Source: a virus. Taken from it: 64,000 bases of DNA. Shown here one piece after another: positions 1-64,000 of the stretch (within the stretch, counting starts at the first letter, position 1; every line of letters begins with the position of its first letter). The translations under genes and the position numbers were made by a program. Location: positions 1 to 64,000 of the IMG/VR virus record IMGVR_UViG_3300032334_000315; one strand, given 5' to 3'. Under the pieces are notes generated by a model. The model saw nothing but the letters and a program-made list of their open reading frames with translations. It was not told where the DNA came from and searched no databases.

Positions 1-67
1 GAGGGTGGAATTGCACCACCGGCCTTTTGGGTATGAGCCAAACGAGCTACTACTGCTCCACTCTGCT
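1..67 (-). tRNA. tRNA-Met(CAT), initiator-like, 3' end beyond the window edge
   Basis: Minus strand GCAGAGTGGAGCAGTAGTAGCTCG-TTTGG-CTCATAC-CCAAA; D-arm resembles fMet; T-loop variant GTGCAAT. Confidence 0.8.
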
Positions 68-74
68 TCAACTT

Positions 75-150
75 TGGTGCCGAAGACTGGACTTGAACCA
101 GTGACAATACCCGTATGAAGGGTGCGCTCTACCAACTGAGCTACATCGGC
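75..150 (-). tRNA. tRNA with CAT anticodon (Met or Ile2)
   Basis: Cloverleaf, anticodon loop TTCATAC, GTTCAAGTC, encoded CCA. Confidence 0.9.
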
Positions 151-239
151 AAACTGTTCCCACCGTTAACTGGCTCCATAAGCGCCACGGGTTTGTTTTA
201 CATCGGCTGCCGCACGGTGGGCACACGGTCCGATGGTAG

Positions 240-333
240 TGGTGGGTGAGGTAGGAGTCGAACCTACATTGTTTACCACATAGGGACCGGATTTACAGTC
301 CGGAGATGCACACGCCATAGCATCAACTCACCC
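240..333 (-). tRNA. tRNA-Tyr(GTA)
   Basis: CCGGA-CTGTAAA-TCCGG anticodon arm, long variable arm, CCA. Confidence 0.93.
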
Positions 334-340
334 AATTCTT

Positions 341-757
341 TTATACTTGAACCCAGACTTGACCTTCAAGCCACGCTACGACCTCGTCACGCACGGCTTT
401 TACCGCATCTGGCTTCATAAACTTTTCAATTTTTCCATGCTCATATTTGATGACCATTGAAACAATACGAGGCAAAATATACGTCTTGAACGTACCATTA
501 TCTTTACGACAATGTTCTATCTTTTTGTAAATTCGGCCTTCCATGTATGCGCGAGCGAGATAGGTAGCACGAGCTTCATTGCGAACATCAAAACGACGAT
601 GGCTATTCAATGACTCCCACATGAAACGAACTTTAGTCTCGTCCTTTTGGTGTGTCTTGAGCCATTCAATCTGACGCTTGAGTTTCTGTTCCTCGAAACG
701 AATGACGCCAGCTTCCAATGCGAGATGTTTAGACTTGATCTTTAACTTGATAGACAT
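341..757 (-). CDS. hypothetical basic phage protein (138 aa) downstream of suppressor tRNA and mini-ORF
   Basis: ORF with AAGGA RBS and its own TTGACT-N17-TATAAT promoter; HRRxDVRxEARATYLARAY segment. Confidence 0.85.
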   Translation of the reverse strand: MSIKLKIKSKHLALEAGVIRFEEQKLKRQIEWLKTHQKDETKVRFMWESLNSHRRFDVRNEARATYLARAYMEGRIYKKIEHCRKDNGTFKTYILPRIVSMVIKYEHGKIEKFMKPDAVKAVRDEVVAWLEGQVWVQV

Positions 758-781
758 GTTAGTTTCCTTATTGATGATTAC

Positions 782-810
782 ATTATACGATAGTGATTAT
801 TCAAAGTCAA
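782..810 (-). promoter_or_regulatory. sigma70-type promoter
   Basis: TTGACT-N17-TATAAT upstream of 341..757. Confidence 0.75.
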
Positions 811-819
811 TAAGAAAAT

Positions 820-858
820 TCATGGGGGACGAAAAACCTACAGAAAAAATACCTTCAT
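820..858 (-). CDS. mini-ORF MKVFFL(UAG)VFRPP with in-frame amber codon
   Basis: GGAG 7 nt before ATG AAG GTA TTT TTT CTG TAG GTT TTT CGT CCC CCA TGA; starts 20 nt after the CUA tRNA. Confidence 0.65.
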
Positions 859-878
859 GTTATTACTCCATTATCAGT

Positions 879-952
879 TGGTGATCCTAACGGGACTTGA
901 ACCCGCATTCATCGTTTTAGAGACGACTGCATATCCGCCATGCTCTAGGATC
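879..952 (-). tRNA. amber suppressor tRNA (anticodon CTA)
   Basis: GATCCTA/TAGGATC acceptor, GCAT/ATGC D-stem, GTCGT-CTCTAAA-ACGAT anticodon arm, GCGGG-TTCAAGT-CCCGT, ACCA. Confidence 0.9.
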
Positions 953-960
953 TATTTATA
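953..960 (-). promoter_or_regulatory. T4-type late promoter box TATAAATA
   Basis: Exact gp55 consensus abutting the 5' end of the suppressor tRNA. Confidence 0.6.
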
Positions 961-962
961 AG

Positions 963-1038
963 TGGTACTACCTCCAAGATTCGAACTTGAACTCCGGCGT
1001 CCACAACACCGGGTGCTTACCAATTACACTAAGGTAGC
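963..1038 (-). tRNA. tRNA-His(GTG), A73, no encoded G-1
   Basis: CGGTG-TTGTGGA-CGCCG anticodon arm, acceptor GCTACCT/AGGTAGT, ACCA. Confidence 0.92.
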
Positions 1039-1622
1039 ACAAACTGCTTCTGAATAAGATTCATATTTGTTGTTACTGCCACGCGATCGGTATCGGACTG
1101 ATTATGCGATACTTGATGAACTAACCAACCGGGAAACATAATCATCTGCCCAGCTTTTGGCTTATAGCTGAACACATTATAATGTTCAGGATTAAGACTA
1201 ATCCATCCTAATGTCGATCTGGGATCGAGCAGACGAATGTTTCCGCCTTTATCTCCTACATCCACATAATAAGTGGCTGCAATCGTATTCATTCGATGAT
1301 TATGAAATCTGTATTCTTGACCATATTGACGAAAATTGATCCAACCTCTAGCATGCCTAAAGTAGTCTGGCTTGTATTCCATCTCAAAAAATTCTGTTGC
1401 ATATTTAGCCGCAGATTCCAAAAAGAAATCATGAAGTATGTTTATGCCTTCATTATATCTATGACTCCAAATATTTCTATCTTTTTCATATTCGAAAACG
1501 TCCAAACTACCTTGATCGGCAACTCCTTTAAGATTGCCGTTCAGGATGACTTCATTGATTCTTTCGAAATCTGGTAAATCAAAAATTGCTACCGGTGTTG
1601 AAAACAGATTTAATTTCTGCAT
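1029..1622 (-). CDS. putative 2OG-Fe(II) oxygenase (TIGR02466-like)
   Basis: LFSTPV start, W-N...HNH, YY, DPR, FPGWLVHQV...R motifs. Confidence 0.8.
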   Translation of the reverse strand: MQKLNLFSTPVAIFDLPDFERINEVILNGNLKGVADQGSLDVFEYEKDRNIWSHRYNEGINILHDFFLESAAKYATEFFEMEYKPDYFRHARGWINFRQYGQEYRFHNHRMNTIAATYYVDVGDKGGNIRLLDPRSTLGWISLNPEHYNVFSYKPKAGQMIMFPGWLVHQVSHNQSDTDRVAVTTNMNLIQKQFVLP

Positions 1623-1637
1623 GATATACCTTTAAAT

Positions 1638-1714
1638 TGGTGCCCATAGTAGGACTCGAACCTACAACATTCGGAGTTTGAAACCGACGCCTCTGCCAAT
1701 TGGACTATACGGGC
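1638..1714 (-). tRNA. tRNA-Leu(CAA), short variable arm
   Basis: Leu-type D-arm GTCCAATTGGCAGAGGC, loop TTCAAAC, A73, CCA. Confidence 0.82.
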
Positions 1715-1850
1715 TAATTTTAATGAAGCTTTCTGTGTGAAATGTAATAGTGATACGCTTCACCAACACGCTTCATGTAGACATACATCCAACCACAAAG
1801 CATATAAACAAAATTACCATGTACCGTTTGCATATTAACACCTTTGTTGT

Positions 1851-1927
1851 TGGTGCCCCTGGAGAGATTCGAACTCCCACCACCCGGAACCTAAATCCGG
1901 TGCCTCTACCAGTTGGACTACAGGGGC
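1851..1927 (-). tRNA. tRNA-Leu(TAG), short variable arm
   Basis: CCGGA-TTTAGGT-TCCGG, CCA. Confidence 0.9.
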
Positions 1928-1933
1928 AAACTT

Positions 1934-2008
1934 TGGCGCTTCTGAAGGGAATCGAACCCTCCTCGCCCCTTAGACAGAGGGGTCGCCTCACCAGATGCGT
2001 ACAGAAGC
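1934..2008 (-). tRNA. tRNA-Asp(GTC)
   Basis: CCCCT-CTGTCTA-AGGGG, GCCA end. Confidence 0.92.
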
Positions 2009-2011
2009 AAA

Positions 2012-2201
2012 TTGATATTACGCCAGCATAGCTACAGAATGCCAATGGGAATCGAACCCAACACGCCTCCCCTTAGACCACTACTCTCACAATGCGAGAG
2101 TCAAAGGAATCGAACCTGAATCGGTTTGGGTCTACCAAGTGCTTCTTACGCTTCTGGTTAATTACTCCAGATCGTTAGCAGCTATGCTGGCGTAATATCA
2201 A
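2012..2201 (-). ncRNA. candidate ncRNA closed by a perfect 22-bp stem, containing two TPsiC-like loops
   Basis: Inverted repeat 2012-2033/2180-2201; two GGTTCGATTCC hairpins on the minus strand. Confidence 0.65.
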
Positions 2202-2202
2202 A

Positions 2203-2357
2203 TGCTGGTTACTGCCATCCAGCGTTGCCTTTCCGCGCAACAGGTTCTGAGACAAGACGGTTCAAGCAACTCGGTCTCTTCAGGCGGCCGCAGCCTATAT
2301 CCACCAATCCGGCTTGAACCCAGGTTAGGTGGTGACGCAAAGGATCTCATCCCTTTG
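2203..2357 (-). ncRNA. candidate multi-hairpin ncRNA with 9-bp loop-loop pairing
   Basis: Six short helices; GGTTCAAGC (2259-2267) complementary to GCTTGAACC (2312-2320). Confidence 0.55.
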
Positions 2358-2362
2358 AATTA

Positions 2363-2438
2363 TGGTGCCCCCACGAAGATTCGAACTCCGGACCTACTGA
2401 TTACAAATCAGTTGCTCTACCAGCTGAGCTATAAGGGC
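2363..2438 (-). tRNA. tRNA-Thr(TGT)
   Basis: Cloverleaf, loop TTTGTAA, CCA. Confidence 0.95.
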
Positions 2439-2501
2439 AAAACTAGAGGGATGGTGTTGTGTACACAGGCCTCGCCAAGCCACACCATCCCGTACGCGAT
2501 A

Positions 2502-2578
2502 TGGAGTCCCGTGAGGGAGTCAAACCCCCAACCTTCGGTTTCGTAGACCGATGCTCTATTCAGTTGAGCTAACGAGAC
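2502..2578 (-). tRNA. tRNA-Arg(ACG)
   Basis: TCGGT-CTACGAA-ACCGA, CCA. Confidence 0.92.
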
Positions 2579-2581
2579 AAA

Positions 2582-2657
2582 TGGTGGAGGTAGCCAGAAT
2601 CGAACTGACGACATCCTGCTTGCAAAGCAGGCGCTCTCCCAACTGAGCTATACCCCC
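2582..2657 (-). tRNA. tRNA-Ala(TGC)
   Basis: Loop TTTGCAA, G3:U70, CCA. Confidence 0.95.
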
Positions 2658-2732
2658 TGGTAGTCCGTGACGGGATTGAACCGCCGACCTTCTCCGTGTA
2701 AAGGAGTTGCTCTCCCGCTGAGCTAACGGACC
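2658..2732 (-). tRNA. tRNA-Val(TAC), abuts tRNA-Ala with no spacer
   Basis: Loop TTTACAC, CCA. Confidence 0.94.
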
Positions 2733-2739
2733 ACAAAAT

Positions 2740-2815
2740 TGGCTCCCCCGCGTGGGCTCGAACCACGGACATTCTGATTAACAGTCAGACGCTCTACCAG
2801 CTGAGCTACAGGGAA
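2740..2815 (-). tRNA. tRNA-Asn(GTT)
   Basis: Loop CTGTTAA, GCCA. Confidence 0.94.
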
Positions 2816-2834
2816 TCATTCTTATATATGCATT

Positions 2835-2909
2835 TGGTTGGCACAGAAGGTTACGATCCTTCCACCCCCGTCTTATCAGGACGGTGCTCTACCACTGAGC
2901 TATGCGCCA
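2835..2909 (-). tRNA. tRNA-Ile(GAT)
   Basis: Loop CTGATAA; variant T-loop ATCGTAA; CCA. Confidence 0.88.
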
Positions 2910-2914
2910 CTATT

Positions 2915-2990
2915 TGGTGAACCATGCAGGGATCGAACCTGCGACAAAGAGATTAAGAGTCTCCTGCTCTACCAGCTGAGCTAATGGTCC
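2915..2990 (-). tRNA. tRNA-Lys(CTT)
   Basis: Loop CTCTTAA, CCA. Confidence 0.94.
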
Positions 2991-2995
2991 AAACT

Positions 2996-3072
<77 letters not shown>

Positions 3073-3074
3073 AA

Positions 3075-3274
3075 AACTTGTTAGGAGTGGTGTTATGTTA
3101 TGGATATGGATAGACTGACATACCGTTCGCTTTACTCTGCAACCTTATACATGGGAGCAACCCCACTTTTCGATTACAACTCAGTTTATGCCGTGCCTGC
3201 AGGACAGAGGGCTCCAGGGACTGTGCGCTGCCCAGGAACACTGGGATTTTCCATAACACCACACCTAACAAGTT
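3075..3274 (-). ncRNA. candidate ncRNA closed by a 23-bp stem (one mismatch)
   Basis: Inverted repeat 3075-3097/3252-3274 around a 154-nt interior. Confidence 0.55.
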
Positions 3275-3374
3275 GTTTCTTCTAAAAGAGCTATCTTGCA
3301 TACCCCATACGAGATATCTTGTAGCTGCCACTAACGATGTGGCAGCATCGCATAGCTCTTTTAGAAGAAACAAC
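3272..3374 (-). ncRNA. candidate ncRNA closed by a perfect 23-bp stem
   Basis: Inverted repeat 3272-3294/3352-3374; inner GCTGCCAC/GTGGCAGC hairpin. Confidence 0.55.
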
Positions 3375-3478
3375 CGTTACACCCACGATGGGGTAAGAAT
3401 CCCTACTCAGAGAGTACGAATCCCCGGTGTTTCTTTTTCTTTACCAGCAATGTCAAACAGCGTATTCTCTATTCTTAT

Positions 3479-3507
3479 ATAGTAGCAGGTTGGCACTCTT
3501 TTGTCAA
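3479..3507 (-). promoter_or_regulatory. sigma70-type promoter for the tRNA/ncRNA array
   Basis: TTGACA-N17-TACTAT. Confidence 0.75.
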
Positions 3508-3517
3508 CCACTCTTTT

Positions 3518-3592
3518 TGGCAGAGCGTAGGGTAATTGAAACCCTTTCTCCAGGTTGAGAACCTAGCGTCCTAACCAATAGACGAACGCTCC
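3518..3592 (-). tRNA. tRNA-Glu(CTC)
   Basis: CTAGG-TTCTCAA-CCTGG, GCCA. Confidence 0.88.
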
Positions 3593-3598
3593 AAAACT

Positions 3599-3676
3599 TG
3601 GTCCTCCGTATCGGATTTGAACCGATGATCTCCGCGCTTGAAAGGCGGGTATGTTGGACCGCTACACCAACGGAGG
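3599..3676 (-). tRNA. tRNA-Glu(TTC)
   Basis: Loop CTTTCAA, irregular anticodon stem, CCA. Confidence 0.85.
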
Positions 3677-3681
3677 ATATA

Positions 3682-3758
3682 TGGTGGACTCTCTGGGACT
3701 CGAACCCAGCACCAACGGTTTAAAAGACCGCTGCTCTAACCAACTGAGCTAAGAGTCC
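3682..3758 (-). tRNA. tRNA-Lys(TTT)
   Basis: GCGGT-CTTTTAA-ACCGT, CCA. Confidence 0.94.
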
Positions 3759-3765
3759 GAAATCT

Positions 3766-4020
3766 TTACGGGATATGGTTCCCGCAAACCTGACGCTCTA
3801 CGTACCCGTGAGGAGTGCGATTCCACACAGTAGCACACCGCGGGCGTCGGAGTGGTGCATAATACGGCCTAGGAACAGGCTGCGGTATATACACTGGCTC
3901 CTGCGCGATATACCGCGGAGGCGGAACGTAAACGTCCATGGTAGGTCGAGGACCATACACGGTAGCATTGCAGCCCGCGAGCGCGAGGGCTAATGCTGAG
4001 ACGGCTGCAATGCGGATCAT
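3766..4020 (-). CDS. proline-rich lipoprotein
   Basis: Signal peptide with lipobox LAGC; Pro/Tyr-rich body. Confidence 0.75.
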   Translation of the reverse strand: MIRIAAVSALALALAGCNATVYGPRPTMDVYVPPPRYIAQEPVYIPQPVPRPYYAPLRRPRCATVWNRTPHGYVERQVCGNHIP

Positions 4021-4382
4021 GCTACACTCCATTCCATTTCATCTTCGGTTTCAATCCATTCGGAACCGTCATACTCTCGTAGAATGTACCGCGTACCAGG
4101 TGCTAACTCACGGATGCACAGGTCAGCACAATAACCAGACGCAGCCTTACCAAGTTCCTCTACGACCTGAGCGAGAACAGGATCTGTCCGCTCAATATCC
4201 CATTCATTGAAAAAGTCACCCTCATTCATTACGCTAGTACCGATACGGAATCGGACATTGCGAAAACTAACTTCGGACTCTTCTTCGGTAAAAGGAACAC
4301 CCTTTATCTCGAGGTACCTACGAATGGCAGCGTCAGATAAACCAAAGCCACCATAACAACCATTATAAACGATCTTAGTCAC
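4017..4382 (-). CDS. hypothetical phage protein
   Basis: KIVYNGCYGGFGLS...ERTDPVL...EYDGSE pattern. Confidence 0.8.
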   Translation of the reverse strand: MTKIVYNGCYGGFGLSDAAIRRYLEIKGVPFTEEESEVSFRNVRFRIGTSVMNEGDFFNEWDIERTDPVLAQVVEELGKAASGYCADLCIRELAPGTRYILREYDGSEWIETEDEMEWSVA

Positions 4383-4398
4383 CTTGTCAACCTCTTTG

Positions 4399-4599
4399 TT
4401 AGTGGCGGTCGCGGAAGGATTCGAACCCTCGGCCCACGGAGTAGAAATCCGTTGCTCTATCCAGCTGAGCTACGCGACCTTTACGCTTGTAGCCTTTGCG
4501 AGATGCAACGACACGAGCATGGTATTTAGTAGTAGCCAAATCAATCGCAATCGGGTTACGCTTTGATCCGCTTGAGTTTACCGATGATTTCCCAGTCAT
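4399..4599 (-). CDS. ArfA-like small basic protein; ORF runs on through tRNA-Arg
   Basis: NPIAIDLATTKYHARVVASRKGYKRK resembles the ArfA core; first 40 codons precede the tRNA. Confidence 0.55.
   Translation of the reverse strand: MTGKSSVNSSGSKRNPIAIDLATTKYHARVVASRKGYKRKGRVAQLDRATDFYSVGRGFESFRDRH
4403..4479 (-). tRNA. tRNA-Arg(TCT)
   Basis: ACGGA-TTTCTAC-TCCGT, GCCA. Confidence 0.94.
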
Positions 4600-4756
4600 A
4601 GGTTTTTACCTTCGTCTTTCTATCGACAACAAAGTCCATTTTGTGCCCGGTTTTCTCTTCCAGGTACTTAACGGCCTCGGCTAACGTATCGAACACCTTT
4701 TGACCAGTGGTGTTATTTATATTCGGTTTCGCGAGATATCGTGTGTCTGTCGTCAT
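4556..4756 (-). CDS. hypothetical protein
   Basis: ORF directly behind the promoter at 4763-4791 (possibly near-leaderless). Confidence 0.7.
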   Translation of the reverse strand: MTTDTRYLAKPNINNTTGQKVFDTLAEAVKYLEEKTGHKMDFVVDRKTKVKTYDWEIIGKLKRIKA

Positions 4757-4762
4757 TTTTAT

Positions 4763-4791
4763 ATCCTAGCATGCCAGAGAGGGATTGTCAA
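4763..4791 (-). promoter_or_regulatory. early sigma70-type promoter
   Basis: TTGACA-N17-TAGGAT. Confidence 0.7.
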
Positions 4792-4799
4792 TAGCTATT

Positions 4800-5006
4800 T
4801 TAGCTTTTTTCAATTTGATCCAAAAGCCGTTCTAGAAACATAACCTCCTCGTGGATGCCAGTGCGATAACCAAGTTCCCGACCGACGAGTCGGCCCGATC
4901 CATCATATACAGCCATTAACTCACGGCTCAACGTCAGGCGTTCATATAGCCGTTCCTTGATCTCATGGATTGCAACATAAGCATCATTAGAAAAAAACTG
5001 GTTCAT
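4800..5006 (-). CDS. hypothetical protein
   Basis: ORF with GAGG RBS in an early operon. Confidence 0.7.
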   Translation of the reverse strand: MNQFFSNDAYVAIHEIKERLYERLTLSRELMAVYDGSGRLVGRELGYRTGIHEEVMFLERLLDQIEKS

Positions 5007-5014
5007 TCGACACC

Positions 5015-5281
5015 TCAGAGAATGGACAAGTTGGCACGGCCAGACTTATAGAGAACGACGGCTTCACGCCTTACGCCAGCTCCCGCACGGAACGCCTTGA
5101 GTCCGCTAGAGAAATAAAACAACCGGCCGCGCTCATACGACCACTGTTCCGCTGTGGAAAAATCATCGTAATCGGAACAAAAGCCTAGACCGTTCGCGGC
5201 ATCACGGGCACCCTGTAGAAAGGTAGGGCGAGCCATGATCTTACGGATCGAAGTTGACTTGGTTGCTACTTGCGCCATCAC
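5015..5281 (-). CDS. hypothetical protein
   Basis: GGAG RBS; QWSYERGR segment. Confidence 0.72.
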   Translation of the reverse strand: MMAQVATKSTSIRKIMARPTFLQGARDAANGLGFCSDYDDFSTAEQWSYERGRLFYFSSGLKAFRAGAGVRREAVVLYKSGRANLSIL

Positions 5282-5307
5282 TTTTCTCCATTCATCATCA
5301 TATTACC

Positions 5308-5336
5308 ATAATACCACGAACTGGCAGGATTGTCAA
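5308..5336 (-). promoter_or_regulatory. early sigma70-type promoter
   Basis: TTGACA-ATCCTGCCAGTTCGTGG-TATTAT; near-duplicate of 6024-6052. Confidence 0.8.
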
Positions 5337-5339
5337 CCC

Positions 5340-5984
5340 TTAGGCGGCAAGATTTTTCATAATCTTGCCCATACGGCGACCGTGTGCGGGATACGCAACC
5401 ACAGCCACATCCTTGCTCCAGCAAGCGCGGCAATCGCCACATTTGCCACCACGCTCATATGCGTCACACACCTTGGACGCTTCGGTCTCGGAGTCGGCAA
5501 ACGGAACAACCGTTGAGCCATGCTCACCATGCTCAAAAGCGCCGTTAATGAAGTCCGACGAATAGCGAACCGCTGCGTTCGGCAGGGCCTTCATCCGTTC
5601 AAGGATCGCGCGGATACGCGGGACCTTATAAGACTTCGTGGGCAGCCAATGCTGGACGTGAGGAGTCTTTTGCATGACCAGAAAAATCTTGAAAGCCAGA
5701 GCCGGGTGGTAAACGTCACCCGAGTCGAACCAACGGAAAAATTTCTGGCGCTTCAACTCCTTGACCATATCATCGACCCACTCACCGCGCTTCCAATCCT
5801 CGCGGTTGTGTTCGCGCAATGCGATGGCGTCAGGCATCTGGTAGAAACCCTCAGCCGCATAGCAACCAGCGCACACCTCAACCGGGGCCTTTGTCACCGG
5901 GTCGATAGAGCCAGGGCAGGTTTTACGTGCCTGGAGAGACCAGGATTTGGCAGGCATTTTCGAGGCTTTGGACAGCTTAATCAT
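5340..5984 (-). CDS. Gp88-like radical-SAM-related Fe-S protein
   Basis: SKMP..SWSL.A..TCPGS, CAGCYA, FRWFDSGD, HWLPT, CGDCRACW motifs. Confidence 0.8.
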   Translation of the reverse strand: MIKLSKASKMPAKSWSLQARKTCPGSIDPVTKAPVEVCAGCYAAEGFYQMPDAIALREHNREDWKRGEWVDDMVKELKRQKFFRWFDSGDVYHPALAFKIFLVMQKTPHVQHWLPTKSYKVPRIRAILERMKALPNAAVRYSSDFINGAFEHGEHGSTVVPFADSETEASKVCDAYERGGKCGDCRACWSKDVAVVAYPAHGRRMGKIMKNLAA

Positions 5985-6023
5985 TGCTATTCGCTCCGTT
6001 CGCTCAATTCATCTTATATTCTG

Positions 6024-6052
6024 ATAGTACCACGAGCTGGCAGGATTGTCAA
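6024..6052 (-). promoter_or_regulatory. early sigma70-type promoter
   Basis: TTGACA-N17-TACTAT. Confidence 0.8.
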
Positions 6053-6085
6053 CCCGTGGTGCTAAACATTTTTGTAATTCTTTTG

Positions 6086-6784
6086 TTACTCTTTGTAAGA
6101 CTCCTTGAGAAGGAACGCGGGCATGTATTCACGCGGGTCATCCTGAGCCGCCAGCTCAAGGCGAGCAAATTCCTCAAGAACCTCTTCCTGAGTTTGCGTC
6201 ATGGCTTGCTTGGTCACAGGATGCTTTTTGGCTGAGGCTGAGACCGCTTTCATTGTCTCAAGGTTCTTGGCCTTAGCAAGAGCCTTAGCCTCGTCCGATA
6301 CACGAGCCGGGTCAATCACAGGCTTGGCCTTAGCGGCATGTGCCTTATTGATTGCACGAACCGACGGCTCGGCTGCAACCTTAGCCGACTTAACCTTAGC
6401 CGCAGGCATGGGCTTGACACGACCAGACTTCACGGCCTTAGCAATAAGCTCATTTGCTTCGGCATGGATGTCCTTGACCGGCGCTTTAGCCTTGGGCGCC
6501 TTAGCGACCTTAGCTTTGGGCGTCTTGGAACCAGTGGTGCCGGCGAGGGCCAGAGCGTCGGTGACGGCCGAGAAGTCGGTTGAGACCATCGTATAGCTTA
6601 CGACCTTGCGACCCTCTCGGAGGGGCTCAAAGGCCAGCTTAGCTGCACGGATCTGGCTGAGACCATACCGGGCATTGCGTTCCGAACCCAGAAGCGCGAC
6701 CAGCTCAGCCACCGTGACCTTGCCAGACTTTTGCTTGCAGAATTCAACAATTTTATGGGCGCATTTGGCATCAAACTTGGACAT
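6086..6784 (-). CDS. early protein: winged-helix-like N-terminus, Ala/Lys/Pro-rich linker, PAFL tail
   Basis: Composition and by-eye similarity of the N-terminus to 47297..47503. Confidence 0.75.
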   Translation of the reverse strand: MSKFDAKCAHKIVEFCKQKSGKVTVAELVALLGSERNARYGLSQIRAAKLAFEPLREGRKVVSYTMVSTDFSAVTDALALAGTTGSKTPKAKVAKAPKAKAPVKDIHAEANELIAKAVKSGRVKPMPAAKVKSAKVAAEPSVRAINKAHAAKAKPVIDPARVSDEAKALAKAKNLETMKAVSASAKKHPVTKQAMTQTQEEVLEEFARLELAAQDDPREYMPAFLLKESYKE

Positions 6785-6817
6785 GATATATACCTTTCGA
6801 TTTTTACCTACTTTTAT

Positions 6818-6846
6818 ATCCTACTAGGAATGGCAAGGATTGTCAA
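6818..6846 (-). promoter_or_regulatory. early sigma70-type promoter
   Basis: TTGACA-N17-TAGGAT. Confidence 0.75.
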
Positions 6847-6903
6847 TATGGTTTTGCACATTTTCAGCATTATTTTTGTAACCGTTCATGTTACAATCTT
6901 TAC

Positions 6904-7050
6904 TCAGGCAGTAGCCTCCCATGCTGTGATTAGCGTTTGATAGTTAATCTCATAAGGCAAAGCTAAAGTCTCAAGCTCTCGAAGATATGTAACCTTTTCG
7001 GCAACAGTCTCAAGTGCGCGAAAAGTCTGAAAAATGTATTCAATAGTCAT
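6904..7050 (-). CDS. small hypothetical protein (48 aa, not in ORF track)
   Basis: AGGAG RBS, MTIEYIFQTFRALETVAEKV..., promoter upstream. Confidence 0.65.
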   Translation of the reverse strand: MTIEYIFQTFRALETVAEKVTYLRELETLALPYEINYQTLITAWEATA

Positions 7051-7080
7051 GCTCTAGCTCCTTTGATTGACTCTATACAC

Positions 7081-7109
7081 AGAATACAAGGAAAAGGCGC
7101 CATTGTCAA
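7081..7109 (-). promoter_or_regulatory. early sigma70-type promoter
   Basis: TTGACA-N17-TATTCT. Confidence 0.65.
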
Positions 7110-7165
7110 TAGCGCCTTCCAAGTTATTTTCAGATAGTTTTTGGTGTTGCTAAAATGTCACATCG

Positions 7166-8536
7166 CTAGAACTTGGCAATCAATGCGTCAACCTCGGGCA
7201 TGGTAGCACGCCAGCTGGTGCCGCGCGACCGATCCAGTGCGTCCATATAATTCCGGAACATTACCAGCTTCTGGGAACATTCGGTATCTGTAAACGTGGT
7301 GAGATTGTTTTTCAGATAACCAACGATATGCTTTTGGTCAGCATGTGGCAAATCGGACTCCTCATAAATGCGAATGACGGCCTCTTTAGCCTCTCGAGGT
7401 AGGTTGACGATATCGACCTGAGGTGGTGCGCGAAGGATGCGAAACACAAAATCATTATAGCCGAGCTTACTGAAATACCTATGCATTGTGATAGGTGAGA
7501 ATATGGAATAGATGCCGATGCAAGATGTGATGTTGGCAATCTTTTCGTGCAAGCCATATTCGCGCAGCATTTCAATATTATGGAGGATGCGGTCGAACTT
7601 CAACGGGAATCTAATCAGGTTGTACCGGTCTTCAACATCGTCCGCGCTGATACGGATGATGACATCCTTAAACTCGGTGAGGTACTTCAAAATCTTTGGA
7701 TTGAGGACGCTCAGGTTGGTATCGTATTCCATGACGATGTTTTTAGCATAGCCACGCTCGACCAACTTCTCAATGAAAACATCGTGGACTGGCTGAATGA
7801 ACGGTTCACCGCCTGTGATATAGACATGACGAAGGTGCGGCGAGAATTCATCAAACTGCTTCCACCAACGTGGGTCATCGTTCCACGAATCTGTATCGGC
7901 TGAATATGTTTTGCGACCAGTAGGAGATGTTTTGACCTCAATATTATATCGCTTTGTGCCTACGTCAAAGAAATTCTTGCGATTAACTAAAATTTGATCC
8001 TCATACCACAAAGATGAATAGAGAGGTTCGCACATAACACATTTGGCATTGCATAGATTGCTAAATCGCATATCCAAACTCAATGGCATCATATCAATAG
8101 AGCCATCAGCATCCATGATGTTTGGTGCAGTCTCGGGTAATACCGCACCAGTCAAAGGATGACCACCTATACGATCACGGTTCGTTCCGCTATCTAGATT
8201 TTGATAGTATGATCGTACAACGCGAAGTGATGTAGGAATTTCGTTGTGAGTTGCAGCAGCATCATCACGATCCCAACACACCTTGCATATCTCGTGGCGC
8301 TTACCTTCAGACTGCGCTAATCGCAACTCCTTATGCCACTTGCTGTTCATAGCATCTTTGATTGAGTGCGTTAAAACATTCATCGTGTTGCCGTCATCAT
8401 CTACAGCAACGCCATGGCTATCACGACCATCTGATGTCTTGTGGCCCGTGAAGCAGCAAATCTTAAAATCACCTGATGGCAAAATCATAATAGATGACCA
8501 TGGCATCGTACAAAATGTTTTATTGCTGAACGGCAT
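7166..8536 (-). CDS. radical SAM protein with N-terminal SPASM/twitch-like Cys cluster
   Basis: CNAKCVMC, GGEPF, N-terminal FCTMPW...CC...CKVCW. Confidence 0.88.
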   Translation of the reverse strand: MPFSNKTFCTMPWSSIMILPSGDFKICCFTGHKTSDGRDSHGVAVDDDGNTMNVLTHSIKDAMNSKWHKELRLAQSEGKRHEICKVCWDRDDAAATHNEIPTSLRVVRSYYQNLDSGTNRDRIGGHPLTGAVLPETAPNIMDADGSIDMMPLSLDMRFSNLCNAKCVMCEPLYSSLWYEDQILVNRKNFFDVGTKRYNIEVKTSPTGRKTYSADTDSWNDDPRWWKQFDEFSPHLRHVYITGGEPFIQPVHDVFIEKLVERGYAKNIVMEYDTNLSVLNPKILKYLTEFKDVIIRISADDVEDRYNLIRFPLKFDRILHNIEMLREYGLHEKIANITSCIGIYSIFSPITMHRYFSKLGYNDFVFRILRAPPQVDIVNLPREAKEAVIRIYEESDLPHADQKHIVGYLKNNLTTFTDTECSQKLVMFRNYMDALDRSRGTSWRATMPEVDALIAKF

Positions 8537-8753
8537 CCACCTTCTCCTTCTTTCCCCAACCAACTGCATTCCACACGCGCTCGTGCGAGTAGTAAATAAA
8601 GGTGTTAAATATAGCAGCAAGACCAGCTACGGCTAGACCTGCGCGCCAGTCACCAGTTACCATATATGTATATGTGAAATTCACACCTGTGAGTAGGACG
8701 CGCCATGTGACAATTTTTGCGACTGTGCGCCAATGCGTTTCAACGAATGTCAT
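8520..8753 (-). CDS. DUF2061-like small membrane protein
   Basis: ETHWRTVAKIVTWR...YYSHERVWN. Confidence 0.8.
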   Translation of the reverse strand: MTFVETHWRTVAKIVTWRVLLTGVNFTYTYMVTGDWRAGLAVAGLAAIFNTFIYYSHERVWNAVGWGKKEKVDAVQQ

Positions 8754-8755
8754 GT

Positions 8756-9898
8756 TTACTCCAAATAATATAGAGGGCTGTAGAATGGCATCATATTCTT
8801 TTTGAATCCGTCTTCTTCTCTCCTCAGAGGATCCAGTCTGCCGTAGATAGAATTTACGATACTACGATACCGAAGCCCAGCAAGAACATTGCTAGTCAAT
8901 AACCATTTATCTCTTGCGCTGTAGACGAATGAATGCGCTTTGCCATTACAGAAGATATCATTCGACCATTTTGGATACAACAGTGTTTTAACAGGCTCAT
9001 CTTTTAGGAACTTATCAAACAGTGGCGAGTATCCATTTGATTTATATGAACCACGAACACTATCAGCAAATGCGCCTGCATCAGTTGAGTGCGTGATAAA
9101 ATTTTTGACAACATGTGCTTGCTTGATTGGTATCAATGGAAAATCAGGTGACCAATAAAACAATTCATCGTACCAACCCTGATGATATTTTTTCTGTACA
9201 TATGGGCCAACACAGTTATCTATGTTGTCGCAGAAACGAAATGCATGTTTGCCATTCTCGTATACCATGAATGGCTTTTCTTTACCCCATACAAAGCAAA
9301 CTTTTTTACCCGCCTCAATCATATTTTTGTAGTCTGATATCTTATCACGGAACAGGTGCTTTGCAGGATTATTTGGGCTGACATGAAAGTTCACGTTGTA
9401 TTCAAAGTCGGAATGCCACGTTTCAAATAGGTCAATGCAATATTGAGAAATGTCCACGAGACGGAACTTGAATTCAATTCCACTATCTTTTAGTTTTTGA
9501 ACGTCTGGAAAAACAACATTGGTAATTTCCGCGTTGTAGTGATTTTGTGCATCACTTGTCGCTTCATAATTCCATGTTGTTGCAATCTCGTCTATCTTCA
9601 ATCCAGCATCAATCCACGCTAGAAGAAGATTATGGCTATCACTACCGCCAGAATACCACAGAACAACATAATCATAATTTTCACGGATCTGTTTGGCCCT
9701 CATCTTATAGAGTGTCCACAAATCAGTTTCTGGTTCATGCTTCCAGTCTAATGCACTAAAGGCGGAGTGATTAAAATTCCACTCCGCCTCTAAGCTAGTT
9801 GTGGAAGCCCACTCAAGGGCTTCCATCTTACTATATGTTGTTCTATCCCCTACTGTGTAAAAGCCAAACTTATCCGCAGTGAAGGATGTTTTCATCAT
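8756..9898 (-). CDS. PP-loop (adenine nucleotide alpha-hydrolase-like) protein
   Basis: VLWYSGGSDS motif. Confidence 0.7.
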   Translation of the reverse strand: MMKTSFTADKFGFYTVGDRTTYSKMEALEWASTTSLEAEWNFNHSAFSALDWKHEPETDLWTLYKMRAKQIRENYDYVVLWYSGGSDSHNLLLAWIDAGLKIDEIATTWNYEATSDAQNHYNAEITNVVFPDVQKLKDSGIEFKFRLVDISQYCIDLFETWHSDFEYNVNFHVSPNNPAKHLFRDKISDYKNMIEAGKKVCFVWGKEKPFMVYENGKHAFRFCDNIDNCVGPYVQKKYHQGWYDELFYWSPDFPLIPIKQAHVVKNFITHSTDAGAFADSVRGSYKSNGYSPLFDKFLKDEPVKTLLYPKWSNDIFCNGKAHSFVYSARDKWLLTSNVLAGLRYRSIVNSIYGRLDPLRREEDGFKKNMMPFYSPLYYLE

Positions 9899-10443
9899 CA
9901 GAACTTATAGTTGACGCCAAGAGACATACGATCTTCGATGCCCTTGAAGTCAAAATTTTCTACGCGGCGGTACCGAGCATCAAGCTCGATTGCGGAGGTG
10001 ACCGCAAACTTAATACCACCACCAGCTGCCCAAACTGCCTCATTCTTAGGACCACCAACACGAACAGGAAGCTTGCTATCAACAAAGCGATAACCAACAC
10101 CGCCGAGGGCATACGGAGAGAAAGGACCAAACGCATATGATACAAGCGCATTGCCTGAAACCATGTTAGTATTGCCCTTGGTGTAATCATATGCGGCTTC
10201 TGCTGTGAAACCCATCGGACCAAAACCTAGAACCTTACGACCTGCAATAACGCCGAAAGCTGTAGGAGCTTGTCTGTTGACGCCATCAGTGACATTCGCT
10301 CCGACATTAACACCAACATAATTGTCGGCGCTTACGAAGACGGGTACGGGAGCCTTTGGAGCGACCTTGCCGCTTGGTACGTCAGTTGCATAAGCGGAAG
10401 TGCTTAGTGCAAGTGCGAAGATGGTAGTGATTGTGTTTTTCAT
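9898..10443 (-). CDS. outer-membrane beta-barrel protein, Omp25/RopB-like
   Basis: Signal peptide, TDVPS..APKAP, YVGVNVG, alternating strands, C-terminal GVNYKF. Confidence 0.85.
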   Translation of the reverse strand: MKNTITTIFALALSTSAYATDVPSGKVAPKAPVPVFVSADNYVGVNVGANVTDGVNRQAPTAFGVIAGRKVLGFGPMGFTAEAAYDYTKGNTNMVSGNALVSYAFGPFSPYALGGVGYRFVDSKLPVRVGGPKNEAVWAAGGGIKFAVTSAIELDARYRRVENFDFKGIEDRMSLGVNYKF

Positions 10444-10556
10444 ATTTACTCCTTAGTCTAAAAAGACATTATATAAAAGTAGGAAGATTCCTACGCTCAA
10501 TGCCATCCAGTTACAGATAGCAATCACGAGGGCTATTTCTAGCCACTCGCGAAACT

Positions 10557-10631
10557 TGGAGCGGGCGACAGGGTTCGAACCTGCGACGAACAGCTTGGAA
10601 GGCTGACACTCTACCACTGAGTTACGCCCGC
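10557..10631 (-). tRNA. tRNA-Gly(TCC)
   Basis: GCGGGCG acceptor, loop CTTCCAA, TCCA. Confidence 0.95.
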
Positions 10632-10642
10632 AATCTCTATAC

Positions 10643-10671
10643 ATTATATATAAATCTTTAATCGTTGTCAA
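10643..10671 (-). promoter_or_regulatory. sigma70-type promoter for tRNA-Gly and downstream genes
   Basis: TTGACA-N17-TATAAT. Confidence 0.8.
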
Positions 10672-10676
10672 GATAA

Positions 10677-11042
10677 TTATGCCTGTCTTGTGAGATAGTT
10701 TGGACGCACATATCTTGCACCAAAATATTCTTTGACCAACTGAATAACAATCTGATCGTCATATTCCTTGCATGAGAAAACATCGAGGTACATAGCATTA
10801 CCACCCATGCCATCATCTGGCACAAAATGCGCTACGATATTTGATGTTTCGATTAACTGTACCAATGTGTAGCCGGCCTTGTTGCCTGAGCCAAAGTTAA
10901 CAATCTGTGGTTCACCATAAGCGACCATATCAATATCTTTGACCAAACGCTTGACGAAATAATAGATGTTCTCCGCATCTGTGATTGCTGCGTGGTCTAG
11001 TTCAGCGCAGTCCAATAGGAGGTGATAACCCCAGTATGACAT
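10677..11042 (-). CDS. speD: S-adenosylmethionine decarboxylase proenzyme
   Basis: GYHLLLDC, QLIETSNI..HF, YLDVFSCK. Confidence 0.85.
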   Translation of the reverse strand: MSYWGYHLLLDCAELDHAAITDAENIYYFVKRLVKDIDMVAYGEPQIVNFGSGNKAGYTLVQLIETSNIVAHFVPDDGMGGNAMYLDVFSCKEYDDQIVIQLVKEYFGARYVRPNYLTRQA

Positions 11043-11053
11043 ATTCGTTCTCC

Positions 11054-12031
11054 TTAAAGTCCGTTAAAAGAATTACTGTTTCTTGTGTCGTAAGTCCATT
11101 CGTACCACGACTCGAAAAATGCTCGTACTTCCTTCTCGTTGAACACAGGAGACCTGAGAACGTCAACGATATTATCCGCCGTAGCCTTGTTACTCACACA
11201 ATCATACTCACATCTACCAAAGGTAATCACTGGGCGCTTATGAAGCATTGCTTCCATACCAGTACCAGAATTCACGACAACAACCGCATGTGCTTTGGGA
11301 ATCAAATCGTGAATGGACACGTCATCGACCCAATCAACATGATCGTATTGTTTAGCCGCTTGATATAATGATCCCATGCTACCTGGATTAACAGGATGAC
11401 CTTTTACAATCAGTGGCATATTTAGCTTCTTTGTAGCCTCACATGTTGCTATCATAGCATCAAGTACCGAGATGTCGGAATGGTACTTGATTGTTTCGTC
11501 GTGCGGAATCTGGCAAAGAAACAAAGCATATGGGCCACCTTCAATCTTGAGACTACCGATAGCTGGCTGCTGGAACTTGCTCTCGCCTGTGAGCGCACGA
11601 GCCTGCATCTGAGCATAGAAGCTTCCGTGTGGTAGCTCAAGGTTCCAATCATAGTCAAATGGGTACCTTGAGCTACCACCAGCAAAGCCCTTTGAGTCAA
11701 TATAAAACTGAAACGGAAAGACTGTCTGCATGTAATATCGAATCTCTTTTCCGTTCACAGGAAAAGTATCGGACGATTTGTGTGGCACATAAACGATATC
11801 AGTAGCTAATGATTCAACAAACTCAGGCGTGAATTGCCAAAGCGGCTTTTCAATATACTGAATGAAGTCACCTTTCTTTCGGTGAATCTCAAGCAACCGA
11901 TCGCCCATCTTTTGCCAGTGAACGCGAATCGGTGGAATAGGTCCACGACCTTCTGGTACTGGTCCTTCCTTAAATGTCACATCCAAGCGAGGAAATAGGA
12001 TTGTTACTTTTCTCAAGGCGTACTCTCCCAT
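11054..12031 (-). CDS. capsule polysaccharide export/modification-like glycosyltransferase (KpsS/KpsC-like)
   Basis: QIPHD, VKGHP, VNSGTGMEA..HKRPVITFG motifs. Confidence 0.75.
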   Translation of the reverse strand: MGEYALRKVTILFPRLDVTFKEGPVPEGRGPIPPIRVHWQKMGDRLLEIHRKKGDFIQYIEKPLWQFTPEFVESLATDIVYVPHKSSDTFPVNGKEIRYYMQTVFPFQFYIDSKGFAGGSSRYPFDYDWNLELPHGSFYAQMQARALTGESKFQQPAIGSLKIEGGPYALFLCQIPHDETIKYHSDISVLDAMIATCEATKKLNMPLIVKGHPVNPGSMGSLYQAAKQYDHVDWVDDVSIHDLIPKAHAVVVVNSGTGMEAMLHKRPVITFGRCEYDCVSNKATADNIVDVLRSPVFNEKEVRAFFESWYEWTYDTRNSNSFNGL

Positions 12032-12219
12032 GCGCTATTCAAAATAACCCAATCTTTGATACAGTTTTCTTTTGTTAGTTCTTTTGGGTTTGTTTTTTTG
12101 CGTTCTTCGCGCACCCAATCGCGCCAATCCCAATCAAGAATTTGTTCCTCTGATACTGTTTCGACTTCATAGGTTTCGCCTCGTTCACCGCCAGTTATCA
12201 TGTAAGAGAAATATCTCAT
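12013..12219 (-). CDS. hypothetical protein
   Basis: Translationally coupled ORF; CIKDWVILNSAWE. Confidence 0.7.
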   Translation of the reverse strand: MRYFSYMITGGERGETYEVETVSEEQILDWDWRDWVREERKKTNPKELTKENCIKDWVILNSAWESTP

Positions 12220-12407
12220 TTCTTAATCCACATCAATCCTAGATTAGAGACAGGTTCATAACCTTCTGCTTTCAATTCTTCTGTATTTTTTGATTCTTTA
12301 ATAAGATCAGCAATCAAATTGTTAGGCATTGGTTGAACTGAACAGATTTCTTCTGCTATTTTTTTTGCTACAGTTTCTCTGATAACTTTTAGTTGATCTT
12401 CATTCAT
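12216..12407 (-). CDS. small protein carrying a gp23-like IA..ICxVQPM motif
   Basis: KKIAEEICSVQPMP vs gp23 NLIAYDICGVQPMT. Confidence 0.7.
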   Translation of the reverse strand: MNEDQLKVIRETVAKKIAEEICSVQPMPNNLIADLIKESKNTEELKAEGYEPVSNLGLMWIKK

Positions 12408-13120
12408 CGCATCATCCTTTCGAAGAAAGCTTTCTTGGCAAGGTATGTAGGATTTTCATACTTCCTCGGTCCCTTACCAGTCCAGATCGTAGTTCCTTCC
12501 ACGAACTCCCAGTCCATAAATTTCGCGTCGAAATACCTAAAACGATAGTCAGTAATATCTTCCTGATAAGCTTCATTGATAGCCACCTGATCTAGAAACC
12601 ACGCAAGAGGGCCTTGCTTGATACGCTTTTCAACCTTCTCTAGGAATGGTACAGCCTCTTGTGAAATGAACACTGCACCAGCTGCTACACGACTACCAGC
12701 ATTTTCCCAACCCTGCGTACCGGGCAATGGCTCACGAAGAAACAATCCAACCTGATCATCAAGGATCGGTTCAATATGTTGCATAACCAAACAGTCGGTG
12801 TCAATGATAAGCAAATCACATTCATGGTTCTGCATCACAAGGCCTGCACTAATAAACCTATCGCAGGCATAAACCGTACGAAGTTCTTCTGAATCTTTAG
12901 GGCAAGCATACATGGTACTCATAGACCAACTAAAATCACTATGCGGCCATTCAGATATCTTGTGATACTTGGAACTCATATCATCAAGGATGTCACGATC
13001 ATCTTGCCCAGGAGCAATCACATTGATATGAATAGAGTTATTATGATATGCAGCCGACGCTACGAGCGCGGGCGCGTGTACGCGAAGATACTTGGAGTCG
13101 CAGGAAGCAAACAGTTTCAT
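12404..13120 (-). CDS. GT-A fold glycosyltransferase-like protein
   Basis: IIDTDC DxD, AAGAVF, WFLDQ, WTGKG. Confidence 0.7.
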   Translation of the reverse strand: MKLFASCDSKYLRVHAPALVASAAYHNNSIHINVIAPGQDDRDILDDMSSKYHKISEWPHSDFSWSMSTMYACPKDSEELRTVYACDRFISAGLVMQNHECDLLIIDTDCLVMQHIEPILDDQVGLFLREPLPGTQGWENAGSRVAAGAVFISQEAVPFLEKVEKRIKQGPLAWFLDQVAINEAYQEDITDYRFRYFDAKFMDWEFVEGTTIWTGKGPRKYENPTYLAKKAFFERMMR

Positions 13121-13353
13121 TCGATATTATCCATGACTTCAATTAGAGGTCGCGCAGCTTTCATGAAGTCGTCTGAAAACTGTTTGCATTCAAGATAACG
13201 TGTTCTCAGAACACCAATGGTCGTATGAATATGACCCATATCATGTGGACCATTCATCTCAGCATACTTCTCTAGATACGCAATTTCTTTCTTAAGGAAA
13301 TACATATGGTCAAAGATCGCCATAGCACCACCCATATGTTCACGAAAACTCAT
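13117..13353 (-). CDS. hypothetical protein
   Basis: Coupled ORF; HDMGHIHTTIGVL. Confidence 0.7.
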   Translation of the reverse strand: MSFREHMGGAMAIFDHMYFLKKEIAYLEKYAEMNGPHDMGHIHTTIGVLRTRYLECKQFSDDFMKAARPLIEVMDNIE

Positions 13354-13354
13354 C

Positions 13355-14089
13355 TTATCTTCCTATGATGTTATAGTCGCCATATGTTTCATTGGTAAGC
13401 TGCGGCACATAACCATTGAGAGTTGCTTCGGCTCGCATATCATGCCAAAGCTTCACAAGGTCTTGCCGTGGATGTTCCTCAGCTTTGCCAGTAAACCACG
13501 TAGGCTTCCAAGGTTGTGTACTCATTTTAGTATAGTGCAAGTGCCAGATATTGTCAAGCACTAATCCGTCACCGTCGTGACAATTCCATCGTGGATCAAG
13601 ATCGGTTACATATTCCGCATTGCCCGAGAACATGTTGATATATCTATGGTGTGCAGAAGGGTTAGGCTTCATTCGCGCCACAGGTGTAAGAATACCATTA
13701 AACTGCTCACAATCCATAACAATGACGCAAAACTCATGACCACCAAAACGAGCGCCGCGCCGAGCAGCCATAGGCCGCCCGTTAAGATCCGTTGCATATA
13801 GATCAGCGATATCACGCAAATTAAGCTGATCCACATCCATGTAAATTGCTCGCCCATGATAACCACATGCCTCTGGAATTGCCCAACGAAAGCCACTAAA
13901 CGGTGTAGACCAATTTTCCGTTTCCCATCCACCCCAATAGGAATTGGTATCGTGCGTCTGCCGCATCCATGTAATCTGGATAGGATGCGTGGTATGCTTC
14001 TTTAGTGTATATTCCAACACCATCTCAGCTTCAGCATCTTCATTGTTTGAAGATGTGCCTACGAAAATACGAATAGGTTCAATCATCAT
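13355..14089 (-). CDS. GT8-like glycosyltransferase
   Basis: STPFSGFRW, AIYMDVD, WN, LHYT..TQPW. Confidence 0.8.
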   Translation of the reverse strand: MMIEPIRIFVGTSSNNEDAEAEMVLEYTLKKHTTHPIQITWMRQTHDTNSYWGGWETENWSTPFSGFRWAIPEACGYHGRAIYMDVDQLNLRDIADLYATDLNGRPMAARRGARFGGHEFCVIVMDCEQFNGILTPVARMKPNPSAHHRYINMFSGNAEYVTDLDPRWNCHDGDGLVLDNIWHLHYTKMSTQPWKPTWFTGKAEEHPRQDLVKLWHDMRAEATLNGYVPQLTNETYGDYNIIGR

Positions 14090-14095
14090 AATCTC

Positions 14096-14317
14096 CTAGA
14101 GATTCAAAATACCGAGTGTCCAATTTTCCGCTGCACTCTCAGCATACGCTTCACTCTTACCGGGAAAGTATCTTGTTTCTACAACGACACCATCACGCTT
14201 GAAATCTACCGCATACATCTTAGGGCGTACATGTGATCCATCTGGATTCTGTAGCTCTTCAAACAAGCGGACTTCAGCAGATAGCTTTTTATCATCACTC
14301 CAAAATTGCGAAATCAT
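14096..14317 (-). CDS. hypothetical protein
   Basis: KSEAYAESAAENW pattern; ends in TAG. Confidence 0.72.
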   Translation of the reverse strand: MISQFWSDDKKLSAEVRLFEELQNPDGSHVRPKMYAVDFKRDGVVVETRYFPGKSEAYAESAAENWTLGILNL

Positions 14318-14934
14318 TATGCTCTCCTTACAAAAAACATACCAGTGCGTTGCATGAATGGCTTCTGCATATTAGACTTCTGGGTTCTAATTTCTAAAGT
14401 CGTTTGAGGATCAAAATCGAAACCATACTTATTAAACACAGCAAACCAATATTCAGCTGGCTGACAGTTCACATGATGATGACCCGGTGCACCAGGACCA
14501 GCAGCGGTGCAAATAACATACTTGCAGCGAGCGAAAGCTTGCATATAGTTGTCCTGATATTCCTCATCAACATGCTCAAGGAATTCTACTGACCAACCAA
14601 GATCAAACTCACGGTCTAGCGGAGCTGGTCCAGTTGTGAAATCGTGAATGATAATCTTTGTTTCTGCCTCTTTAGGTACTTCCCAATCGCCATCAACACC
14701 AACGGCCTCAAGGCCGCGCATACTCGCGATGCGTACCATGCCGCCAGGGCCACAGCCAACATCGAGGAATGATTTGATATTATACTTCTCTATTAGATAG
14801 AGAAGAGTGCCACGATCATTGTGGGTCTTGTTTAGATGCCCGCCCAGATGAGAGGGAAGAGAATCTTGATTTGCTTGTGATGTGTTCTGGTCCACGATGC
14901 CACTTTCCGTTGATGTTGTCATTGATATAATCAT
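14317..14934 (-). CDS. class I SAM-dependent methyltransferase
   Basis: LDVGCGPG, SVEFLEHV, GHHHVNCQ. Confidence 0.85.
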   Translation of the reverse strand: MIISMTTSTESGIVDQNTSQANQDSLPSHLGGHLNKTHNDRGTLLYLIEKYNIKSFLDVGCGPGGMVRIASMRGLEAVGVDGDWEVPKEAETKIIIHDFTTGPAPLDREFDLGWSVEFLEHVDEEYQDNYMQAFARCKYVICTAAGPGAPGHHHVNCQPAEYWFAVFNKYGFDFDPQTTLEIRTQKSNMQKPFMQRTGMFFVRRA

Positions 14935-15277
14935 CCCGTTCTAATACGCCATTGATAAATTGCTCTTTTACTTCCTCATAGTTTACACGACCTTTGGTCG
15001 AATGTAAAGAGATAATTTCTCGTCTGAAGAGATTTTTGTTGGAGTCTTTGATTTTGGCTTTGAGTAAATCACTGGAGCCATAATACTTTTTCCAGTCAGA
15101 TTCGGATCGCTGACGACGGGTCTTACCCTTAACTTTTCTGATAGACCAGAAGTACTTTCTACCGATGTACTTCTGGCCCTCTGGTGTTGTGATAAGGTAA
15201 ACGAAGCCGTACGCATCCCCGATATCTTCACTATCAAATTCCTTACCATTAAAAGTCCACGCATTTTCATATGTCAT
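14816..15277 (-). CDS. GIY-YIG nuclease-family protein (Seg-like)
   Basis: GFVYLIT...KYIGRK, YYGSS, E, NxNI. Confidence 0.8.
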   Translation of the reverse strand: MTYENAWTFNGKEFDSEDIGDAYGFVYLITTPEGQKYIGRKYFWSIRKVKGKTRRQRSESDWKKYYGSSDLLKAKIKDSNKNLFRREIISLHSTKGRVNYEEVKEQFINGVLERDDYINDNINGKWHRGPEHITSKSRFSSLSSGRASKQDPQ

Positions 15278-15290
15278 AGACTTATATAGT

Positions 15291-16019
15291 CTACTTCCAC
15301 TTCACAATTTCAAATGTACCATCATAGTTCTCAACCAATGCTGTACACGACTCTACCCAATCGCCACAGTTCATATATCTAATACCGCCAATATCGCGAA
15401 TATTAGCATGATGAATATGACCGCATATAATTCCGTCAAGATTTTTGCCTCTCACATAATTACATAGCGTCTCTTCATAGTTGCCAATAAAGTTAACTGA
15501 TTCTTTTACTCTGTCTTTTAAATAGGCAGACAATGACCAGTATTTCATACCAAACACTGTTCTGATTTTATTAATGAAGAGGCTCATGTCAATACTAAGA
15601 TCATATGCCCATGAACCAAGGTGAGAAAGCCATTCAGCGTTTCTAATTACCACATCAAACTGATCGCCGTGAGTAACAAGATATAACCGATTATCGACCC
15701 CCACATGTACGGCTTCCCTAACCATAATAATATGACCGAATTCGTTATCGCAATAGTTACGCATAACATCGTCATGGTTTCCTGGGATATATACAACCTC
15801 TGTGCCCTTTCTAGCGCGACGCAAAAGCTTTTGAATTACGTCATTATGAAATTGAGACCATATGTTTTTCTTTGACATGGCCCAACAATCAACAATATCA
15901 CCAACAAGATATATCTTCTCACACTCAAATGTTTTCATAAAGTCAAGCAGCTGGTCTGCTTGACTCATTTTTGTGCCCAGATGAATATCTGAGATGAATA
16001 CCGTTCTGTATGACTTCAT
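15291..16019 (-). CDS. UDP-2,3-diacylglucosamine hydrolase-like metallophosphoesterase (LpxH-like)
   Basis: SDIHLG, GDIVD, GNHD, HGD, CGHIH, NCGDWVE. Confidence 0.85.
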   Translation of the reverse strand: MKSYRTVFISDIHLGTKMSQADQLLDFMKTFECEKIYLVGDIVDCWAMSKKNIWSQFHNDVIQKLLRRARKGTEVVYIPGNHDDVMRNYCDNEFGHIIMVREAVHVGVDNRLYLVTHGDQFDVVIRNAEWLSHLGSWAYDLSIDMSLFINKIRTVFGMKYWSLSAYLKDRVKESVNFIGNYEETLCNYVRGKNLDGIICGHIHHANIRDIGGIRYMNCGDWVESCTALVENYDGTFEIVKWK

Positions 16020-16717
16020 CTAAAATCCTTGTAGTCGCTTGTCGTGGATTTATTTTTGAATGTCACGGAAAAATAGTTAGTCAGATATAGCCAAGTTGTC
16101 TTGACAACACCTTGCTCTTCAAGTCTTCTTGGTGAAGTTGTGGTAACCATGTACATGTTAAACACTATCTTGCCGAGATGTTGAATGCGTTTTGCAGTCA
16201 TGGTATCTTCACCGTAGAAAGCAATGGATGTGTCATAACCGCCGACTTCATCCAAAGCTTTCTTTTTAATCATGCAGTTTCCGCCTTGAAGAAACACGCC
16301 GATATAATCGTTGCTGAGTTTAGCAAGTAAGTAATAGAACTTCGTTAGCACCCGTAGTTTAAAACTAGCACCATTATATTCAAGAGGACCAGTTACTGCG
16401 ACAACATGGTCATTTGATAGACAACTCAGTGCTTCCCAAACCCAACCATCAGTTATCTTGGAATCAGCATCAATGTTTGCAACCAAGAATCCTTTAGCAG
16501 TTTCGTAGCCAGCTTGTCTCGCAAACACAACACCCTTGCGAGATTCTTTGATAACAAAAGCACCTTCTAGTTCTGCGATTTCAGCAGTCTTATCGGTGCA
16601 ATTGTTATCAACCACAATGATTTCATATGGCACATACCACACATGTTTTCTGATTGCGCGTATGCAGTCCTTGATATGCGCTTCTTCGTTATAGCATGGT
16701 ATGATAAATGAGATCAT
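16016..16717 (-). CDS. family 2 glycosyltransferase
   Basis: IIPCYNEE, VDNNCTD, DADS, GED, SPRR. Confidence 0.9.
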   Translation of the reverse strand: MISFIIPCYNEEAHIKDCIRAIRKHVWYVPYEIIVVDNNCTDKTAEIAELEGAFVIKESRKGVVFARQAGYETAKGFLVANIDADSKITDGWVWEALSCLSNDHVVAVTGPLEYNGASFKLRVLTKFYYLLAKLSNDYIGVFLQGGNCMIKKKALDEVGGYDTSIAFYGEDTMTAKRIQHLGKIVFNMYMVTTTSPRRLEEQGVVKTTWLYLTNYFSVTFKNKSTTSDYKDFR

Positions 16718-17010
16718 TACTCGTCTTTCTTTTCTTTAGTCTTGTAGTACTCGTCTACAAGATCAAACCTATCGGCTTTCAAGTCGCCGACATACCAATC
16801 TAGACCGGTAAAGTCTGCCATTTCTTCACCATCATTTTTCATTTGACTGAGATGAGCAACATATATTGCCATCTGCTTCTTCTGAAAAAGCCTTTCATTG
16901 TACAGCTTTACCAGTTCTGCTCGGTCTTCTTTATTGTGGAAAATTGTCCACGATGTAAAGAGGAACCAATGTTTGAATGTTACCCAACCATAATATAACC
17001 ACTGTTTCAT
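16717..17010 (-). CDS. hypothetical protein
   Basis: Coupled ORF. Confidence 0.65.
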   Translation of the reverse strand: MKQWLYYGWVTFKHWFLFTSWTIFHNKEDRAELVKLYNERLFQKKQMAIYVAHLSQMKNDGEEMADFTGLDWYVGDLKADRFDLVDEYYKTKEKKDE

Positions 17011-17168
17011 TATTCGTCCTCATCTTCCTCGAGTTCTTCAATCTTCGCGTCTTCTACGTCTGCGCCACAAAAGGCGCAGAACGATGGTTCGTCTTTCTTA
17101 CCATTCTTTTCAAATGAAATGGTATACTCATATTCGCCGCAAGGGCATCTAATATCTCTATCTGGCAT
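17010..17168 (-). CDS. small zinc-ribbon protein with acidic tail (52 aa, not in ORF track)
   Basis: MPDRDIRCPCGEY...FCAFCG...EEDEDE; coupled to the RNR stop. Confidence 0.75.
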   Translation of the reverse strand: MPDRDIRCPCGEYEYTISFEKNGKKDEPSFCAFCGADVEDAKIEELEEDEDE

Positions 17169-19075
17169 TAGATTTCACAGCCTCCTGCAACACACGCTAA
17201 TTCTTGTGCACCAGTGGTGTTATCTGTCTTTTCATATTGACCAAGACGAGACCAATCAATTACCTTAGGCATCTTAGCAGCGAAGGCCTCGTATTCTTCC
17301 TTCGTGCAATCCTGATAAGGTGCTTGCTTGTACACATGGTCAGAGAATGGAAGAAATGACACGCCTGACATCTTGTCAAAATGCTTATAGACCCAAGCGC
17401 CAACTTCAAGCCATTCGTGTTCCTTGACAGAGATAGTGACCGATGGCTTATGTTCGCACCAATGATCCTGATATGTGACCCATAGTTCAAGCTGTTCAAT
17501 GGCCGTCATATCTGTGCGGAATACCGAATTCTCTGGTGCCTTCATTGGGAACGAGAACACATACACATTGTTCGGACGCATCGCACAATCTTCAACTGGA
17601 ATGCCAGCGTCAATCATGAGAGCAGCCAATGGATCCTTCTTATCAGCACGAACGGTGCGGATATAATAACGATTATGACGAGCATGAATACCGGAAGCAG
17701 CATCAGTAAGCTGAGAAACAGTCCCAGAAGGCTTAACACAGGTAACAGCAGCAGATTGCGGAATACCCAATTCTTTAGCAAACTTTGCATTCGTGGCGAC
17801 TGCAATTTCACGAAGCTCTGCCAAGCGGCCTTCAATTCCTGGGAGTTTTCCATTTGTGAGGTCATTATCCATGATTCCTGTCATTGATACACCGAGCAAC
17901 CGCTCTTCTTCGCAGTTGCGCTTCCAAGATGATGATAGATATTTAAATCCAGTTAGTGTTGACTGCCATGTACCAAGAATGGTAGCCCAGTAGACCTTCT
18001 CCTTGAGAGTTTCCATCGTGTCAGTATCACGCACGACAACTTCGGATAGATTGCAGAATTCCTTGTCGCGCAAGATAATCTCGGAACATGGGTTGGTACC
18101 AAAATCATAATCAGGGTTACGGCGACCATGCTTGATAACTGTAGCCTTCGCGCTCGCACGATTGAAGATACCGCGCTCACCAGACTTTGATTCATAGAGA
18201 GACTTCCACTCTTCCATGAACAGACCCATATCAGGCTTCTCTTTATAGACCGCAGAGTTATTAGCTAATGCTCGCTGTGATTGGTCCATCCACCATTGAC
18301 CAGACTTTGCCACGCGCATACGGTCATCAGACAAGTCAGAGAGACTAATAAGAGCGGAGCGACGAACACCACCGACAACGACAATATCAGCAATCTTACA
18401 AACGATATCATGGGACTCCAATGTATTGAGACGACGACCAGCAGCCTTCTTGAATGTTTCTACGCAGAACTTGAATAGAGCCTCAAGCGGCTCAGGGCCA
18501 GATGCGCGACCACCAAACGTCTTCAATGGTGTACCAGCAGCACGAACCTTGGATACGTCCCACCGAGGAATTTGCCCAACATAAAGCATACCGATAAGCT
18601 CCTTGAGGGCCTTTGCCCAACCAAGCTTAGAATCGGCCACTACGATTGTGGTGTCGCTGGTATGAAAATCTTCGGAAACGATGGGGAGTTGTTCTACGTC
18701 TTTGGACTCTACAGAGAATCCAACGCCTGTGCCGTTCATAAGAATATAAAGGATCTCATCAAATGACCGTGGGCTATTCACAGCAACATAAGAGCAATTA
18801 TAAGCTGCGATATTCTCGCGCTTCAATGCTTCACCAGCAGTCATAATGCAACGCATAGATGGCATGACCTTGAGAGACAAAACAGCATCTTCAAGTTCGG
18901 CCCTAATCTGAGCAGTATCATAACCATGGTTCGTCTTCAGGTGCGATTCAAAGAAATCAAAGAATCGGCCGATCGTTTCACTCCAACTTTCTCGTCGCCC
19001 TTCATCCCACATGAACCTTGAATATCTTGATAGATGAATGAATTGCTGGTAGAGGGACGGTAACGAGTTAGACAT
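17168..19075 (-). CDS. nrdJ: class II (adenosylcobalamin-dependent) ribonucleotide reductase
   Basis: YNC, GTGVGFS, GGVRRSALISL, TNPCSEI, VKPSGT, C-terminal CVAGGCEI; no nrdB nearby. Confidence 0.92.
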   Translation of the reverse strand: MSNSLPSLYQQFIHLSRYSRFMWDEGRRESWSETIGRFFDFFESHLKTNHGYDTAQIRAELEDAVLSLKVMPSMRCIMTAGEALKRENIAAYNCSYVAVNSPRSFDEILYILMNGTGVGFSVESKDVEQLPIVSEDFHTSDTTIVVADSKLGWAKALKELIGMLYVGQIPRWDVSKVRAAGTPLKTFGGRASGPEPLEALFKFCVETFKKAAGRRLNTLESHDIVCKIADIVVVGGVRRSALISLSDLSDDRMRVAKSGQWWMDQSQRALANNSAVYKEKPDMGLFMEEWKSLYESKSGERGIFNRASAKATVIKHGRRNPDYDFGTNPCSEIILRDKEFCNLSEVVVRDTDTMETLKEKVYWATILGTWQSTLTGFKYLSSSWKRNCEEERLLGVSMTGIMDNDLTNGKLPGIEGRLAELREIAVATNAKFAKELGIPQSAAVTCVKPSGTVSQLTDAASGIHARHNRYYIRTVRADKKDPLAALMIDAGIPVEDCAMRPNNVYVFSFPMKAPENSVFRTDMTAIEQLELWVTYQDHWCEHKPSVTISVKEHEWLEVGAWVYKHFDKMSGVSFLPFSDHVYKQAPYQDCTKEEYEAFAAKMPKVIDWSRLGQYEKTDNTTGAQELACVAGGCEI

Positions 19076-19135
19076 ACAAATCTCCAATTTTCTTTTGAAC
19101 GAATGGCATTAATCCAAGAATTGCTCTCGGCTATA

Positions 19136-20140
19136 TCAACACTTTTTCCAGGAACGGATTGCAAGCTTGAGTGCCAAGCCCGTATGCGTAGCTGTATTTA
19201 TTATGCTATGGATTGCTTCGGTTGATAAACCATCAATAACTGCTTCATTTATATCTTTATATTTCCAATGATCTGGCCATATCACGACCCCGTACCCACC
19301 AGAAACAAACGATTCAATCTTCTTTACCACCTGTTGATTGCGTGGCTGATTATCAAATACAAGCACCACACGATCGGTAGGAATGCTTCGTACCGCGCGT
19401 GTGAAGTCGGTACCACCAGCAGCAATTGCGTTCGGCAAAAACATGCTATCAATTGGCCCTTCTACAACGTATATAGTTTTTGTGGTGTCTACTCTATCCA
19501 GGCCATAGACAAGCGCCTCGTCTTCAATACGCATTGTGACATAGCGAAGAGTGGATGTGCCTAGAGCGCGACCAGACACACCTGTTAGTTTACCGTTTGC
19601 ATTACGAAACGGTATAACAAGGCGAGCATCTGATACCAGTCGGCCCTCATATGCTGGGTTGAGTACCTCGAGGGCTTTCATGTCCCGTGCGAAATACAGA
19701 TCATCGTACCGCTCTTTAGGTATCTTGCGACCCTTAGCATATTGAACAGCAAAATGATCTGGCGGAAGATCCTTGATCTTTACCAGCATATCATCTAGAA
19801 CTGTCTTGGTTACGATTTCTTTGCGAACATCTGGAATAGAGAACGGCAGTGGCTCGTTACCGAGACCACGTTCCTTGAATGATTCCAACTTGTATGCGCG
19901 AGCGAGATTTGGATCAATTAGGTCAATTACCTTGTAGAGTGCTGTACCTAGATCACAGTTGTGGCATTTGAATATGTAGCCATCTTTCTTTGGGAAAAGA
20001 TAGCCTCGGGCCTTGTGTTTGTTTTTCTGAGAGTCCCCACAGAAAGGGCAACGAAAATTATATGCGTTGCCCTTTCTCTTGAATACCAAGAGTTTGGGGG
20101 AGATGAGGGCTATGTATTTTGCATCAATGATAGTAGACAT
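19136..20140 (-). CDS. gp61: DNA primase (gp61)
   Basis: CPFCGDS...CHNC zinc finger, VEGPIDS, FDNQPRN, KDIN. Confidence 0.95.
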   Translation of the reverse strand: MSTIIDAKYIALISPKLLVFKRKGNAYNFRCPFCGDSQKNKHKARGYLFPKKDGYIFKCHNCDLGTALYKVIDLIDPNLARAYKLESFKERGLGNEPLPFSIPDVRKEIVTKTVLDDMLVKIKDLPPDHFAVQYAKGRKIPKERYDDLYFARDMKALEVLNPAYEGRLVSDARLVIPFRNANGKLTGVSGRALGTSTLRYVTMRIEDEALVYGLDRVDTTKTIYVVEGPIDSMFLPNAIAAGGTDFTRAVRSIPTDRVVLVFDNQPRNQQVVKKIESFVSGGYGVVIWPDHWKYKDINEAVIDGLSTEAIHSIINTATHTGLALKLAIRSWKKC

Positions 20141-20146
20141 AAGTTC

Positions 20147-20175
20147 ATTATAAGCAGAACTATGAAGGATGTCAA
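20147..20175 (-). promoter_or_regulatory. sigma70-type promoter for primase
   Basis: TTGACA-N17-TATAAT. Confidence 0.8.
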
Positions 20176-20176
20176 G

Positions 20177-20536
20177 TTATTTCTGAGCCTCTAGCTTGTA
20201 GTTACGGTAGTATTTTTTATAGCCAGCAATTACCGTATTTTGCTGGATTACATATCGGCGCATCTCGGCCGCATTGATAGCCAGCGCTTCATAGCCAGCT
20301 GGTGTTACAGCAAACAATACCACTGGTCCGCCATTGGCTCCCATTTCTTTTATCTTAGCTTCAATATTGTTTGGTGTGAGAACGATCCACTCCACATCAT
20401 TTTGTGTGGCTGGCATTACCGTTGGTAGAATAAGCTCTGGTCTATCAACCAAAACTGGTTTGTCGAACACCTTGGTTGTCTCATTGCAACCAGCCAGCAA
20501 TAGCGTGGTGCATAGCAGTAGAATTTTATTTTGCAT
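20177..20536 (-). CDS. outer-membrane spanin (lipoprotein)
   Basis: Lipobox LAGC; overlaps the i-spanin end. Confidence 0.8.
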   Translation of the reverse strand: MQNKILLLCTTLLLAGCNETTKVFDKPVLVDRPELILPTVMPATQNDVEWIVLTPNNIEAKIKEMGANGGPVVLFAVTPAGYEALAINAAEMRRYVIQQNTVIAGYKKYYRNYKLEAQK

Positions 20537-21002
20537 TTGCAGCCACTCCCTTAGGCATAAGCGAAGAAATCAATTCGGGACATATTGCATTTTTCATAGT
20601 ACCAGATTTTTCGTCTTTTGTCAAGGGTGAACCTGTAGCAATCTCATTGCAACGGAAAGCGGCCTTGGTGCCACGATTGATTTTCATTTGAACATCGCCG
20701 GCATTTGCGATAGATGCGGCTGTCAATCTTGGCGCTGCAACTTTCGAGCGAAGGTCAGATGCTTCCTGTTGTGTCTTGATAAAGTCTTTGGTTATTTCGG
20801 TGTTGATTTCCTGCATCTTCTGGATATCTTCGTTCTGCCTATCCATCTGTGCTTTTTGCTGGTTGATAACACCTTCCATGCGCTGCTGGACTTCCGCAGC
20901 GGCCTCTAGCTTACCTTCTAATGCTTGAATGTAGAAATATCCACCTGATACGATGGAAAAAAGAATAGCCGCTATTGCGACTTTAATTGCGATACTCATC
21001 AC
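20526..21002 (-). CDS. inner-membrane spanin
   Basis: N-terminal TM helix, coiled coil, C-terminal Cys pair. Confidence 0.78.
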   Translation of the reverse strand: MMSIAIKVAIAAILFSIVSGGYFYIQALEGKLEAAAEVQQRMEGVINQQKAQMDRQNEDIQKMQEINTEITKDFIKTQQEASDLRSKVAAPRLTAASIANAGDVQMKINRGTKAAFRCNEIATGSPLTKDEKSGTMKNAICPELISSLMPKGVAANAK

Positions 21003-21181
21003 TTGCCTCCGTTCAATTTTCTACGAAGTGTCTTAAACAGAATTGGCTGCCCGTACTTTTTTAATTTGCCTGCAACACCCATACGTGGTTGTTTCTTACT
21101 CCAATGAACACCGCCACCTGTGCCTGCAACTGCGGACCCTGTAGCATTGGCTGGTGCACCGTCTTCCTTAATTTCGCTCAT
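20999..21181 (-). CDS. small T4-like conserved protein
   Basis: IKEDGAPANATGSAVAG. Confidence 0.7.
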   Translation of the reverse strand: MSEIKEDGAPANATGSAVAGTGGGVHWSKKQPRMGVAGKLKKYGQPILFKTLRRKLNGGK

Positions 21182-21570
21182 TAGATTTTCCTTAGTGTAT
21201 CCATTATTTGACGATCCATCATAATGTCTGTGGATCTGATCGTCTCGTTTCGTTGACCAATACCGTGTACGGTTTCAGGCCAATAATTCAATAACAATAA
21301 GAATGGCTTTAGATACTCAAGGTAATCATATAATTTGAATGTCAGCATTCGCGTCAAAGCTTCTGGCTCAAACACATTGTAAAGAACCACCAAGTGATTC
21401 AGTATCAACCGTTCTTTCAACTCACCTTTCTTTTCATAGCGATTGAATAGGCGACGCAGATTTTTAATTCTATCTAGGTCTTCGTTGAACTCTATTGCGT
21501 CAATGCACGGATTGGTATAATGCTTTGCGGCAAACAGAAAAAAATTTGATTCGTCCAAGGTACCTTTCAT
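21181..21570 (-). CDS. conserved T4-like hypothetical protein
   Basis: NFFLFAAKHY.NP.C...EF.EDL.R...ERLILNH. Confidence 0.85.
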   Translation of the reverse strand: MKGTLDESNFFLFAAKHYTNPCIDAIEFNEDLDRIKNLRRLFNRYEKKGELKERLILNHLVVLYNVFEPEALTRMLTFKLYDYLEYLKPFLLLLNYWPETVHGIGQRNETIRSTDIMMDRQIMDTLRKI

Positions 21571-21581
21571 ATCTCTTTCAC

Positions 21582-21965
21582 TTAGTGCCCAAGTACCTTA
21601 AAAAATGTGGCTATAAACGAAAACCCATAGCCAAGTACAGTACCACCTCCAATAGCCATCCATATGTATTTCTGAATAGCAGCTATCTTTTCATTCAAAC
21701 ATGCATAATGTTTATTTTGTTCTTCTCTTACTGCTTTTATTTCGTCTAATATGGCTTTGTCTTGTGTGCGTATCGTATCGTAAACATCTTTCAATTTTGT
21801 GTCCAATTCTTCACGACGCTTTTCTAACTTGATTTCAATTACCTCAGCTTGCTTTTCGTGCTGTGTTATTCTAGCTTCCTGGACAGAAATCATGGCCTTC
21901 AGATCACTGGAAATATCCGTGAGTCTTACGATTGCCGATTCTATTCTGTCTAGTTGCTCAACCAT
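21582..21965 (-). CDS. coiled-coil protein with C-terminal TM helix
   Basis: Heptad pattern followed by WMAIGGG hydrophobic segment. Confidence 0.75.
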   Translation of the reverse strand: MVEQLDRIESAIVRLTDISSDLKAMISVQEARITQHEKQAEVIEIKLEKRREELDTKLKDVYDTIRTQDKAILDEIKAVREEQNKHYACLNEKIAAIQKYIWMAIGGGTVLGYGFSFIATFFKVLGH

Positions 21966-22420
21966 TAGTAGACCTTTAAATAATTGATTACGCTCTTGCG
22001 GACTTCATGTGGTAATGATATAGCAAGAGCAGCAGCCAAATGATGTGGCTCAACTTTCTGCTCTATAAGGTTCGCGCACTCAATAACAACTAAATCTGTT
22101 TCTTGGTTTTGTATAAACGAAACAATGCGTGGGTTCTTGCGATTGCCGAACTCCCACGCTAATGTTTCGGCTTTCTCTCCTATCAATGCACGGACTTCAT
22201 CGCGCTTTGATGGATCTATGGTAACTGTATGGTATGAATCTGTGCCATATATTGAGTGACACAATCCAGCATATACAATATCACTAGAGCATCCCCAGTC
22301 CATAAGTAAACTTGCTGTACCGGTTAAATGCTCTAATAATGATCTTTGGCTGTGATTATTTTCTTCGGCGCCATTATCTAAAAGAAACTCAATTACCTTA
22401 TGAATCAAATCACACCTCAA
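21965..22420 (-). CDS. HD-domain-like protein (DUF6817-like)
   Basis: HSQRSLLEHL, AGLCHSIYGT, LIGEKAE. Confidence 0.75.
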   Translation of the reverse strand: MRCDLIHKVIEFLLDNGAEENNHSQRSLLEHLTGTASLLMDWGCSSDIVYAGLCHSIYGTDSYHTVTIDPSKRDEVRALIGEKAETLAWEFGNRKNPRIVSFIQNQETDLVVIECANLIEQKVEPHHLAAALAISLPHEVRKSVINYLKVY

Positions 22421-22797
22421 AATGTATTAAGCGCAACTCTCTTTATGGTAGTTGCGTTGACTGCAATATAGATGTATGTATTTGTGAAACGCATCTCTCC
22501 TACGGCCATACCAACAGTTGTCGCATTATTGGAAGCTGGTGCACTACCTAATGTGACGTTGACAATGTTTGCTGTGAGAGTTTTTGTGATGTTGACGTTT
22601 GCTGTAGTTGTGGTACGTGCGCGTACAGTGAGTGTTGACCCACTGAACACGGTGTTGGATGGAACTGCGCCAAACAAACCCTTCACAGTAATTCGTTTGG
22701 ATGTTGGAGTTCCATTGGCGTCAGTAACAATCAGGAGCAAATCGGGAGATGCAGCCGTTGTCGCTGATGGTAGTTGAGATACTTTCTTGTCAGCCAT
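22417..22797 (-). CDS. virion structural protein (fiber/decoration-like)
   Basis: MADKKVSQL, beta-rich, GEMRF..YIYIAV...IKRVAL. Confidence 0.7.
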   Translation of the reverse strand: MADKKVSQLPSATTAASPDLLLIVTDANGTPTSKRITVKGLFGAVPSNTVFSGSTLTVRARTTTTANVNITKTLTANIVNVTLGSAPASNNATTVGMAVGEMRFTNTYIYIAVNATTIKRVALNTF

Positions 22798-22818
22798 TAT
22801 TCAGCTCCCGATCCTTTA

Positions 22819-23562
22819 TTAAACGCCCTTAGGTGATACTTGGAATGTTGTGATACGAGCGCCATTGAAACGTGATAGGTTGTTTGAAACCGCACCACTG
22901 ATCTGCAAGTTTGCAGCGTGTGTTGTTCCCTGCTCTGGATTATAAAGAGGATTGCCTGTGACAGAAATTGTCTGAGCATTGATCTTATATGTGGCCTTTG
23001 CAGAACCAGCACCACCCTGTAGAACAGGTAGTGTGAATACCATTACGTTGTTAGCCACGTTCGCACGAGCGGCTGCGGCTGCTGTGATACGAGCAACTGC
23101 GTTATTACCACCAACAGTGTTTGCAACAGTGATTGACATAAGGTTGCCAGATGGGCGCTTATGTACGGGCATATTGAACACAACATAAAGATTGGCGCCT
23201 GCTGCGTTTGCTGAGATAACTCCGTTTGCGTTTAGCTTCACGAAGATTTCACAGATATCTGGGCGACCAAGATATGTGTTTGATGTATAACTATATCCAC
23301 CACCTGGATTGGCCGAAACTAAAATTTCGTCAATCTGACGTTGATTACCATCAGTTACCTTATTCATGCGACGCACCCAACCTGCAGAGGTTGCGATGAC
23401 GTTACGCTTGTTTGCAAGATCGGTTAGACCACCGGTTGCATCATATGAGTGACCAATACCATCACTCATTGGAAGCGGGCGAAAACCCGCCTTCATTCCT
23501 GCTTCTGTGTTTGCACCAGTTGCTGTCTGTGTGCTTTCTCTACTAAAACCCCATAGTGCCAT
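22819..23562 (-). CDS. virion structural protein
   Basis: MALWG start, AGWVRR, Ala/Asn/Thr-rich; late-type box upstream. Confidence 0.65.
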   Translation of the reverse strand: MALWGFSRESTQTATGANTEAGMKAGFRPLPMSDGIGHSYDATGGLTDLANKRNVIATSAGWVRRMNKVTDGNQRQIDEILVSANPGGGYSYTSNTYLGRPDICEIFVKLNANGVISANAAGANLYVVFNMPVHKRPSGNLMSITVANTVGGNNAVARITAAAAARANVANNVMVFTLPVLQGGAGSAKATYKINAQTISVTGNPLYNPEQGTTHAANLQISGAVSNNLSRFNGARITTFQVSPKGV

Positions 23563-23631
23563 TTTCTTATTCCTTTTCGCTTTTCGTTGTGACTACTCGG
23601 CATAATATAGATTTTATTCGCTATACCCTAT

Positions 23632-25602
23632 TTAGTCTCTGAGTGGTGGGTTCATTAGGATTGGCTCTTTGCCACCCTTCATTCCCTTTGACTTATCATT
23701 GCATACTTCACATGTCATTGACTTTTTACCTTCAGTGCATGTACACTTAGCTTCCTTCATAGAAGAAATTTGCTTGTTAGCCTTAGCTTGCATTACCTGC
23801 ATTTTCTTCTGGGCAATAGTCTTCTCAATTGATGCTTTCTTATCAGCCAGTTGCATTGCCATTGGATTCTCGGATGCTTCGTCCATACGACCATTAGCAG
23901 CAAGTCTCTCTTTGCGTCTTTGTGCCGCATAATCTGCTCCATTAGGTAACTTCTTTTTTGGCTCAGTCCAATTGTGTGCCTTCACTATTTTCTCTTTTTG
24001 ACCAGGACCAACATCGACAACCTTATATCCAATGTCTTTTGTTGTCTTCACTTTAGTCATGGTCTTAGCTTCAGCAAATCCTGGATCAGTCTCTTCAGTA
24101 GCAGGTACCTTTACCTTGTGGCCGTAATACTTACCGTAAGCCAACTTAGAACCCTTTTCACGATTGGTGCGCTTACGAAACTTATCAGGATCAGATGGTT
24201 GATTACCTTGCATTTGTCTACCGGCCTTATAACCATAAGATGCAAGAGTTCCTTTCGAGATTTCATCAATCTGAATCTCTTCTTCCATATTCTTATCACG
24301 ATCAGCACGATATGCCTTCATCTTCTCAGCCTTCTTATCGCGAGTTGCTTTGTTTGGCTTAGTGTCTGTACCATAATCCTTGACCACAACACCCTTGTGG
24401 ATAATCTTCAGATTCTTCTTATTACCACCATTACCATAAGTACCCTGGATCTCGTCCAGAGTTTCTTCTTTCATGGCTTTCTCTTTCTTTTCCTGTGACA
24501 TACCCTTATCACGGAACTTATTGGCCATACCAGCATACTTTTTGAAGATAGGACCAGAACGACCCTGAGCATCACCCATAGCTTTCTTAGCAGCCTTGTG
24601 TGCTGCGCTGTGATATGTATCGGTTGATAGCTCATCAATTTGAGTGTCTTCTTTAGCCAATTTACCTACAGCTCTTTTGATGCCAGCTGATCTCTTGTTT
24701 ATAGTATGAATGTGTGGATCCAACTTAGCCGCAGTGCCATCGGTACTGCCGGCGTTGTAACCAGCCTTTCCGAGACTTGATGCTGATTTGTTTACATAAG
24801 AACCAAGAGTAGCCTTTGATAACTCGTCTACCTGCTCAACATCTTCACTCACTTTTTTTTTTGTTATCTTATTCATAAGACGCTTTGCACCAATGGTTCT
24901 GTTGGCAATATCATTAGCCTGCTTGACATCATTAGGATCAGAGTTCTTGATAGATTTCTTAGCCTTCATAAGATACGCAAACTTCTTGATGTTTGTATCA
25001 AGAACCTCGTCTACTTGAACATCTTCCTTAGTTAGCTTATCGGTAGCCTTGTTGATTCCCTGACGACGCTTCCATGACTTATCAAAAGCCTTGTCTGCGG
25101 TCTGACTGTCCTTACGGCGCTGAGTTTCCTTAGAATAATCACCAGTCTTCTTTTGATGGTCGGCAATCTTGTTTGAACGCTCAGCATGACGACCAGTTGC
25201 AGCGGAGTTAGTTGCTACATCGGTTGCAGCCTTCTTGATATATGAACCCAAAGTCTTCTTTGATAGTTCATCTACCTGCTCAACTTCTTCGTGCTGCTGA
25301 CGATCCTTACCTGACATCTTTTCGCGACCACGAATCTTATCAGCGACAGATGGATTCATTCTGCTTAGATATTGGCCATCTCGGTTCTTAGCACCGACAG
25401 CCGCCGCAGCTGCGTTCTTCTTTTCCTTATTAGCAGGATTGCCTTCATCAATATTTTCTTCCTTACGAAGCATCTTGAAATCTTGGCCGTCAATTTTGCC
25501 GTTGTGGTTCTTGTCAATCTTGACCTGACCACCTTTGAGTGCTTCATTTACTGCATCAATTAGCGATTTGCTAATACCAAATTTATTTGGATCAATAGAC
25601 AT
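23632..25602 (-). CDS. internal head protein with repeated (V/I/L)DE protease-site modules
   Basis: About 8 repeats such as EQVDELSK, QIDELS, TLDE, QIDEISK separating basic modules. Confidence 0.7.
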   Translation of the reverse strand: MSIDPNKFGISKSLIDAVNEALKGGQVKIDKNHNGKIDGQDFKMLRKEENIDEGNPANKEKKNAAAAAVGAKNRDGQYLSRMNPSVADKIRGREKMSGKDRQQHEEVEQVDELSKKTLGSYIKKAATDVATNSAATGRHAERSNKIADHQKKTGDYSKETQRRKDSQTADKAFDKSWKRRQGINKATDKLTKEDVQVDEVLDTNIKKFAYLMKAKKSIKNSDPNDVKQANDIANRTIGAKRLMNKITKKKVSEDVEQVDELSKATLGSYVNKSASSLGKAGYNAGSTDGTAAKLDPHIHTINKRSAGIKRAVGKLAKEDTQIDELSTDTYHSAAHKAAKKAMGDAQGRSGPIFKKYAGMANKFRDKGMSQEKKEKAMKEETLDEIQGTYGNGGNKKNLKIIHKGVVVKDYGTDTKPNKATRDKKAEKMKAYRADRDKNMEEEIQIDEISKGTLASYGYKAGRQMQGNQPSDPDKFRKRTNREKGSKLAYGKYYGHKVKVPATEETDPGFAEAKTMTKVKTTKDIGYKVVDVGPGQKEKIVKAHNWTEPKKKLPNGADYAAQRRKERLAANGRMDEASENPMAMQLADKKASIEKTIAQKKMQVMQAKANKQISSMKEAKCTCTEGKKSMTCEVCNDKSKGMKGGKEPILMNPPLRD

Positions 25603-25603
25603 T

Positions 25604-26044
25604 TTAGTTACCTTTCTTTGTTGCTCTTAGCATCCAAGCATGTTTATTATGAATATCAATACGGTCTTGTAGGTAGTTTGCAATTCCTACCGCACCAGCA
25701 ACCTCCGCTGCTTTCTGTGCAGGAACAAGCGTAGCAATAACTGCATTGTTATCATCGTACAAACGATTTAACATACCAGCAGCATTAGGAACTGTTAGCT
25801 CATCCTGAATGGTTGATAGCTCACCAAAACGCTTGAATGAACCTGGCGCATAAACATTCAATGTGCGAATGTGTTCTGCAATACCGTCAACGGCTAGAAA
25901 CGCATCGGTGTATAGAGTTTCAAAAAATTCATGGTACTGTGAGAAGAATGGTCCTTCCACATTCCAGTGAAAGTTATGAGCCTTCAGATAAAACGCAAAG
26001 GTTGTAGCAAGTGATTTCTTGAGTAGTTCTGAAAGCTCATCCAT
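25604..26044 (-). CDS. dps: Dps / ferritin-like DNA protection protein
   Basis: KAHNFHWNVEG..F...H..F, D.IAEHIR, KHAWML. Confidence 0.92.
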   Translation of the reverse strand: MDELSELLKKSLATTFAFYLKAHNFHWNVEGPFFSQYHEFFETLYTDAFLAVDGIAEHIRTLNVYAPGSFKRFGELSTIQDELTVPNAAGMLNRLYDDNNAVIATLVPAQKAAEVAGAVGIANYLQDRIDIHNKHAWMLRATKKGN

Positions 26045-26388
26045 TACTTCTTTCCTTTTTTGCCTCTCTTAGGCTTCGGCGCATCTTCTGGCTCAATAAC
26101 AACCACTGGTGCTTCTTCCACAACAGGTTCAACGGTAGCCACTACTTCTTTAAGAACTTCTCCAACTTCCTTATCAAGCTTAGTAGCTTCTTCCACTACC
26201 TTAGCAAAAATCTCTTCTGTCTTAGCAGCCACTGTTTCTGCTGCCTTTACCTCTTCAACCGCGGCCTTTGCCTCTTGCTCATCAGCAGCAATAAACTCTT
26301 CATTTTTCCATGGCTTTGCGTATACCAAGTATCCAACAATTGCTAGAAAAATACCGCAACCAATAATTACATCCATATCCATTTTCAA
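26044..26388 (-). CDS. membrane-anchored acidic protein
   Basis: N-terminal TM, Glu/Ala/Val-rich, basic tail. Confidence 0.7.
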   Translation of the reverse strand: MKMDMDVIIGCGIFLAIVGYLVYAKPWKNEEFIAADEQEAKAAVEEVKAAETVAAKTEEIFAKVVEEATKLDKEVGEVLKEVVATVEPVVEEAPVVVIEPEDAPKPKRGKKGKK

Positions 26389-26403
26389 TTCTCCTGTGTT
26401 TAT

Positions 26404-29160
26404 TTACATTTTGTTTTTAAATATCTTACGATACATAAAATTGCCATTAGCTTTCTTAACTCTAACTACTTTATGGTCAGCATGTGTTTGCATGACATCT
26501 TCTGGTACACAATTAGGAACAGGCTTACCACCTTTATTCTTCATGCCAACTTGCTTATACCCTGTCCAACATTTTTCATCGACTTGTGTTTCTTCACTAC
26601 GGCAATTCCACTTACGCAATGCTAAGGCTTTACGAGATGGCTCACCGTTTGGCTTCTTCATCGGCCCTTCAACACCACCCATGCGAGCGCAGAAAGACTT
26701 ACGACGACCAGCAGCCTTACTACCAGCTTTTAGTTTAGATGGTGATGTTGTTACTGGTGCTTTTAGATTCCCACCATCTTTTCTGTTATAATAGTCTCTG
26801 CCCTTTTGAGTTAAACCACCAGTAGATGATTTATATCCCTTAGCATCAACCGCACGTTCTTGTAAATCTTCATCCAACTTAGCAGCAAAACCACCAGCGA
26901 TGAATGAGTTCACGCGGTTGAACGCACGATTGATATCATTTGACTCAGCCATTTCGCGAGCGAACACCTGATTCAAAACACCTTCAGATACACCAGACTT
27001 CTTTGCTTTCTTGCGTAGATCAGGATTTGGTTGACTATCAAGTTCCTTATTTACTACGTTATAGCGAACGCGAGAATATGTAGCCGGATCCTGTGTAGTC
27101 AAATCAATAAGCTTGTCTAATAGATCCGCAAGGTTCTTGCGAAGCTGTGGGCTTTGCAAAGCAAACTGCTTGCTACTACGCAACGCACGACGGTAACCTT
27201 GAAGCTCGGTTGTGTCAACAAGGCCAAGACGCAACAGAACATCCATCTTTTGATTCAAACGCTTTGATTGATTTGGATCTTCAGAATCTTCTTTTACAGT
27301 AGTTTTTTTCTTAGATGCTAATGCTGGATGATTGAGCCACGCACCACCTCGCTCGCCCCATTTACGGATCATTTTATTTACAAATTTTGGATCCTTAGAT
27401 GCTTTTACAGCAGCACTATCTTTTGTCCAATCCATCTTTTCATTAGCCTGTGTCATACCAGGAGGTGCGTCTGGATCATTCGGATTCCAATTGCGAGCAT
27501 TGAATGTTACTTCATCAAGCTTTCTACCACCAAGAGAAATTTTTGGCTTGTCCTTTGGAATACCGTGGGCTAGAACATTTTTGAATGCTGTCAAGCTTTT
27601 ACCAGCAGCAACAGTTAGCTTTTGTTTATCAGCAGGCAAACGTGTTCTATCAAATAAAGCCAACATTTTTCTTGCGTCAGATACAGAAATCTTTTCTTTG
27701 TGCTTATCACCAAATACAACATCATGCTCACCACGAGCAATGATGACCTTACGCATTTGATAGATGATATTGGTATCACCAGCATCTACAGCATCGGCTG
27801 CACTACCACGCGCTTCAGTACGCATACGAAATTGAGCTAGACGCTTACCACCACCGTGTGTTGTATGTTTTGGATTTGGCGCAGAACGATCAACCGTTGT
27901 AGGATCAACATCTGTTGCAACAATTTTTGTCGCGTCAATATGCAACGGACTATCGTGTTTGGTATCAGCCTTTGATTTTTCCCAATCTGATACTGAAATA
28001 TGTTTAGCTTTAGCCTGCTTGATATCTGATGCTCTGTCTTTTGCAGAACCTTCTTTACCTTCTAGGAACATGTGAAATGCCTCGTTTGTAGTTGAGCGAG
28101 CCTGCGCTACAGATGCCTGCGCTTTGCTACGGATACGTGGAAGAATGCGAGTGGCTATTCTATTGATAGCACCCTTTAGTGATTTACCAAAACGCTGTGT
28201 CAATGCATTATCAACTGAGATGCGCTGCGAACGTGATAGCGCATTATAATCTAGGTTCTTGCGGCCGCTTGCGCGAGCGCGAAGGATCATAATAGCAGCC
28301 TTACGCGCACGAAGGCGTAGGCGTTGACCAGCTGGCATCTGCTTTGATTTAAGCTTACGCAGACGAGCGAGACGCTTGCTCATGGACTTCATCTTTTGTG
28401 AACGCTTCTGGCGTTGCTGTGATGTTAGACCTTCGTGAACATCTTGTGGATCTTCATCGGTAATCATATCCAACATCATAGCATCTTCGTCACGGAGATC
28501 CAAATCGCTCATGTCGGTTAGCTTGTCGAGATATCTATCAATCTCAGCATCAGTTGGTAGTGGAATTTCTTCCTCAACAATTACAGATTCGGTCATTGTT
28601 TTTCCTAGACGCGATTGAATAATACGAATGATATCCTTTACATCTTTGTCGCTTAGACCATCTGGCATCTCTGCACGAATATTTGCAAAGTTACCTTCTC
28701 GCGCCCATGCGCGAATGTCAGATGCATGAATACCATCAGCATCACCAGAGCGTGTGTTTGTGATAGAGTGACGAGACTGGACGGTTACATTCTTAATATG
28801 AAAATCTTTACCATTTGCATTATCAACAAGCTTCTGGATTTGTTCTACTCTTTCATCACCCAATACGATATGAACGGTGTCGTAATGCTCTAATGATTTG
28901 AGAACACCAACCATGTTTGGCATAGATATGGGCGGCATATCAAATAGGCCTTTATGTCCAGGAAACATCTTGTTTAGGAATCGGATCTTTTCCTGTGGTG
29001 TAAATGGATTCTTCTTCTTGTCTACAGAGCGCGACACAAAAATCTTAGCGTCACTGTGAGTTTTTGTAGCCAATTTCAACACCGCATCCACAAGGTTCTT
29101 ATGTTCCTTGTGTGGTGGTTGAAATCTAGCAAGAGGTACAACAACGACAGATTTACTCAT
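26404..29160 (-). CDS. large multidomain protein with N-terminal cytidylyltransferase-superfamily domain; probable internal head protein
   Basis: ARFQPPHKEH, KNPF....K, HASDIR; later basic modules (RRKSFCARM, KCWTGYK) separated by xxE sites. Confidence 0.75.
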   Translation of the reverse strand: MSKSVVVVPLARFQPPHKEHKNLVDAVLKLATKTHSDAKIFVSRSVDKKKNPFTPQEKIRFLNKMFPGHKGLFDMPPISMPNMVGVLKSLEHYDTVHIVLGDERVEQIQKLVDNANGKDFHIKNVTVQSRHSITNTRSGDADGIHASDIRAWAREGNFANIRAEMPDGLSDKDVKDIIRIIQSRLGKTMTESVIVEEEIPLPTDAEIDRYLDKLTDMSDLDLRDEDAMMLDMITDEDPQDVHEGLTSQQRQKRSQKMKSMSKRLARLRKLKSKQMPAGQRLRLRARKAAIMILRARASGRKNLDYNALSRSQRISVDNALTQRFGKSLKGAINRIATRILPRIRSKAQASVAQARSTTNEAFHMFLEGKEGSAKDRASDIKQAKAKHISVSDWEKSKADTKHDSPLHIDATKIVATDVDPTTVDRSAPNPKHTTHGGGKRLAQFRMRTEARGSAADAVDAGDTNIIYQMRKVIIARGEHDVVFGDKHKEKISVSDARKMLALFDRTRLPADKQKLTVAAGKSLTAFKNVLAHGIPKDKPKISLGGRKLDEVTFNARNWNPNDPDAPPGMTQANEKMDWTKDSAAVKASKDPKFVNKMIRKWGERGGAWLNHPALASKKKTTVKEDSEDPNQSKRLNQKMDVLLRLGLVDTTELQGYRRALRSSKQFALQSPQLRKNLADLLDKLIDLTTQDPATYSRVRYNVVNKELDSQPNPDLRKKAKKSGVSEGVLNQVFAREMAESNDINRAFNRVNSFIAGGFAAKLDEDLQERAVDAKGYKSSTGGLTQKGRDYYNRKDGGNLKAPVTTSPSKLKAGSKAAGRRKSFCARMGGVEGPMKKPNGEPSRKALALRKWNCRSEETQVDEKCWTGYKQVGMKNKGGKPVPNCVPEDVMQTHADHKVVRVKKANGNFMYRKIFKNKM

Positions 29161-30337
29161 CTTTCGGTGCCGCCTTTCTGAACGATCCTTGAGCAAAGTT
29201 TTGCATACTGAATACACGGCGCTTGACTAGCTTTGCGGTACCGTGCTTGCCGAGAAGAACATAGCCTTCTGGATTTGTCTTTACCAATGCACCAAACTCA
29301 TTCTCAAAATATCTGCGAATAGGTTGATATGTGTCCAGCTCGTCAATGATCTTGTCCTTGATATCAGCAAGCTTGTTGTGAACATCAAGGACGTTTGTGA
29401 TTAGAGCTTTATTGGATTCAATTTGACCAGTGATGGTATCATATACCACCTGCTTTGAAGCTTTACCTTTTTCACTAGCAGCCTTGTCAATGAACTTCTG
29501 GAGCTTCTCTTTCATGTACGCAAGGAAACCAGCATATGACTGCGTGGTGTTATTACGGATCACATAGTTGGCATATGCAAGGAAATGTGGATTCATCTCT
29601 TCGGATGAGATGTATGCAAACGCATCACCCGGTATAGATGCAAGGAGCTTATCAACCTCTGTGATATGGGCCTTCAAATGACCAACATGATCCAACGATG
29701 GCGCATCAATTGGCATCAGGAACACATGAGCATTCTTCTTCATGTCACGCGCTTGGATAGTCACGCGACTACCAGATGCATTGTACTTGGTGTGTGGTGC
29801 GAATCCAACAACCGACTTAGCAATCTCACGACCAAGCACCGAGTTCACAGGTACCGCATTGATAACTGTGTTTGGCTTGAACAACCAGTGCTGAACACCT
29901 TCAATGTCAACCTTCTTCAAGTCAACCTTAGCGAACATCATATCGCCTTGAAGGATCTCATTCTTGTTGTTTGTGATGTATGGGAAATATTCTAGAGCGA
30001 GCTTTAGTTTAGCTACGAGCCCTGGTGCGTGGCCGTGATTACGCTCAATATCCTCAACTGTAAAATTGACCTTAGGATCTTTGTTGAAGATTGATTTGGT
30101 CGCTACGAAGAACTTACCATTCTGATAGCCATAAAATACGCTAGGAGCACCGTCGATCTTAGTTTGATTCACAGTTTCAGGAATGCCCTTAATAAGGTCA
30201 TGGAAGTAACCACTGATCTTAGCAATGGACTTCTTTCCAGAAACATAAATCTCGTCTTCAATGTGGGTATAGTGCGACTTGTCTTCCTCAGACGAAAACG
30301 CAGCTTCTACCACGAAGCTTTTAAAACTTTTCATCAT
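29153..30337 (-). CDS. ATP-dependent ligase-fold protein (DUF6267-like) with capsid-targeting-like N-terminus
   Basis: KIDG, LQGDMMF, EGYV, AKLV; N-terminus MKSFKSFVVE. Confidence 0.7.
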   Translation of the reverse strand: MMKSFKSFVVEAAFSSEEDKSHYTHIEDEIYVSGKKSIAKISGYFHDLIKGIPETVNQTKIDGAPSVFYGYQNGKFFVATKSIFNKDPKVNFTVEDIERNHGHAPGLVAKLKLALEYFPYITNNKNEILQGDMMFAKVDLKKVDIEGVQHWLFKPNTVINAVPVNSVLGREIAKSVVGFAPHTKYNASGSRVTIQARDMKKNAHVFLMPIDAPSLDHVGHLKAHITEVDKLLASIPGDAFAYISSEEMNPHFLAYANYVIRNNTTQSYAGFLAYMKEKLQKFIDKAASEKGKASKQVVYDTITGQIESNKALITNVLDVHNKLADIKDKIIDELDTYQPIRRYFENEFGALVKTNPEGYVLLGKHGTAKLVKRRVFSMQNFAQGSFRKAAPKDE

Positions 30338-30402
30338 ACTCCTAGCGGGATTGGCGTACCCTAACCGCGACCATGCAGGACTGCCTTAGCTTTCTGCTCG
30401 TC

Positions 30403-30410
30403 TATTTATA
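30403..30410 (-). promoter_or_regulatory. late promoter TATAAATA
   Basis: Exact consensus upstream of 30337. Confidence 0.8.
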
Positions 30411-30414
30411 ATAC

Positions 30415-30464
30415 TTGACAAATTAATATTTCCATGGTATAATAAGGATGTTGTAACCGGTCAG
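30415..30464 (+). promoter_or_regulatory. antisense sigma70 promoter with conserved initial transcribed sequence
   Basis: TTGACA-N17-TATAAT then AAGGATGTTGTAACCGGTCAG; twin at 61500. Confidence 0.75.
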
Positions 30465-30467
30465 ATA

Positions 30468-31289
30468 CTATGCTTTCAAATCAATTCTAAATGCCAACCC
30501 TGTGATACCGCTTCTTGATTTACCTCTAATATCAAACTTAACTTTTGAACGAATACCCTGAACATATGTATCGTTGATTAAGTAGAATCCTTTAGGACTA
30601 ATGATGCTGTCTGCTACCGCACCTTTATACTCAGCAAGAGATATTTCACCTGTTAGTGCTTCATATAGCAATGCTTTTGTGTATTCTGGATCTCCTTCAA
30701 TATATTTCAAAAGAGAGTCCATCAACACCTCTTTGTTATTAGATAACCAATACTCATAGCTTTTATCTTGGATAATTTTAGTTCCTTTGATAAACTCTTT
30801 GATTACTTTTGGTTTTGCTTCTGTCAAGATTCTTTTTTTATTTGATTCGGATAACAAACGAGTTGGCATAACTTTCAACTCACTTATGATTGATTTTAGC
30901 ACTTTACTTTTATTTGAGTTTGGCACTTTTGTCGCAGCCGCTGCAAACAATTCGGCTGTCGATGCGCCTTGACCCGAAGCCAATTGCACACCGCCAGCCA
31001 TTTTTACAGATACCGTATGTATTTTAGTTCCAATTTTCAATACGACATCCGTTTTTGGTTCTGGTTTTGCCGCTATAGCAACACCAAATGGATTAGATGA
31101 ATCATCAGAATGCCAGGCAAGAACTTTTTTTGCACTACCAGCATACTTGTAGATATGCTTTACACAGTCGTCGGCCTGAGATAGAATAATCTCGGAATAA
31201 TCTCTTGTGTATTTTTTCTGTTCATTATTTTTGATCTTGATTTTTTCTACAATAGCCCATTCAAGATCAACGCCCTCTGATGCTGCCAT
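30468..31289 (-). CDS. PD-(D/E)xK-type nuclease-like protein
   Basis: E near N-terminus, PKTDVV...VSVKM; AT-rich. Confidence 0.65.
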   Translation of the reverse strand: MAASEGVDLEWAIVEKIKIKNNEQKKYTRDYSEIILSQADDCVKHIYKYAGSAKKVLAWHSDDSSNPFGVAIAAKPEPKTDVVLKIGTKIHTVSVKMAGGVQLASGQGASTAELFAAAATKVPNSNKSKVLKSIISELKVMPTRLLSESNKKRILTEAKPKVIKEFIKGTKIIQDKSYEYWLSNNKEVLMDSLLKYIEGDPEYTKALLYEALTGEISLAEYKGAVADSIISPKGFYLINDTYVQGIRSKVKFDIRGKSRSGITGLAFRIDLKA

Positions 31290-31292
31290 AAT

Positions 31293-31748
31293 TTAGTCCC
31301 TACCTATTCCCATGGTACCTTTTTTTGACCTCATTGTTAATGGTCTACCGTGATTTCCTGGTGCATTATCGTCTTTTGCAGAAACTTTAGCTGTACCTGA
31401 TAGTTTCTTATCTGCCGTTTTCATACCGGCTTCACGATTTTTAACTCTCAGGCGATTTTTAGCTACACCACTAGGACCAAATGAATTTTGGTATTTATAA
31501 TCGTGGAGTCCTTTATCATAAGTTGCTGAATCTTTATAATCTTGTACAGCGCCTTTTGATAATTCATTTACCTGCTCGTAGTTTTCTTCAATGTACTTTT
31601 CAGTTAACTCAGGGAAATTTTCCATAACATAATCAAGAAAGTGTTCTACATCAAAATCAATGTCCATTTCGGTATCATTTACCTGCTCAGCAGATTCATT
31701 GATAGGAACAATCGGTCTACGACCGTTTGGTGTTAGAATATATGACAT
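31293..31748 (-). CDS. internal head protein-like
   Basis: EQVNELSK module shared with 23632..25602. Confidence 0.6.
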   Translation of the reverse strand: MSYILTPNGRRPIVPINESAEQVNDTEMDIDFDVEHFLDYVMENFPELTEKYIEENYEQVNELSKGAVQDYKDSATYDKGLHDYKYQNSFGPSGVAKNRLRVKNREAGMKTADKKLSGTAKVSAKDDNAPGNHGRPLTMRSKKGTMGIGRD

Positions 31749-31764
31749 GCTTATACCTTTCTTG

Positions 31765-32373
31765 TTATCCGTTGTAGCGGGTTATTCTTCCATCCTCATG
31801 GATTAGGAATGCTTCAAAATTAATCTTTGGAAACTCGGTATGCAGTTCAATGAACTTATCAAGGTTGGCCTTAGCGTCATCAAACATTCTAGCTACCTGA
31901 TACTTACCAGCTTTTAGTTGGTCACGAACAATCTGCTTCTTGGCCTCTGCACCTGGTGCCTTGATATTGCCTGCGCGATACACATGCACCTGCGTGATAT
32001 CAAAGCCATATTTTTTAAACGTATCAAGGAACAGCTTCTTATCGTCTAGATCCGCGCGAGCGGTACAGATGATAATACGCTTGTTAGGATGCGCACGGAA
32101 TCTGCTAATCATTTTCTTAGCGGTCTTGAATACAGTCTCAATTGGCTTTGCGGTATCAGCGAACACCTTAGATGATCGGAATTGAGCGAAGTCAAATTCC
32201 TCACCAGGTTTTAGCGCATACACATTGAACTCAGCTGGTGTCAATTTCTCAACAACCTTGCCATCTTTTCTGACGAGGACTTGTGTCGTGGTGCTGAATA
32301 GCGTGTCGTCAATGTCAAACACCGACAGACTACCAGAAACATCCTCAGCTATGAACTCGCGGAATTTTAGCAT
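31765..32373 (-). CDS. HAD-superfamily phosphatase with capsid-targeting-like N-terminus
   Basis: FDIDDTLF, CTAR, K, FDD; N-terminus MLKFREFIAE. Confidence 0.8.
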   Translation of the reverse strand: MLKFREFIAEDVSGSLSVFDIDDTLFSTTTQVLVRKDGKVVEKLTPAEFNVYALKPGEEFDFAQFRSSKVFADTAKPIETVFKTAKKMISRFRAHPNKRIIICTARADLDDKKLFLDTFKKYGFDITQVHVYRAGNIKAPGAEAKKQIVRDQLKAGKYQVARMFDDAKANLDKFIELHTEFPKINFEAFLIHEDGRITRYNG

Positions 32374-32380
32374 CGTATCC

Positions 32381-32388
32381 TATTTATA
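32381..32388 (-). promoter_or_regulatory. late promoter TATAAATA
   Basis: Exact consensus 7 nt before the HAD start (leaderless-like). Confidence 0.75.
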
Positions 32389-32394
32389 ATAAAA

Positions 32395-32426
32395 CGAAAA
32401 AGGGGGAAGCGTTATTGCTCCCCCCT
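32395..32426 (-). terminator. intrinsic terminator
   Basis: AGGGGGAGC-AATAAC-GCTTCCCCCT followed by a T tract. Confidence 0.8.
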
Positions 32427-32458
32427 GACTAACATAATAAAAGGCACCTCCTTGTATG

Positions 32459-33319
32459 CTAGCCCAATTTTCTGTAGCCCAGCAGCTTGTTTGCTGGGTA
32501 GTAAGCTACGCTAACTTCTTTGTTCTGGTTACCACCAAGAACCTTGATGTATCTAACACCATCAACAGTTTCCTCACCGACATAGAATCCAACATGGCCT
32601 GCCGAGCTATTCTTGCCTCGTGAGAACACCGCAATATCACCTTCTCTTGGATATGTAGTAGGAATTCCGTACCCTAAAAAGCTGCGAGCTAATAGAGAAC
32701 CTGTGCCCTGGTATCCAGCCTTGTTTAATACCGCATTTGCGAAAGCTGCACACCATGGAATACGAACTGGATCCACCTTCATATCATTACCATCTGATAG
32801 TAATTTGGTAAGATCGGAACGATCTTTTCTTACATTTAAGCCTTCCCACTCTCTTGCAATCCGCACCGGTTCTGGTGCAAACATAGGGCGTGGATTCTCA
32901 CGGCGCACAGGTTGTTCATGGTGTGACTGAGATAGTGTGGTGCTGCCCTTAGGAAGCTCGGTATTCAAATCAATAACAGCCATTACTGGTTTAGCTTTAG
33001 GCTTCTTATGCTCAACTGGTGGTGCATCTAGCTTTTGCCAACCAGCAAAAAACTGTGATGCTTCGGCTCTCTCCCTATCCTGTCTAAAGAAATTTGCAGG
33101 CGTGTCGTCATCATATGTAGACGCAACAACAGCCGCAGCTGGAACTACTTTCTTTGCTTGCAACTGCTTGCAGAATTTTGCAAGATGCGCGTACCTGTCT
33201 TGTACGCTTAGGTTACAATATCGTTCCGCGGTTTTCGCTGAAACTTTCTTCTTTGGTTCGGCTTCTGCGGTGTTACACAAGAACACCAACATGAGTACAG
33301 CCATGGTTGTTTTTAACAT
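32459..33319 (-). CDS. secreted NlpC/P60-CHAP-like peptidoglycan hydrolase (TIGR02594-like)
   Basis: Signal peptide; PWCAAF, ARSF, GHVGF, LGGNQ. Confidence 0.85.
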   Translation of the reverse strand: MLKTTMAVLMLVFLCNTAEAEPKKKVSAKTAERYCNLSVQDRYAHLAKFCKQLQAKKVVPAAAVVASTYDDDTPANFFRQDRERAEASQFFAGWQKLDAPPVEHKKPKAKPVMAVIDLNTELPKGSTTLSQSHHEQPVRRENPRPMFAPEPVRIAREWEGLNVRKDRSDLTKLLSDGNDMKVDPVRIPWCAAFANAVLNKAGYQGTGSLLARSFLGYGIPTTYPREGDIAVFSRGKNSSAGHVGFYVGEETVDGVRYIKVLGGNQNKEVSVAYYPANKLLGYRKLG

Positions 33320-33328
33320 TTTAGTCTC

Positions 33329-33556
33329 CTATTTAAATCTAGGATCCTTAACTAAATCGTCGTAACCACCAACATGCTCGTCATTGATAAAAATCTGCGG
33401 TACTGTACGATAGTCAGGATACTGCTTAACGAAATCTTCACGGGTAATATGTTTACCAATCTTGAACTCAGTAAATTCAAGATGGCGGTCCTTGAAGAAA
33501 TCTTTGGCCGCAGCACAATAACTGCACACGTCCTTTGTGAACATTTTAATCTGCAT
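33329..33556 (-). CDS. glutaredoxin
   Basis: CSYC, TVPQIF, GGYDDL. Confidence 0.92.
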   Translation of the reverse strand: MQIKMFTKDVCSYCAAAKDFFKDRHLEFTEFKIGKHITREDFVKQYPDYRTVPQIFINDEHVGGYDDLVKDPRFK

Positions 33557-33586
33557 TACTTAATTCTCCAGCCGTTGAATATCTAT

Positions 33587-35008
33587 TTAGAATTTGAAAT
33601 TACCGAACTTTGACTTTGGTTTGGTACGATCACGGTCTTCCATACCAAACTTAGAGTTGTCCATTACAGAATCAGATCGCTTGGTCTTACCACCACGACT
33701 ATCATCAATCAGGTCATCCTGTGCGCTATCCTCAGCATCAAATAGACGCATTTTGGTTCTGTCGATGCCGAGCATGAACCTTTTGTTGATAGCTGGATCA
33801 GCATAGCGGTTCTTCAATTGCTTTACCATTACCTGCCCACGCTCGTCTGCGTCTTCGGTACGGATAAGAGCAATCATAAAGTCGGCCGTAGCTGGTAGAC
33901 CAAACGACTCGGAAGTATCTTCAAGACCAGGATCGCTTGAGGTATAGCCAGACCTGGTTGTCTGTGTGGCTGATACGATGGGTAGATTTTTCTCTACCGC
34001 AAGGCCACGAAGCTCTTCTGCAATAGCCTTAATGTATGTATAACTATTCACATTTGCACCAGGCTTGATCCGTGCGGACATGCAGATATTCAGGTAATCA
34101 ATGTAGATGATATCTGGCACAAAATTTCGCTTTAGATTTAGCTCATTCAGGAGGTGCCTAAAATGGCCCGCATGTGCAGACGCAGTAGGGTATTCCTTGA
34201 TGATAAGCTTGCCAGTTGTCTTCGCTCGGAGTCTAGCAATCTTCTTTTCGTACATATCACGCGGTAGCTGCCCAAGGTCTTCTAGCGGCACATTCAGCAG
34301 GTTGGCATCAATGCGCTCTGCGATTTTCTCTTCGGCCATTTCCATCGTGATATAGAGAACATTCTTACCAGACGCAAGATTATTTGCTGCGAAGTGGCAC
34401 ATCATCAAAGTTTTACCAGCACCGGTGCCAGCGAGGATGATATTGAGAGACTTGCGAGACAAACCACCACGAGTGATATCGTTCATCAGACCTAGATCAA
34501 ACGGAATCTTTTCTTCTACGCGATGGTAGAAATCATATCGCTCACCGAAGTCCTCGATGAAATCGTGACCAACATGAGAATCAAAAGACACACCAAGGGC
34601 CTCTGATAGGATCTCAGGGATGCTACTAGATGACCGGTTCTTATCTTTACCATCAAGAATGGTAATGCTTTCCATGATAGCGTTATGGACAGCTTTCTCT
34701 TGGCAAAATTTCTCGGTGTTATCAAGCAACCATTGAATGTCGGTAGGTTCTGGTTCGCTGAGATTAGCAACTACCTCAAGAGCCCGCTTATGCTCTTCCT
34801 CGGGCATGTTGGTTGCATTGTCCAACTCAACTGCAAGAGCTTCGCGTGTGGGCCTAGAATTATACTTCATCATAAAATCATGAACGCGCAGGAATACCGC
34901 GCGTTCACTACCATTGGTAAAATATTCATCTTTAAGAAACGGGAGGGTCTTCCGTGCGAAGTCCTCGTTGTGTACCAGGTTCTTCAGGATTGTCTGTTCT
35001 ATTCTCAT
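33587..35008 (-). CDS. gp41: replicative helicase (gp41)
   Basis: AGTGAGKT, ITMEMAEE, IDYLNI, SESFGLPATAD, QLKNRY. Confidence 0.96.
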   Translation of the reverse strand: MRIEQTILKNLVHNEDFARKTLPFLKDEYFTNGSERAVFLRVHDFMMKYNSRPTREALAVELDNATNMPEEEHKRALEVVANLSEPEPTDIQWLLDNTEKFCQEKAVHNAIMESITILDGKDKNRSSSSIPEILSEALGVSFDSHVGHDFIEDFGERYDFYHRVEEKIPFDLGLMNDITRGGLSRKSLNIILAGTGAGKTLMMCHFAANNLASGKNVLYITMEMAEEKIAERIDANLLNVPLEDLGQLPRDMYEKKIARLRAKTTGKLIIKEYPTASAHAGHFRHLLNELNLKRNFVPDIIYIDYLNICMSARIKPGANVNSYTYIKAIAEELRGLAVEKNLPIVSATQTTRSGYTSSDPGLEDTSESFGLPATADFMIALIRTEDADERGQVMVKQLKNRYADPAINKRFMLGIDRTKMRLFDAEDSAQDDLIDDSRGGKTKRSDSVMDNSKFGMEDRDRTKPKSKFGNFKF

Positions 35009-35303
35009 CGGACCCAATTTTCCCTACATTGTCTGCTAGAATATGATAAATGATGGAAGCAATAACATCTTCCATACGGCGTTTTACTTCAGGATCTTCA
35101 GGCGTTGAACCTTCAACGATATGGTAATTGAAGGTCAGCAATGCACCTTCTTCGTCTGGTGCGCCAATCTTTAGATTTACATAGTGATATACCAAACCTT
35201 CGAACTCGCCATCCATAACATGGATGCATGTGAAATCTTGTACACTTGGATGATCTAAGTGAGTATAGCGTGGTGCAACGGGATTATCAATAACATTATT
35301 CAT
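34932..35303 (-). CDS. hypothetical protein at the gp40 position
   Basis: Lies between uvsX and gp41; GEFEGLVYHY. Confidence 0.6.
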   Translation of the reverse strand: MNNVIDNPVAPRYTHLDHPSVQDFTCIHVMDGEFEGLVYHYVNLKIGAPDEEGALLTFNYHIVEGSTPEDPEVKRRMEDVIASIIYHILADNVGKIGSDENRTDNPEEPGTQRGLRTEDPPVS

Positions 35304-36342
35304 TATCTTCACCGTCTTCCATGATAGAACCCATAGCCATCTTGTACTTGCTTTCAATGTACTGAGAGAAATCGGTTTCCTTGAACATCTTCAACCAGAA
35401 CTCTTTGTTGTTGACAATATCTCCTGCTCGGAAGTTTGGAGTATGGACTTCTCCAGTTTCCTTATCGACTGTTGCATACCATCCATTCTTAGGCTTAATA
35501 ATATAACCGCCGTCGAGAGCAACATCAAGGAGGCCTGACCAACGATTAATACCACCTTCGAAAGAGACAGTAATTGGAATCTTGGACTTCTCTTTGACAT
35601 AGCGCGACTTCTCAACATTGATAACGAAATGGTAGCCTTGGATCTCAGTGCCGTCCTTGTCTTGCTGACGACCAAGAATCCAGATAGCGTCGGATGAATA
35701 GTACGAGCCAGTACCACCACCAACGATATCTTTGGGATACAAACCAATTTCTTTATAAGTGTGATTGACGACGATCATAGGCATATCCTTGAGCGTCAGG
35801 TGTGGTGTAATCATACGGAACAAAGACTTCAACTGCTTTGCTCTGGACATATCAGCGACCGACTTACCGTCTAGCGCATCGTCCACTTCTTTCTTTGATG
35901 CAAGATTACCAATTGAGTCAATAACAATCATAACATGCTCGTCGCGTGAAATTTCTTTCATCTGCTGCATGATATCAAACTTCAGTTCTTCAATATCCGT
36001 GATCGGTGTATGCACCACAGAATAAAACGGAATACCAAATGTTTCAAAGTAAGACTGAGGAGTACCAAACTCAGAATCATAAAACAATACGATACCATCG
36101 GGATACTTCTTTAGAAACGACGAAGCCATAAGCAAAGCAAAGCCAGTCTTGAAATGCTTTGACGGACCAGCGAGCATTGTAAGGCCCGGTACAATACCGC
36201 CATCAACGCTACCAGATAGTGCTACGTTAATCATGGGAACAGAAGTAGGAATCATATCCTTCTTCGCGAAGATTTTGCTATCAGCCAATGTGGACGTGAA
36301 AGCGATTGTAGAGTTTTTGATTAGTTTATCTTTAAGTGACAT
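35296..36342 (-). CDS. uvsX: RecA-like recombinase UvsX
   Basis: AGPSKHFKT, YDSEFG, DSIGNLASKKE, EKSRYVKEK. Confidence 0.96.
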   Translation of the reverse strand: MSLKDKLIKNSTIAFTSTLADSKIFAKKDMIPTSVPMINVALSGSVDGGIVPGLTMLAGPSKHFKTGFALLMASSFLKKYPDGIVLFYDSEFGTPQSYFETFGIPFYSVVHTPITDIEELKFDIMQQMKEISRDEHVMIVIDSIGNLASKKEVDDALDGKSVADMSRAKQLKSLFRMITPHLTLKDMPMIVVNHTYKEIGLYPKDIVGGGTGSYYSSDAIWILGRQQDKDGTEIQGYHFVINVEKSRYVKEKSKIPITVSFEGGINRWSGLLDVALDGGYIIKPKNGWYATVDKETGEVHTPNFRAGDIVNNKEFWLKMFKETDFSQYIESKYKMAMGSIMEDGEDNE

Positions 36343-36363
36343 AGTACCTCCATTAATATAAAC

Positions 36364-36392
36364 ATCATACCATAGGCATGTGTAATTGTCAA
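36364..36392 (-). promoter_or_regulatory. sigma70-type promoter for uvsX
   Basis: TTGACA-N17-TATGAT. Confidence 0.78.
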
Positions 36393-36908
36393 CTATTTTT
36401 CTAACAGAAGGAATAGATTTCTATTTCCATACGATTGGTTTTCAGTGTAGCTACAGTCTTTGATAGAGAAGCGAGAAGATAGTTTTTTCACAAAATATTC
36501 TGGATCATTTCTCCATTCACCAGGCACTCTAATGTTGCAGACCAATGCTATGTTTGTTAAATTAAAAATGTCATCAACCACATCATCAAAATATTCACAT
36601 TCAATTGTGTTGAATACATTATAGCATACCGTCAAATCAGCCGATTGATTTGGTCTAGTCGACCACTCATCGACAAAGGGATCATAATTTATCAGTTTAA
36701 TGTTTTCTGGAATTCTAAAATGATCTGTTCCGTGCCCGCAACCATAATCTAATAAAGACTTTGGCTTATACAATTCAAAAAAATACGACATACGCTTTAT
36801 GCTGCCATCGCGCATTGTGAATGCGTATTTGTTATTGCGAGATTCTACAGACCAGTTGCCTTTGTCTTTATGCAATTCGTTATAGTCTTTACTCCACAAT
36901 TGCTTCAT
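36393..36908 (-). CDS. SAM-dependent methyltransferase-like protein
   Basis: LLDYGCGHG, YDP, DLTVC. Confidence 0.75.
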   Translation of the reverse strand: MKQLWSKDYNELHKDKGNWSVESRNNKYAFTMRDGSIKRMSYFFELYKPKSLLDYGCGHGTDHFRIPENIKLINYDPFVDEWSTRPNQSADLTVCYNVFNTIECEYFDDVVDDIFNLTNIALVCNIRVPGEWRNDPEYFVKKLSSRFSIKDCSYTENQSYGNRNLFLLLEK

Positions 36909-39436
36909 ACAAAGAATGCCTCAAGTGTAGATTGCTTTTCAGTATGCCAATTGATGGTGTTTAGAATTGTGCGAAGTGGATCAAGAAAAGTCTTTTCAAA
37001 CTGAGTATCGTAGTCGATATATTTATCCAATCCAAACTCTGGCGGCAACTGAGAGATTACCGCAATCACATTCTCATGGATAGGATTTGGCATCTTCATA
37101 TAAGCAAAGCGGATCTTTTCACCGTCTTTGATTTGCTCGTATTTTTTCGTAAGCTTCATCTGTTGCAGCTTCTTATTGAATACGATAGCACCACGCACAT
37201 GCATGGGAACGCTCTTCGTCTCGTATTGATATTTAGTGAGGTTCTGAACACTGCGAGGAAATGCAACATCTTCAAATGGTAACTTGCGAAACTCTTTACG
37301 GAACTTTTCAATGTACCTATGCAGGTCATCTTCGCTCTGCGTCATAACGATATTAAGAACATCTTTAATGGCCGTACGGCAAGCTGCTGGTGTTGAAGAC
37401 TTTACAGCTTCCATACCCATGATCTTTAGTTTTGGCTTAGCATAGCGCACACCTTCGGAATCATGGACATTGAGAATGTATCGCTTCTTCGCGGTCCAGA
37501 TGCCACGGTCTGCAATGACTTCGCGCTTCATATTCATTTTTTGCTGGAAGGCACACATACGTTCAGCAAGATCCTGATAGATTCTGTCAATAACTGGTTC
37601 CATTTTATCGCTAGCCACCTTATCAAGAAAGTTAATGATCTTTTCTTTGAGTTCCGGAGTAAGCCCTTCAGCCTCAATTCTCTTTTCAAAGACGCTATGT
37701 ACCAATTTATCAAAGCTAATATAAAGCGAATCTGTATCAGACGCAATAACATAATCATAATCCTCCGTCTTCAATAATTTGTTGAGATACTTATTCATTT
37801 CATTTTCAGCCCAACGAATTGATAGTTGCCCGCCGAGAGTGATAGCGGTAGCTTGGTCAATATCAAAGAAACGGAAATGCTGATTACCGATAGCGCCATA
37901 TGCGGAGTTCAACTGTACTTTCTTTGCAAGCTGCATATTCTTGTAGCGTGAGATATCTTTAACAGCCTGTTTTTTCTCAGCTTCGGTCTTTGCATTCTCG
38001 TAGGCCTTTTGAGCAAGGATCATCTTGTCCTTGTACACCACACGGTCATTGTACATGCGCTGCATAATCGTAGGCAAGAACCCTTGCTTCGCTTTGCTAA
38101 AGAAACAACCATTCGCAGCAAGGCCATAACCATCAGGCACTTCTGGCATATTACCAGCAAGCAGATCATCAATCGTAACGTCTGCTGTGATTGCATAGCC
38201 TTTCGCGTTCACATGAATGGTTTCAGGTGAAATGTTATACTGCATAATCAAATGTGGATACAGACTGTTCAAATCAAAAGACATGACCCATGAGTGCGAA
38301 CCAACCTGTGGGTCTTTCACATACGCACCAACAAACACCTCGTCCTTGCTACCACCACCGTTGAGCGGTACCGCAATTCTTTTCTTCCACAAATGGTTGT
38401 GCGTGATAACATCCCACATACGCACTTGCGTGAACACGTCGGCAATGGTAACCTTCGCGTCATACGCGAGCGCGAGAGCCATATCAATCAGCTTCATCTT
38501 ATCATCTAGCTTCACGATAAGTTCCACGTCGATGATATTGTAGTCAATAAACTTAGTATGATCTTTCATGTAGAATTCGTGGAGTGTCTCAAATTCAGAG
38601 TGATCTAGTTTCTTCTCACCAAGTTCAACATTGGCAATATGGTCAAGACGATATGATTCCTGCTGAGAGTATGTGAATTTCTTATACATCTCAAGGTAAT
38701 CAAGTGTAGCCACACCACCAATATCATATGCAACCTGCACCTTGTTGAATGTCATTTGAACTCGTCTCTCACGGACATTTTTCCATGGTGAGAGGCGCTT
38801 CATTTCACTTTCACCAATGACCGTTGTCATACGTTTGGCAAGATAAGGAATATCAAACCATGTGATATTCCAACCAGTGACGATATCGGGATAACCATCG
38901 TGCGCCCACTCACTCAGAAAACGAATGAGCAATTCTTTTTCGTTGACACAGTGATGGTAGAAAACGTCATTGCGTGTTGGTGTGTATGGCTTTAAACCAA
39001 ACACATGAAAGATCGGGCCTTTCTTCAACGTGATGGCTGTGACGGTATCCGATGCTCGCTCAACAGCAGGGAAGCCATTCTCAGAACTCACCTCAATATC
39101 GAGATATGCAACCTTGATTTGGTCACGATCATATGGCACATCGGTTGGATATTCTTCATTCAGGTACGTGTAGACGAACCGTTGCAGACCAAAGATATTG
39201 AAATTGGTCACGTCTTCATATTGCTTGAGAAAGTCCTTAGCTTCATTGATGGATTCAAATTGTATTGGCTCAAGCGAAAGCCCACGAATGTCGGTCCAGC
39301 TTGCATTTTCATGCTTTGACTGGACAAACATCGTGGGCTTGTAGGGAATCTTTTCGTTGAACTGTAGCCCGCGGTCGTAACCGCGAACCAAGATGTTGTT
39401 GCCGAACTGCATCGCATTGGTGTAAAATTTGCTCAT
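36905..39436 (-). CDS. gp43: family B DNA polymerase (gp43), unsplit
   Basis: DIE exonuclease motif, FDLNSLYP, KVQLNSAYG, SDTDS, KKRY. Confidence 0.97.
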   Translation of the reverse strand: MSKFYTNAMQFGNNILVRGYDRGLQFNEKIPYKPTMFVQSKHENASWTDIRGLSLEPIQFESINEAKDFLKQYEDVTNFNIFGLQRFVYTYLNEEYPTDVPYDRDQIKVAYLDIEVSSENGFPAVERASDTVTAITLKKGPIFHVFGLKPYTPTRNDVFYHHCVNEKELLIRFLSEWAHDGYPDIVTGWNITWFDIPYLAKRMTTVIGESEMKRLSPWKNVRERRVQMTFNKVQVAYDIGGVATLDYLEMYKKFTYSQQESYRLDHIANVELGEKKLDHSEFETLHEFYMKDHTKFIDYNIIDVELIVKLDDKMKLIDMALALAYDAKVTIADVFTQVRMWDVITHNHLWKKRIAVPLNGGGSKDEVFVGAYVKDPQVGSHSWVMSFDLNSLYPHLIMQYNISPETIHVNAKGYAITADVTIDDLLAGNMPEVPDGYGLAANGCFFSKAKQGFLPTIMQRMYNDRVVYKDKMILAQKAYENAKTEAEKKQAVKDISRYKNMQLAKKVQLNSAYGAIGNQHFRFFDIDQATAITLGGQLSIRWAENEMNKYLNKLLKTEDYDYVIASDTDSLYISFDKLVHSVFEKRIEAEGLTPELKEKIINFLDKVASDKMEPVIDRIYQDLAERMCAFQQKMNMKREVIADRGIWTAKKRYILNVHDSEGVRYAKPKLKIMGMEAVKSSTPAACRTAIKDVLNIVMTQSEDDLHRYIEKFRKEFRKLPFEDVAFPRSVQNLTKYQYETKSVPMHVRGAIVFNKKLQQMKLTKKYEQIKDGEKIRFAYMKMPNPIHENVIAVISQLPPEFGLDKYIDYDTQFEKTFLDPLRTILNTINWHTEKQSTLEAFFV

Positions 39437-39441
39437 GGTGT

Positions 39442-39470
39442 ATAGTACACCATCGTCATCAAATTGTCAA
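39442..39470 (-). promoter_or_regulatory. sigma70-type promoter for gp43
   Basis: TTGACA-N17-TACTAT, 5 nt before ATG (leaderless-like). Confidence 0.75.
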
Positions 39471-39776
39471 CCCGTTTCTTGCGATTACCAAACCGGAACC
39501 AAATGAGGTGTTGTAAGCATTCTCTACATCAACCATTGGCTCATAGACAAAGAGAATATTAGACGAACTGACCACGATCTCTTTGTTCTTTGCCATTGGT
39601 AGGTAATCAAGAAGGCCCATACTGGCTTTACCATTTGTGCCCTGTTGCATCACAATAGCAGCGGGCTTCTTGATTACGATGTTATGTTGACCAAACGCAC
39701 TCACTTTACCAATCACTTCATCGCCGGTAAAAAACCTAACGACCATCACACTTTCAACATTCTGAGCATCATCCAT
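39459..39776 (-). CDS. conserved T4-like small protein (Sm-like fold)
   Basis: TGDEVIG...Y...FGSGLV pattern. Confidence 0.75.
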   Translation of the reverse strand: MDDAQNVESVMVVRFFTGDEVIGKVSAFGQHNIVIKKPAAIVMQQGTNGKASMGLLDYLPMAKNKEIVVSSSNILFVYEPMVDVENAYNTSFGSGLVIARNGLTI

Positions 39777-39786
39777 TTTATAATCC

Positions 39787-40254
39787 TTATTTGGTTACGC
39801 CTTGCATTTTCTCTTGTCCTCTTGACCAAGCAGAGATACCAAGAACTGCACCCATTGCTAGATGGAACAAACCAGCGCCTTGCAGCGTAAGTGGATTCCA
39901 TTGCGTTAGTGGTTGCTTCATCATAACTTGCACGACATTCCACATAACAGGGAAAATAGCCATGTCTAAGCAACAAATGACCATATAGCACCAACCCATT
40001 GCAGGGCGCCACTTCTTGACCATCCAATCTTCATTCTGCTTTGCGTTCTCTGCTTCCCACTGTTTCTTTTCCAGTTCAATCTTAGCAAGCTGAGCTGCTT
40101 CGGATAACTGTGGTGCAGCAGGTGCAGACGCTACGCGAGGACTTGAGTCCACATATGTAGTCGGGATCGCAGCACCTGCTCCCTTGGTTGCAGGTGGTAT
40201 TTCATCCATCGCAGGCTTTGCGATAGGTTCGTCAGTTGTGCCAAACTTTGGCAT
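39787..40254 (-). CDS. holin (3TM / GTA-holin-like)
   Basis: WRPAMGW, hydrophobic segments, GAVLGISAWSRGQEK; adjacent to endolysin. Confidence 0.8.
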   Translation of the reverse strand: MPKFGTTDEPIAKPAMDEIPPATKGAGAAIPTTYVDSSPRVASAPAAPQLSEAAQLAKIELEKKQWEAENAKQNEDWMVKKWRPAMGWCYMVICCLDMAIFPVMWNVVQVMMKQPLTQWNPLTLQGAGLFHLAMGAVLGISAWSRGQEKMQGVTK

Positions 40255-40264
40255 CGGTGTCTCC

Positions 40265-40885
40265 TTATGAAAAGATTTCTAGTGCTGCTTCATAATGAGA
40301 TTTACGATCTTCTAGACCGATTGTGCCACCGTTGATTTTTTTAGTTACTGTTAGAATATCGCCTTTGTCAGCCCACTGATTTAGTTCGCGTGAGTCCCAG
40401 AACCAACCAGCTGACCATGCTGCACCTTCTTCTGTGCTGAGCCATTCAGTTGCTTCCTCGAGAGGCCATCCCATATCAGCCGCGAAGGCTTGATAGTTTG
40501 ATTTGCCTGTCAGTTGGATAAGCCCACGCCCGCAGTAGCGGAAACCATCGCCAGAATTTTCATCACCGTTACCCATGCGCGAGGCATAGACACGATTAGC
40601 AATCTTCTGTGGATTCTTAGCGAACGGTGCTGTATCCACACCACGAAAATACTTAGGGAAAATTACCTTCAAGCGGTCTGCTGAATAGTTTAGGTTTTCC
40701 TTGATCGTTCTGAGACCACCAGATTCATGGCCTACCTGAGCAAGGAACATTGAGATACGTTGAGGGGTATTGATTTCATAGAAGTCCATTACATCATTTA
40801 AAGGTTCCACATATTTCTGAATAACATCTTCGCCCGTATCTTCGAAGAACTCATTCAACTGTTCGAATGTAATAGCCATAGTCAC
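40265..40885 (-). CDS. glycoside hydrolase family 19 endolysin
   Basis: FLAQVGHESGG, ENLNY, GRGLIQLTG, INGG..GLEDR. Confidence 0.93.
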   Translation of the reverse strand: MTMAITFEQLNEFFEDTGEDVIQKYVEPLNDVMDFYEINTPQRISMFLAQVGHESGGLRTIKENLNYSADRLKVIFPKYFRGVDTAPFAKNPQKIANRVYASRMGNGDENSGDGFRYCGRGLIQLTGKSNYQAFAADMGWPLEEATEWLSTEEGAAWSAGWFWDSRELNQWADKGDILTVTKKINGGTIGLEDRKSHYEAALEIFS

Positions 40886-40896
40886 TCCTTATTGAG

Positions 40897-41061
40897 TTAC
40901 TTTCTATTTAGTGTGGTCAGAGCAACCATAGGAATATCACCACGATATAATCCGATGTCGGATAGTTCTCTATCTGACAAACGATTTAGTTCTTCTAGGG
41001 CCTTGTAATAACGGCGTGTGTCTTCTACTCGCTGTGCGAGATATGTAAATATGTTTTGCAT
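40897..41061 (-). CDS. DUF1127 (YjiS-like) small protein (54 aa, not in ORF track)
   Basis: RRYYKALEELNRLSDRELSDIGLYRGDI signature; GGAG RBS. Confidence 0.85.
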   Translation of the reverse strand: MQNIFTYLAQRVEDTRRYYKALEELNRLSDRELSDIGLYRGDIPMVALTTLNRK

Positions 41062-41083
41062 GTGTCTTTCTCCAAACGATAAT

Positions 41084-41107
41084 AGCGAGCCGGTCTCCCG
41101 GCTCGCT
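41084..41107. terminator. GC-rich hairpin after hsp20
   Basis: AGCGAGCCGG/CCGGCTCGCT perfect 10-bp stem. Confidence 0.55.
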
Positions 41108-41136
41108 TACATAATATAGAATTCAATGGGTTGTAA

Positions 41137-41580
41137 TTAGTCGATGTTGATCTTCTTAGGCTTCTGGTTCTCTGGTACGATGTTTTCCAACCACACCTTG
41201 AGAATACCATTCATCAGTCCAACATTGTTTATCACTACGGTATCAGCGAGAGTGAATGTGCGATTGAAGGCACGCTCTGCGATTCCCTTGTAGTAGTAGT
41301 ACTCTTGAGCTTTATCCATATCACTGGAATCTTTAGTGTTACCAGAGATAGTTAGCTTACTTCCATCAAGTATTAACTCGATATCTGTCTTTGCAAATCC
41401 TGCGACAGCCATTTCGATGACGTACTTATTATCATCGACCTTCTTGATATTGTATGGAGGATATCCAGGAAGGTTCTTACCGATACCATCCAACTGCGAA
41501 GATAGCAGCTTGAATGTCTTATCAAAACCGATAGAGAATGGATCAAATGCAGCGAGTTGTGCGTAGTCGTTCTTAGTCAT
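41137..41580 (-). CDS. small heat shock protein Hsp20 (IbpA-like)
   Basis: YPPYNI, EMAVAGF, KGIAERAF, NGIL. Confidence 0.93.
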   Translation of the reverse strand: MTKNDYAQLAAFDPFSIGFDKTFKLLSSQLDGIGKNLPGYPPYNIKKVDDNKYVIEMAVAGFAKTDIELILDGSKLTISGNTKDSSDMDKAQEYYYYKGIAERAFNRTFTLADTVVINNVGLMNGILKVWLENIVPENQKPKKINID

Positions 41581-41586
41581 AGTATG

Positions 41587-41630
41587 ACCTCCTATTAGGC
41601 AAGGTTGATTATGTGACCCCGAGGGCATCA
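41587..41630 (-). promoter_or_regulatory. ROSE-like RNA thermometer candidate in the hsp20 leader
   Basis: ACCTTGCCT-AAT-AGGAGGT sequesters the SD; second hairpin upstream. Confidence 0.5.
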
Positions 41631-41636
41631 CGGTTT

Positions 41637-41644
41637 TATTTATA
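41637..41644 (-). promoter_or_regulatory. late promoter TATAAATA
   Basis: Exact consensus upstream of hsp20. Confidence 0.75.
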
Positions 41645-41707
41645 TGTAGCGAAGAAGATATATCCCCAACGCTACACATAAATTCAAGAAGGTAGAAGCT
41701 GCGTCGA

Positions 41708-42118
41708 TCAAGCGACCTTTCCGCGGTTCTTACCGATATTATATTTAGCTTCCAGCTTCCACTCATTCTTCTCCTTGTGCGTGAGAATTTTGATCTGATT
41801 CAATGAAGCGATAGGATCTTCTGAGGCCTTAGGATCAACAAGGTCAATCAACTCCCATTCAGCGAGTAGATTTGCGATCTTATTCCGACGGGCTTTATCG
41901 TCATCAGAGAAGTTGGTTGGCTTACCATCAAGCGCAAATAGTTCCTTGAAGTGGACCACATAGTAGCGGCCCTGCTTGTGGAAGATATGACAAGATTGAT
42001 AGAGTGTGGATTTTTCTGCGGACGCGACACCGATGCGGCTAAGCGTTTCGCGAATCTTTAGGAAATCTTCTGGTGTCTTTAGTCGTACCTCAATCATGGA
42101 TTCAATAATGGATTGCAT
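41708..42118 (-). CDS. regA: translational repressor RegA
   Basis: DFLKIRETLSRIG, LYQSCHI, VHFKELF. Confidence 0.96.
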   Translation of the reverse strand: MQSIIESMIEVRLKTPEDFLKIRETLSRIGVASAEKSTLYQSCHIFHKQGRYYVVHFKELFALDGKPTNFSDDDKARRNKIANLLAEWELIDLVDPKASEDPIASLNQIKILTHKEKNEWKLEAKYNIGKNRGKVA

Positions 42119-42123
42119 TGTGT

Positions 42124-42507
42124 TTACCTTTTGCCAAGTAACGACCTGATCTGGTCTACTTGACTAGGTGTCAATACGGTCAGTGCTTGTTTAGCTTCTG
42201 AACGACCATAGCCGAAGAACTCCATAATCAGGTCGACAGAATCGTTCTTTTCTTCTTTTTGCCACTTGGCAAACTTACGGTTCTGTTTCCTGATTATATT
42301 TATAAAATACTCATACTGCATTAGTTTGTCCAGGTGGCCACGCTGGTTCATCTCGTTGGCATACAGTATGCAGTCTTGGTGGTACGATAACGACCGGTTG
42401 GTAAGAAAAGGCACGTATGCCTTTTCCTGTTCTTCACCATGCCCGCGCATCATATTTGATTGCTTGGGCTTCATAATCGAGTTGACGTAATCGAAAGGAC
42501 TAGTCAT
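42124..42507 (-). CDS. gp62: clamp loader small subunit (gp62)
   Basis: PFDYVNSI, PFLTNRSLS, ANEMN, KFAKW. Confidence 0.93.
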   Translation of the reverse strand: MTSPFDYVNSIMKPKQSNMMRGHGEEQEKAYVPFLTNRSLSYHQDCILYANEMNQRGHLDKLMQYEYFINIIRKQNRKFAKWQKEEKNDSVDLIMEFFGYGRSEAKQALTVLTPSQVDQIRSLLGKR

Positions 42508-43814
42508 AGCGAGCTTTTTGATACGAAGCCCTTGAATGGAGTACCGTCCGCATTTACGACGACCTTCTCAATAAGATCACCATTTGGAGAAATTAACTGC
42601 GGCATAAACCCGTTGAATCGGATTGAACCGGTTTCCATATAATGATTTATGATATCTTCCTTGCTTGCATTTGCGAGGGGATGTGAACTAGGAAATTCAC
42701 ATCCTGATCGTACATTTTCATTATATCGCATCGTTGCCAACACCTTAAGTTTTGCCTTAAAAGCCTTCTCGCACTTCTCTCTTTCGCCTTTGATTCCCTT
42801 TGGATTGTCAAAACAATCTTTAGAATCAACAAAAAGTGTGACATATCGAATTGATCCATCTGTTGGCAACTTGTCACGCAAAACATCGCTTATTCTGACA
42901 TCCTTTGACGCAAACGGTACGTCGAAATGTGAAGTGAACCAAGTAAGATGTGGTCTTGTACCTCTCTTAACATTTTGTCCAGATTCAATAGTCTCAACTG
43001 TGCCGTCAATAGCATCATAAGAACTTCTTTTCAAAGCCTTTTTCATCATCTTCTTAATGTTCGTTTCAGAAAATTTGCCCTGAATCTTATAGAACTTTAA
43101 ATAGCGAGAAAATCCATCTTCAGATGCTTCGAATAGATTACGCTGTACAGCATATATGAAGCCAGATTGAACGTCTATCATTTCTAATGGCTTAGATACA
43201 GTGTGCTGCATATTCGACTCTGTACCATGAGCTTCGAGTGCTTCATAGTTATTATATTTAAAAAGATCGACAAGAGCAAAATTATATTTGCTGTTTTTTG
43301 TTGCAGCAAAAAGCTGCTGTAGGGCCGTAATACGGTGCCTACCAGAAAAAAGCCAATATTTCTTCTTTGAATGTGGATCATCGCGTAAGATTTCTGCCAT
43401 TCGCTTCGCAGGAATTTCTACAACGTACAAACGCTGTTGTGAGTGTATCCATCCATCTTCCGAACCCAAGCTGAGTGAGAGTCTAGCAACATGTGCAGCA
43501 TCAACAGGAATATGTCTTCCGCCAATGTTTTTCTTTGAAGAAAAGAACTCAAGATCAATCTCTTCAAGCGGAATAATTTTCGTGTCGATATATTCCATTG
43601 CGGTCGAATGTACGCCTATAGCCAAGAATCTCTTTTTGGTTTCATCGTCTTGAAACTGAAGTGTATCAGGAAGACTATGAGGCGGACAAAAAGATATTGA
43701 TTTGGCTACATCATAAAGTGGCTTGCTGTTTAGCGAGAAAACATTGTTCTCTGTGCCGAACAAGGCATCTTCAATGGTCTGTAAATTTAAAGCTTTTGTT
43801 TTATGGACTTTCAT
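42504..43814 (-). CDS. hypothetical protein with ParB/Srx-like motif
   Basis: LFSGRHRITAL resembles the ParB-N G.HR motif; AT-rich insertion. Confidence 0.6.
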   Translation of the reverse strand: MKVHKTKALNLQTIEDALFGTENNVFSLNSKPLYDVAKSISFCPPHSLPDTLQFQDDETKKRFLAIGVHSTAMEYIDTKIIPLEEIDLEFFSSKKNIGGRHIPVDAAHVARLSLSLGSEDGWIHSQQRLYVVEIPAKRMAEILRDDPHSKKKYWLFSGRHRITALQQLFAATKNSKYNFALVDLFKYNNYEALEAHGTESNMQHTVSKPLEMIDVQSGFIYAVQRNLFEASEDGFSRYLKFYKIQGKFSETNIKKMMKKALKRSSYDAIDGTVETIESGQNVKRGTRPHLTWFTSHFDVPFASKDVRISDVLRDKLPTDGSIRYVTLFVDSKDCFDNPKGIKGEREKCEKAFKAKLKVLATMRYNENVRSGCEFPSSHPLANASKEDIINHYMETGSIRFNGFMPQLISPNGDLIEKVVVNADGTPFKGFVSKSSL

Positions 43815-43923
43815 ATTGCACCTTCACTTTGGTTTAATAGACGAGAACGATTCTCAATCTATGGGCATATCATATCAAACTTTTTACGGCTTGTCATTAC
43901 ACTTTTACAATAGGTAAGGTCTA

Positions 43924-44865
43924 CTATTGCTTGAACTCACAATCAATCATAATCTGCGTCATACATGCAGCAAGGTTGATTTCTTGGTCAACAACAAACG
44001 CAGCCTTGTACTGATAGTCAGCCAAAATCAGAATCAACTGTGGTACAGAATTCTGATCTAGGATATCATAAGCGGTATCATACAGAGAACGGAATAGAGT
44101 ATTCACGTCCGCGCTAGAGTTAGTGCCAATCCACTTTCGCATGTTCTCAAACTCGCGGTTCTTCAAACACTTGACAAGTTCGCTGATATTAGTATTATCA
44201 ACCGATGCAAGGATACCAGTGTCAATTTTACCACGCGCAGCATACCTCTGGAACTCATTGAGTACACGCCGCCAATCGGGCAGATGCTTTTTGATTACCT
44301 CTGCGACTGCACCTTTATCATACTCAACATTCTCAGCCTCAAGGATCCAAATGGCTCGCTTCATAAACTCAACAGCAAGACCACCAAGTTGCTTCTTCTG
44401 GATCTTAAAGTCTACAACAGCGCACCGAGAATGTAGTGGTTGGATAATTCGGTTCTTGAAATTGCAGGTGAGAATAAATCCACAGTTACTTGAGAACTCC
44501 TCCATGAAGTTTCTGAGTGCGGGCTGTGTGGAACTAGCGTTGAGGTAATCCGCCTCATCCAAGATAACATACTTACGACCTCCACCAAATGATACGGTAC
44601 CTGCATAGTTGCGAATTTCATTTCGCAGTGTGTCAATGTTACCATTCATTGACCCATTGATAATTAAATAGTCAGCATTGATCTCGTCAAGCATAGCACG
44701 AGCGACCGTTGTCTTACCGACACCAGCAGTGCCAGCAAGCAACAGATTAGGAATGCTGCCGTCGTTTACGAATTGTTGGAATGTTTGCTTCAGGTCATCA
44801 GGTAGAATGCAATCGGCAATCTTATGCGGTCTATAGCGTTCAACCCAAAGGAATTCTTCACGCAT
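43924..44865 (-). CDS. gp44: clamp loader large subunit (gp44)
   Basis: LWVERYRP, GTAGVGKTT, LDEAD, LHSRC. Confidence 0.96.
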   Translation of the reverse strand: MREEFLWVERYRPHKIADCILPDDLKQTFQQFVNDGSIPNLLLAGTAGVGKTTVARAMLDEINADYLIINGSMNGNIDTLRNEIRNYAGTVSFGGGRKYVILDEADYLNASSTQPALRNFMEEFSSNCGFILTCNFKNRIIQPLHSRCAVVDFKIQKKQLGGLAVEFMKRAIWILEAENVEYDKGAVAEVIKKHLPDWRRVLNEFQRYAARGKIDTGILASVDNTNISELVKCLKNREFENMRKWIGTNSSADVNTLFRSLYDTAYDILDQNSVPQLILILADYQYKAAFVVDQEINLAACMTQIMIDCEFKQ

Positions 44866-44875
44866 GTTGGCTCCA

Positions 44876-45334
44876 TCAGTTCCAAGAAGACACAGAATAT
44901 CGCTGAAGGATTTTCTGTTCCTCTTCGGTCATTTCAAAAATTTCACGCATACCATCTTGCTTGATCGGAATAAGAATCATATCGCGACCATCTTTGGTGG
45001 TATACTTATTGTATTGTAACCCATCTTCTGGAAAAATGCAATACACTTTTCCTGCGCTGTAGTGTTTTTCTTTTGCGTTTGGTACAGAAACGAAAATCAA
45101 TCGACAAACATTTTGGCATTTGCGTAATTGATTTGGCTTGATGGTAAATGCATCCTTGTAGACGAATGGTACCTGAGTTTTAATCTCGGCCCATTTACCG
45201 TCTATCAATGCATCTTTGTGGCTGTCATATTGGTCGATAGAAGCTTTGACCTTCATATCTTTTTCACTATACCAATTTAATACGATACTCTCACCTGCGC
45301 GACCGAGCTTCGACTGCTTGCTATCTTGTGTCAT
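44876..45334 (-). CDS. PD-(D/E)xK-like hypothetical protein
   Basis: GRAGE...D......EIK. Confidence 0.55.
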   Translation of the reverse strand: MTQDSKQSKLGRAGESIVLNWYSEKDMKVKASIDQYDSHKDALIDGKWAEIKTQVPFVYKDAFTIKPNQLRKCQNVCRLIFVSVPNAKEKHYSAGKVYCIFPEDGLQYNKYTTKDGRDMILIPIKQDGMREIFEMTEEEQKILQRYSVSSWN

Positions 45335-45350
45335 TTCACATATCCATAAC

Positions 45351-45377
45351 GAAAGATGGGGGCTTTCGCCCCCACCG
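45351..45377 (-). terminator. intrinsic terminator after gp45
   Basis: GTGGGGGC-GAAA-GCCCCCAT then CTTTCGTT. Confidence 0.7.
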
Positions 45378-45378
45378 A

Positions 45379-46050
45379 TTAGGCATCAAAAGACGAACCA
45401 GATTCCGTTGCGACCCAGTAATGACAGATGCCATCAGTGGATGCAAAGTATGCGATACCCTTTGAAGATACCTTCACATCATAGTCCTTACCACCCATGA
45501 CCTTAAGATTGTCAACCTTGAAGATCATCTTATAGTTCTTCTCAGCCTTTCCTACAGGGCTCTTGAAACGATTCGTGGAATCGCTCCGTGAATCAATAGC
45601 GCAGAAGTATGCGTTACCATGTTCACCGAGAAGAGCAATTTCTGGCAAAGTAAGGAGCGAAGCTTGACGCAATGCTCTTTGAAGCTTCGCTGCTTCCAGA
45701 ACAAAAGCCACATCAACCGAAGGTAGCGTGACTTCCTTGGTAGGAAGGCTGGGAAGAAGCTCTGCCTTTGCACGAACGATATCAGAGATATCACCACTTC
45801 CATTTGAGATGGAAATGAACGTGTCATTGACAGAGATATCAGGATTCTCGTAGTCACTCAGAACGCCAATGAACTGAGAGAGATCAAAGACACCAAATTC
45901 AGTGTCAATGGTATCTTCAATCTTTACCTTAGCGAAGACTGTCTTTTGTGGTGAGACCGTCTTCAATTCAGAACCAGTAGTAAACAACATGCTAGGATTG
46001 ATTGACGCAAAATTCTTTAATACGTCAACCGTAGACTTAGAAATTTTCAT
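45379..46050 (-). CDS. gp45: sliding clamp (gp45)
   Basis: MKISK.T..LKNFASIN, FG..DL..F, Y.V.VS..G. Confidence 0.93.
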   Translation of the reverse strand: MKISKSTVDVLKNFASINPSMLFTTGSELKTVSPQKTVFAKVKIEDTIDTEFGVFDLSQFIGVLSDYENPDISVNDTFISISNGSGDISDIVRAKAELLPSLPTKEVTLPSVDVAFVLEAAKLQRALRQASLLTLPEIALLGEHGNAYFCAIDSRSDSTNRFKSPVGKAEKNYKMIFKVDNLKVMGGKDYDVKVSSKGIAYFASTDGICHYWVATESGSSFDA

Positions 46051-46076
46051 GGTATATTCCTTCACTCAAGATAATC

Positions 46077-46105
46077 ATAATAGCAGGTGTGAATGCGAAT
46101 GTCAA
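46077..46105 (-). promoter_or_regulatory. sigma70-type promoter for gp45
   Basis: TTGACA-N17-TATTAT. Confidence 0.78.
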
Positions 46106-46106
46106 G

Positions 46107-46964
46107 TTACTTTTTCTTAGATGCCATCTGATCGAGATCAGCAGTCGCACCAGCGCCAATCTGAGCCAGATCAATGAGAGAACCAGCAAACACATATGAA
46201 CCCATGTGCTGGAGCTTCATCCATGGGCAGAGCCATGTCTTAACGTCAATGTCCCACATCTTCTGACAGAACCAATAATCTTCTGACAGATACCGCTTAG
46301 ACTTAGGATCAATCTCGGCCTGGAAATACTGCATGATTTCACGGGTACCATCGAAGTGCGCGGTACGTACATGGTCGGGCAGATAGTTGTACTGAGGATA
46401 TGCAGCCGCAAACTTTTCCAACGCAGAACGCTGGATCATCATAAAGCCAGTACCACCTTCAAGTACCTCTACAGGCTCATCAAGCGGAATGGATCCAGAA
46501 CCCTGCTTAGGGTTGAAAACATAATCGCCAACATACTTCTCGAGGTTCTCTGGATCCTTATCAGCAAAGCCACGATCTACCGCCCGCTTGATCTTTTCCC
46601 ATGCGATACACTTCTTGGGATACGGACCGCATACGATTTCCTTATCGTTGCCAGCTTCCGCAATGACCGACAATGCAATAACATCATTTGGATCAAAGCC
46701 AATGTCGGCGTCGATGAACATCAAGTGAGTACAATCAGAACGCAAAAATTCGTCCACGAGGTAATTTCGCGCACGAGTGATTAGGGATTCGTTGAAGAGG
46801 TAATAGAAGCGGACATCCATGCCATACTGTGCAGCCATAGATGCAAGGTCAGCAGTGGACTTGGTATACGAACCACCACACATACCGCCGTACATTGGTG
46901 TGGCAATTAAAATTTTACGCTTACGCAGTTCTTCAATAGAAACAGAAACTTCATATGTTGACAT
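46107..46964 (-). CDS. GT-A fold glycosyltransferase-like protein
   Basis: ATPMYGG, ESLITRARN, FIDADI, GTGFM, SEDYWFC. Confidence 0.8.
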   Translation of the reverse strand: MSTYEVSVSIEELRKRKILIATPMYGGMCGGSYTKSTADLASMAAQYGMDVRFYYLFNESLITRARNYLVDEFLRSDCTHLMFIDADIGFDPNDVIALSVIAEAGNDKEIVCGPYPKKCIAWEKIKRAVDRGFADKDPENLEKYVGDYVFNPKQGSGSIPLDEPVEVLEGGTGFMMIQRSALEKFAAAYPQYNYLPDHVRTAHFDGTREIMQYFQAEIDPKSKRYLSEDYWFCQKMWDIDVKTWLCPWMKLQHMGSYVFAGSLIDLAQIGAGATADLDQMASKKK

Positions 46965-47003
46965 AACAACTCCATGTTAAATTGCAGTAGTATATATGGA
47001 AAA

Positions 47004-47240
47004 TTAAAGCTGTTCTGCCGCTTCTTGCTGCTTCTTTTTCCAACGACGAATGGCCTGGATTTTATCCAAGCGGCGCTTCATGGAAGGCTTCGTGTAATGT
47101 TCGCGCTCAGAAAGGTCTCGCATGATACCATCAGCTTGAACTTTCTTTTTCAAAACACGCAATGCACCATTGATATCATTGTTCCGAACTGTAACACTCA
47201 GACCACGAAGATGGGCGTAGGGAATTTCATCGTTATTCAA
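47004..47240 (-). CDS. rpsU: ribosomal protein bS21
   Basis: VTVRNNDINGALRVLKKK...REHYTKPS.KRR. Confidence 0.9.
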   Translation of the reverse strand: MNNDEIPYAHLRGLSVTVRNNDINGALRVLKKKVQADGIMRDLSEREHYTKPSMKRRLDKIQAIRRWKKKQQEAAEQL

Positions 47241-47254
47241 TTTTAGACTCCATT

Positions 47255-47284
47255 AAAAATAGGGTGAGGAATGCTCCCCACCCT
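47255..47284 (-). terminator. intrinsic terminator
   Basis: AGGGTGGGGAGCATTCCTCACCCT followed by ATTTTT. Confidence 0.7.
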
Positions 47285-47296
47285 ATATAGCACAAA

Positions 47297-47503
47297 TTAA
47301 GCAGCGATGCGGTAGTAAAGCTTGCGCTCACCATTTACCTTGCGGTAGTTGCTGTAGATTGTGTGGCTTTCGCGAAGGTCGCTAACACGCTTATAGATAC
47401 TTTCCTTAGGAATGCCAGTGAGCTTAGAAAGCTTAGCGACAGTGACACCGGGACCGGTGTTGTTACGACGAAGGTGCTTTTCAATCAAGGACATCTGTGA
47501 CAT
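47297..47503 (-). CDS. small winged-helix DNA-binding protein
   Basis: VTVAKLSKLTG...SIYKRVSDLR HTH plus beta wing. Confidence 0.7.
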   Translation of the reverse strand: MSQMSLIEKHLRRNNTGPGVTVAKLSKLTGIPKESIYKRVSDLRESHTIYSNYRKVNGERKLYYRIAA

Positions 47504-47534
47504 GTATTTCTCCATAATTTAAGTTATATTAGTC

Positions 47535-48740
47535 TCAGAAAAAGATTTCCTGAGACTTCTCCGAAACAGCATCGGCTGCAGGAGTGGCGGGGATGGGATT
47601 GATCGTAGGATCAACCTTGCTATAGAGATCAAGGAACGCGGTCTTGGTCTCTTCATCGAAACGGTTAATGCAGAACTTGATGGCCTTCATGCGGTCACCG
47701 AGCATCAGGTACGTCTGCGCGATATGCACCAGACGGCGAGTAGAAATGAGTTCATCAATTGCGCCATCAGCAAAGGTCTTGCGGATGATTTCTGACCAGA
47801 CGGTTAGATGGTCAATGAACGAAACATCAGCCTTTGGCAAATCATTACCGAGATAGTTGACGAGGATCTTCTTTTCAATCTGAACAGTAGGATATTCCTG
47901 CTCGACCGTGATCGGGAAACGCTCAAGCCAAGCATCGTCAAGCATGGTAGCAGCAACATAGCGACCATCCTCAGAGCCACGGCCTTTGGTGTTAGCAGTG
48001 ACCATCACATTGAAGCCATCAGCTGGCTTGACAATCTCGCCGGTCTTCTTCACATAGTAAGACTTGCCTTCGAGAATACCCTGGAGACACATAGCCTTGC
48101 CAGGATCAGCACGGTCAGCCTCGTCAATCAGCAACAGAGCGCCGATTTCCATCGCACGGAGCACCGGGCCCTTCATGAACTTGGTCTCGCCATTGATAAG
48201 ACGGAAACCACCGATCAGATCGTCCTCGTCGGTCTCACGCGACATTTGCACACGAATCATTGCCCGCTTGGCTTTGCTGCAAGCCTGCTCAACCATGAAA
48301 GTCTTGCCGTTGCCAGAGTGACCAGAAATGAACACAGGAAAGAACTTGCCAGACGCGATGATCTTTTCGATCATCTTGAACTCGCCAAACGGCACATAGT
48401 TCTTGTCCTTCTCGGGCACCGCAGCATAATCATGCTCGGACACTGCGTTAGGATCAAACTTGGTAGTGGTAGCCACTGGCTGAGCCTTGCGAATGGGAAC
48501 GATATCGGCTGCCATAGCAGCAATGGACGTGGTATCTTCAACGCTAGGCGCGCCAACCATCGTCGGCAAACGATACTTGCCATGGCTAACACGATATTCG
48601 TCAACAAAAAGCCAGCTGAGAGTGCGGATATCCACACCAAGCGACTCCGCAAACTTTAGCACATTACCACGCGCAACCACTGCGTCAGCACCAAACTTGC
48701 TGATGGCTTTCTCGAGGAACTTAGACTGATTGGTATGCAT
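47535..48740 (-). CDS. MoxR/CobS-like AAA+ ATPase
   Basis: GHSGNGKT, LLIDEAD, TANTKGRG, LERF, ISTRRL. Confidence 0.9.
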   Translation of the reverse strand: MHTNQSKFLEKAISKFGADAVVARGNVLKFAESLGVDIRTLSWLFVDEYRVSHGKYRLPTMVGAPSVEDTTSIAAMAADIVPIRKAQPVATTTKFDPNAVSEHDYAAVPEKDKNYVPFGEFKMIEKIIASGKFFPVFISGHSGNGKTFMVEQACSKAKRAMIRVQMSRETDEDDLIGGFRLINGETKFMKGPVLRAMEIGALLLIDEADRADPGKAMCLQGILEGKSYYVKKTGEIVKPADGFNVMVTANTKGRGSEDGRYVAATMLDDAWLERFPITVEQEYPTVQIEKKILVNYLGNDLPKADVSFIDHLTVWSEIIRKTFADGAIDELISTRRLVHIAQTYLMLGDRMKAIKFCINRFDEETKTAFLDLYSKVDPTINPIPATPAADAVSEKSQEIFF

Positions 48741-48770
48741 TGGATCACCTCATCTCATCATCATATAAGT

Positions 48771-48799
48771 ATTATAGCATTGGTAAGCTGGATTGTCAA
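48771..48799 (-). promoter_or_regulatory. early sigma70-type promoter
   Basis: TTGACA-N17-TATAAT. Confidence 0.82.
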
Positions 48800-48802
48800 C
48801 CA

Positions 48803-48961
48803 CTAAATCCGTTCGATGGTAGGTTTACCAACGAGTCCAGTAGAAGCCAACAAACGACGCATGAAATCAAACGCATCCTGGAGATAACGGAACTTGGCAG
48901 TCTCGTCCGACAGGAGCTTGTTTTCATCCTTGAGTGTATATGATACTTTGAACATAGCCAT
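48803..48961 (-). CDS. small hypothetical protein (52 aa, not in ORF track)
   Basis: AGGAG RBS, own promoter; MAMFKVSYTLKDENK... Confidence 0.65.
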   Translation of the reverse strand: MAMFKVSYTLKDENKLLSDETAKFRYLQDAFDFMRRLLASTGLVGKPTIERI

Positions 48962-48983
48962 CTCCTTTTGTCATCATGTTACC

Positions 48984-49012
48984 ATTATAGTTGGTAATGA
49001 GGGATTTGTCAA
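48984..49012 (-). promoter_or_regulatory. early sigma70-type promoter
   Basis: TTGACA-N17-TATAAT. Confidence 0.82.
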
Positions 49013-49033
49013 CCCCTCATTTTTGCTTTGTAT

Positions 49034-51376
49034 TTATACAGCAATTTTGTCGATAAACTTAGCCAACACAACACGGGACGTACCGCGCTTGGATTGTGCG
49101 TTGGCAAACGCAGTTTTCAGTTTACCCTTGGATGAATCCGCAGCAATATCACCCATGCCAGAACTCTCGGTACGCAAGTCTTTGCCGCCCTTGATATAGT
49201 AGAACTCATTGTGGCCGTACAAGCCAGGCACAATGGCATACTGGTTAGAACGGAAAGACTTAGCCATCAGGTCAGCATCATACCAGTTTGACCCAGCCAT
49301 CTGGGCGCCGCTGGTAACGTCACGGGCACTGTTGGTAATGTAGAAGCCAACAAGATTAACCTTCATCGTATCACGGATGAGTTTAGCATACATCGAGGTA
49401 TACTGGTGGCTATGCTCGAAATTCAAGCGGATTTGGCGCTTGCTATGCTCATCGGTCAGGAATGTGGTACGGTTGTTGTTGATAGAAGTACCAGCCAAAT
49501 GGCCACGCTGACCATTCTGCTTGTGCAGAATGTATGATGGATGATCGGACTCACCATCGGTAATCGTCACCATGTTCACAATCTCGAGGTTCTTCTCCTT
49601 TGTGAACTTGGTAATGATATCGCGACCCAACATCAAGGAATCATTGAACGGTGTTGATCCCAGGCTGAGGAACTCAAACGGGTCGCGGAATTTATTGAAG
49701 ATAACATCACGGACATAATGCTTCACATTATTATAGCCAGCAGGAACCAGATCACAATTGGTATAGTTCTGGATCATACCTGAAATAAGCAATGTGGAAC
49801 ACATGAAATTGAAATCACGCAGGTTCATGCCTTCGTGAAACAATTCCAGTAGTGACAGTTCCGTGTTAGGGTATACGAAATGCTTGCCAACACGATTGTC
49901 AATGTTACGCCATTCGGTGTTGATTTTGGTTCGCATATCGTGGTACTTCAAAGTAGCAGGATGCTTATAACCTGCACCAGCTAAACCGGTCGAGAAGCCA
50001 TAGATACGGTGTGGGATGTTAGCACGGCGACAAAAAGTAGCCAGGGTAATCATCTGTTCAACCGCACCGCGGATATGCCCAGACATGGAACCCGACAGGT
50101 CGAGATATACGACAAGCCCGTGGTTCTTGCCAGTCGGCAGTACCGTGAGACGACGGAAGATATCCTCGCTGAACTTATAGCTGTGGATCTTTGTCGTATC
50201 AATGGTACCAGTCTTGGACTGCTTGCTACGGGAATAGGCCGTAGCAGCCTTCTTCATTTCGAACTCCTTGACCATATAATTGATGGCATTGTTATTGTCG
50301 CTACGGAACTTGGAGAACACACGACCAGCGAAAGCCTGATAATCAGCCGCCTTGCCAAGGTTGATATCATGCTGAGCATACTTCAGGATATCGCCATACT
50401 TCACAATGAAGTTATCCGAATTGATATCCTTCGGCAACACCACATAACGGAGTTCCCTGCCGAGCATAGTAGGATCAACCAAATCCTGCATCTTATCAGA
50501 CAGAGCCTTATCAGTGGTAGCCTCTTCTATCTGACCACCAGACTTACGGCGCGAGGGCTTCGGTTTGTCCTCATCATTACCATCGCCGACTTCATCTTGA
50601 TCGGACTCGCCTTTTAACCCTTTATCGCCGTCTTCCCAATCGTCACCTTCCTCGCCGTCTTCGCCGTCGTCACCAAGTTCCTCAGCATCTTCCCAATCGT
50701 CACCTTCCTCGCCGTCATCATCATCAAGGGTGCGGGTAGAAACGTCACGCTTTTCTTCATCCAGGTCTTCCTCTTCCTGCTCCGCCTTTTCTTTGGCAAA
50801 AGCAAGGAGATCATTAGCAAGCTGGACGGCCTCATCCCATGTGTGGATGTCCTCAGCCCGCTTCACAAACACCTGTTCGTCATCCGAGAACGGCACCTGC
50901 ATATGAGAACCAACCTTGAAGTAAAGGTTGATACGGTCAATGGTTGACAGTTGATCGGGATTGGTAGACTTCACATTGAAAAAGTCCGACTCGAAAAGCC
51001 ACTTGTAGCCATCGTGAAAATCACGGCGCGAACCGGGGAACTTAGCCTTAATCTTACGCTCAATCCGCGCGTCCTCAACCACATTCAGATAACCCTGGAA
51101 TGTGCGCGACACACGGCGACCGTCTGATTCCTCAACGGCGTCAATAGCACCTTTCCAGCCATCGCACGGAGTCTCAAGGGCATGCCCGACCTCGTGAAGC
51201 ACCAGCAGATGATACAGGCTCTCGGTCATTTCCTGCCACATAGGCAGACGCAGAACGCGGTTCTTAACATCAAAAGACGCAGTGACCACGGGTGCATGTT
51301 CCACAGCAATGTTCTCAGCGGCAAGCAATTTAGCCAACTTGTCAAGCGCGCCAGGCGATACCAGTTTCTCAGCCAT
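49034..51376 (-). CDS. metallopeptidase-like/vWA protein (CobT-like partner of the AAA+ ATPase)
   Basis: HEVGH, NVVEDARIE, acidic linker, DLSGS MIDAS, TP, TDGE. Confidence 0.88.
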   Translation of the reverse strand: MAEKLVSPGALDKLAKLLAAENIAVEHAPVVTASFDVKNRVLRLPMWQEMTESLYHLLVLHEVGHALETPCDGWKGAIDAVEESDGRRVSRTFQGYLNVVEDARIERKIKAKFPGSRRDFHDGYKWLFESDFFNVKSTNPDQLSTIDRINLYFKVGSHMQVPFSDDEQVFVKRAEDIHTWDEAVQLANDLLAFAKEKAEQEEEDLDEEKRDVSTRTLDDDDGEEGDDWEDAEELGDDGEDGEEGDDWEDGDKGLKGESDQDEVGDGNDEDKPKPSRRKSGGQIEEATTDKALSDKMQDLVDPTMLGRELRYVVLPKDINSDNFIVKYGDILKYAQHDINLGKAADYQAFAGRVFSKFRSDNNNAINYMVKEFEMKKAATAYSRSKQSKTGTIDTTKIHSYKFSEDIFRRLTVLPTGKNHGLVVYLDLSGSMSGHIRGAVEQMITLATFCRRANIPHRIYGFSTGLAGAGYKHPATLKYHDMRTKINTEWRNIDNRVGKHFVYPNTELSLLELFHEGMNLRDFNFMCSTLLISGMIQNYTNCDLVPAGYNNVKHYVRDVIFNKFRDPFEFLSLGSTPFNDSLMLGRDIITKFTKEKNLEIVNMVTITDGESDHPSYILHKQNGQRGHLAGTSINNNRTTFLTDEHSKRQIRLNFEHSHQYTSMYAKLIRDTMKVNLVGFYITNSARDVTSGAQMAGSNWYDADLMAKSFRSNQYAIVPGLYGHNEFYYIKGGKDLRTESSGMGDIAADSSKGKLKTAFANAQSKRGTSRVVLAKFIDKIAV
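50631..50716. repeat. 29-bp direct repeat (two copies) encoding DGEEGDDWED
   Basis: TCTTCCCAATCGTCACCTTCCTCGCCGTC at 50631 and 50688. Confidence 0.8.
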
Positions 51377-51400
51377 TACCTTCTCCTCAATTCATTATGT

Positions 51401-51429
51401 ATAGTACCACATGGCGCGCGGTTTGTCAA
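51401..51429 (-). promoter_or_regulatory. early sigma70-type promoter
   Basis: TTGACA-N17-TACTAT. Confidence 0.8.
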
Positions 51430-51627
51430 CTAGCAATCTCGGTCATAATCTTGCCATTCTTGCATCTCGGATGGCTGACCATCATCCTCATAATCATCGC
51501 CTTCGTTAATCGCGTCAATTTGCATGACACATTCCAGCATTTCATGCCAATATTCTTCGGCGTCAACATCACCGGTCATTTCAGCCATGCGGATCTGATC
51601 CATTATTTCGGCGTAAGAAAAGTCCAT
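51430..51627 (-). CDS. small acidic early protein
   Basis: GAGGAG RBS; DDGQPSEMQEWQDYDRDC tail. Confidence 0.75.
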   Translation of the reverse strand: MDFSYAEIMDQIRMAEMTGDVDAEEYWHEMLECVMQIDAINEGDDYEDDGQPSEMQEWQDYDRDC

Positions 51628-51638
51628 CTCAATTCTCC

Positions 51639-51818
51639 TCAGTCGGAAGCCCAATCGTCCAGTTTGTAGTTCCAATAGTCGGCGTAGTTCTTGGCTTCCT
51701 CAGCCACTTTCTCTACCGCCCACGCCTTAGACTTGAAACCCTGTCCGTCTTTAGCGGCTTCGAGTTGCTTGATGAGAGCATCAATACCCTCGTTCATTTT
51801 GTGTTCCAACTGGGTCAT
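51639..51818 (-). CDS. small early protein
   Basis: GAGGAG RBS before MTQLEHK. Confidence 0.7.
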   Translation of the reverse strand: MTQLEHKMNEGIDALIKQLEAAKDGQGFKSKAWAVEKVAEEAKNYADYWNYKLDDWASD

Positions 51819-51828
51819 AGGATTCTCC

Positions 51829-52101
51829 TCAGAGGTAAACACGGCGGGTGTTGTCGGTGTCGGCAAACTGGTTGGTAACGCCACGCTCGGGCCGAATGCC
51901 GGGCTGCACACCTTCAAAGCCAATCTGCTCGGCATCAAGGTAGTTATAGCCACGGTAGGCATCATCGGTGAGGAGTGAAGACTCCAAGAGAACGATAACA
52001 CCGACCCGCTCATCCCGCGTGGACGAGGGCGAAGCCAACAGACGGTTAGCAATCTCGGTGAGAGTGGAAGCGCGGACAGTTTTGCGAAGGACTTTTCTCA
52101 T
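51829..52101 (-). CDS. early hypothetical protein
   Basis: AAAGG RBS; YRGYNYL...DNTRRVY. Confidence 0.72.
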   Translation of the reverse strand: MRKVLRKTVRASTLTEIANRLLASPSSTRDERVGVIVLLESSLLTDDAYRGYNYLDAEQIGFEGVQPGIRPERGVTNQFADTDNTRRVYL

Positions 52102-52115
52102 GGTGTAAACCTTTC

Positions 52116-52463
52116 TCAGATGATGCCGGTCCATTGGACGGTGGGGTAATCGCGGAGCACTACATTGCCGCGGGCCTTGTTTTTCGCAGGCGCTTTCCAG
52201 CTAGCCGCTTTCAGGATATCACCCTTGCAGAATTTACCCATATCGGTCATGCAAATGAAAGAGTGAACCGAAGCATTGGTTGTGCCGGCATACTTGATGA
52301 CCTTCACATAGCGGCTGCCAATTTCGTAGGACAGGGTGCGGTTGAATTCATCAACCATCTCAGCGGTCCAAGGCGAGTTGGCATGTTCGCCGCGGAACTT
52401 GAAAGCGGCATAATCAGCGCGGATAGCGGCAAGGTAGAGGTCGAGCTTGCGAATGGAAAACAT
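52116..52463 (-). CDS. early hypothetical protein
   Basis: SVHSFI...GDILKAASWKAPAKN.ARGN pattern. Confidence 0.8.
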   Translation of the reverse strand: MFSIRKLDLYLAAIRADYAAFKFRGEHANSPWTAEMVDEFNRTLSYEIGSRYVKVIKYAGTTNASVHSFICMTDMGKFCKGDILKAASWKAPAKNKARGNVVLRDYPTVQWTGII

Positions 52464-52478
52464 GGTTGAACCTTTCAA

Positions 52479-52685
52479 TTAGCGAGAAGCAAAGCCGGCA
52501 TTGCGGAGGGTGGTCAATTTGCGGCCTTGCGAGGCAATGGAAGCAAAGTGGCGAAACGTCTTGACCTTGGCATTAGAAGTCTCGCAACGGGTCACATAGC
52601 CACCGTTAGACAGGAACTGTGCAATAGCGTCTTGGGCGGAATCGCGAAGGGCTTGACGACGGTTCGGGTTTGTTGCTACGCTCAT
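52479..52685 (-). CDS. early hypothetical protein
   Basis: First ORF after the promoter; AQFLSNGG. Confidence 0.7.
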   Translation of the reverse strand: MSVATNPNRRQALRDSAQDAIAQFLSNGGYVTRCETSNAKVKTFRHFASIASQGRKLTTLRNAGFASR

Positions 52686-52731
52686 GGTGTGTCTCTCTTC
52701 TCTCTTGTCTTTCAACTCATCTTATATTCTT

Positions 52732-52760
52732 ATAATAGCAAAGAACCATGCCATTGTCAA
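52732..52760 (-). promoter_or_regulatory. early sigma70-type promoter
   Basis: TTGACA-N17-TATTAT. Confidence 0.8.
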
Positions 52761-52782
52761 ATCGACAAAACGCAAGCAAAAA

Positions 52783-52817
52783 CAATGACTTAGGAATTTG
52801 CGGTTCCTAAGTCATTG
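52783..52817. repeat. perfect 14-bp inverted repeat
   Basis: CAATGACTTAGGAA-N7-TTCCTAAGTCATTG. Confidence 0.85.
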
Positions 52818-52881
52818 AAATTACTCGCTAATTATTTTTGATTTTTTTTCGGTTTTTCCGATTATTTTTGTAATTCTTTTA

Positions 52882-53694
52882 TTACATAAGTAACAAATTG
52901 TTACAATCACTTCTTTTCCAGAAAGCGGGTCTACTGTTCCAGCATTGCGTTGGTACCTTTTCGTACCCGTGCGCTTTCAATGTAGCACCAAACGCCCGAC
53001 CCGCCTGAGAACCAGACATGGTATTGCCAAGGTGCAAATAGGAATCGAAATGCCCGATAGCATCGGAATTGAAGGTGTTCGCGAATAGCAGGTATTTTGG
53101 CTCACAATCTTTTAGCACCTCGATCAGATGTTCGATCGGTGTTTGGATATGCTCAAAATACTCGGACGCAAAAATCAAATCAGCCTTGAGGCCCTTGTGA
53201 TTACCGCGCATCTGAAATGCGTGTAAATTCCCGAGGTAGCTGGACATGGCATATTGACTGCTGCCTTCAAAGTTGGTACCGTATACATCCGCTTTCGGAA
53301 AAATCTTTTTCAATTCAACGGTGGTATATCCAGAACCACAACCAAGATCAAGGACAGTACCAACACCGACCATCGACTCGACAATGCTTTTACCAAACAT
53401 AGACCGAGACGATTGGATGTCCTTGAGATACCGCTTTGAATATTTTGTCCAACACAACCAGGTCTCGCAGAAATAATACGGGTCAGCGTAGACCGAATAA
53501 TCTGGATTCTTTGGATCAATTGCGAGCGAAGCATACCACTTTGTCTCAAGGCTTGCCATCTCTACGGTATCACCTGGATTATATGGCTTCTTATCGTGGC
53601 GCTTGACAGCCGCTAGTGCTTCTCTCCTAGCGGTGTCAATATCAATATCAGCGAACTTGGCACATAGATTTAAATATTCATCAAGCGGTGTCAT
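52882..53694 (-). CDS. class I SAM-dependent methyltransferase
   Basis: VLDLGCGSG, ASEYFEHI. Confidence 0.82.
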   Translation of the reverse strand: MTPLDEYLNLCAKFADIDIDTARREALAAVKRHDKKPYNPGDTVEMASLETKWYASLAIDPKNPDYSVYADPYYFCETWLCWTKYSKRYLKDIQSSRSMFGKSIVESMVGVGTVLDLGCGSGYTTVELKKIFPKADVYGTNFEGSSQYAMSSYLGNLHAFQMRGNHKGLKADLIFASEYFEHIQTPIEHLIEVLKDCEPKYLLFANTFNSDAIGHFDSYLHLGNTMSGSQAGRAFGATLKAHGYEKVPTQCWNSRPAFWKRSDCNNLLLM

Positions 53695-53695
53695 A

Positions 53696-55108
53696 TTATC
53701 CTTTGAAGTCGGTAACCAGTTCCATACCATAGTTGTTGATGCCTGTTGGAATCTGGACATCAGGCTTCATAATCAATTTATTCTTTTTGAACTGGTTGTA
53801 ATCCACGTAATGATGGTGACGACCAAACCGAATGACCTTTGTCGTAACGTCTGGGTGCATCTGATAAAGCATTTCAGATTTTGGATCAGTACCCTCAGCA
53901 GCATAGAACTCTGCGGTGTTACCACCACCGAGCGTCTGCGTTGCAGCTTTACCCTGCAAGAATGAATTGAACTGGATCGTACACTGCCCAGCTTTCAATA
54001 CACGAAGGCAGATATCGGTGTCTTCATTGTATCGTCCACGCCATCTGAACTCACAGGAGTTGTCAATCAATAGCACCGAATAAATGCGAGTATTGGTTAC
54101 GAATGCGGGATATTTACCATTGGGTGCAATGAAGAACCTGTACTGAAAACCGGAAATTGGTACATTCTCAAACCGATCAACAAAGTCCTCAGCCGCGCGG
54201 AAGATAGCACCACTCTCAGTACGGATACGAAAGTTTTGGTGGAGTCTGTAGAAATCGGAGATGTTATCATCAAGAACCCAATGACGTTTAGCACCGAGAG
54301 ATATAGCATGATCCCAACACCAGTTACGCGCACGACCAGGGCCGTCACCGTGATTAGAGAACGGCAATACCAAAATCTTTGCAGGATCAATGACAGCCGC
54401 ATAGGACTCATAATCTTGCGGTTCAATAGCAATGTAATATGGCACCTGCATCCGTTCAAGCGACCGAGCAGTCAACCGACTATCAGCACGGCCCTTCGAT
54501 ACGATGTAGAGTGGGTATTGTGGATTGGTGTGATTGCCATTGGACTCTACCCACCGCTTCTTAGCGTTAGCATCGCGGTCAAGCTTCGGATACCAAATGC
54601 TGTTGGTATTCTCAGATAGATTTTGATCGACAACCTTCGCGAAGGCCTTGTAGCCGTCTTCATCATAGAAACGCATATCAATTTTATGGTATGGCTCATA
54701 GTCTTCCTGAATGTACTCAGGCATGCCAGTCCATAGCTTGCGCCACTTATCATCAGCCGTAGGCTTTAGTTTCTTCTTGGGCTTCTGCGGTACAGCATCT
54801 TTATCAAGGAACTTATACGTCTTAACATCGGGATCAAACAGAAATGATCTTGATTCTGGATACCAGATTTCGTCCGTCAAAATGTCCTGCTGGATCAGAT
54901 TGACAAACTCTTTCAAATCTTCTTTGGTACGAAAGCTAACATAGATTGACTTGTACGCGCCACCAATATCTTTAGTCGTGGCTTTGTATGTTGGCGTCTG
55001 GTCAACGAAATCTGGATCATCAATGAAATTGGCTACGGTAGAAATAGACTCCGCAGCTTTGAGATCCATACAACTATCATATACCGTGGATTCTTTAATG
55101 TCACTCAT
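53696..55108 (-). CDS. TET/JBP-associated (GREB1-like) glycosyltransferase with duplicated N-terminal domain
   Basis: YIVSKGR, ARNWCWDH, WVLDDNI, WRGRYNEDTD, GGNT. Confidence 0.75.
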   Translation of the reverse strand: MSDIKESTVYDSCMDLKAAESISTVANFIDDPDFVDQTPTYKATTKDIGGAYKSIYVSFRTKEDLKEFVNLIQQDILTDEIWYPESRSFLFDPDVKTYKFLDKDAVPQKPKKKLKPTADDKWRKLWTGMPEYIQEDYEPYHKIDMRFYDEDGYKAFAKVVDQNLSENTNSIWYPKLDRDANAKKRWVESNGNHTNPQYPLYIVSKGRADSRLTARSLERMQVPYYIAIEPQDYESYAAVIDPAKILVLPFSNHGDGPGRARNWCWDHAISLGAKRHWVLDDNISDFYRLHQNFRIRTESGAIFRAAEDFVDRFENVPISGFQYRFFIAPNGKYPAFVTNTRIYSVLLIDNSCEFRWRGRYNEDTDICLRVLKAGQCTIQFNSFLQGKAATQTLGGGNTAEFYAAEGTDPKSEMLYQMHPDVTTKVIRFGRHHHYVDYNQFKKNKLIMKPDVQIPTGINNYGMELVTDFKG

Positions 55109-55118
55109 TGGTTTTCCA

Positions 55119-55655
55119 TCATGCAGTTAATCTTGATTTTATAATCCTATCATACTTCTTCTTCTGTGTCAAGCCCTGTTCTAAATGGAATCTATTGGCG
55201 CGCTTTTGAAACGTGATGCCATCGAGATGGTCTAGCTCATGGAGAAATACTCTGGCTGTATATCCCTTGAACATCGTAGTGCCAGCAGTGCCATCCCAGC
55301 CAGAAAAGCGAACTTCAAATTCAGATGGTCGCTTGATTTTTAAAAACAAACCAGGGTATGAAATACACCCTTCTTCATGCACCACAGTCTCGGTACCCAT
55401 TGTCACTATGCGCGGATTGAAAACAGAAATCACACTATCAGGATCAGTAAAGTTACCAATGACAAAGGCACGTGTCATAATGCCAATCTGACAGGCTGAC
55501 AGACCTACGCCTTTATTAGCAATCATCTGTTCCTTCAGCATGTAGAAAAGCTTCTCAGCCGATAGGATGCTACCATCTTCCATTGTGTAACCAGTATCAA
55601 AGTTAAATGGCTTACACACCTGCTTCAAACGTGGATCGTTGCCCGGAATAATCAT
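55119..55655 (-). CDS. def: peptide deformylase
   Basis: GVGLSACQIG, EGCIS, HELDHLDG. Confidence 0.94.
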   Translation of the reverse strand: MIIPGNDPRLKQVCKPFNFDTGYTMEDGSILSAEKLFYMLKEQMIANKGVGLSACQIGIMTRAFVIGNFTDPDSVISVFNPRIVTMGTETVVHEEGCISYPGLFLKIKRPSEFEVRFSGWDGTAGTTMFKGYTARVFLHELDHLDGITFQKRANRFHLEQGLTQKKKYDRIIKSRLTA

Positions 55656-57361
55656 GATATCATCCTACTAAAGTTTTTCTGTTTTGTGAATCGGAGTGTG
55701 CTTGTGAATTTATCTTGCAGAACATCGCCCTTATGAGAGATGACGAAGATGTTTGTGTCTTCCACATTATGTATAAGCTTCAGGAACTCATCGCAGCCGT
55801 TAGCGTCAAGCGAAGCATCAAATACCTCATCAAGGATAAGCAGATTGGTGTTGACGCTGTTCTTCATGCGAGCGATGGAACGCCATGTAAACAATAGCGA
55901 AAGGTCAATACGCATTTTCTCGCCTTCGCTGAATGAATCGTATGTGAAATCGTCACGGTGGCGTGACAAAATCTTTTCTTCAAACGTCTCATTCAGTTCA
56001 AACTTAACAAAGAAATCCATAGCTGCAAGGTACTTGTTGACAAGCGTATTGATAACTGGTACATATTGCTTGATGATCCGAGACTTGATGCCTGAGTCGC
56101 GCAGAATTATTCCGGCAAGATCGTGCATCTCTCTCTGTGCAAGTAGATGCTTTTTACGCTCCAAGAGATCAGCAAATTTCGCTTGGAGTTCTTTAATGAT
56201 TTCCTCGTGTCCAGTACTGACGGTCTCTTTCTCGAGGCCCTCAATTTCTTTTTGCCAGATAGAGATTTCTTTTTGGCTTGTGCGAACATCGGCTTGGATG
56301 CTATTGAGGCTCGATTGATGTTTATGGATTTGCCGAAGTACTCGCTCAATGCCCTCTCTACGTTCTTCGCATGATGCAATTTCTCCAGATAGCTTAATGA
56401 GCGCATCTTCAATGTCGGCAATTGTCTTTTCTTTCTCATCTATTTTCTCACACTTAATTGCTTGGTCGATATCCTGTGTGCATGTTGGACACTCATTGTT
56501 ATCGTGGTAAAATGCAATTGACTTTTTTGCATTAGCTTTCTTTAGTGTCAAGCTTTTCTCTAAAGCAAGAAGCTTGCGCTGCCTCTCAATAACAGAGTCG
56601 TGGTCATCTGTAGACTCGGTTAGCTGTGCGATAGTTTCTTGCTCTTCCTGTGCATTGACCATCGCACTATCAATAGCTTGTTCCAGCTCAGCAATCCGCT
56701 CGCGGCGCTCAAGAATCTTTTCGCCCTTATGATCCTCTTGTTGCTTACGCAGTTTTTCCTGCACAAGAATGGAATCGGATGTGGATACCATATCGCGTTC
56801 ATTTAGATTGTAGTCCTCACGCGCACCCGTGACGCGATCCTTCAATAGCAAAGCCATTGACGAGAACACACGGATGTCCAACAGGTCTTCAATAACCTCA
56901 CGGCGATTGTTAGTTGATAGCTGCATGAATGGTACGAACGATGACGAACCGAGAATGACAACCTGCGTGAACGACTTCATAGTGAGCCGCAAGATATTCT
57001 TCTCAAGCATCTCCTGATAATCACGCGCAGCAGCTTCCTGATCCAGAAGCTTGCCATTCTCTATGATTTCAAAGATAGCTGGCTTGATACCACGCCTAAT
57101 TAGATATTGCTTATCACCAACCGTAAACTCTACCTCAACGACAACATCTCGGCCATTGACAGAGTTGATTAGCTGATCCTTTTTGATCTTACGGAATGGC
57201 TTGCCATACAACGAAAAACACAATGCATCCAACACAGTAGATTTGCCAGCACCATTCTCACCAACAATAAGAGTTGATGGATTGGCATCTAGCGAAATCT
57301 CTGTGAAGGCGTTGCCAGTGGATAGAAAATTCTTCCAACGAACGGATGTAAAATGTATCAT
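55652..57361 (-). CDS. gp46: recombination endonuclease ATPase subunit (gp46, Rad50/SbcC-like)
   Basis: GENGAGKS, CPTC hook, FSEGEK, LDEVFD, ISH. Confidence 0.96.
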   Translation of the reverse strand: MIHFTSVRWKNFLSTGNAFTEISLDANPSTLIVGENGAGKSTVLDALCFSLYGKPFRKIKKDQLINSVNGRDVVVEVEFTVGDKQYLIRRGIKPAIFEIIENGKLLDQEAAARDYQEMLEKNILRLTMKSFTQVVILGSSSFVPFMQLSTNNRREVIEDLLDIRVFSSMALLLKDRVTGAREDYNLNERDMVSTSDSILVQEKLRKQQEDHKGEKILERRERIAELEQAIDSAMVNAQEEQETIAQLTESTDDHDSVIERQRKLLALEKSLTLKKANAKKSIAFYHDNNECPTCTQDIDQAIKCEKIDEKEKTIADIEDALIKLSGEIASCEERREGIERVLRQIHKHQSSLNSIQADVRTSQKEISIWQKEIEGLEKETVSTGHEEIIKELQAKFADLLERKKHLLAQREMHDLAGIILRDSGIKSRIIKQYVPVINTLVNKYLAAMDFFVKFELNETFEEKILSRHRDDFTYDSFSEGEKMRIDLSLLFTWRSIARMKNSVNTNLLILDEVFDASLDANGCDEFLKLIHNVEDTNIFVISHKGDVLQDKFTSTLRFTKQKNFSRMIS

Positions 57362-57540
57362 TTCTTTCCAATAATATCACGAGGATGGTCTTGATTATCC
57401 CATCTGTATCGCCCAGTAGAATGTTGAGCGAACCGTTTCGCTTCGTTATTCTCAAAGACAGTTACGCCACCAGTCTTATAGATATATCGGTATTCATTAC
57501 CTTCACGATCAAGGTAAATCACACTTGGCTCAAATTCCAT
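57358..57540 (-). CDS. hypothetical protein
   Basis: Coupled ORF between gp47 and gp46. Confidence 0.6.
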   Translation of the reverse strand: MEFEPSVIYLDREGNEYRYIYKTGGVTVFENNEAKRFAQHSTGRYRWDNQDHPRDIIGKK

Positions 57541-57541
57541 A

Positions 57542-58600
57542 TCAAACTTCCATTTTCATTGCTTCATTGTATAGAGAATGCATTAGATTGTCAAGCTCTT
57601 TTGTGTCAACGCTTGTTTCTAGTGTGCCAATATACTTAGACAAAATCGTAAGGGTATCTTCGGCCTCGTTCAATAGATCATTCTCGTCAATGGTGTCCAT
57701 GTTGCGATGGTCTTCAACGATTACCACCTCAATAGGATTGGCTTCATAAAGCTTTGTGGTAAACAAATCAAACGCAAACGGATTATCTTTACCTTGTACG
57801 ATAAGCTTCACATACGCGCCCGCGTATTTTGAAAAGTCTCTATCAAGCAAAGCTTCGGTGGTAACATCCTTATCGTTATACCACATCTTACGGAACATCT
57901 TGAATGGATTTTCTATAAACGCCAGTTCACGAGTTTCCGTATCAAGGATATGGAATCCTTTGGGGTCATCGTAGTCGCTCCAAGTAAACTCAGCATGGCT
58001 ACCAAGGTAGTGAATGTTCCCAGCAGAAGACCTGTGATGATAATGACCGCTAAGTACCATATCGAACCTACCAAACAAACCACGATCATCTCCATGGCTG
58101 ACTGGACTACCTCGATACATTTCAAAACCTGCAAGCTCGAGGTGGCCCATGCAGATTTGAGCGTTTGTTGTGCTGATAAGCTGTAGCGTTTCATCACGGT
58201 TATCATCGCAGATCCATGGAATGAAAAGAATTGGAACGCCATCAACTTTTACCTCTCTAGCGGACTCATAGATACAGAAATCATTTCCGTAGATTTCTCG
58301 GATTGAATTTACAGAGTTCGTATTTTTGAAATAGGTATCGTGATTTCCGATGATGAGGTGTGGACGGATTTCTCTTTGGTGTAGCGGTCTAATAAAATCT
58401 TCTCGTAGTCGCTTAGCTGTATTGATATTAAGATATTTACGACGGTCAACCAAATCACCGAGATGGATAACAGTGTCAATGCCATGAGTATCGAGATACG
58501 GAAAGAAAATGTCATCTAAGAATTTCTTGTTGTTGTCGAGAAATGCGGAATTGTCATTACGCACACCCCAGTGCGTGTCAGTGATAAGTGCAATCTTCAT
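57542..58600 (-). CDS. gp47: recombination endonuclease subunit (gp47, Mre11/SbcD-like)
   Basis: TDTHWG, LGDLVD, GNHD, GH, SGHYH. Confidence 0.96.
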   Translation of the reverse strand: MKIALITDTHWGVRNDNSAFLDNNKKFLDDIFFPYLDTHGIDTVIHLGDLVDRRKYLNINTAKRLREDFIRPLHQREIRPHLIIGNHDTYFKNTNSVNSIREIYGNDFCIYESAREVKVDGVPILFIPWICDDNRDETLQLISTTNAQICMGHLELAGFEMYRGSPVSHGDDRGLFGRFDMVLSGHYHHRSSAGNIHYLGSHAEFTWSDYDDPKGFHILDTETRELAFIENPFKMFRKMWYNDKDVTTEALLDRDFSKYAGAYVKLIVQGKDNPFAFDLFTTKLYEANPIEVVIVEDHRNMDTIDENDLLNEAEDTLTILSKYIGTLETSVDTKELDNLMHSLYNEAMKMEV

Positions 58601-59193
58601 TGTGAATTCAACTTCGCTTCTTTAGTTTCAGCGGCCTTAGCTTTCTTAGCAATGCTGGAATCTTCAAAGTCTTTCATAAAGCGTTCCATCTGTTCCTGTG
58701 ACCACTCACCATACTTGATATCGGTATCATAAGACCTGATATCACCGCCTTGATTTTCAGATGTAGCACCCATAATGTTTGCTTGTTCAATGGCTGCATA
58801 CTTGGTATATAAATGACGCTTCTCTCGTTGAATGCGGCGAAGAAATGCAAAGTAAATAATCTGCGTGAAGTATGCGAATGGATTCTTAGACTTCGCAGGG
58901 TCAAAGTTATTCAGATATAGCAGGCAATTCTCAATACCATCTGAAATCATTTCCTCGCGGAACGTGTAGTTTGAGAAGTTTGGCTTGTATGCAAGGTGTG
59001 TCGCAATCTTCATAATAGCTTCACCGATATAATGTGGAATGCGCGGTAGCTCTTTACCAGCTTCCTTAGCAGCTTGCACTTTCTCTCTATGGATTACCAA
59101 TGCATCAAATAAATCCACATTGTTCACATAATGCTTTTTCTTCTTAGGTGGTTTGGCATAAGTAATGAAGACCGGCTCTAATTTTTCAGTCAT
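58597..59193 (-). CDS. gp55: late-transcription sigma factor (gp55)
   Basis: HYVNN, PNFSNYT, MISDGIENC, NPFAYFTQI..AFLRRI. Confidence 0.96.
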   Translation of the reverse strand: MTEKLEPVFITYAKPPKKKKHYVNNVDLFDALVIHREKVQAAKEAGKELPRIPHYIGEAIMKIATHLAYKPNFSNYTFREEMISDGIENCLLYLNNFDPAKSKNPFAYFTQIIYFAFLRRIQREKRHLYTKYAAIEQANIMGATSENQGGDIRSYDTDIKYGEWSQEQMERFMKDFEDSSIAKKAKAAETKEAKLNSQ

Positions 59194-59202
59194 AATATAC
59201 TC

Positions 59203-59565
59203 CTAGTGGATTGATAAGCTAATGCCATTTGCAGATTCGGCCATATTGCGAATCATTTCTTGGCGCGCTTCATACTTACGCTTCTCTTCTAGCATATCAA
59301 GGGTGCGTTGGTAGCGTTCTGCGATATCTAATTCTACTTGAGAATACACCATTACGTTGCATTTGTCAATAGTTATTTTGCTTTCCATGAGCGAATCAAA
59401 TGGAATCCAACGCATTATGGTTGTTGTCAATACCCCAGTGTCAAGATTTGGCGTGGCATCAACGACGAATGGCTGGCAAACATATAGGCAATCCTCGTCT
59501 TCACCTTCATAGGTACATAGAACATCATCGCCATTATTCATCTTCAAATAATACACTTCGCTCAT
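59203..59565 (-). CDS. conserved T4-like hypothetical protein
   Basis: LKMNNGDDV...RWIP; ends in TAG. Confidence 0.75.
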   Translation of the reverse strand: MSEVYYLKMNNGDDVLCTYEGEDEDCLYVCQPFVVDATPNLDTGVLTTTIMRWIPFDSLMESKITIDKCNVMVYSQVELDIAERYQRTLDMLEEKRKYEARQEMIRNMAESANGISLSIH

Positions 59566-61024
59566 TGGAACTCTCCTTTAGTTTGATGGTGTGCATTTCA
59601 TATGCAAACCCCTCAGAGTTGTACATCTTCACACGTTCAATAAGGTGGTTCAATGTGAAGTTCTTATTGTTGCCGATAGTAAGATTGTCTGCAATATCGA
59701 ATAGTGTCATGCTGTCTTTGGTATCAGATACGCGCAGGCCACGCCCGACCGATTGCATAGTTCTAACGCGGCTTTTAGTTGGGCTTGCGAATATGACATT
59801 ATGTAGGTTCTTGATATTTATGCCTGTACTAAAGGTGCCGTAGGACGCAACGATAATAGCATCGTTCTCCTTCTCAACGATAGCACGAATAGCCTCGCGC
59901 TCTTCACCATCGACACCACCATGAACGAAAAACACCTTGCGATTGCCTGCTTTCTCACCAATCATATCATACAGAATAGCACCATGCTTTTCAACATATG
60001 AATAAAGGATCAGCGTATTCCCCCCGAGAGATACAGCAAGATTACGAATGAATTTATTGCGAGGTTCAAAAGAAATAATGTGTGCAATTTCATCTTGATA
60101 TGTACCACCTTTTAGTTTCTTAGCTTCTGCAACAGGATGATTCAACACCAGAACTTTGATTTTCAAATCAGCAAGTGTGCCTTGATCCATTAGTTCGCGG
60201 GACGATATAATCTTGGTTGCTGGACCAAAAAGACCCTCAAGGACTAGTTCATTGACCTGTGAGCCATCAAGCGTACCTGTGAGACCAAACCGATACTGAG
60301 TATTGACCATGGATGTCATAATCTTAGTAAGGCTCTGTGCTTTGAACAGATGTGCTTCGTCACCGACAATCAACTCAAAAGATTCGAAAAATCTTTTATC
60401 CATTTCGTAAACGGATTGCCAGGTTGAGATAACAATTGGTTTATCAGTTTGTTTATCTTGCCCTCCAAAAATTCGGTGAACGAACTCATCAGATACAAAA
60501 CCATAGTCGGCAAAATCAGAATACAGCTGGTGCACCAAAGAAATAGTTGGCACAATAATAAGAGTACGGCAGTCATAGTACCTCGTCAGAAGATAGATGA
60601 TAAGTGATTTACCAGAGCCAGTAGGAGAAACCAAAACACAGCGTTTGTTTCTAACAGCGAGAGCAAATGCGCGTAATTGGTGGTCGTGTGCTTCAAAAGG
60701 CAGTGAAAGTGATTGTGCAAATTCTTTAGCTTCAGCCAGTGAGAATTCTTCTGTTGCGTCAAAACCATCAACCGACTCGACGGTGTAATCACGCTCTTGC
60801 CCCCAACGCATTACCTCGCGTGAGAGGCCGTGGTAGATTTGATTGTTGCGAGAGTTGAATAGACGGATCTTACCGTCCCAATGTTTTGCTTTGAACGCAG
60901 GGCTATACTTAGCACCAGGTACCTCAAACGTAAGATGCTCAGCTAGTTCTCTTGCAATACCAGGGTCACACTCAACACGGATGAAAGCTTCGTTTACTTT
61001 GTGCAATCTGATATCAGAATCCAT
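59534..61024 (-). CDS. uvsW: UvsW helicase
   Basis: SPTGSGKS, DEAH, TGT, QSVGRGLR. Confidence 0.95.
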   Translation of the reverse strand: MDSDIRLHKVNEAFIRVECDPGIARELAEHLTFEVPGAKYSPAFKAKHWDGKIRLFNSRNNQIYHGLSREVMRWGQERDYTVESVDGFDATEEFSLAEAKEFAQSLSLPFEAHDHQLRAFALAVRNKRCVLVSPTGSGKSLIIYLLTRYYDCRTLIIVPTISLVHQLYSDFADYGFVSDEFVHRIFGGQDKQTDKPIVISTWQSVYEMDKRFFESFELIVGDEAHLFKAQSLTKIMTSMVNTQYRFGLTGTLDGSQVNELVLEGLFGPATKIISSRELMDQGTLADLKIKVLVLNHPVAEAKKLKGGTYQDEIAHIISFEPRNKFIRNLAVSLGGNTLILYSYVEKHGAILYDMIGEKAGNRKVFFVHGGVDGEEREAIRAIVEKENDAIIVASYGTFSTGINIKNLHNVIFASPTKSRVRTMQSVGRGLRVSDTKDSMTLFDIADNLTIGNNKNFTLNHLIERVKMYNSEGFAYEMHTIKLKESSNERSVLFEDE

Positions 61025-61451
61025 TTGTGAACTTTCTCCACTCAATAGCCGACTTGATATCATAACCACGCTGATGAATTGCTTTGATGATTGAGGTTAG
61101 CGTTTCGACCTTCTCTTCCTGCATAGAGATGCGGTTGTCTAACTTCATCAACTCGCTATCAGAATCCACATAATTATGCACCTCATTCTTCAATACCTTG
61201 TGAAGAAAAGGTTCACGGCTCATGCGCTCGAGGTCATCGGGATTGTTTAATGTGCCAAGGTAATACTCACGCAAGTCCTTATACAGACCTTTTTTCTTAG
61301 CCATGCATGATCTCAGAAGCGACCTTTCAATGGCTAAGATTTGAATATATTTGGCGTGAAGGGAAGAAATTGCGAGGCTATCGCGATCTAAGTTAAGATC
61401 GTCATATAGCGCGTCTTTTGACCAGTTCTCAAGGATGTCTTCAAGTTTCAT
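61014..61451 (-). CDS. uvsY: recombination mediator UvsY
   Basis: W.KD, LHAKY, YY.G, IKSAIEWRKF..G. Confidence 0.92.
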   Translation of the reverse strand: MKLEDILENWSKDALYDDLNLDRDSLAISSLHAKYIQILAIERSLLRSCMAKKKGLYKDLREYYLGTLNNPDDLERMSREPFLHKVLKNEVHNYVDSDSELMKLDNRISMQEEKVETLTSIIKAIHQRGYDIKSAIEWRKFTNGF

Positions 61452-61457
61452 ATGTAC

Positions 61458-61486
61458 ATAATACCATTAAGTTTGAGCATTGTCAA
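61458..61486 (-). promoter_or_regulatory. sigma70-type promoter for uvsY
   Basis: TTGACA-N17-TATTAT. Confidence 0.78.
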
Positions 61487-61499
61487 TGCATTATTTGTA

Positions 61500-61549
61500 T
61501 TGACAACCGACTATATCTGAGGTATAATAAGGATGTTGTACCGGGTCAG
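61500..61549 (+). promoter_or_regulatory. antisense sigma70 promoter, twin of 30415-30464
   Basis: TTGACA-N17-TATAAT then AAGGATGTTGTACCGGGTCAG. Confidence 0.75.
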
Positions 61550-61553
61550 TCTA

Positions 61554-62099
61554 TTACTCGTCTAGCGCATACTTACGATATCTGAATACCGCTGTGGCCT
61601 CTAGATAATCAATTGTCGTATTGGTAGACGTAAATGCTAATTCTGTAAGTGAGATTGGGAAGCAATCATAAAAGAAGATGTTGATATTTAGATTCTTAGC
61701 ACTGGTCAATACCGAAAGAACTGCGTCTGATACGAATGTGGTTGCATTACCGACTGGTCTAAAACCAACTGAGTTATTACGAATGTCTTTTGATAGGTCG
61801 CGTGTTTGCCCAAGATCATCAGGGTGACCAAGGCCTACAAGCCATTTCTGAATCTCAAAATAGTTCTTTAGATCCTCATCGACCTTAAATGTAACAGCTA
61901 ACGGCTCGTATGTCAACCTATCTCCTGGGCGCGGTACATACGCGAACGGAGTTGGCGTCTCAATAGGATTCATAGAAATGGCTGGAATAGAAACGCCTTG
62001 AGCAAAATAATTGACGTTAGGCAGACGCTTGATGGCAAACTGAAAGCCATTTTGCCCTAGCATATTAATGTTTTCAGGTTGATTTTGGTACGCTGTCAT
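61554..62099 (-). CDS. gp3: tail completion / tube terminator protein (gp3-like)
   Basis: F.F.I..LP.V.YF, F.VDE...NY.EI..W, FPISL; start re-assigned after the late promoter. Confidence 0.85.
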   Translation of the reverse strand: MTAYQNQPENINMLGQNGFQFAIKRLPNVNYFAQGVSIPAISMNPIETPTPFAYVPRPGDRLTYEPLAVTFKVDEDLKNYFEIQKWLVGLGHPDDLGQTRDLSKDIRNNSVGFRPVGNATTFVSDAVLSVLTSAKNLNINIFFYDCFPISLTELAFTSTNTTIDYLEATAVFRYRKYALDE

Positions 62100-62104
62100 A
62101 TAGC

Positions 62105-62112
62105 TATTTATA
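62105..62112 (-). promoter_or_regulatory. late promoter TATAAATA
   Basis: Exact consensus before gp3. Confidence 0.8.
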
Positions 62113-62114
62113 AT

Positions 62115-62142
62115 AAAAAAGGGAGAGCATTTCTGCCCTCCC
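62115..62142 (-). terminator. intrinsic terminator after gp23
   Basis: GGGAGGGCA-GAAA-TGCTCTCCC-TTTTTT. Confidence 0.88.
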
Positions 62143-62199
62143 AGTTTGCGGCTTGAAACCGTCTTGTATTGCCTCGCCTTTGAATCAGCGAGGTTTTTA

Positions 62200-63591
62200 T
62201 TACATAAGGTTTGTGACCTGCACAAAGCGGTAGTAAAGGTTTGCGCGGGCATCGCCGAACGCACCGATAGCACCAGTGGCATCGTTCGTTGCGAATGGGT
62301 TTGCAACCATTCCGTAACGAGTCTTGAAGCCAATCTTTGGCTGGAAGGTGTTTTCACCAACTGCACGAACCATCTGAAGTGGTACGTATGGGCAATAGAA
62401 CAGACCAGCGTCAAATGCTGAAGAGCCCTTATAGCCGATTGTGAAATACTGCTTACCAGATGCAGAAGAGAAGTATGGATCAATGTAAACCTTGATACGG
62501 CCACCAAGAACACCAGCGAAGGTATTGCCTGTGTCGTCAACATTTAGATTGTTAGATAGAGCAGGTGTGTAATCAAGAACGCCTGCCATCTGAAGAGCCG
62601 AAGCTACGTCAGAACCGCAGATGATTACGTTACCCTTACCACGACGAGTTGCCTTAGCAATCTGGTTCGCTTCGCGCTCAATCTGGAACAATAGACCCTT
62701 GAACTTTTCTACCATCCAACGACCGTTAGAGTCAACGTCTAGGTTAAACGTACCTGTTGAAGTTACGTTTTCCTGAGCGCCGGCTGTAGCAGTATAGTTG
62801 ATTGTACGAACAACTTCACGGTTGATTTCAGAAAGGATTTCAGCAGCAAGAATGTTTGATAGTTCCTGCTCAGCATCAAGACCGTGAATGGCCTTAAGAT
62901 CCTGTGCAAGTTCCATTGTGTATTCTGCCTTGAGAGCGCGGCTAACTGCTGTTACAGCAACCTTCTCAATGCTGAATGCCATTTCCTGGAAATCGTTACC
63001 ACGTCCGTCACCAAGAGCTTCTGCGCGAGCAGTAGTCATACCTGTTGACATGTTATAGCCAGCAGCGCCAGCAGTTACACGACCAGTTGGATCAGAACCA
63101 GACTGAGAACGAACTGAAGTGTTAGCAACAACAAATGAAGACGCTGTATTGCCTTTAGCAGAACCAGAGAATGTGGTATTTGCTTCGTTGAATAGAGCTT
63201 CTGCACCTGTCTGGCTGTTATAACGTGAACGCATTGCGAAGATAAGGCCTGTTGGACCTGTCATTGGCTGTACGCCGCAGATATCATACGCAATTAGGTT
63301 AGGCATAGAACGACGAACCAATGAAATAAGTACTGGATCGAATGTGTCGATGGAACCAGCTGCGGCTGTAGATGACGATGCACCCATAGCGTTTGTTGGA
63401 GCTGTTTCACCTAGTAGTGATGGAGCCTGGTAACCACCAGATCCAAAACCTTGTTCGCGAGCTGACTTTTCCTGGTTTTCCAGAAGCTGTGCTACTACTG
63501 AGCGGCGGTGCGCATCCTTGATTGGAGATAGATCGCTATGCTCCAGGACTGGCTGCCACTTTTTCTGAACTTGTTCATTCAGAGATTGCAT
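62200..63591 (-). CDS. gp23: major capsid protein (gp23)
   Basis: LLENQE, GVQPMTGPTGLIFAMRS, RALKAEYT.ELAQDL, FQPKIGFKTRYG. Confidence 0.98.
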   Translation of the reverse strand: MQSLNEQVQKKWQPVLEHSDLSPIKDAHRRSVVAQLLENQEKSAREQGFGSGGYQAPSLLGETAPTNAMGASSSTAAAGSIDTFDPVLISLVRRSMPNLIAYDICGVQPMTGPTGLIFAMRSRYNSQTGAEALFNEANTTFSGSAKGNTASSFVVANTSVRSQSGSDPTGRVTAGAAGYNMSTGMTTARAEALGDGRGNDFQEMAFSIEKVAVTAVSRALKAEYTMELAQDLKAIHGLDAEQELSNILAAEILSEINREVVRTINYTATAGAQENVTSTGTFNLDVDSNGRWMVEKFKGLLFQIEREANQIAKATRRGKGNVIICGSDVASALQMAGVLDYTPALSNNLNVDDTGNTFAGVLGGRIKVYIDPYFSSASGKQYFTIGYKGSSAFDAGLFYCPYVPLQMVRAVGENTFQPKIGFKTRYGMVANPFATNDATGAIGAFGDARANLYYRFVQVTNLM

Positions 63592-63631
63592 GTTAGTTCT
63601 CCTTATTGATTTCAACTAATGTTATAAAAAC

Positions 63632-64000
63632 TTACTTTTTGATACCGCGACTAATCGCAGACATGTAAGCAGCCATTTCGCCCGGAACCTGCTTTTCAGC
63701 GATTTCTTCGCCCACTGGTTCCTCATCGAGTGTTACGCTTTCGTTCAAGGGGCCGGCCGAACCTCTTGTTGGGAAATAACTCTCACGAAGGGTAGCAATT
63801 TTCTTCTGATATGACTCAATGTCATCGAAGTCAACTGCTTCAGAAAGCGATTGTAGTTTTGCGTATTGCGTATCTGCAAGACCTTCTGAAACTTCATTGA
63901 ACGCAATTACGCGCTCAAATTCTTTGATTTGAGCTGTTAGCTCAATATTCTTTTCAATTTCTTCGTTGATAACGGACTCAAGAACTTCAACCTGATTAGC
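63632..64000 (-). CDS. gp22: prohead core scaffold protein (gp22), C-terminal part
   Basis: Open frame to the window edge; LRESYFP...MAAYMSAISRGIKK*; directly upstream of gp23. Confidence 0.88.
   Translation of the reverse strand, partial: ANQVEVLESVINEEIEKNIELTAQIKEFERVIAFNEVSEGLADTQYAKLQSLSEAVDFDDIESYQKKIATLRESYFPTRGSAGPLNESVTLDEEPVGEEIAEKQVPGEMAAYMSAISRGIKK

What the first reader, a model, noticed from the sequence alone, without database searches (positions are those of the whole stretch)
341..960. Amber-suppressor tRNA + amber-interrupted RPP mini-ORF + uncharacterised protein: a self-contained recoding/sensor module
Seen, in transcription order: a TATAAATA late box (953-960), a complete tRNA with anticodon CUA (879-952), then 20 nt later a GGAG-led mini-ORF ATG AAG GTA TTT TTT CTG TAG GTT TTT CGT CCC CCA TGA (MKVFFL*VFRPP*), then a 138-aa basic protein with its own sigma70 promoter. 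No long gene in the window is broken by TAG and about a dozen genes end in TAG, so this is not genome-wide recoding. The one obvious dedicated substrate of the suppressor is the adjacent peptide. Known: C-terminal Pro-Pro-stop stalls ribosomes and triggers SsrA tagging, and RAPP/RGPP-type motifs define arrest peptides. Inference: the ribosome reaches the RPP stall only when the charged suppressor outcompetes RF1. The cassette could be a translational sensor or switch, or could make a peptide with a special residue at position 7, with the 138-aa protein as the tRNA-charging/modifying enzyme or effector.
Basis: partly seen in the sequence, partly recalled or inferred. Interest (0 to 1): 0.92.

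Follow-up and report, generated by a model that had tools for sequence, protein, structure and literature searches.

The report
Stop-codon read-through switch in phage
A T4-like lake phage that uses the normal genetic code carries its own UAG-reading tRNA beside a tiny leader gene that can be read to its ribosome-stalling Pro-Pro end only if that UAG is overridden, which most likely unmasks the start signal of the next gene; over 100 diverged phage loci keep this design, so it is a real, apparently unpublished natural sensor of stop-codon suppression.

Summary
The central reading (a suppression sensor or switch) is supported by comparative evidence.

- **Linkage.** Homologues of the 138-aa protein (42-99% identity, about 108 distinct phage loci, two of them in cultured phages) almost always follow a tRNA with anticodon CUA.
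- **Leader.** Between the tRNA and the gene lies a leader: SD, start, 0-10 codons, in-frame TAG, 2-6 codons, Pro-Pro, and usually a stop.
- **Selection.** The leader peptides differ, but the frame, the TAG and the Pro-Pro are kept. All four Pro codons are used, so selection acts on the amino acids.
- **Covariation.** The one locus whose tRNA has anticodon UCA has TGA in its leader.
- **Hairpin.** A hairpin starts right after Pro-Pro(-stop) and hides the SD of the 138-aa gene. A ribosome parked at Pro-Pro would open it; one terminating at TAG would not.

The genome otherwise uses the standard code and has no Pth2, PylS or RF gene. The 138-aa protein belongs to a large, phage-only, all-helical family. 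It has no Pfam or PHROG model and no informative fold match, so its function is unknown. In this lineage a conserved sigma70-like promoter inside the hairpin may bypass the gate early in infection. This scan found the same design before on other DNA. I found no paper describing it.

The parts
953..960 (-). TATAAATA box of the T4 late-promoter type, abutting the first base of the tRNA
   Evidence: Read. In G000 the motif occurs 20 times on the coding (minus) strand and once on the plus strand. It lies within 40 nt upstream of 13 of 82 distinct suppressor tRNAs, against 10 of 302 other tRNAs in the same loci (Fisher p 1.5e-4). In 12 of the 13 it lies 0-6 nt from the tRNA start. No transcription start has been mapped.
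879..952 (-). tRNA with anticodon CUA (amber suppressor), CCA encoded, discriminator A73; amino-acid identity unresolved
   Evidence: ARAGORN and Rfam RF00005 at 52.8 bits. Compensatory changes in the D stem and anticodon stem against near relatives L003-L005. Similarity to other phage tRNAs gives no consistent isotype.
866..869 (-). Shine-Dalgarno GGAG of the leader, 7 nt before its ATG
   Evidence: An SD-like core precedes the leader start in nearly all loci.
820..858 (-). Leader mini-ORF: ATG, 5 codons, TAG (840-838), Val-Phe-Arg, Pro-Pro (828-823), TGA (822-820)
   Evidence: The architecture is kept in 108 distinct leaders. Synonymous changes are seen within this lineage.
807..818 (-). 5' arm of the hairpin; it starts 1 nt after the leader's stop codon
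   Evidence: RNAfold of 822-755. The arm lies inside the footprint of a ribosome held at Pro-Pro/stop.
763..774 (-). 3' arm of the hairpin; it contains the SD (AAGGAA) of the 138-aa gene
   Evidence: Across 58 loci, median P(SD unpaired) is 0.03 in free mRNA, 0.02 with a ribosome at the internal stop, and 0.67 with a ribosome at Pro-Pro.
782..810 (-). Sigma70-like promoter (TTGACT, 17 nt, TATAAT) inside the hairpin. A transcript from it would lack the 5' arm and escape the gate.
   Evidence: 11 of 12. Both hexamers are kept in L012, L103, L105 and L107 although the loop sequence differs, and L103 and L107 have the perfect consensus. Not enriched across the family.
341..757 (-). Gated gene: a 138-aa basic all-helical protein of a large phage-only family of unknown function; tRNA-Tyr follows 7 nt after its stop
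   Evidence: 2550 cluster representatives at E<=0.001; pLDDT 85. No Pfam, PHROG or PDB match.

Best explanation
The cassette is a suppression-gated translational attenuator.

**Parts.** The phage makes an amber-suppressor tRNA. Directly downstream on the same strand lies a leader ORF with an in-frame UAG, then a hairpin whose 3' arm hides the ribosome-binding site of the 138-aa gene.

**OFF state.** If RF1 wins at the UAG, the ribosome leaves about 20 nt before the hairpin. The hairpin stays closed and the gene stays off.

**ON state.** If the suppressor tRNA wins, the ribosome runs five more codons and is held at Arg-Pro-Pro-stop. Its footprint covers the 5' arm, the SD is freed, and a second ribosome starts the 138-aa protein.

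**What is measured.** Output therefore reports the ratio of charged suppressor tRNA to RF1 activity.

**Shown by comparison of sequences:**
- the conserved parts and their order and spacing;
- that the leader is read as codons through the stop;
- that the leader stop matches the anticodon.

**Inferred, not shown:**
- that Pro-Pro(-stop) actually stalls the ribosome;
- that the hairpin actually represses translation;
- that the tRNA is charged.

**Open question.** The role of the 138-aa protein is unknown. By analogy with other such feedback loops, I think it most likely acts on UAG decoding or on its by-products. That is a guess.
For: 1. **Linkage of tRNA and gene.**
   - In 80 viral-contig loci with homologues at 42-99% identity, 72 have a CUA tRNA upstream on the same strand, usually about 105-125 nt away. 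One of these has UCA and three have odd loops that still hold CUA.
   - Of the other eight, two are cut by the contig end. One has a tRNA that ARAGORN missed but Rfam finds (L026). One has it downstream and one 2.5 kb upstream.
   - Both cultured phages with a homologue, Synechococcus phage BUCT-ZZ01 and roseophage DSS3_MAL1, have the full module.
2. **Leader.**
   - 108 distinct leaders share the same plan: start, 0-10 codons, TAG, mostly 2-6 codons, Pro-Pro.
   - 43 of 43 short spacers carry the pattern, against 0.16% of shuffles.
   - The distance from Pro-Pro-stop to the gene start is held at 44-62 nt.
3. **Read as protein.**
   - Pro codons are CCA 50, CCT 28, CCG 20, CCC 18.
   - Within the window's lineage, the Lys, Phe, Leu, Val, Arg and both Pro codons change synonymously.
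4. **Covariation.**
   - L077 has tRNA-UCA and a leader with TGA. Its nearest relatives (62% identity) have the same first two codons followed by TAG, with tRNA-CUA.
   - L027 and L047 have the same leader peptide but unrelated CUA tRNA bodies. What is kept is suppression, not one tRNA lineage.
5. **Hairpin.**
   - It is present in nearly all loci. Its 5' arm starts -3 to +4 nt from the end of Pro-Pro(-stop); mean z is -2.6.
   - The SD is masked in free mRNA and with a ribosome at TAG. It is open with a ribosome at Pro-Pro.
6. **Two stall classes.**
   - 94 leaders have a stop right after Pro-Pro and 14 do not.
   - Of the 14, 10 have an R-x-P-P motif; of the 94, only 9 do (Fisher p 1.7e-6).
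   - This fits the published property of RAPP-like motifs, which arrest elongation by themselves (PMC10951233, PMC12992588). Slow termination after C-terminal proline is established knowledge.
7. **Context of the internal stop.** The base after it is A or G in about 93% of loci and never T. From my own knowledge, that context favours amber suppression.
8. **No other use seen.** The genome uses the standard code and has no other leader of this kind.
Against: - There is no experiment. Stalling, SD masking, and the expression and charging of the tRNA are all inferred.
- R-P-P-stop is not the well-studied RAPP/RGPP motif, and host EF-P may relieve Pro-Pro pauses.
- In 14 of 58 loci the SD is only partly masked in the fold model.
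- In this phage's own lineage, a conserved sigma70-like promoter inside the hairpin would give transcripts that lack the 5' arm and so escape the gate.
- Leaderless members exist (L045/L148 after tRNA-Val; L165 directly after tRNA-CUA) and one is degenerate (L174). The protein can therefore be used without the gate.
- One incomplete genome with a leader shows no CUA tRNA in the 40 kb examined (L060/G007).
- The TGA/UCA covariation rests on a single lineage.
- The purpose of the gate cannot be stated because the protein's function is unknown.
Confidence: 0.75

Rival explanations
1. The anatomy is the same, but no programmed stall is needed. Any ribosome that reads through the UAG unwinds the hairpin in passing, or reinitiates about 60 nt downstream (plain translational coupling). 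Pro-Pro would then be kept for another reason.
For: The leader stop lies 44-62 nt from the gene start and the hairpin lies between them. Coupling by hairpin unwinding is common in phage operons (own knowledge).
Against: - Pro-Pro is the single most conserved feature of the leader (108 of 108 parsed leaders), with free third positions.
- When no stop follows Pro-Pro, an R-x-P-P arrest-type motif is strongly enriched. That makes sense only if pausing at that spot matters.
- The hairpin keeps its register relative to Pro-Pro, not to the stop.
Confidence: 0.1
2. The element senses the host, not the phage tRNA. The tRNA is supplied constantly, and the variable that is read out is RF1 activity or general translation capacity (charging, EF-P, tmRNA load).
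For: - The tRNA is always supplied in cis, so the host-side quantity could be the one that varies.
- Stalling at Pro-Pro also depends on EF-P and on rescue systems.
- The phage has its own tmRNA, as do BUCT-ZZ01 and G007.
Against: - This is a different emphasis, not a different mechanism; the readout is a ratio in either case.
- A T4-type late box abuts the tRNA in 16% of lineages, and the tRNA must accumulate before it acts. Both point to timing set by the phage.
- Nothing tested here separates the two readings.
Confidence: 0.1
3. One reading: the read-through peptide is the product (a peptide with a special residue at the UAG position), and the 138-aa protein charges or modifies the tRNA.
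For: ARAGORN labels the tRNA 'Pyl' only because of its anticodon. The tRNA and the protein are tightly linked.
Against: - Peptide sequence and length vary freely, from 1 to 10 codons before the stop, and some leaders are start-TAG.
- The genome has no PylS.
- Unrelated tRNA bodies serve identical leaders.
- The protein is 138 aa, all-helical, and has no match to aaRS or tRNA-modifying folds or families.
Confidence: 0.03
4. The spacer is an untranslated RNA element. TAG and CCNCCN would be RNA motifs (for example an anti-SD), and the apparent ORF would be an accident.
For: In some loci CCUCC-like Pro codons can pair with the downstream SD (seen in L013 and L014).
Against: - SD plus start, TAG and Pro-Pro are always in one frame.
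- The third positions of both Pro codons vary over all four bases.
- Synonymous changes occur in the window's own lineage.
- TGA co-occurs with UCA.
Confidence: 0.02

Closest known systems
Leader-peptide translational attenuators of ermC/ermB, cat and cmlA
   Same: A short SD-led leader ORF. A ribosome held at a defined codon of the leader opens a hairpin that hides the SD of the next gene. Control is at translation, and no terminator is involved (none found).
   Different: There, the stall is caused by an antibiotic bound to the ribosome. Here, whether the ribosome reaches the stall site at all depends on reading through an in-frame stop codon with a dedicated tRNA encoded next door.
RAPP-type and related arrest peptides (ApdA, ApdP, ApcA; SecM, MifM), PMC10951233, PMC12992588, PMC10987492
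   Same: A C-terminal (R)-x-Pro-Pro motif in a small ORF upstream of the regulated gene. A subclass of these phage leaders has true R-G/S/D/E-P-P, and these are the ones that can do without a stop codon. Feedback logic is expected.
   Different: - The window's motif is F-R-P-P-stop, not RAPP or RGPP.
- The leaders are far shorter (as few as 7 codons) and have no secretion signal.
- The input is stop-codon suppression, not protein export.
- The regulated gene is of unknown function.
prfB (RF2) autoregulation through an in-frame UGA
   Same: An in-frame stop codon early in a message serves as a sensor of how efficiently that stop codon is terminated.
   Different: - In prfB, escape is by +1 frameshifting at a slippery codon with an internal SD, and the product is the release factor itself.
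- Here, escape is in-frame read-through by a suppressor tRNA.
- The codon before the stop is not conserved.
- The phage has no RF gene.
Classical leader-peptide attenuation (trp, his, leu operons)
   Same: Codons in a leader peptide report the availability of one particular charged tRNA.
   Different: - Classical attenuation senses scarcity of a host tRNA and acts on transcription termination.
- This element senses the presence of a phage tRNA for a stop codon and acts on translation initiation.
Suppressor tRNAs of stop-codon-recoded phages (crAss-like, Lak and others; bioRxiv 10.1101/2021.08.26.457843; theta ribozymes, PMC10879173)
   Same: A phage-encoded tRNA(CUA) in a phage whose host uses the standard code, with the idea that suppression is used for timing.
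   Different: This genome is not recoded. TAG ends 19 of 162 genes and interrupts none. The only in-frame TAG found is in the 13-codon leader.
Synthetic amber-suppression gene switches (reviewed in PMC6412442)
   Same: Gene output is made to depend on a suppressor tRNA reading an in-frame UAG.
   Different: Those switches are engineered and put the UAG in the gene itself. Here nature puts it in a leader and converts read-through into SD unmasking.

Membership tests
Ribosome-arrest leader / SD-unmasking translational attenuator (erm, cat, SecM, MifM, ApdA type) | Short ORF with its own SD and start codon directly upstream of the regulated gene | tested here: met
   GGAG lies 7 nt before the ATG at 858, and the ORF ends 62 nt before the gene start. 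The same holds in 108 distinct leaders.
Ribosome-arrest leader / SD-unmasking translational attenuator (erm, cat, SecM, MifM, ApdA type) | Hairpin that sequesters the downstream SD, with its 5' arm inside the footprint of the stalled ribosome | tested here: met
   Window arms are 818-807 and 774-763. Across 58 loci, median P(SD unpaired) is 0.03 free and 0.67 with a ribosome at Pro-Pro. This is a thermodynamic prediction only.
Ribosome-arrest leader / SD-unmasking translational attenuator (erm, cat, SecM, MifM, ApdA type) | A peptide or codon motif that demonstrably arrests the ribosome | not testable with these tools
   Pro-Pro is invariant, and R-x-P-P is enriched where no stop follows. Stalling itself needs toeprinting or ribosome profiling.
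RAPP/RGPP arrest peptides | The R-A/G-P-P core | tested here: not met
   The window has F-R-P-P-stop. Only about 19 of 108 leaders have R at -2, as RG/RS/RD/RE/RP before the final Pro-Pro. The window leader works like one but is not a member.
Stop-codon-recoded phage (code 15, TAG read as an amino acid) | In-frame TAG in many, mostly late, genes | tested here: not met
   Standard-code ORFs cover 92% of G000 and 19 of 162 end in TAG. The two apparent TAG extensions are separate genes with their own SD and ATG.
Stop-codon-recoded phage (code 15, TAG read as an amino acid) | Phage-encoded suppressor tRNA | tested here: met
   tRNA(CUA) at 879-952.
Pyrrolysine system (the ARAGORN label 'tRNA-Pyl') | PylS synthetase in the genome | tested here: not met
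   No TIGR02367 match in G000, which is 93% complete. The label reflects the anticodon only.
prfB-type stop-codon autoregulation | A conserved slippery codon plus internal SD that drives a +1 frameshift at the in-frame stop | tested here: not met
   The downstream codons are in the zero frame with the start. The codon before the stop varies freely (L, I, G, A, S, T, Y, M or the start codon itself).
Amber-gated Pth2 operons noted earlier in this scan | A Pth2-like hydrolase among the gated genes | tested here: not met
   G000 has no PF01981 match. In two jumbo relatives that have PTH2, it lies 26 kb and about 160 kb from this module, with no such leader beside it.

The most novel reading that the evidence does not exclude
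The module is a closed feedback controller of UAG decoding. The 138-aa protein, made only when UAG is being read through, would itself act on that process. It could damp the suppressor, counter RF1, or clear the ribosomes and peptidyl-tRNAs that read-through produces. A standard-code phage would then carry a self-regulating, portable suppression unit. Such a unit would give the many unexplained suppressor tRNAs of standard-code phages a function, and would be a plausible stepping stone to full TAG recoding.
Probability: 0.2. Interest if true: 0.92.

Novelty: new variant of a known kind. Interest (0 to 1): 0.8.

Why it matters
- **A target for orphan suppressor tRNAs.** Suppressor tRNAs are common in phages that do not use a recoded genetic code, and their purpose has been an open question. 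This module gives them a concrete, conserved target: one private leader ORF.
- **A new input for a known device.** Leader-peptide control is known to sense antibiotics, amino acids and secretion. This would be the first natural case in which the sensed input is the read-through of a stop codon by a dedicated tRNA.
- **A ready-made part.** At about 120 nt, it is a compact natural sensor of amber suppression that genetic-code-expansion work could use.
- **A family worth studying.** It marks a very large phage-only protein family of unknown function (2550 clusters at 50% identity) as tied to translation control.
- **Directly testable.** Two cultured phages with tractable hosts carry the full module: Synechococcus elongatus PCC 7942 phage BUCT-ZZ01 and Ruegeria phage DSS3_MAL1.

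Tried and rejected
**Function of the 138-aa protein.**
- Pfam and PHROGs gave nothing for the query or for ten diverse members.
- A PDB profile search gave nothing.
- Foldseek against the PDB gave no hit at E<=0.001.
- VIA-align wide gave a best Z of 7.6 on a generic helical hairpin, which is below the noise level for helical proteins.
- BFVD returned only uncharacterised homologues.
- The ESM Atlas search by shape stayed under TM 0.5, and the search by features gave no usable hit.
- No longer or fused forms were found.
- No copy was found in one genome each of 185,579 bacterial and archaeal species.

**Complex prediction.** The protein with RF1 of Synechococcus elongatus gave no verdict (score 0.01). 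This is not evidence either way.

**Amino-acid identity of the tRNA.** The nearest-neighbour isotype among 259 phage tRNAs is inconsistent: Thr, Arg, Leu, Lys and others.

**A second, opal-type leader for the tRNA called UCA at 3599-3676.** None was found in the genome. That tRNA call is itself doubtful (see Noticed in passing).

**Pth2 link.** Absent here.

**Rfam families for the extra RNAs between tRNA and leader in some loci.** None was found at gathering or at E<=0.5.

**RNA evidence.** No RNA holder was listed for window 300-1700.

**Internal sigma70 promoter as a general part of the design.** Rejected: the best-match score across 53 loci is 7.75, against 7.41 in shuffles.

**Literature.** Five full-text searches found no description of an amber-gated leader beside a phage suppressor tRNA.
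Full report
**1. What is there**

The window is the first 64 kb of a 154,689-bp IMG/VR virus record, about 93% complete. It is a T4-like myovirus: DNA polymerase, ribonucleotide reductase, a gp46-like SbcC and a helicase are present. Bases 1-4500 on the minus strand hold a tRNA array.

In transcription order the finding consists of:
- a TATAAATA box at 960-953;
- a canonical tRNA with anticodon CUA at 952-879, found by ARAGORN and scoring 52.8 bits against Rfam tRNA;
- GGAG at 869-866;
- a 13-codon ORF at 858-820 with TAG as codon 7, ending Arg-Pro-Pro-TGA;
- the 138-aa ORF at 757-341, followed after 7 nt by tRNA-Tyr.

**2. Genetic code**

- Standard-code ORFs cover 92% of the genome.
- TAA, TGA and TAG end 98, 45 and 19 of 162 crude gene calls.
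- The two cases where a long frame continues after a TAG are simply the next genes, each with its own SD and ATG.
- The genome holds only one SD-led mini-ORF of this kind, against 0.05 expected per shuffled genome.
- There is no PylS, no release-factor domain and no Pth2.

This is therefore not genome-wide recoding.

**3. Comparative evidence**

*The protein family.* The 138-aa protein has no Pfam or PHROG family. It does have hundreds of metagenomic homologues and 2550 cluster representatives in an exhaustive profile search.

*Linkage to the tRNA.* I fetched 80 viral-contig loci, 80 metagenome loci and the relatives of one special locus. In the viral set, 72 of 80 have a tRNA with CUA upstream on the same strand, usually 105-125 nt before the gene. 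The remaining eight break down as follows:
- two are cut by a contig end;
- one tRNA was missed by ARAGORN but found by Rfam;
- one lies downstream;
- one lies 2.5 kb upstream;
- one has an odd 7-nt loop that still holds CUA;
- one genome is incomplete;
- one member is truly leaderless, sitting after tRNA-Val.

*The leader.* The spacer is not conserved in sequence, but its plan is. There is an SD, a start codon, 0-10 codons, TAG, mostly 2-6 codons, Pro-Pro, and then usually a stop.
- I count 108 distinct leaders.
- All 43 spacers of 130 nt or less have the pattern, against 0.16% of shuffled spacers.

*The leader is read as codons.*
- The two Pro codons use CCA, CCT, CCG and CCC 50, 28, 20 and 18 times.
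- In the window's own lineage (63-99% protein identity), the Lys, Phe, Leu, Val, Arg and both Pro codons change synonymously. Only three positions change the residue, and the stop switches between TGA and TAA.

*Two natural experiments.*
- L077 has a tRNA with UCA in the same place, and its leader has TGA where the others have TAG. Its nearest relatives (62% identity) have the same first two codons followed by TAG, together with tRNA-CUA.
- L027 and L047 have the same leader peptide but unrelated CUA tRNA bodies. Selection therefore keeps suppression, not a particular tRNA or amino acid.

**4. The missing piece: a hairpin**

In the window the hairpin's 5' arm begins one base after the leader's stop codon. 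Bases 818-807 pair with 774-763, which contain the AAGGAA SD of the 138-aa gene.

The same arrangement is found in nearly all loci. The 5' arm starts -3 to +4 nt from the end of Pro-Pro(-stop), the arms differ in sequence between loci, and mean z against shuffles is -2.6.

In a partition-function model over 58 loci, the median probability that the SD is unpaired is:

| State | Median P(SD unpaired) |
|---|---|
| Free mRNA | 0.03 |
| Ribosome at the internal stop | 0.02 |
| Ribosome held with the second Pro codon in the P site | 0.67 |

There is no U-tract, so this is not a transcription terminator.

**5. Two ways to stall**

- Of the 108 leaders, 94 have a stop directly after Pro-Pro. The residue before Pro-Pro is mostly Arg, Lys or His.
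- The other 14 continue with a sense codon. Ten of these 14 have an R-x-P-P motif (RDPP, RSPP, RGPP), against 9 of the 94 (Fisher p 1.7e-6).
[quoted passage not shown] Slow termination and SsrA tagging after C-terminal proline are established knowledge.
- In the stop-less leaders the hairpin keeps its register relative to Pro-Pro. This also says the pause is at Pro-Pro.

**6. Mechanism proposed**

- *RF1 wins at UAG.* The ribosome leaves about 20 nt before the hairpin, and the gene stays masked.
- *The suppressor wins.* The ribosome advances to Pro-Pro(-stop) and is held there. Its footprint melts the 5' arm, the SD is exposed, and the 138-aa protein is made.
- *Context.* The base after the internal stop is a purine in about 93% of loci and never T. 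From my own knowledge, that context favours amber suppression.
- *Status.* The parts, their order, spacing and reading frame, and the match of stop to anticodon are shown by comparison. Stalling, masking, and tRNA expression and charging are inferred.

**7. Promoters**

- *Late box.* TATAAATA occurs 20 times on the coding strand of this genome and once on the other strand. It lies within 40 nt upstream of 13 of 82 distinct suppressor tRNAs, against 10 of 302 other tRNAs in the same loci (p 1.5e-4), nearly always 0-6 nt from the tRNA's first base. Where transcripts start relative to the tRNA is unknown.
- *Internal promoter.* The sigma70-like promoter inside the hairpin (810-782, 11 of 12) is kept in the window's lineage although the loop sequence around it differs, and it is a perfect consensus in L103 and L107. 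It is not a general feature of the family. Transcripts from it would lack the 5' arm. In this phage the protein may therefore be made ungated early, and gated only on transcripts that come from upstream. This is the main caveat for the window itself.

**8. The protein**

- AlphaFold2 on a 27-sequence alignment gives a confident all-helical model: pLDDT 85, a long helical hairpin plus two further helices.
- No structure library or family library gives a functional lead.
- The family is small, stand-alone and basic (pI 9.9). It has an invariant N-terminus and an invariant His-Arg ... Arg-Asn-Glu-x-Arg-Ala-Thr helix.
- It is absent from 185,579 bacterial and archaeal species genomes and has no fused forms.
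- It nearly always sits as a single gene inside a phage tRNA array.
- Its function is unknown.
- In known monitor systems (SecM-SecA, MifM-YidC, prfB, ArfA-tmRNA) the regulated product acts on the sensed quantity. On that analogy, I think a role in UAG decoding or in clearing its by-products is the best guess. Nothing tested here supports it.

**9. Relation to what is known**

The device works like the erm/cat leader attenuators and the arrest-peptide monitors. It shares with prfB the idea of an in-frame stop as a sensor, and with trp/his leaders the idea of codons that report one tRNA. It fails the defining tests for:
- RAPP peptides (in the window);
- recoded phages;
- the Pyl system;
- prfB-type frameshifting;
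- the Pth2 operons noted earlier.

Five full-text searches found no paper describing it.

This scan has found the same design before on other DNA. The notes include a T4-like phage with the same protein family (e1-5678734) and several jumbo phages where the gated operon includes a Pth2-like gene. Those notes agree with my independent analysis. What I add here:
- the wobble and synonymous-change evidence;
- the R-x-P-P versus stop dichotomy;
- the tRNA-body swap;
- the late-box enrichment;
- the lineage-specific internal promoter;
- the long-form leaders;
- the two cultured phages that carry the module.

**10. Verdict**

The feature is real and strongly conserved, and it is a new variant of a known kind of control. 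Its biological purpose is still open because the gated protein is uncharacterised.

Noticed in passing
window 3599-3676 (-): ARAGORN calls this tRNA 'SeC (tca)', an opal suppressor. Its closest relatives among the fetched tRNAs are tRNA-Glu(UUC). Shifting the anticodon stem by one base gives a CUUUCAA loop with anticodon UUC, with one C-C mismatch in either register. It is probably tRNA-Glu(UUC), and no TGA-type leader exists in the genome.
   Followed up: partly
G000 139301-139690 (-), outside the window; also L087 2385-2803 and L095 18978-19299: The phage encodes a permuted tmRNA with tag ANDNAPISYALAA. So do Synechococcus phage BUCT-ZZ01 (about 500 nt downstream of its module) and the G007 phage. 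Pro-Pro-stop ends are classic SsrA-tagging substrates, so a link to the leader is conceivable but untested.
   Followed up: no
L015 1177-1440, L060 1195-1449; also L108, L109, L112, L121, L126, L149, L169: Long-form leaders. Met-Ser-(x)-TAG is followed in frame by a conserved domain of about 80 aa (no Pfam or PHROG match) that ends (Ala/Val/Met)-Pro-Pro-stop on the same hairpin. In these phages a real small protein is made only by read-through.
   Followed up: partly
L111, about 110 nt upstream of its gene start at 601: This leader has two in-frame TAG codons before an Arg-Glu-Pro-Pro-stop end.
   Followed up: no
L026, L027, L030, L047, L070 (about 130-230 nt between tRNA-CUA and leader); different inserts in L048/L064, L062 and L080: Extra RNA lies between the suppressor tRNA and the leader. 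It looks conserved and structured, with apparent compensatory changes between L027 and L047. There is no Rfam match at gathering or at E<=0.5. It could be a processing element comparable to the tRNA-adjacent theta ribozymes of PMC10879173.
   Followed up: partly
L031 522-597, L064 1242-1317, L071 886-959, L052 1270-1345: The suppressor-position tRNAs here have non-canonical anticodon loops, such as CCCUAA (6 nt) or CCCCUAA (no U33), that still contain CUA. ARAGORN reports them as '???(ct)' or Arg(cct). Three of the four sit beside leaders whose start codon is directly followed by TAG; L071's leader starts Met-Met-TAG.
   Followed up: partly
window 1029-1622 (-) and 963-1038 (-): The 2OG-Fe(II) oxygenase gene (PF13759, 9.8e-18) ends at a TAG that lies inside the first 10 bases of the downstream tRNA-His. 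Earlier notes of this scan describe the same packing in related phages.
   Followed up: no
window 240-333 (-) and 155-235 (-): tRNA-Tyr is 94 nt long. The 89-nt spacer between it and tRNA-Met was flagged separately on this window as a possible pseudoknotted, HDV-like RNA. Not examined here.
   Followed up: no
L165, tRNA-CUA 503-577 and gene start 601: A family member sits 23 nt after a tRNA-CUA with no leader and no hairpin. L045/L148 sits 22 nt after tRNA-Val. The protein can therefore be expressed ungated.
   Followed up: no

Follow-up and report, generated by a model that had tools for sequence, protein, structure and literature searches.

The locus examined here raises two linked questions: whether a short phage reading frame that runs without a stop codon into a tRNA gene encodes a ribosome-rescue peptide of the ArfA type, and whether processing of that tRNA turns its message into a non-stop mRNA. 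The window, that is, the whole stretch of 64,000 nucleotides that was analysed, belongs to a viral record of 154,689 bp with 43% G+C. ARAGORN places 19 minus-strand tRNA genes between 75 and 4479 and a twentieth at 10557. The reading frame in question (4599..4480, minus strand) has 40 codons, with a core of KRNPIAIDLATTKYHARVVASRKGYKRK, and lacks a stop of its own. Codon 40 (AAA, Lys) ends at 4480 and the first base of a tRNA-Arg(UCU) with encoded CCA is 4479 (4479..4403, minus strand; ARAGORN, with 68 bits against Rfam tRNA), leaving a spacer of 0 nt at a codon boundary. No in-frame stop precedes the tRNA. The first one, a TAA at 4401..4399 (minus strand), lies 2 nt past the CCA of tRNA-Arg and is reached only by read-through of the unprocessed transcript, which gives a 66-aa product; this frame (4599..4399, minus strand) appears in the ORF listing as MTGKSSVNSSGSKRNPIAIDLATTKYHARVVASRKGYKRK followed by GRVAQLDRATDFYSVGRGFESFRDRH. 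The ORF listing and ARAGORN together confirm what the initial annotation had described, namely the absence of a stop before tRNA-Arg(TCT) and the position of the tRNA 5′ end, 4479, at the codon boundary after K40.

The sequences upstream of the ORF resemble those of an expressed gene. A Shine-Dalgarno-like GAAGG (4609..4613, minus strand) is located 9 nt before the ATG at 4599. The first 44 nt of the ArfA-like ORF are overlapped by an upstream ORF of 66 aa with unassigned function (orf66; 4756..4556, minus strand, from the ORF listing), the TAA of which falls within the KRN codons, and the conserved KRNP motif of the ArfA-like ORF begins at this stop. The same upstream ORF is syntenic in three relatives (L007, L009 and L013). 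Further upstream there is a sigma-70-like promoter, TTGACA-17-TAGGAT with TG (4791..4763, minus strand), which is a consensus match only. As no terminator-like site was found between this match and tRNA-Arg, the ArfA-like ORF and the tRNA should share one transcript. The predicted folding of the RNA from 4395 to 4625 is no more stable than that of shuffled sequences (z 0.08), and no extra regulatory hairpin is seen. A single metatranscriptome run holds one contig of 162 nt over 4524-4685 at ~96% identity, a match that cannot show ends, strand or transcription.

Comparison with relatives indicates that the ORF is a gene. In L013, which is 63% identical to the window, 31 of the 40 codons differ, and codons 13-40 contain 15 synonymous and nine non-synonymous changes; over codons 15-40 the synonymous sites of this pair are saturated and pN is 0.21. 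For the non-overlapping codons 15-40 the dN/dS ratio (Nei-Gojobori) is 0.06 against L007 and 0.23 against L009. Both the ATG and the GAAGG are retained in L013. The 40-mer matches phrog_20887 with an E-value of 5.6e-5, its residues 13-40 aligning to positions 3-30 of the 46 in the profile, and the match in the whole-genome search has an E-value of 1.2e-5. These observations bear on the possibility that the ORF is untranslated and that 4480-4599 is simply the 5′ leader of the tRNA together with the end of the upstream gene, or what is left of a decaying gene that insertion of the tRNA truncated. The shortness of the ORF, its overlap with the upstream ORF, the absence of an own stop and of the C-terminal family tail, and the frequency with which open frames abut tRNAs by chance would all fit such an origin. 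However, the motif positions have accumulated many synonymous changes under strong purifying selection, the start signals are conserved, the motif is retained in 11 peptide variants, and the phrog match is independent of the window clade, so that this explanation is very improbable. Given the purifying selection, the ORF is very probably translated, as the initial annotation had assumed, and its status as a real gene is highly probable.

The family to which this gene belongs is large. Run against 1.84 billion representatives, a profile of the window clade and its relatives retrieves 828 clusters (E<=1e-3), with the consensus KRNPIAKDLRTPKYRMRVVKSKKxYxRKxKHK. A tblastn search with the 40-mer gave weak matches in two phages, to an annotated protein of 43 aa in Acinetobacter phage Acj9 and to an ORF that lacks an annotation in Agrobacterium phage Atu_ph07; both of these are members of Pfam DUF7230 (PF23876). 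The DUF7230 model does not match the window peptide itself, and a 52-aa relative (L013) reaches an E-value of 5e-4 and 20.6 bits, which is below the cut-off of 27 bits. The core motif (K/R)(R/K)NP(I/V)A...(F/Y)...(V/I)V...Y.RK is nevertheless present in the window peptide, which has the core KRNPIA...VV...Y.RK in common with DUF7230 / phrog_20887 proteins such as Acj9 gp003, and in alignments A1-A3 the residues N15, A18, Y37, R39 and K40 of the peptide are invariant or nearly so. Typical members are ~40-50 aa long and carry a basic xKHK or KFKK tail, and their ordinary stop is located 3-45 (most often 7-23) residues beyond Y.RK. The window 40-mer is without this tail; in its clade the tRNA replaces both tail and stop, and a 12-residue N-terminal extension overlaps the upstream gene. 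The members found in cultured phages (of Acinetobacter, Sinorhizobium, Roseobacter, Agrobacterium and Pelagibacter) are annotated as "hypothetical protein", those of Acj9, phiM12 and RcXuper being ordinary annotated ORFs, and the hosts of the cultured phages with family members are mostly Acinetobacter and alphaproteobacteria. DUF7230 is mentioned in no paper found by the literature search. In Sinorhizobium phage phiM12 the member SmphiM12_363 is located two genes upstream of a RelA/SpoT-family gene (L098, 144805-146564), which is another translation-stress-related neighbour.

The initial annotation had compared the peptide by eye with the core of ArfA. For the window peptide itself this likeness is not recovered by a Pfam model: ArfA (PF03889) matches neither the 40-mer nor the 66-mer even at an E-value of 10, a search of the whole phage genome with the same model gave no match, and no ArfA chain was matched when the PDB was searched with the sequence of the 40-mer or with the family profile. 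For the family, on the other hand, the likeness stands, and profile similarity to ArfA was found. Alignment with hhalign of 156 family sequences, with bridging members left out, to an E. coli-type ArfA alignment gave a P-value of 2e-5 and a probability of 77% over 44 columns. The ArfA alignment, seeded with the annotated arfA of MG1655 (P0024), is narrow in that its 120 homologues among the matches listed are all at least 80% identical to E. coli ArfA, and a broader alignment might raise or lower the score. The real scores (25.6-33.3) are above those of all 40 column shuffles (best 15.3) and of the reversed profile (10.6), so the match does not reflect basic composition only. In the register of hhalign, which agrees with the one that the initial annotation had seen by eye, N15, Y26, R29, V30, Y37, R39 and K40 of the window correspond to N14, F25, R28, V29, Y39, R41 and K42 of ArfA, and the two share the pattern N.I..(L)....(F/Y)(R/H).RV...(K/R)K..Y.RK.

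Intermediate sequences connect the two families. Two proteins retrieved by the window-family profile, P0268 (…RNPIAKALRTSAFRSRIVKSKKGKGSYSRKH…; 37 bits) and P0286 (34.3 bits), pass Pfam ArfA, the gathering score of which is 25.5 bits, and the same is true of two viral loci found with window-family patterns, L076 (31.9 bits) and L084 (30.4 bits). Three further proteins (P0264, P0228 and P0253) match both the family and the ArfA models weakly, and family intermediates carry the KKGKGSYxRK of ArfA. A tblastn search of phages with the intermediate P0268 gave no matches, probably owing to the low-complexity filter. Relatedness to ArfA therefore holds at the level of the family and is not demonstrable for the window peptide alone; judged from these profile comparisons, the family is with high probability ArfA-related.

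Like the window peptide, the ArfA of E. coli and other beta- and gammaproteobacteria (YhdL, PF03889) is small and basic, but there are differences. The SRKGYKRK of the window aligns with a gap of three residues to the basic C-terminal segment of ArfA (KKGKGSYxRKGKH...), the part that occupies the empty mRNA channel. The GKG insert is missing, and whereas ArfA extends to about residue 55, the 40-mer would end at the counterpart of K42. Residues 43-48 of ArfA, ordered in the mRNA channel, have no equivalent in the 40-mer. In the hhalign register, the A18 position of ArfA aligns with Ile19 of the window and with Lys in the family consensus; in E. coli ArfA the A18T substitution abolishes RF2 activation (PMC8012679). 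Such differences leave room for a DUF7230 product whose binding to the ribosome or to RNA serves something other than ArfA-type rescue, for example the modulation of host translation, its likeness to ArfA being no more than a shared basic rRNA-binding segment. The lack of a Pfam ArfA match for the window peptide, the non-conservation of the A18-equivalent position and the absence of the KGKGS insert from most family members would agree with such a role, as would the best PDB match of the family profile (A2), which is not ArfA but the N-terminus of uS14 type Z (KKSMIAKQQRTPKFKVQ vs KRNPIAKAVRTPAFKMQ, 11/17 residues identical) at a non-significant E-value of 0.16. Yet the 44 columns of the profile-profile match span the N-terminal RF2-contacting part as well as the channel part and score far above shuffles, the intermediates form a continuum up to bona fide Pfam ArfA members, some members have the in-ORF terminators typical of ArfA and BrfA, and a phage tmRNA co-occurs. 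A purpose unrelated to rescue is accordingly quite unlikely, and the balance tips slightly towards a rescue function of the peptide.

The second question concerns the junction. Taken alone, it is statistically unremarkable because long open frames before tRNAs are common (several of the 21 tRNAs of the genome have stop-free upstream frames of at least 40 codons) and because the coincidence with a codon boundary is a 1-in-3 event; RNase P cutting would in any case remove the stop whatever the frame. The junction exceeds chance because the frame encodes a conserved protein family and because the same junction is found in diverged relatives. In L007, L010-L014 and L107-L120, as in the window, no nucleotide separates the RK codon from the start of tRNA-Arg(tct). 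Counted together, 15 related contigs have this 0-nt junction. They comprise nine tRNA-Arg sequences and 11 variants of the peptide, and the core identity of these variants to the window goes down to 16/29. Fourteen of the viral contigs were found with a DNA pattern of YKRK plus tRNA start, to which L007 adds the fifteenth; since this pattern requires the junction, the count shows its breadth and not its frequency. Identity to the window is 95-98% for L010-L012, 93% for L007 and 63% for L013 and L014, loci that came from viral contigs searched with protein patterns and from metagenome contigs.

Conservation of this kind could still have arisen as a by-product of compaction, or of tRNA or homing-endonuclease replacement, with no role in control. 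The useful product of an ArfA-like rescue gene would then be the 66-aa read-through protein made from unprocessed transcripts, or 40-mer that escapes tagging, and any coupling to tmRNA would be incidental. The tRNA array offers a precedent. The gene for a 197-aa 2OG-Fe(II) oxygenase (Pfam; 1622..1029, minus strand) overlaps tRNA-His (1038..963, minus strand) by 10 nt, its TAG (1031..1029) falling within the tRNA. The oxygenase gene of relatives with 88% identity (L100-L103) enters tRNA-His in another frame and stops 15 nt in, so that the arrangement is kept despite the frame change. Processing of the tRNA would strip the oxygenase stop too, and stop-less junctions may be a packing habit of the array, as this second stop also lies inside a tRNA and does so in relatives.

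The tRNA-Arg site is, in addition, a homing target. In L008 and L009 an Endonuclease_7-type homing-endonuclease gene and a different copy of tRNA-Arg(tct) have been inserted 10-11 nt into the old tRNA-Arg (L008:221-700; L009:781-1240), of which 5′ and 3′ remnants are left. The ORF has thereby gained an ordinary stop (…KRKGRV(V/A)KIELS and stop, 49 aa) and is intact in two diverged copies. A strong hairpin at these loci (~-15 to -17 kcal/mol) encloses the new ORF stop and the ribosome-binding site of the endonuclease. The comparison of the window with L007 looks mosaic, as if the tRNA had been exchanged along with the 3′ half of the ORF, and the tRNA-Arg of L007 is only 57/77 identical to that of the window. 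Synteny is otherwise loose; in L013, for example, two ORFs that separate GP88 from orf66 in the window are absent. The by-product explanation would also account for the 40-mer being without the conserved tail of the family and for the ordinary stops of most phage homologues.

These stops were surveyed across the family. An ordinary stop 3-45 residues after Y.RK, with no in-ORF terminator, is present in 46 of 54 non-redundant phage homologues, and when the 3′ ends of the ORFs were scanned in 54 non-redundant viral loci, none contained a hairpin or a terminator. In all five members picked by hand for their odd hydrophobic tails (L090, L091, L093, L094 and L095), a biased sample, a T-run follows a GC-rich hairpin within the ORF and ahead of its stop, which is the design of bacterial arfA and brfA (PMC8012679). 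Two of them, L090 and L094, adjoin chromosomal-type genes, L090 being on a 603-kb contig of a genome assembly, and L091 is beside T4-type regA and clamp-loader genes. The expectation that homologues, too, would run into tRNAs or terminators is thus borne out by the 15 contigs in which the ORF runs into a tRNA and the five picked members with terminators, and it fails for the large majority with ordinary stops. The initial annotation had itself regarded ordinary stops in homologues as damaging to its reading, and to this extent the reading is weakened, also by L008 and L009, which gained a stop and kept the gene.

Several observations nevertheless argue for a junction that is maintained. The 0-nt spacing has been kept over 11 peptide variants and nine tRNAs while synonymous sites became saturated, even though the site could easily have acquired a stop or a neutral insertion. 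Other ORF-tRNA junctions in the same genome have their own stops, one at 3766, 7 nt before tRNA-Lys(ttt), and one at 10677, 45 nt before tRNA-Gly. Non-stop designs recur independently within the family. The read-through tail is not conserved, the stop being in the anticodon loop in most relatives (52 aa) and past the CCA in the window (66 aa). On this evidence a junction that is merely a by-product seems unlikely.

The preferred reading is that of an ArfA-like peptide made from a tRNA-processed message and controlled by tmRNA, and the phage has a tmRNA gene of its own. The encoded RNA is full-length, permuted and of the alpha type, and its tag is ANDNAPISYALAA (ARAGORN; Rfam alpha_tmRNA 107 bits, gathering 50); the gene is located outside the window at ~139301-139706 of the genome (locus L097:852-1207, minus strand) next to tRNA-Gln. 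Among the relatives that bear the junction, G003 and G004 also have a tmRNA (104-108 bits), and G001 has a weaker match. Neither an SmpB gene nor an RF-1/ArfB-type domain was found in the phage genome. The tRNA-His (963-1038, minus strand) is without the extra G-1 and has the discriminator A73, features that we take to be those of the unusual alphaproteobacterial type, and from these and the tmRNA type the host is probably an alphaproteobacterium. The DNA polymerase is ~51% identical to T4-like cyanophage polymerases, and the sequencing runs that hold the sequence are mostly lake and freshwater DNA metagenomes. ArfA has been reported only from beta- and gammaproteobacteria (PMC8012679), whereas the ArfA-like gene described here sits in a phage whose host is probably outside these groups.

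Starting from a real and conserved gene, an ArfA-related family, a conserved stop-less 0-nt junction and a phage-borne tmRNA, we infer that RNase P cleaves this transcript, that the peptide is tagged and active in rescue, and that the arrangement has a selective value, in the following way. Early transcription from the promoter at ~4791 would place orf66, the ArfA-like ORF and tRNA-Arg on one RNA. RNase P carries out the 5′ maturation of tRNAs, and its cleavage at 4480/4479 would leave an mRNA that ends after the Lys40 codon without a stop; it is likely that at least some transcripts become non-stop through tRNA processing. Ribosomes that reach the 3′ end at Lys40 would stall with an empty A site, and the host or phage tmRNA would tag the peptide for degradation. 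Untagged 40-mer would then accumulate only once the capacity of tmRNA is exceeded. The peptide most likely binds ribosomes stalled on stop-less mRNAs and helps release, and in its untagged form it would promote release on other non-stop ribosomes, presumably via RF2. For this reading as a whole, with ArfA-like rescue function, a message made non-stop by RNase P and coupling to tmRNA, we estimate a probability of about 0.4. That tmRNA-coupled control has been selected is a prediction made with some reserve, at odds below even. More tentative still is the picture of a freshwater T4-like phage lineage with a self-contained rescue axis, consisting of its own alpha-type tmRNA and an ArfA-like peptide from a stop-less message made by RNase P, in which tRNA maturation and spare trans-translation capacity would jointly set the output of the rescue factor.

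The proposed circuit resembles known ones in logic and differs from them in its parts. The bacterial arfA message is non-stop as a result of RNase III cleavage or an in-ORF terminator, and its product is subject to tmRNA tagging (PMC8012679); in the phage, the stop would instead be lost by excision of the abutting tRNA. BrfA of Bacillus subtilis is likewise an RF2-dependent backup rescue factor whose mRNA is non-stop and whose synthesis is repressed through trans-translation (PMC8012679), but it is unrelated in sequence and a rho-independent terminator inside its ORF removes the stop. A phage-encoded ArfA has been noted once, at the level of annotation and transcripts: gp30 of pelagiphage HTVC027P, an ArfA-domain protein in a phage of SAR11 (an alphaproteobacterium) that is transcribed early and late (PMC12753301). 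Compared by description, gp30 differs from the window peptide in passing Pfam ArfA directly, and the publication mentions no stop-less design or tRNA junction. No publication found by the literature search describes a rescue factor whose mRNA becomes non-stop through excision of a tRNA. In mitochondria, the tRNA punctuation of transcripts has a comparable effect, since mRNAs whose genes encode no complete stop codon receive their 3′ ends when the flanking tRNAs are excised. The mitochondrial stop codon is then completed by polyadenylation, whereas bacteria have no such completion and the message stays non-stop. The novelty of the present locus would lie in tRNA-based loss of the stop for an ArfA-type rescue peptide.

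If the proposed reading is correct, the locus would represent a third independent route to ArfA/tmRNA feedback, after RNase III cleavage and in-ORF terminators, and the first ArfA-type system in which a tRNA acts as the stop remover. It would be a case of convergent evolution, in which one feedback circuit has been assembled from different parts. Phages would then import, besides tRNAs, a backup ribosome-rescue factor that is wired to trans-translation by the logic of bacterial ArfA, which suggests that ribosome stalling on broken mRNAs would limit phage infection. The stalling might come from host mRNA decay, from RNA-cleaving defences or from the processing of the phage tRNA array. A function would also be provided for a large uncharacterised family of 828 clusters, and the family could extend ArfA-type rescue to alphaproteobacteria, hosts thought to be without ArfA.

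Two further features of the array were observed. Directly after tRNA-Arg there is a perfect sigma-70 consensus, TTGACA-17-TATAAT (12/12; 4362-4390, minus strand), which overlaps the GTG start (4382) of the next gene, encoding a 121-aa phrog_16527 protein. The tRNAs at 879-952 and 3599-3676 (both minus strand) have the anticodons CTA and TCA and are labelled Pyl and SeC by ARAGORN; they are potential amber and opal suppressors, and tRNAs with these anticodons recur in relatives (L008, L010 and L100-L103).
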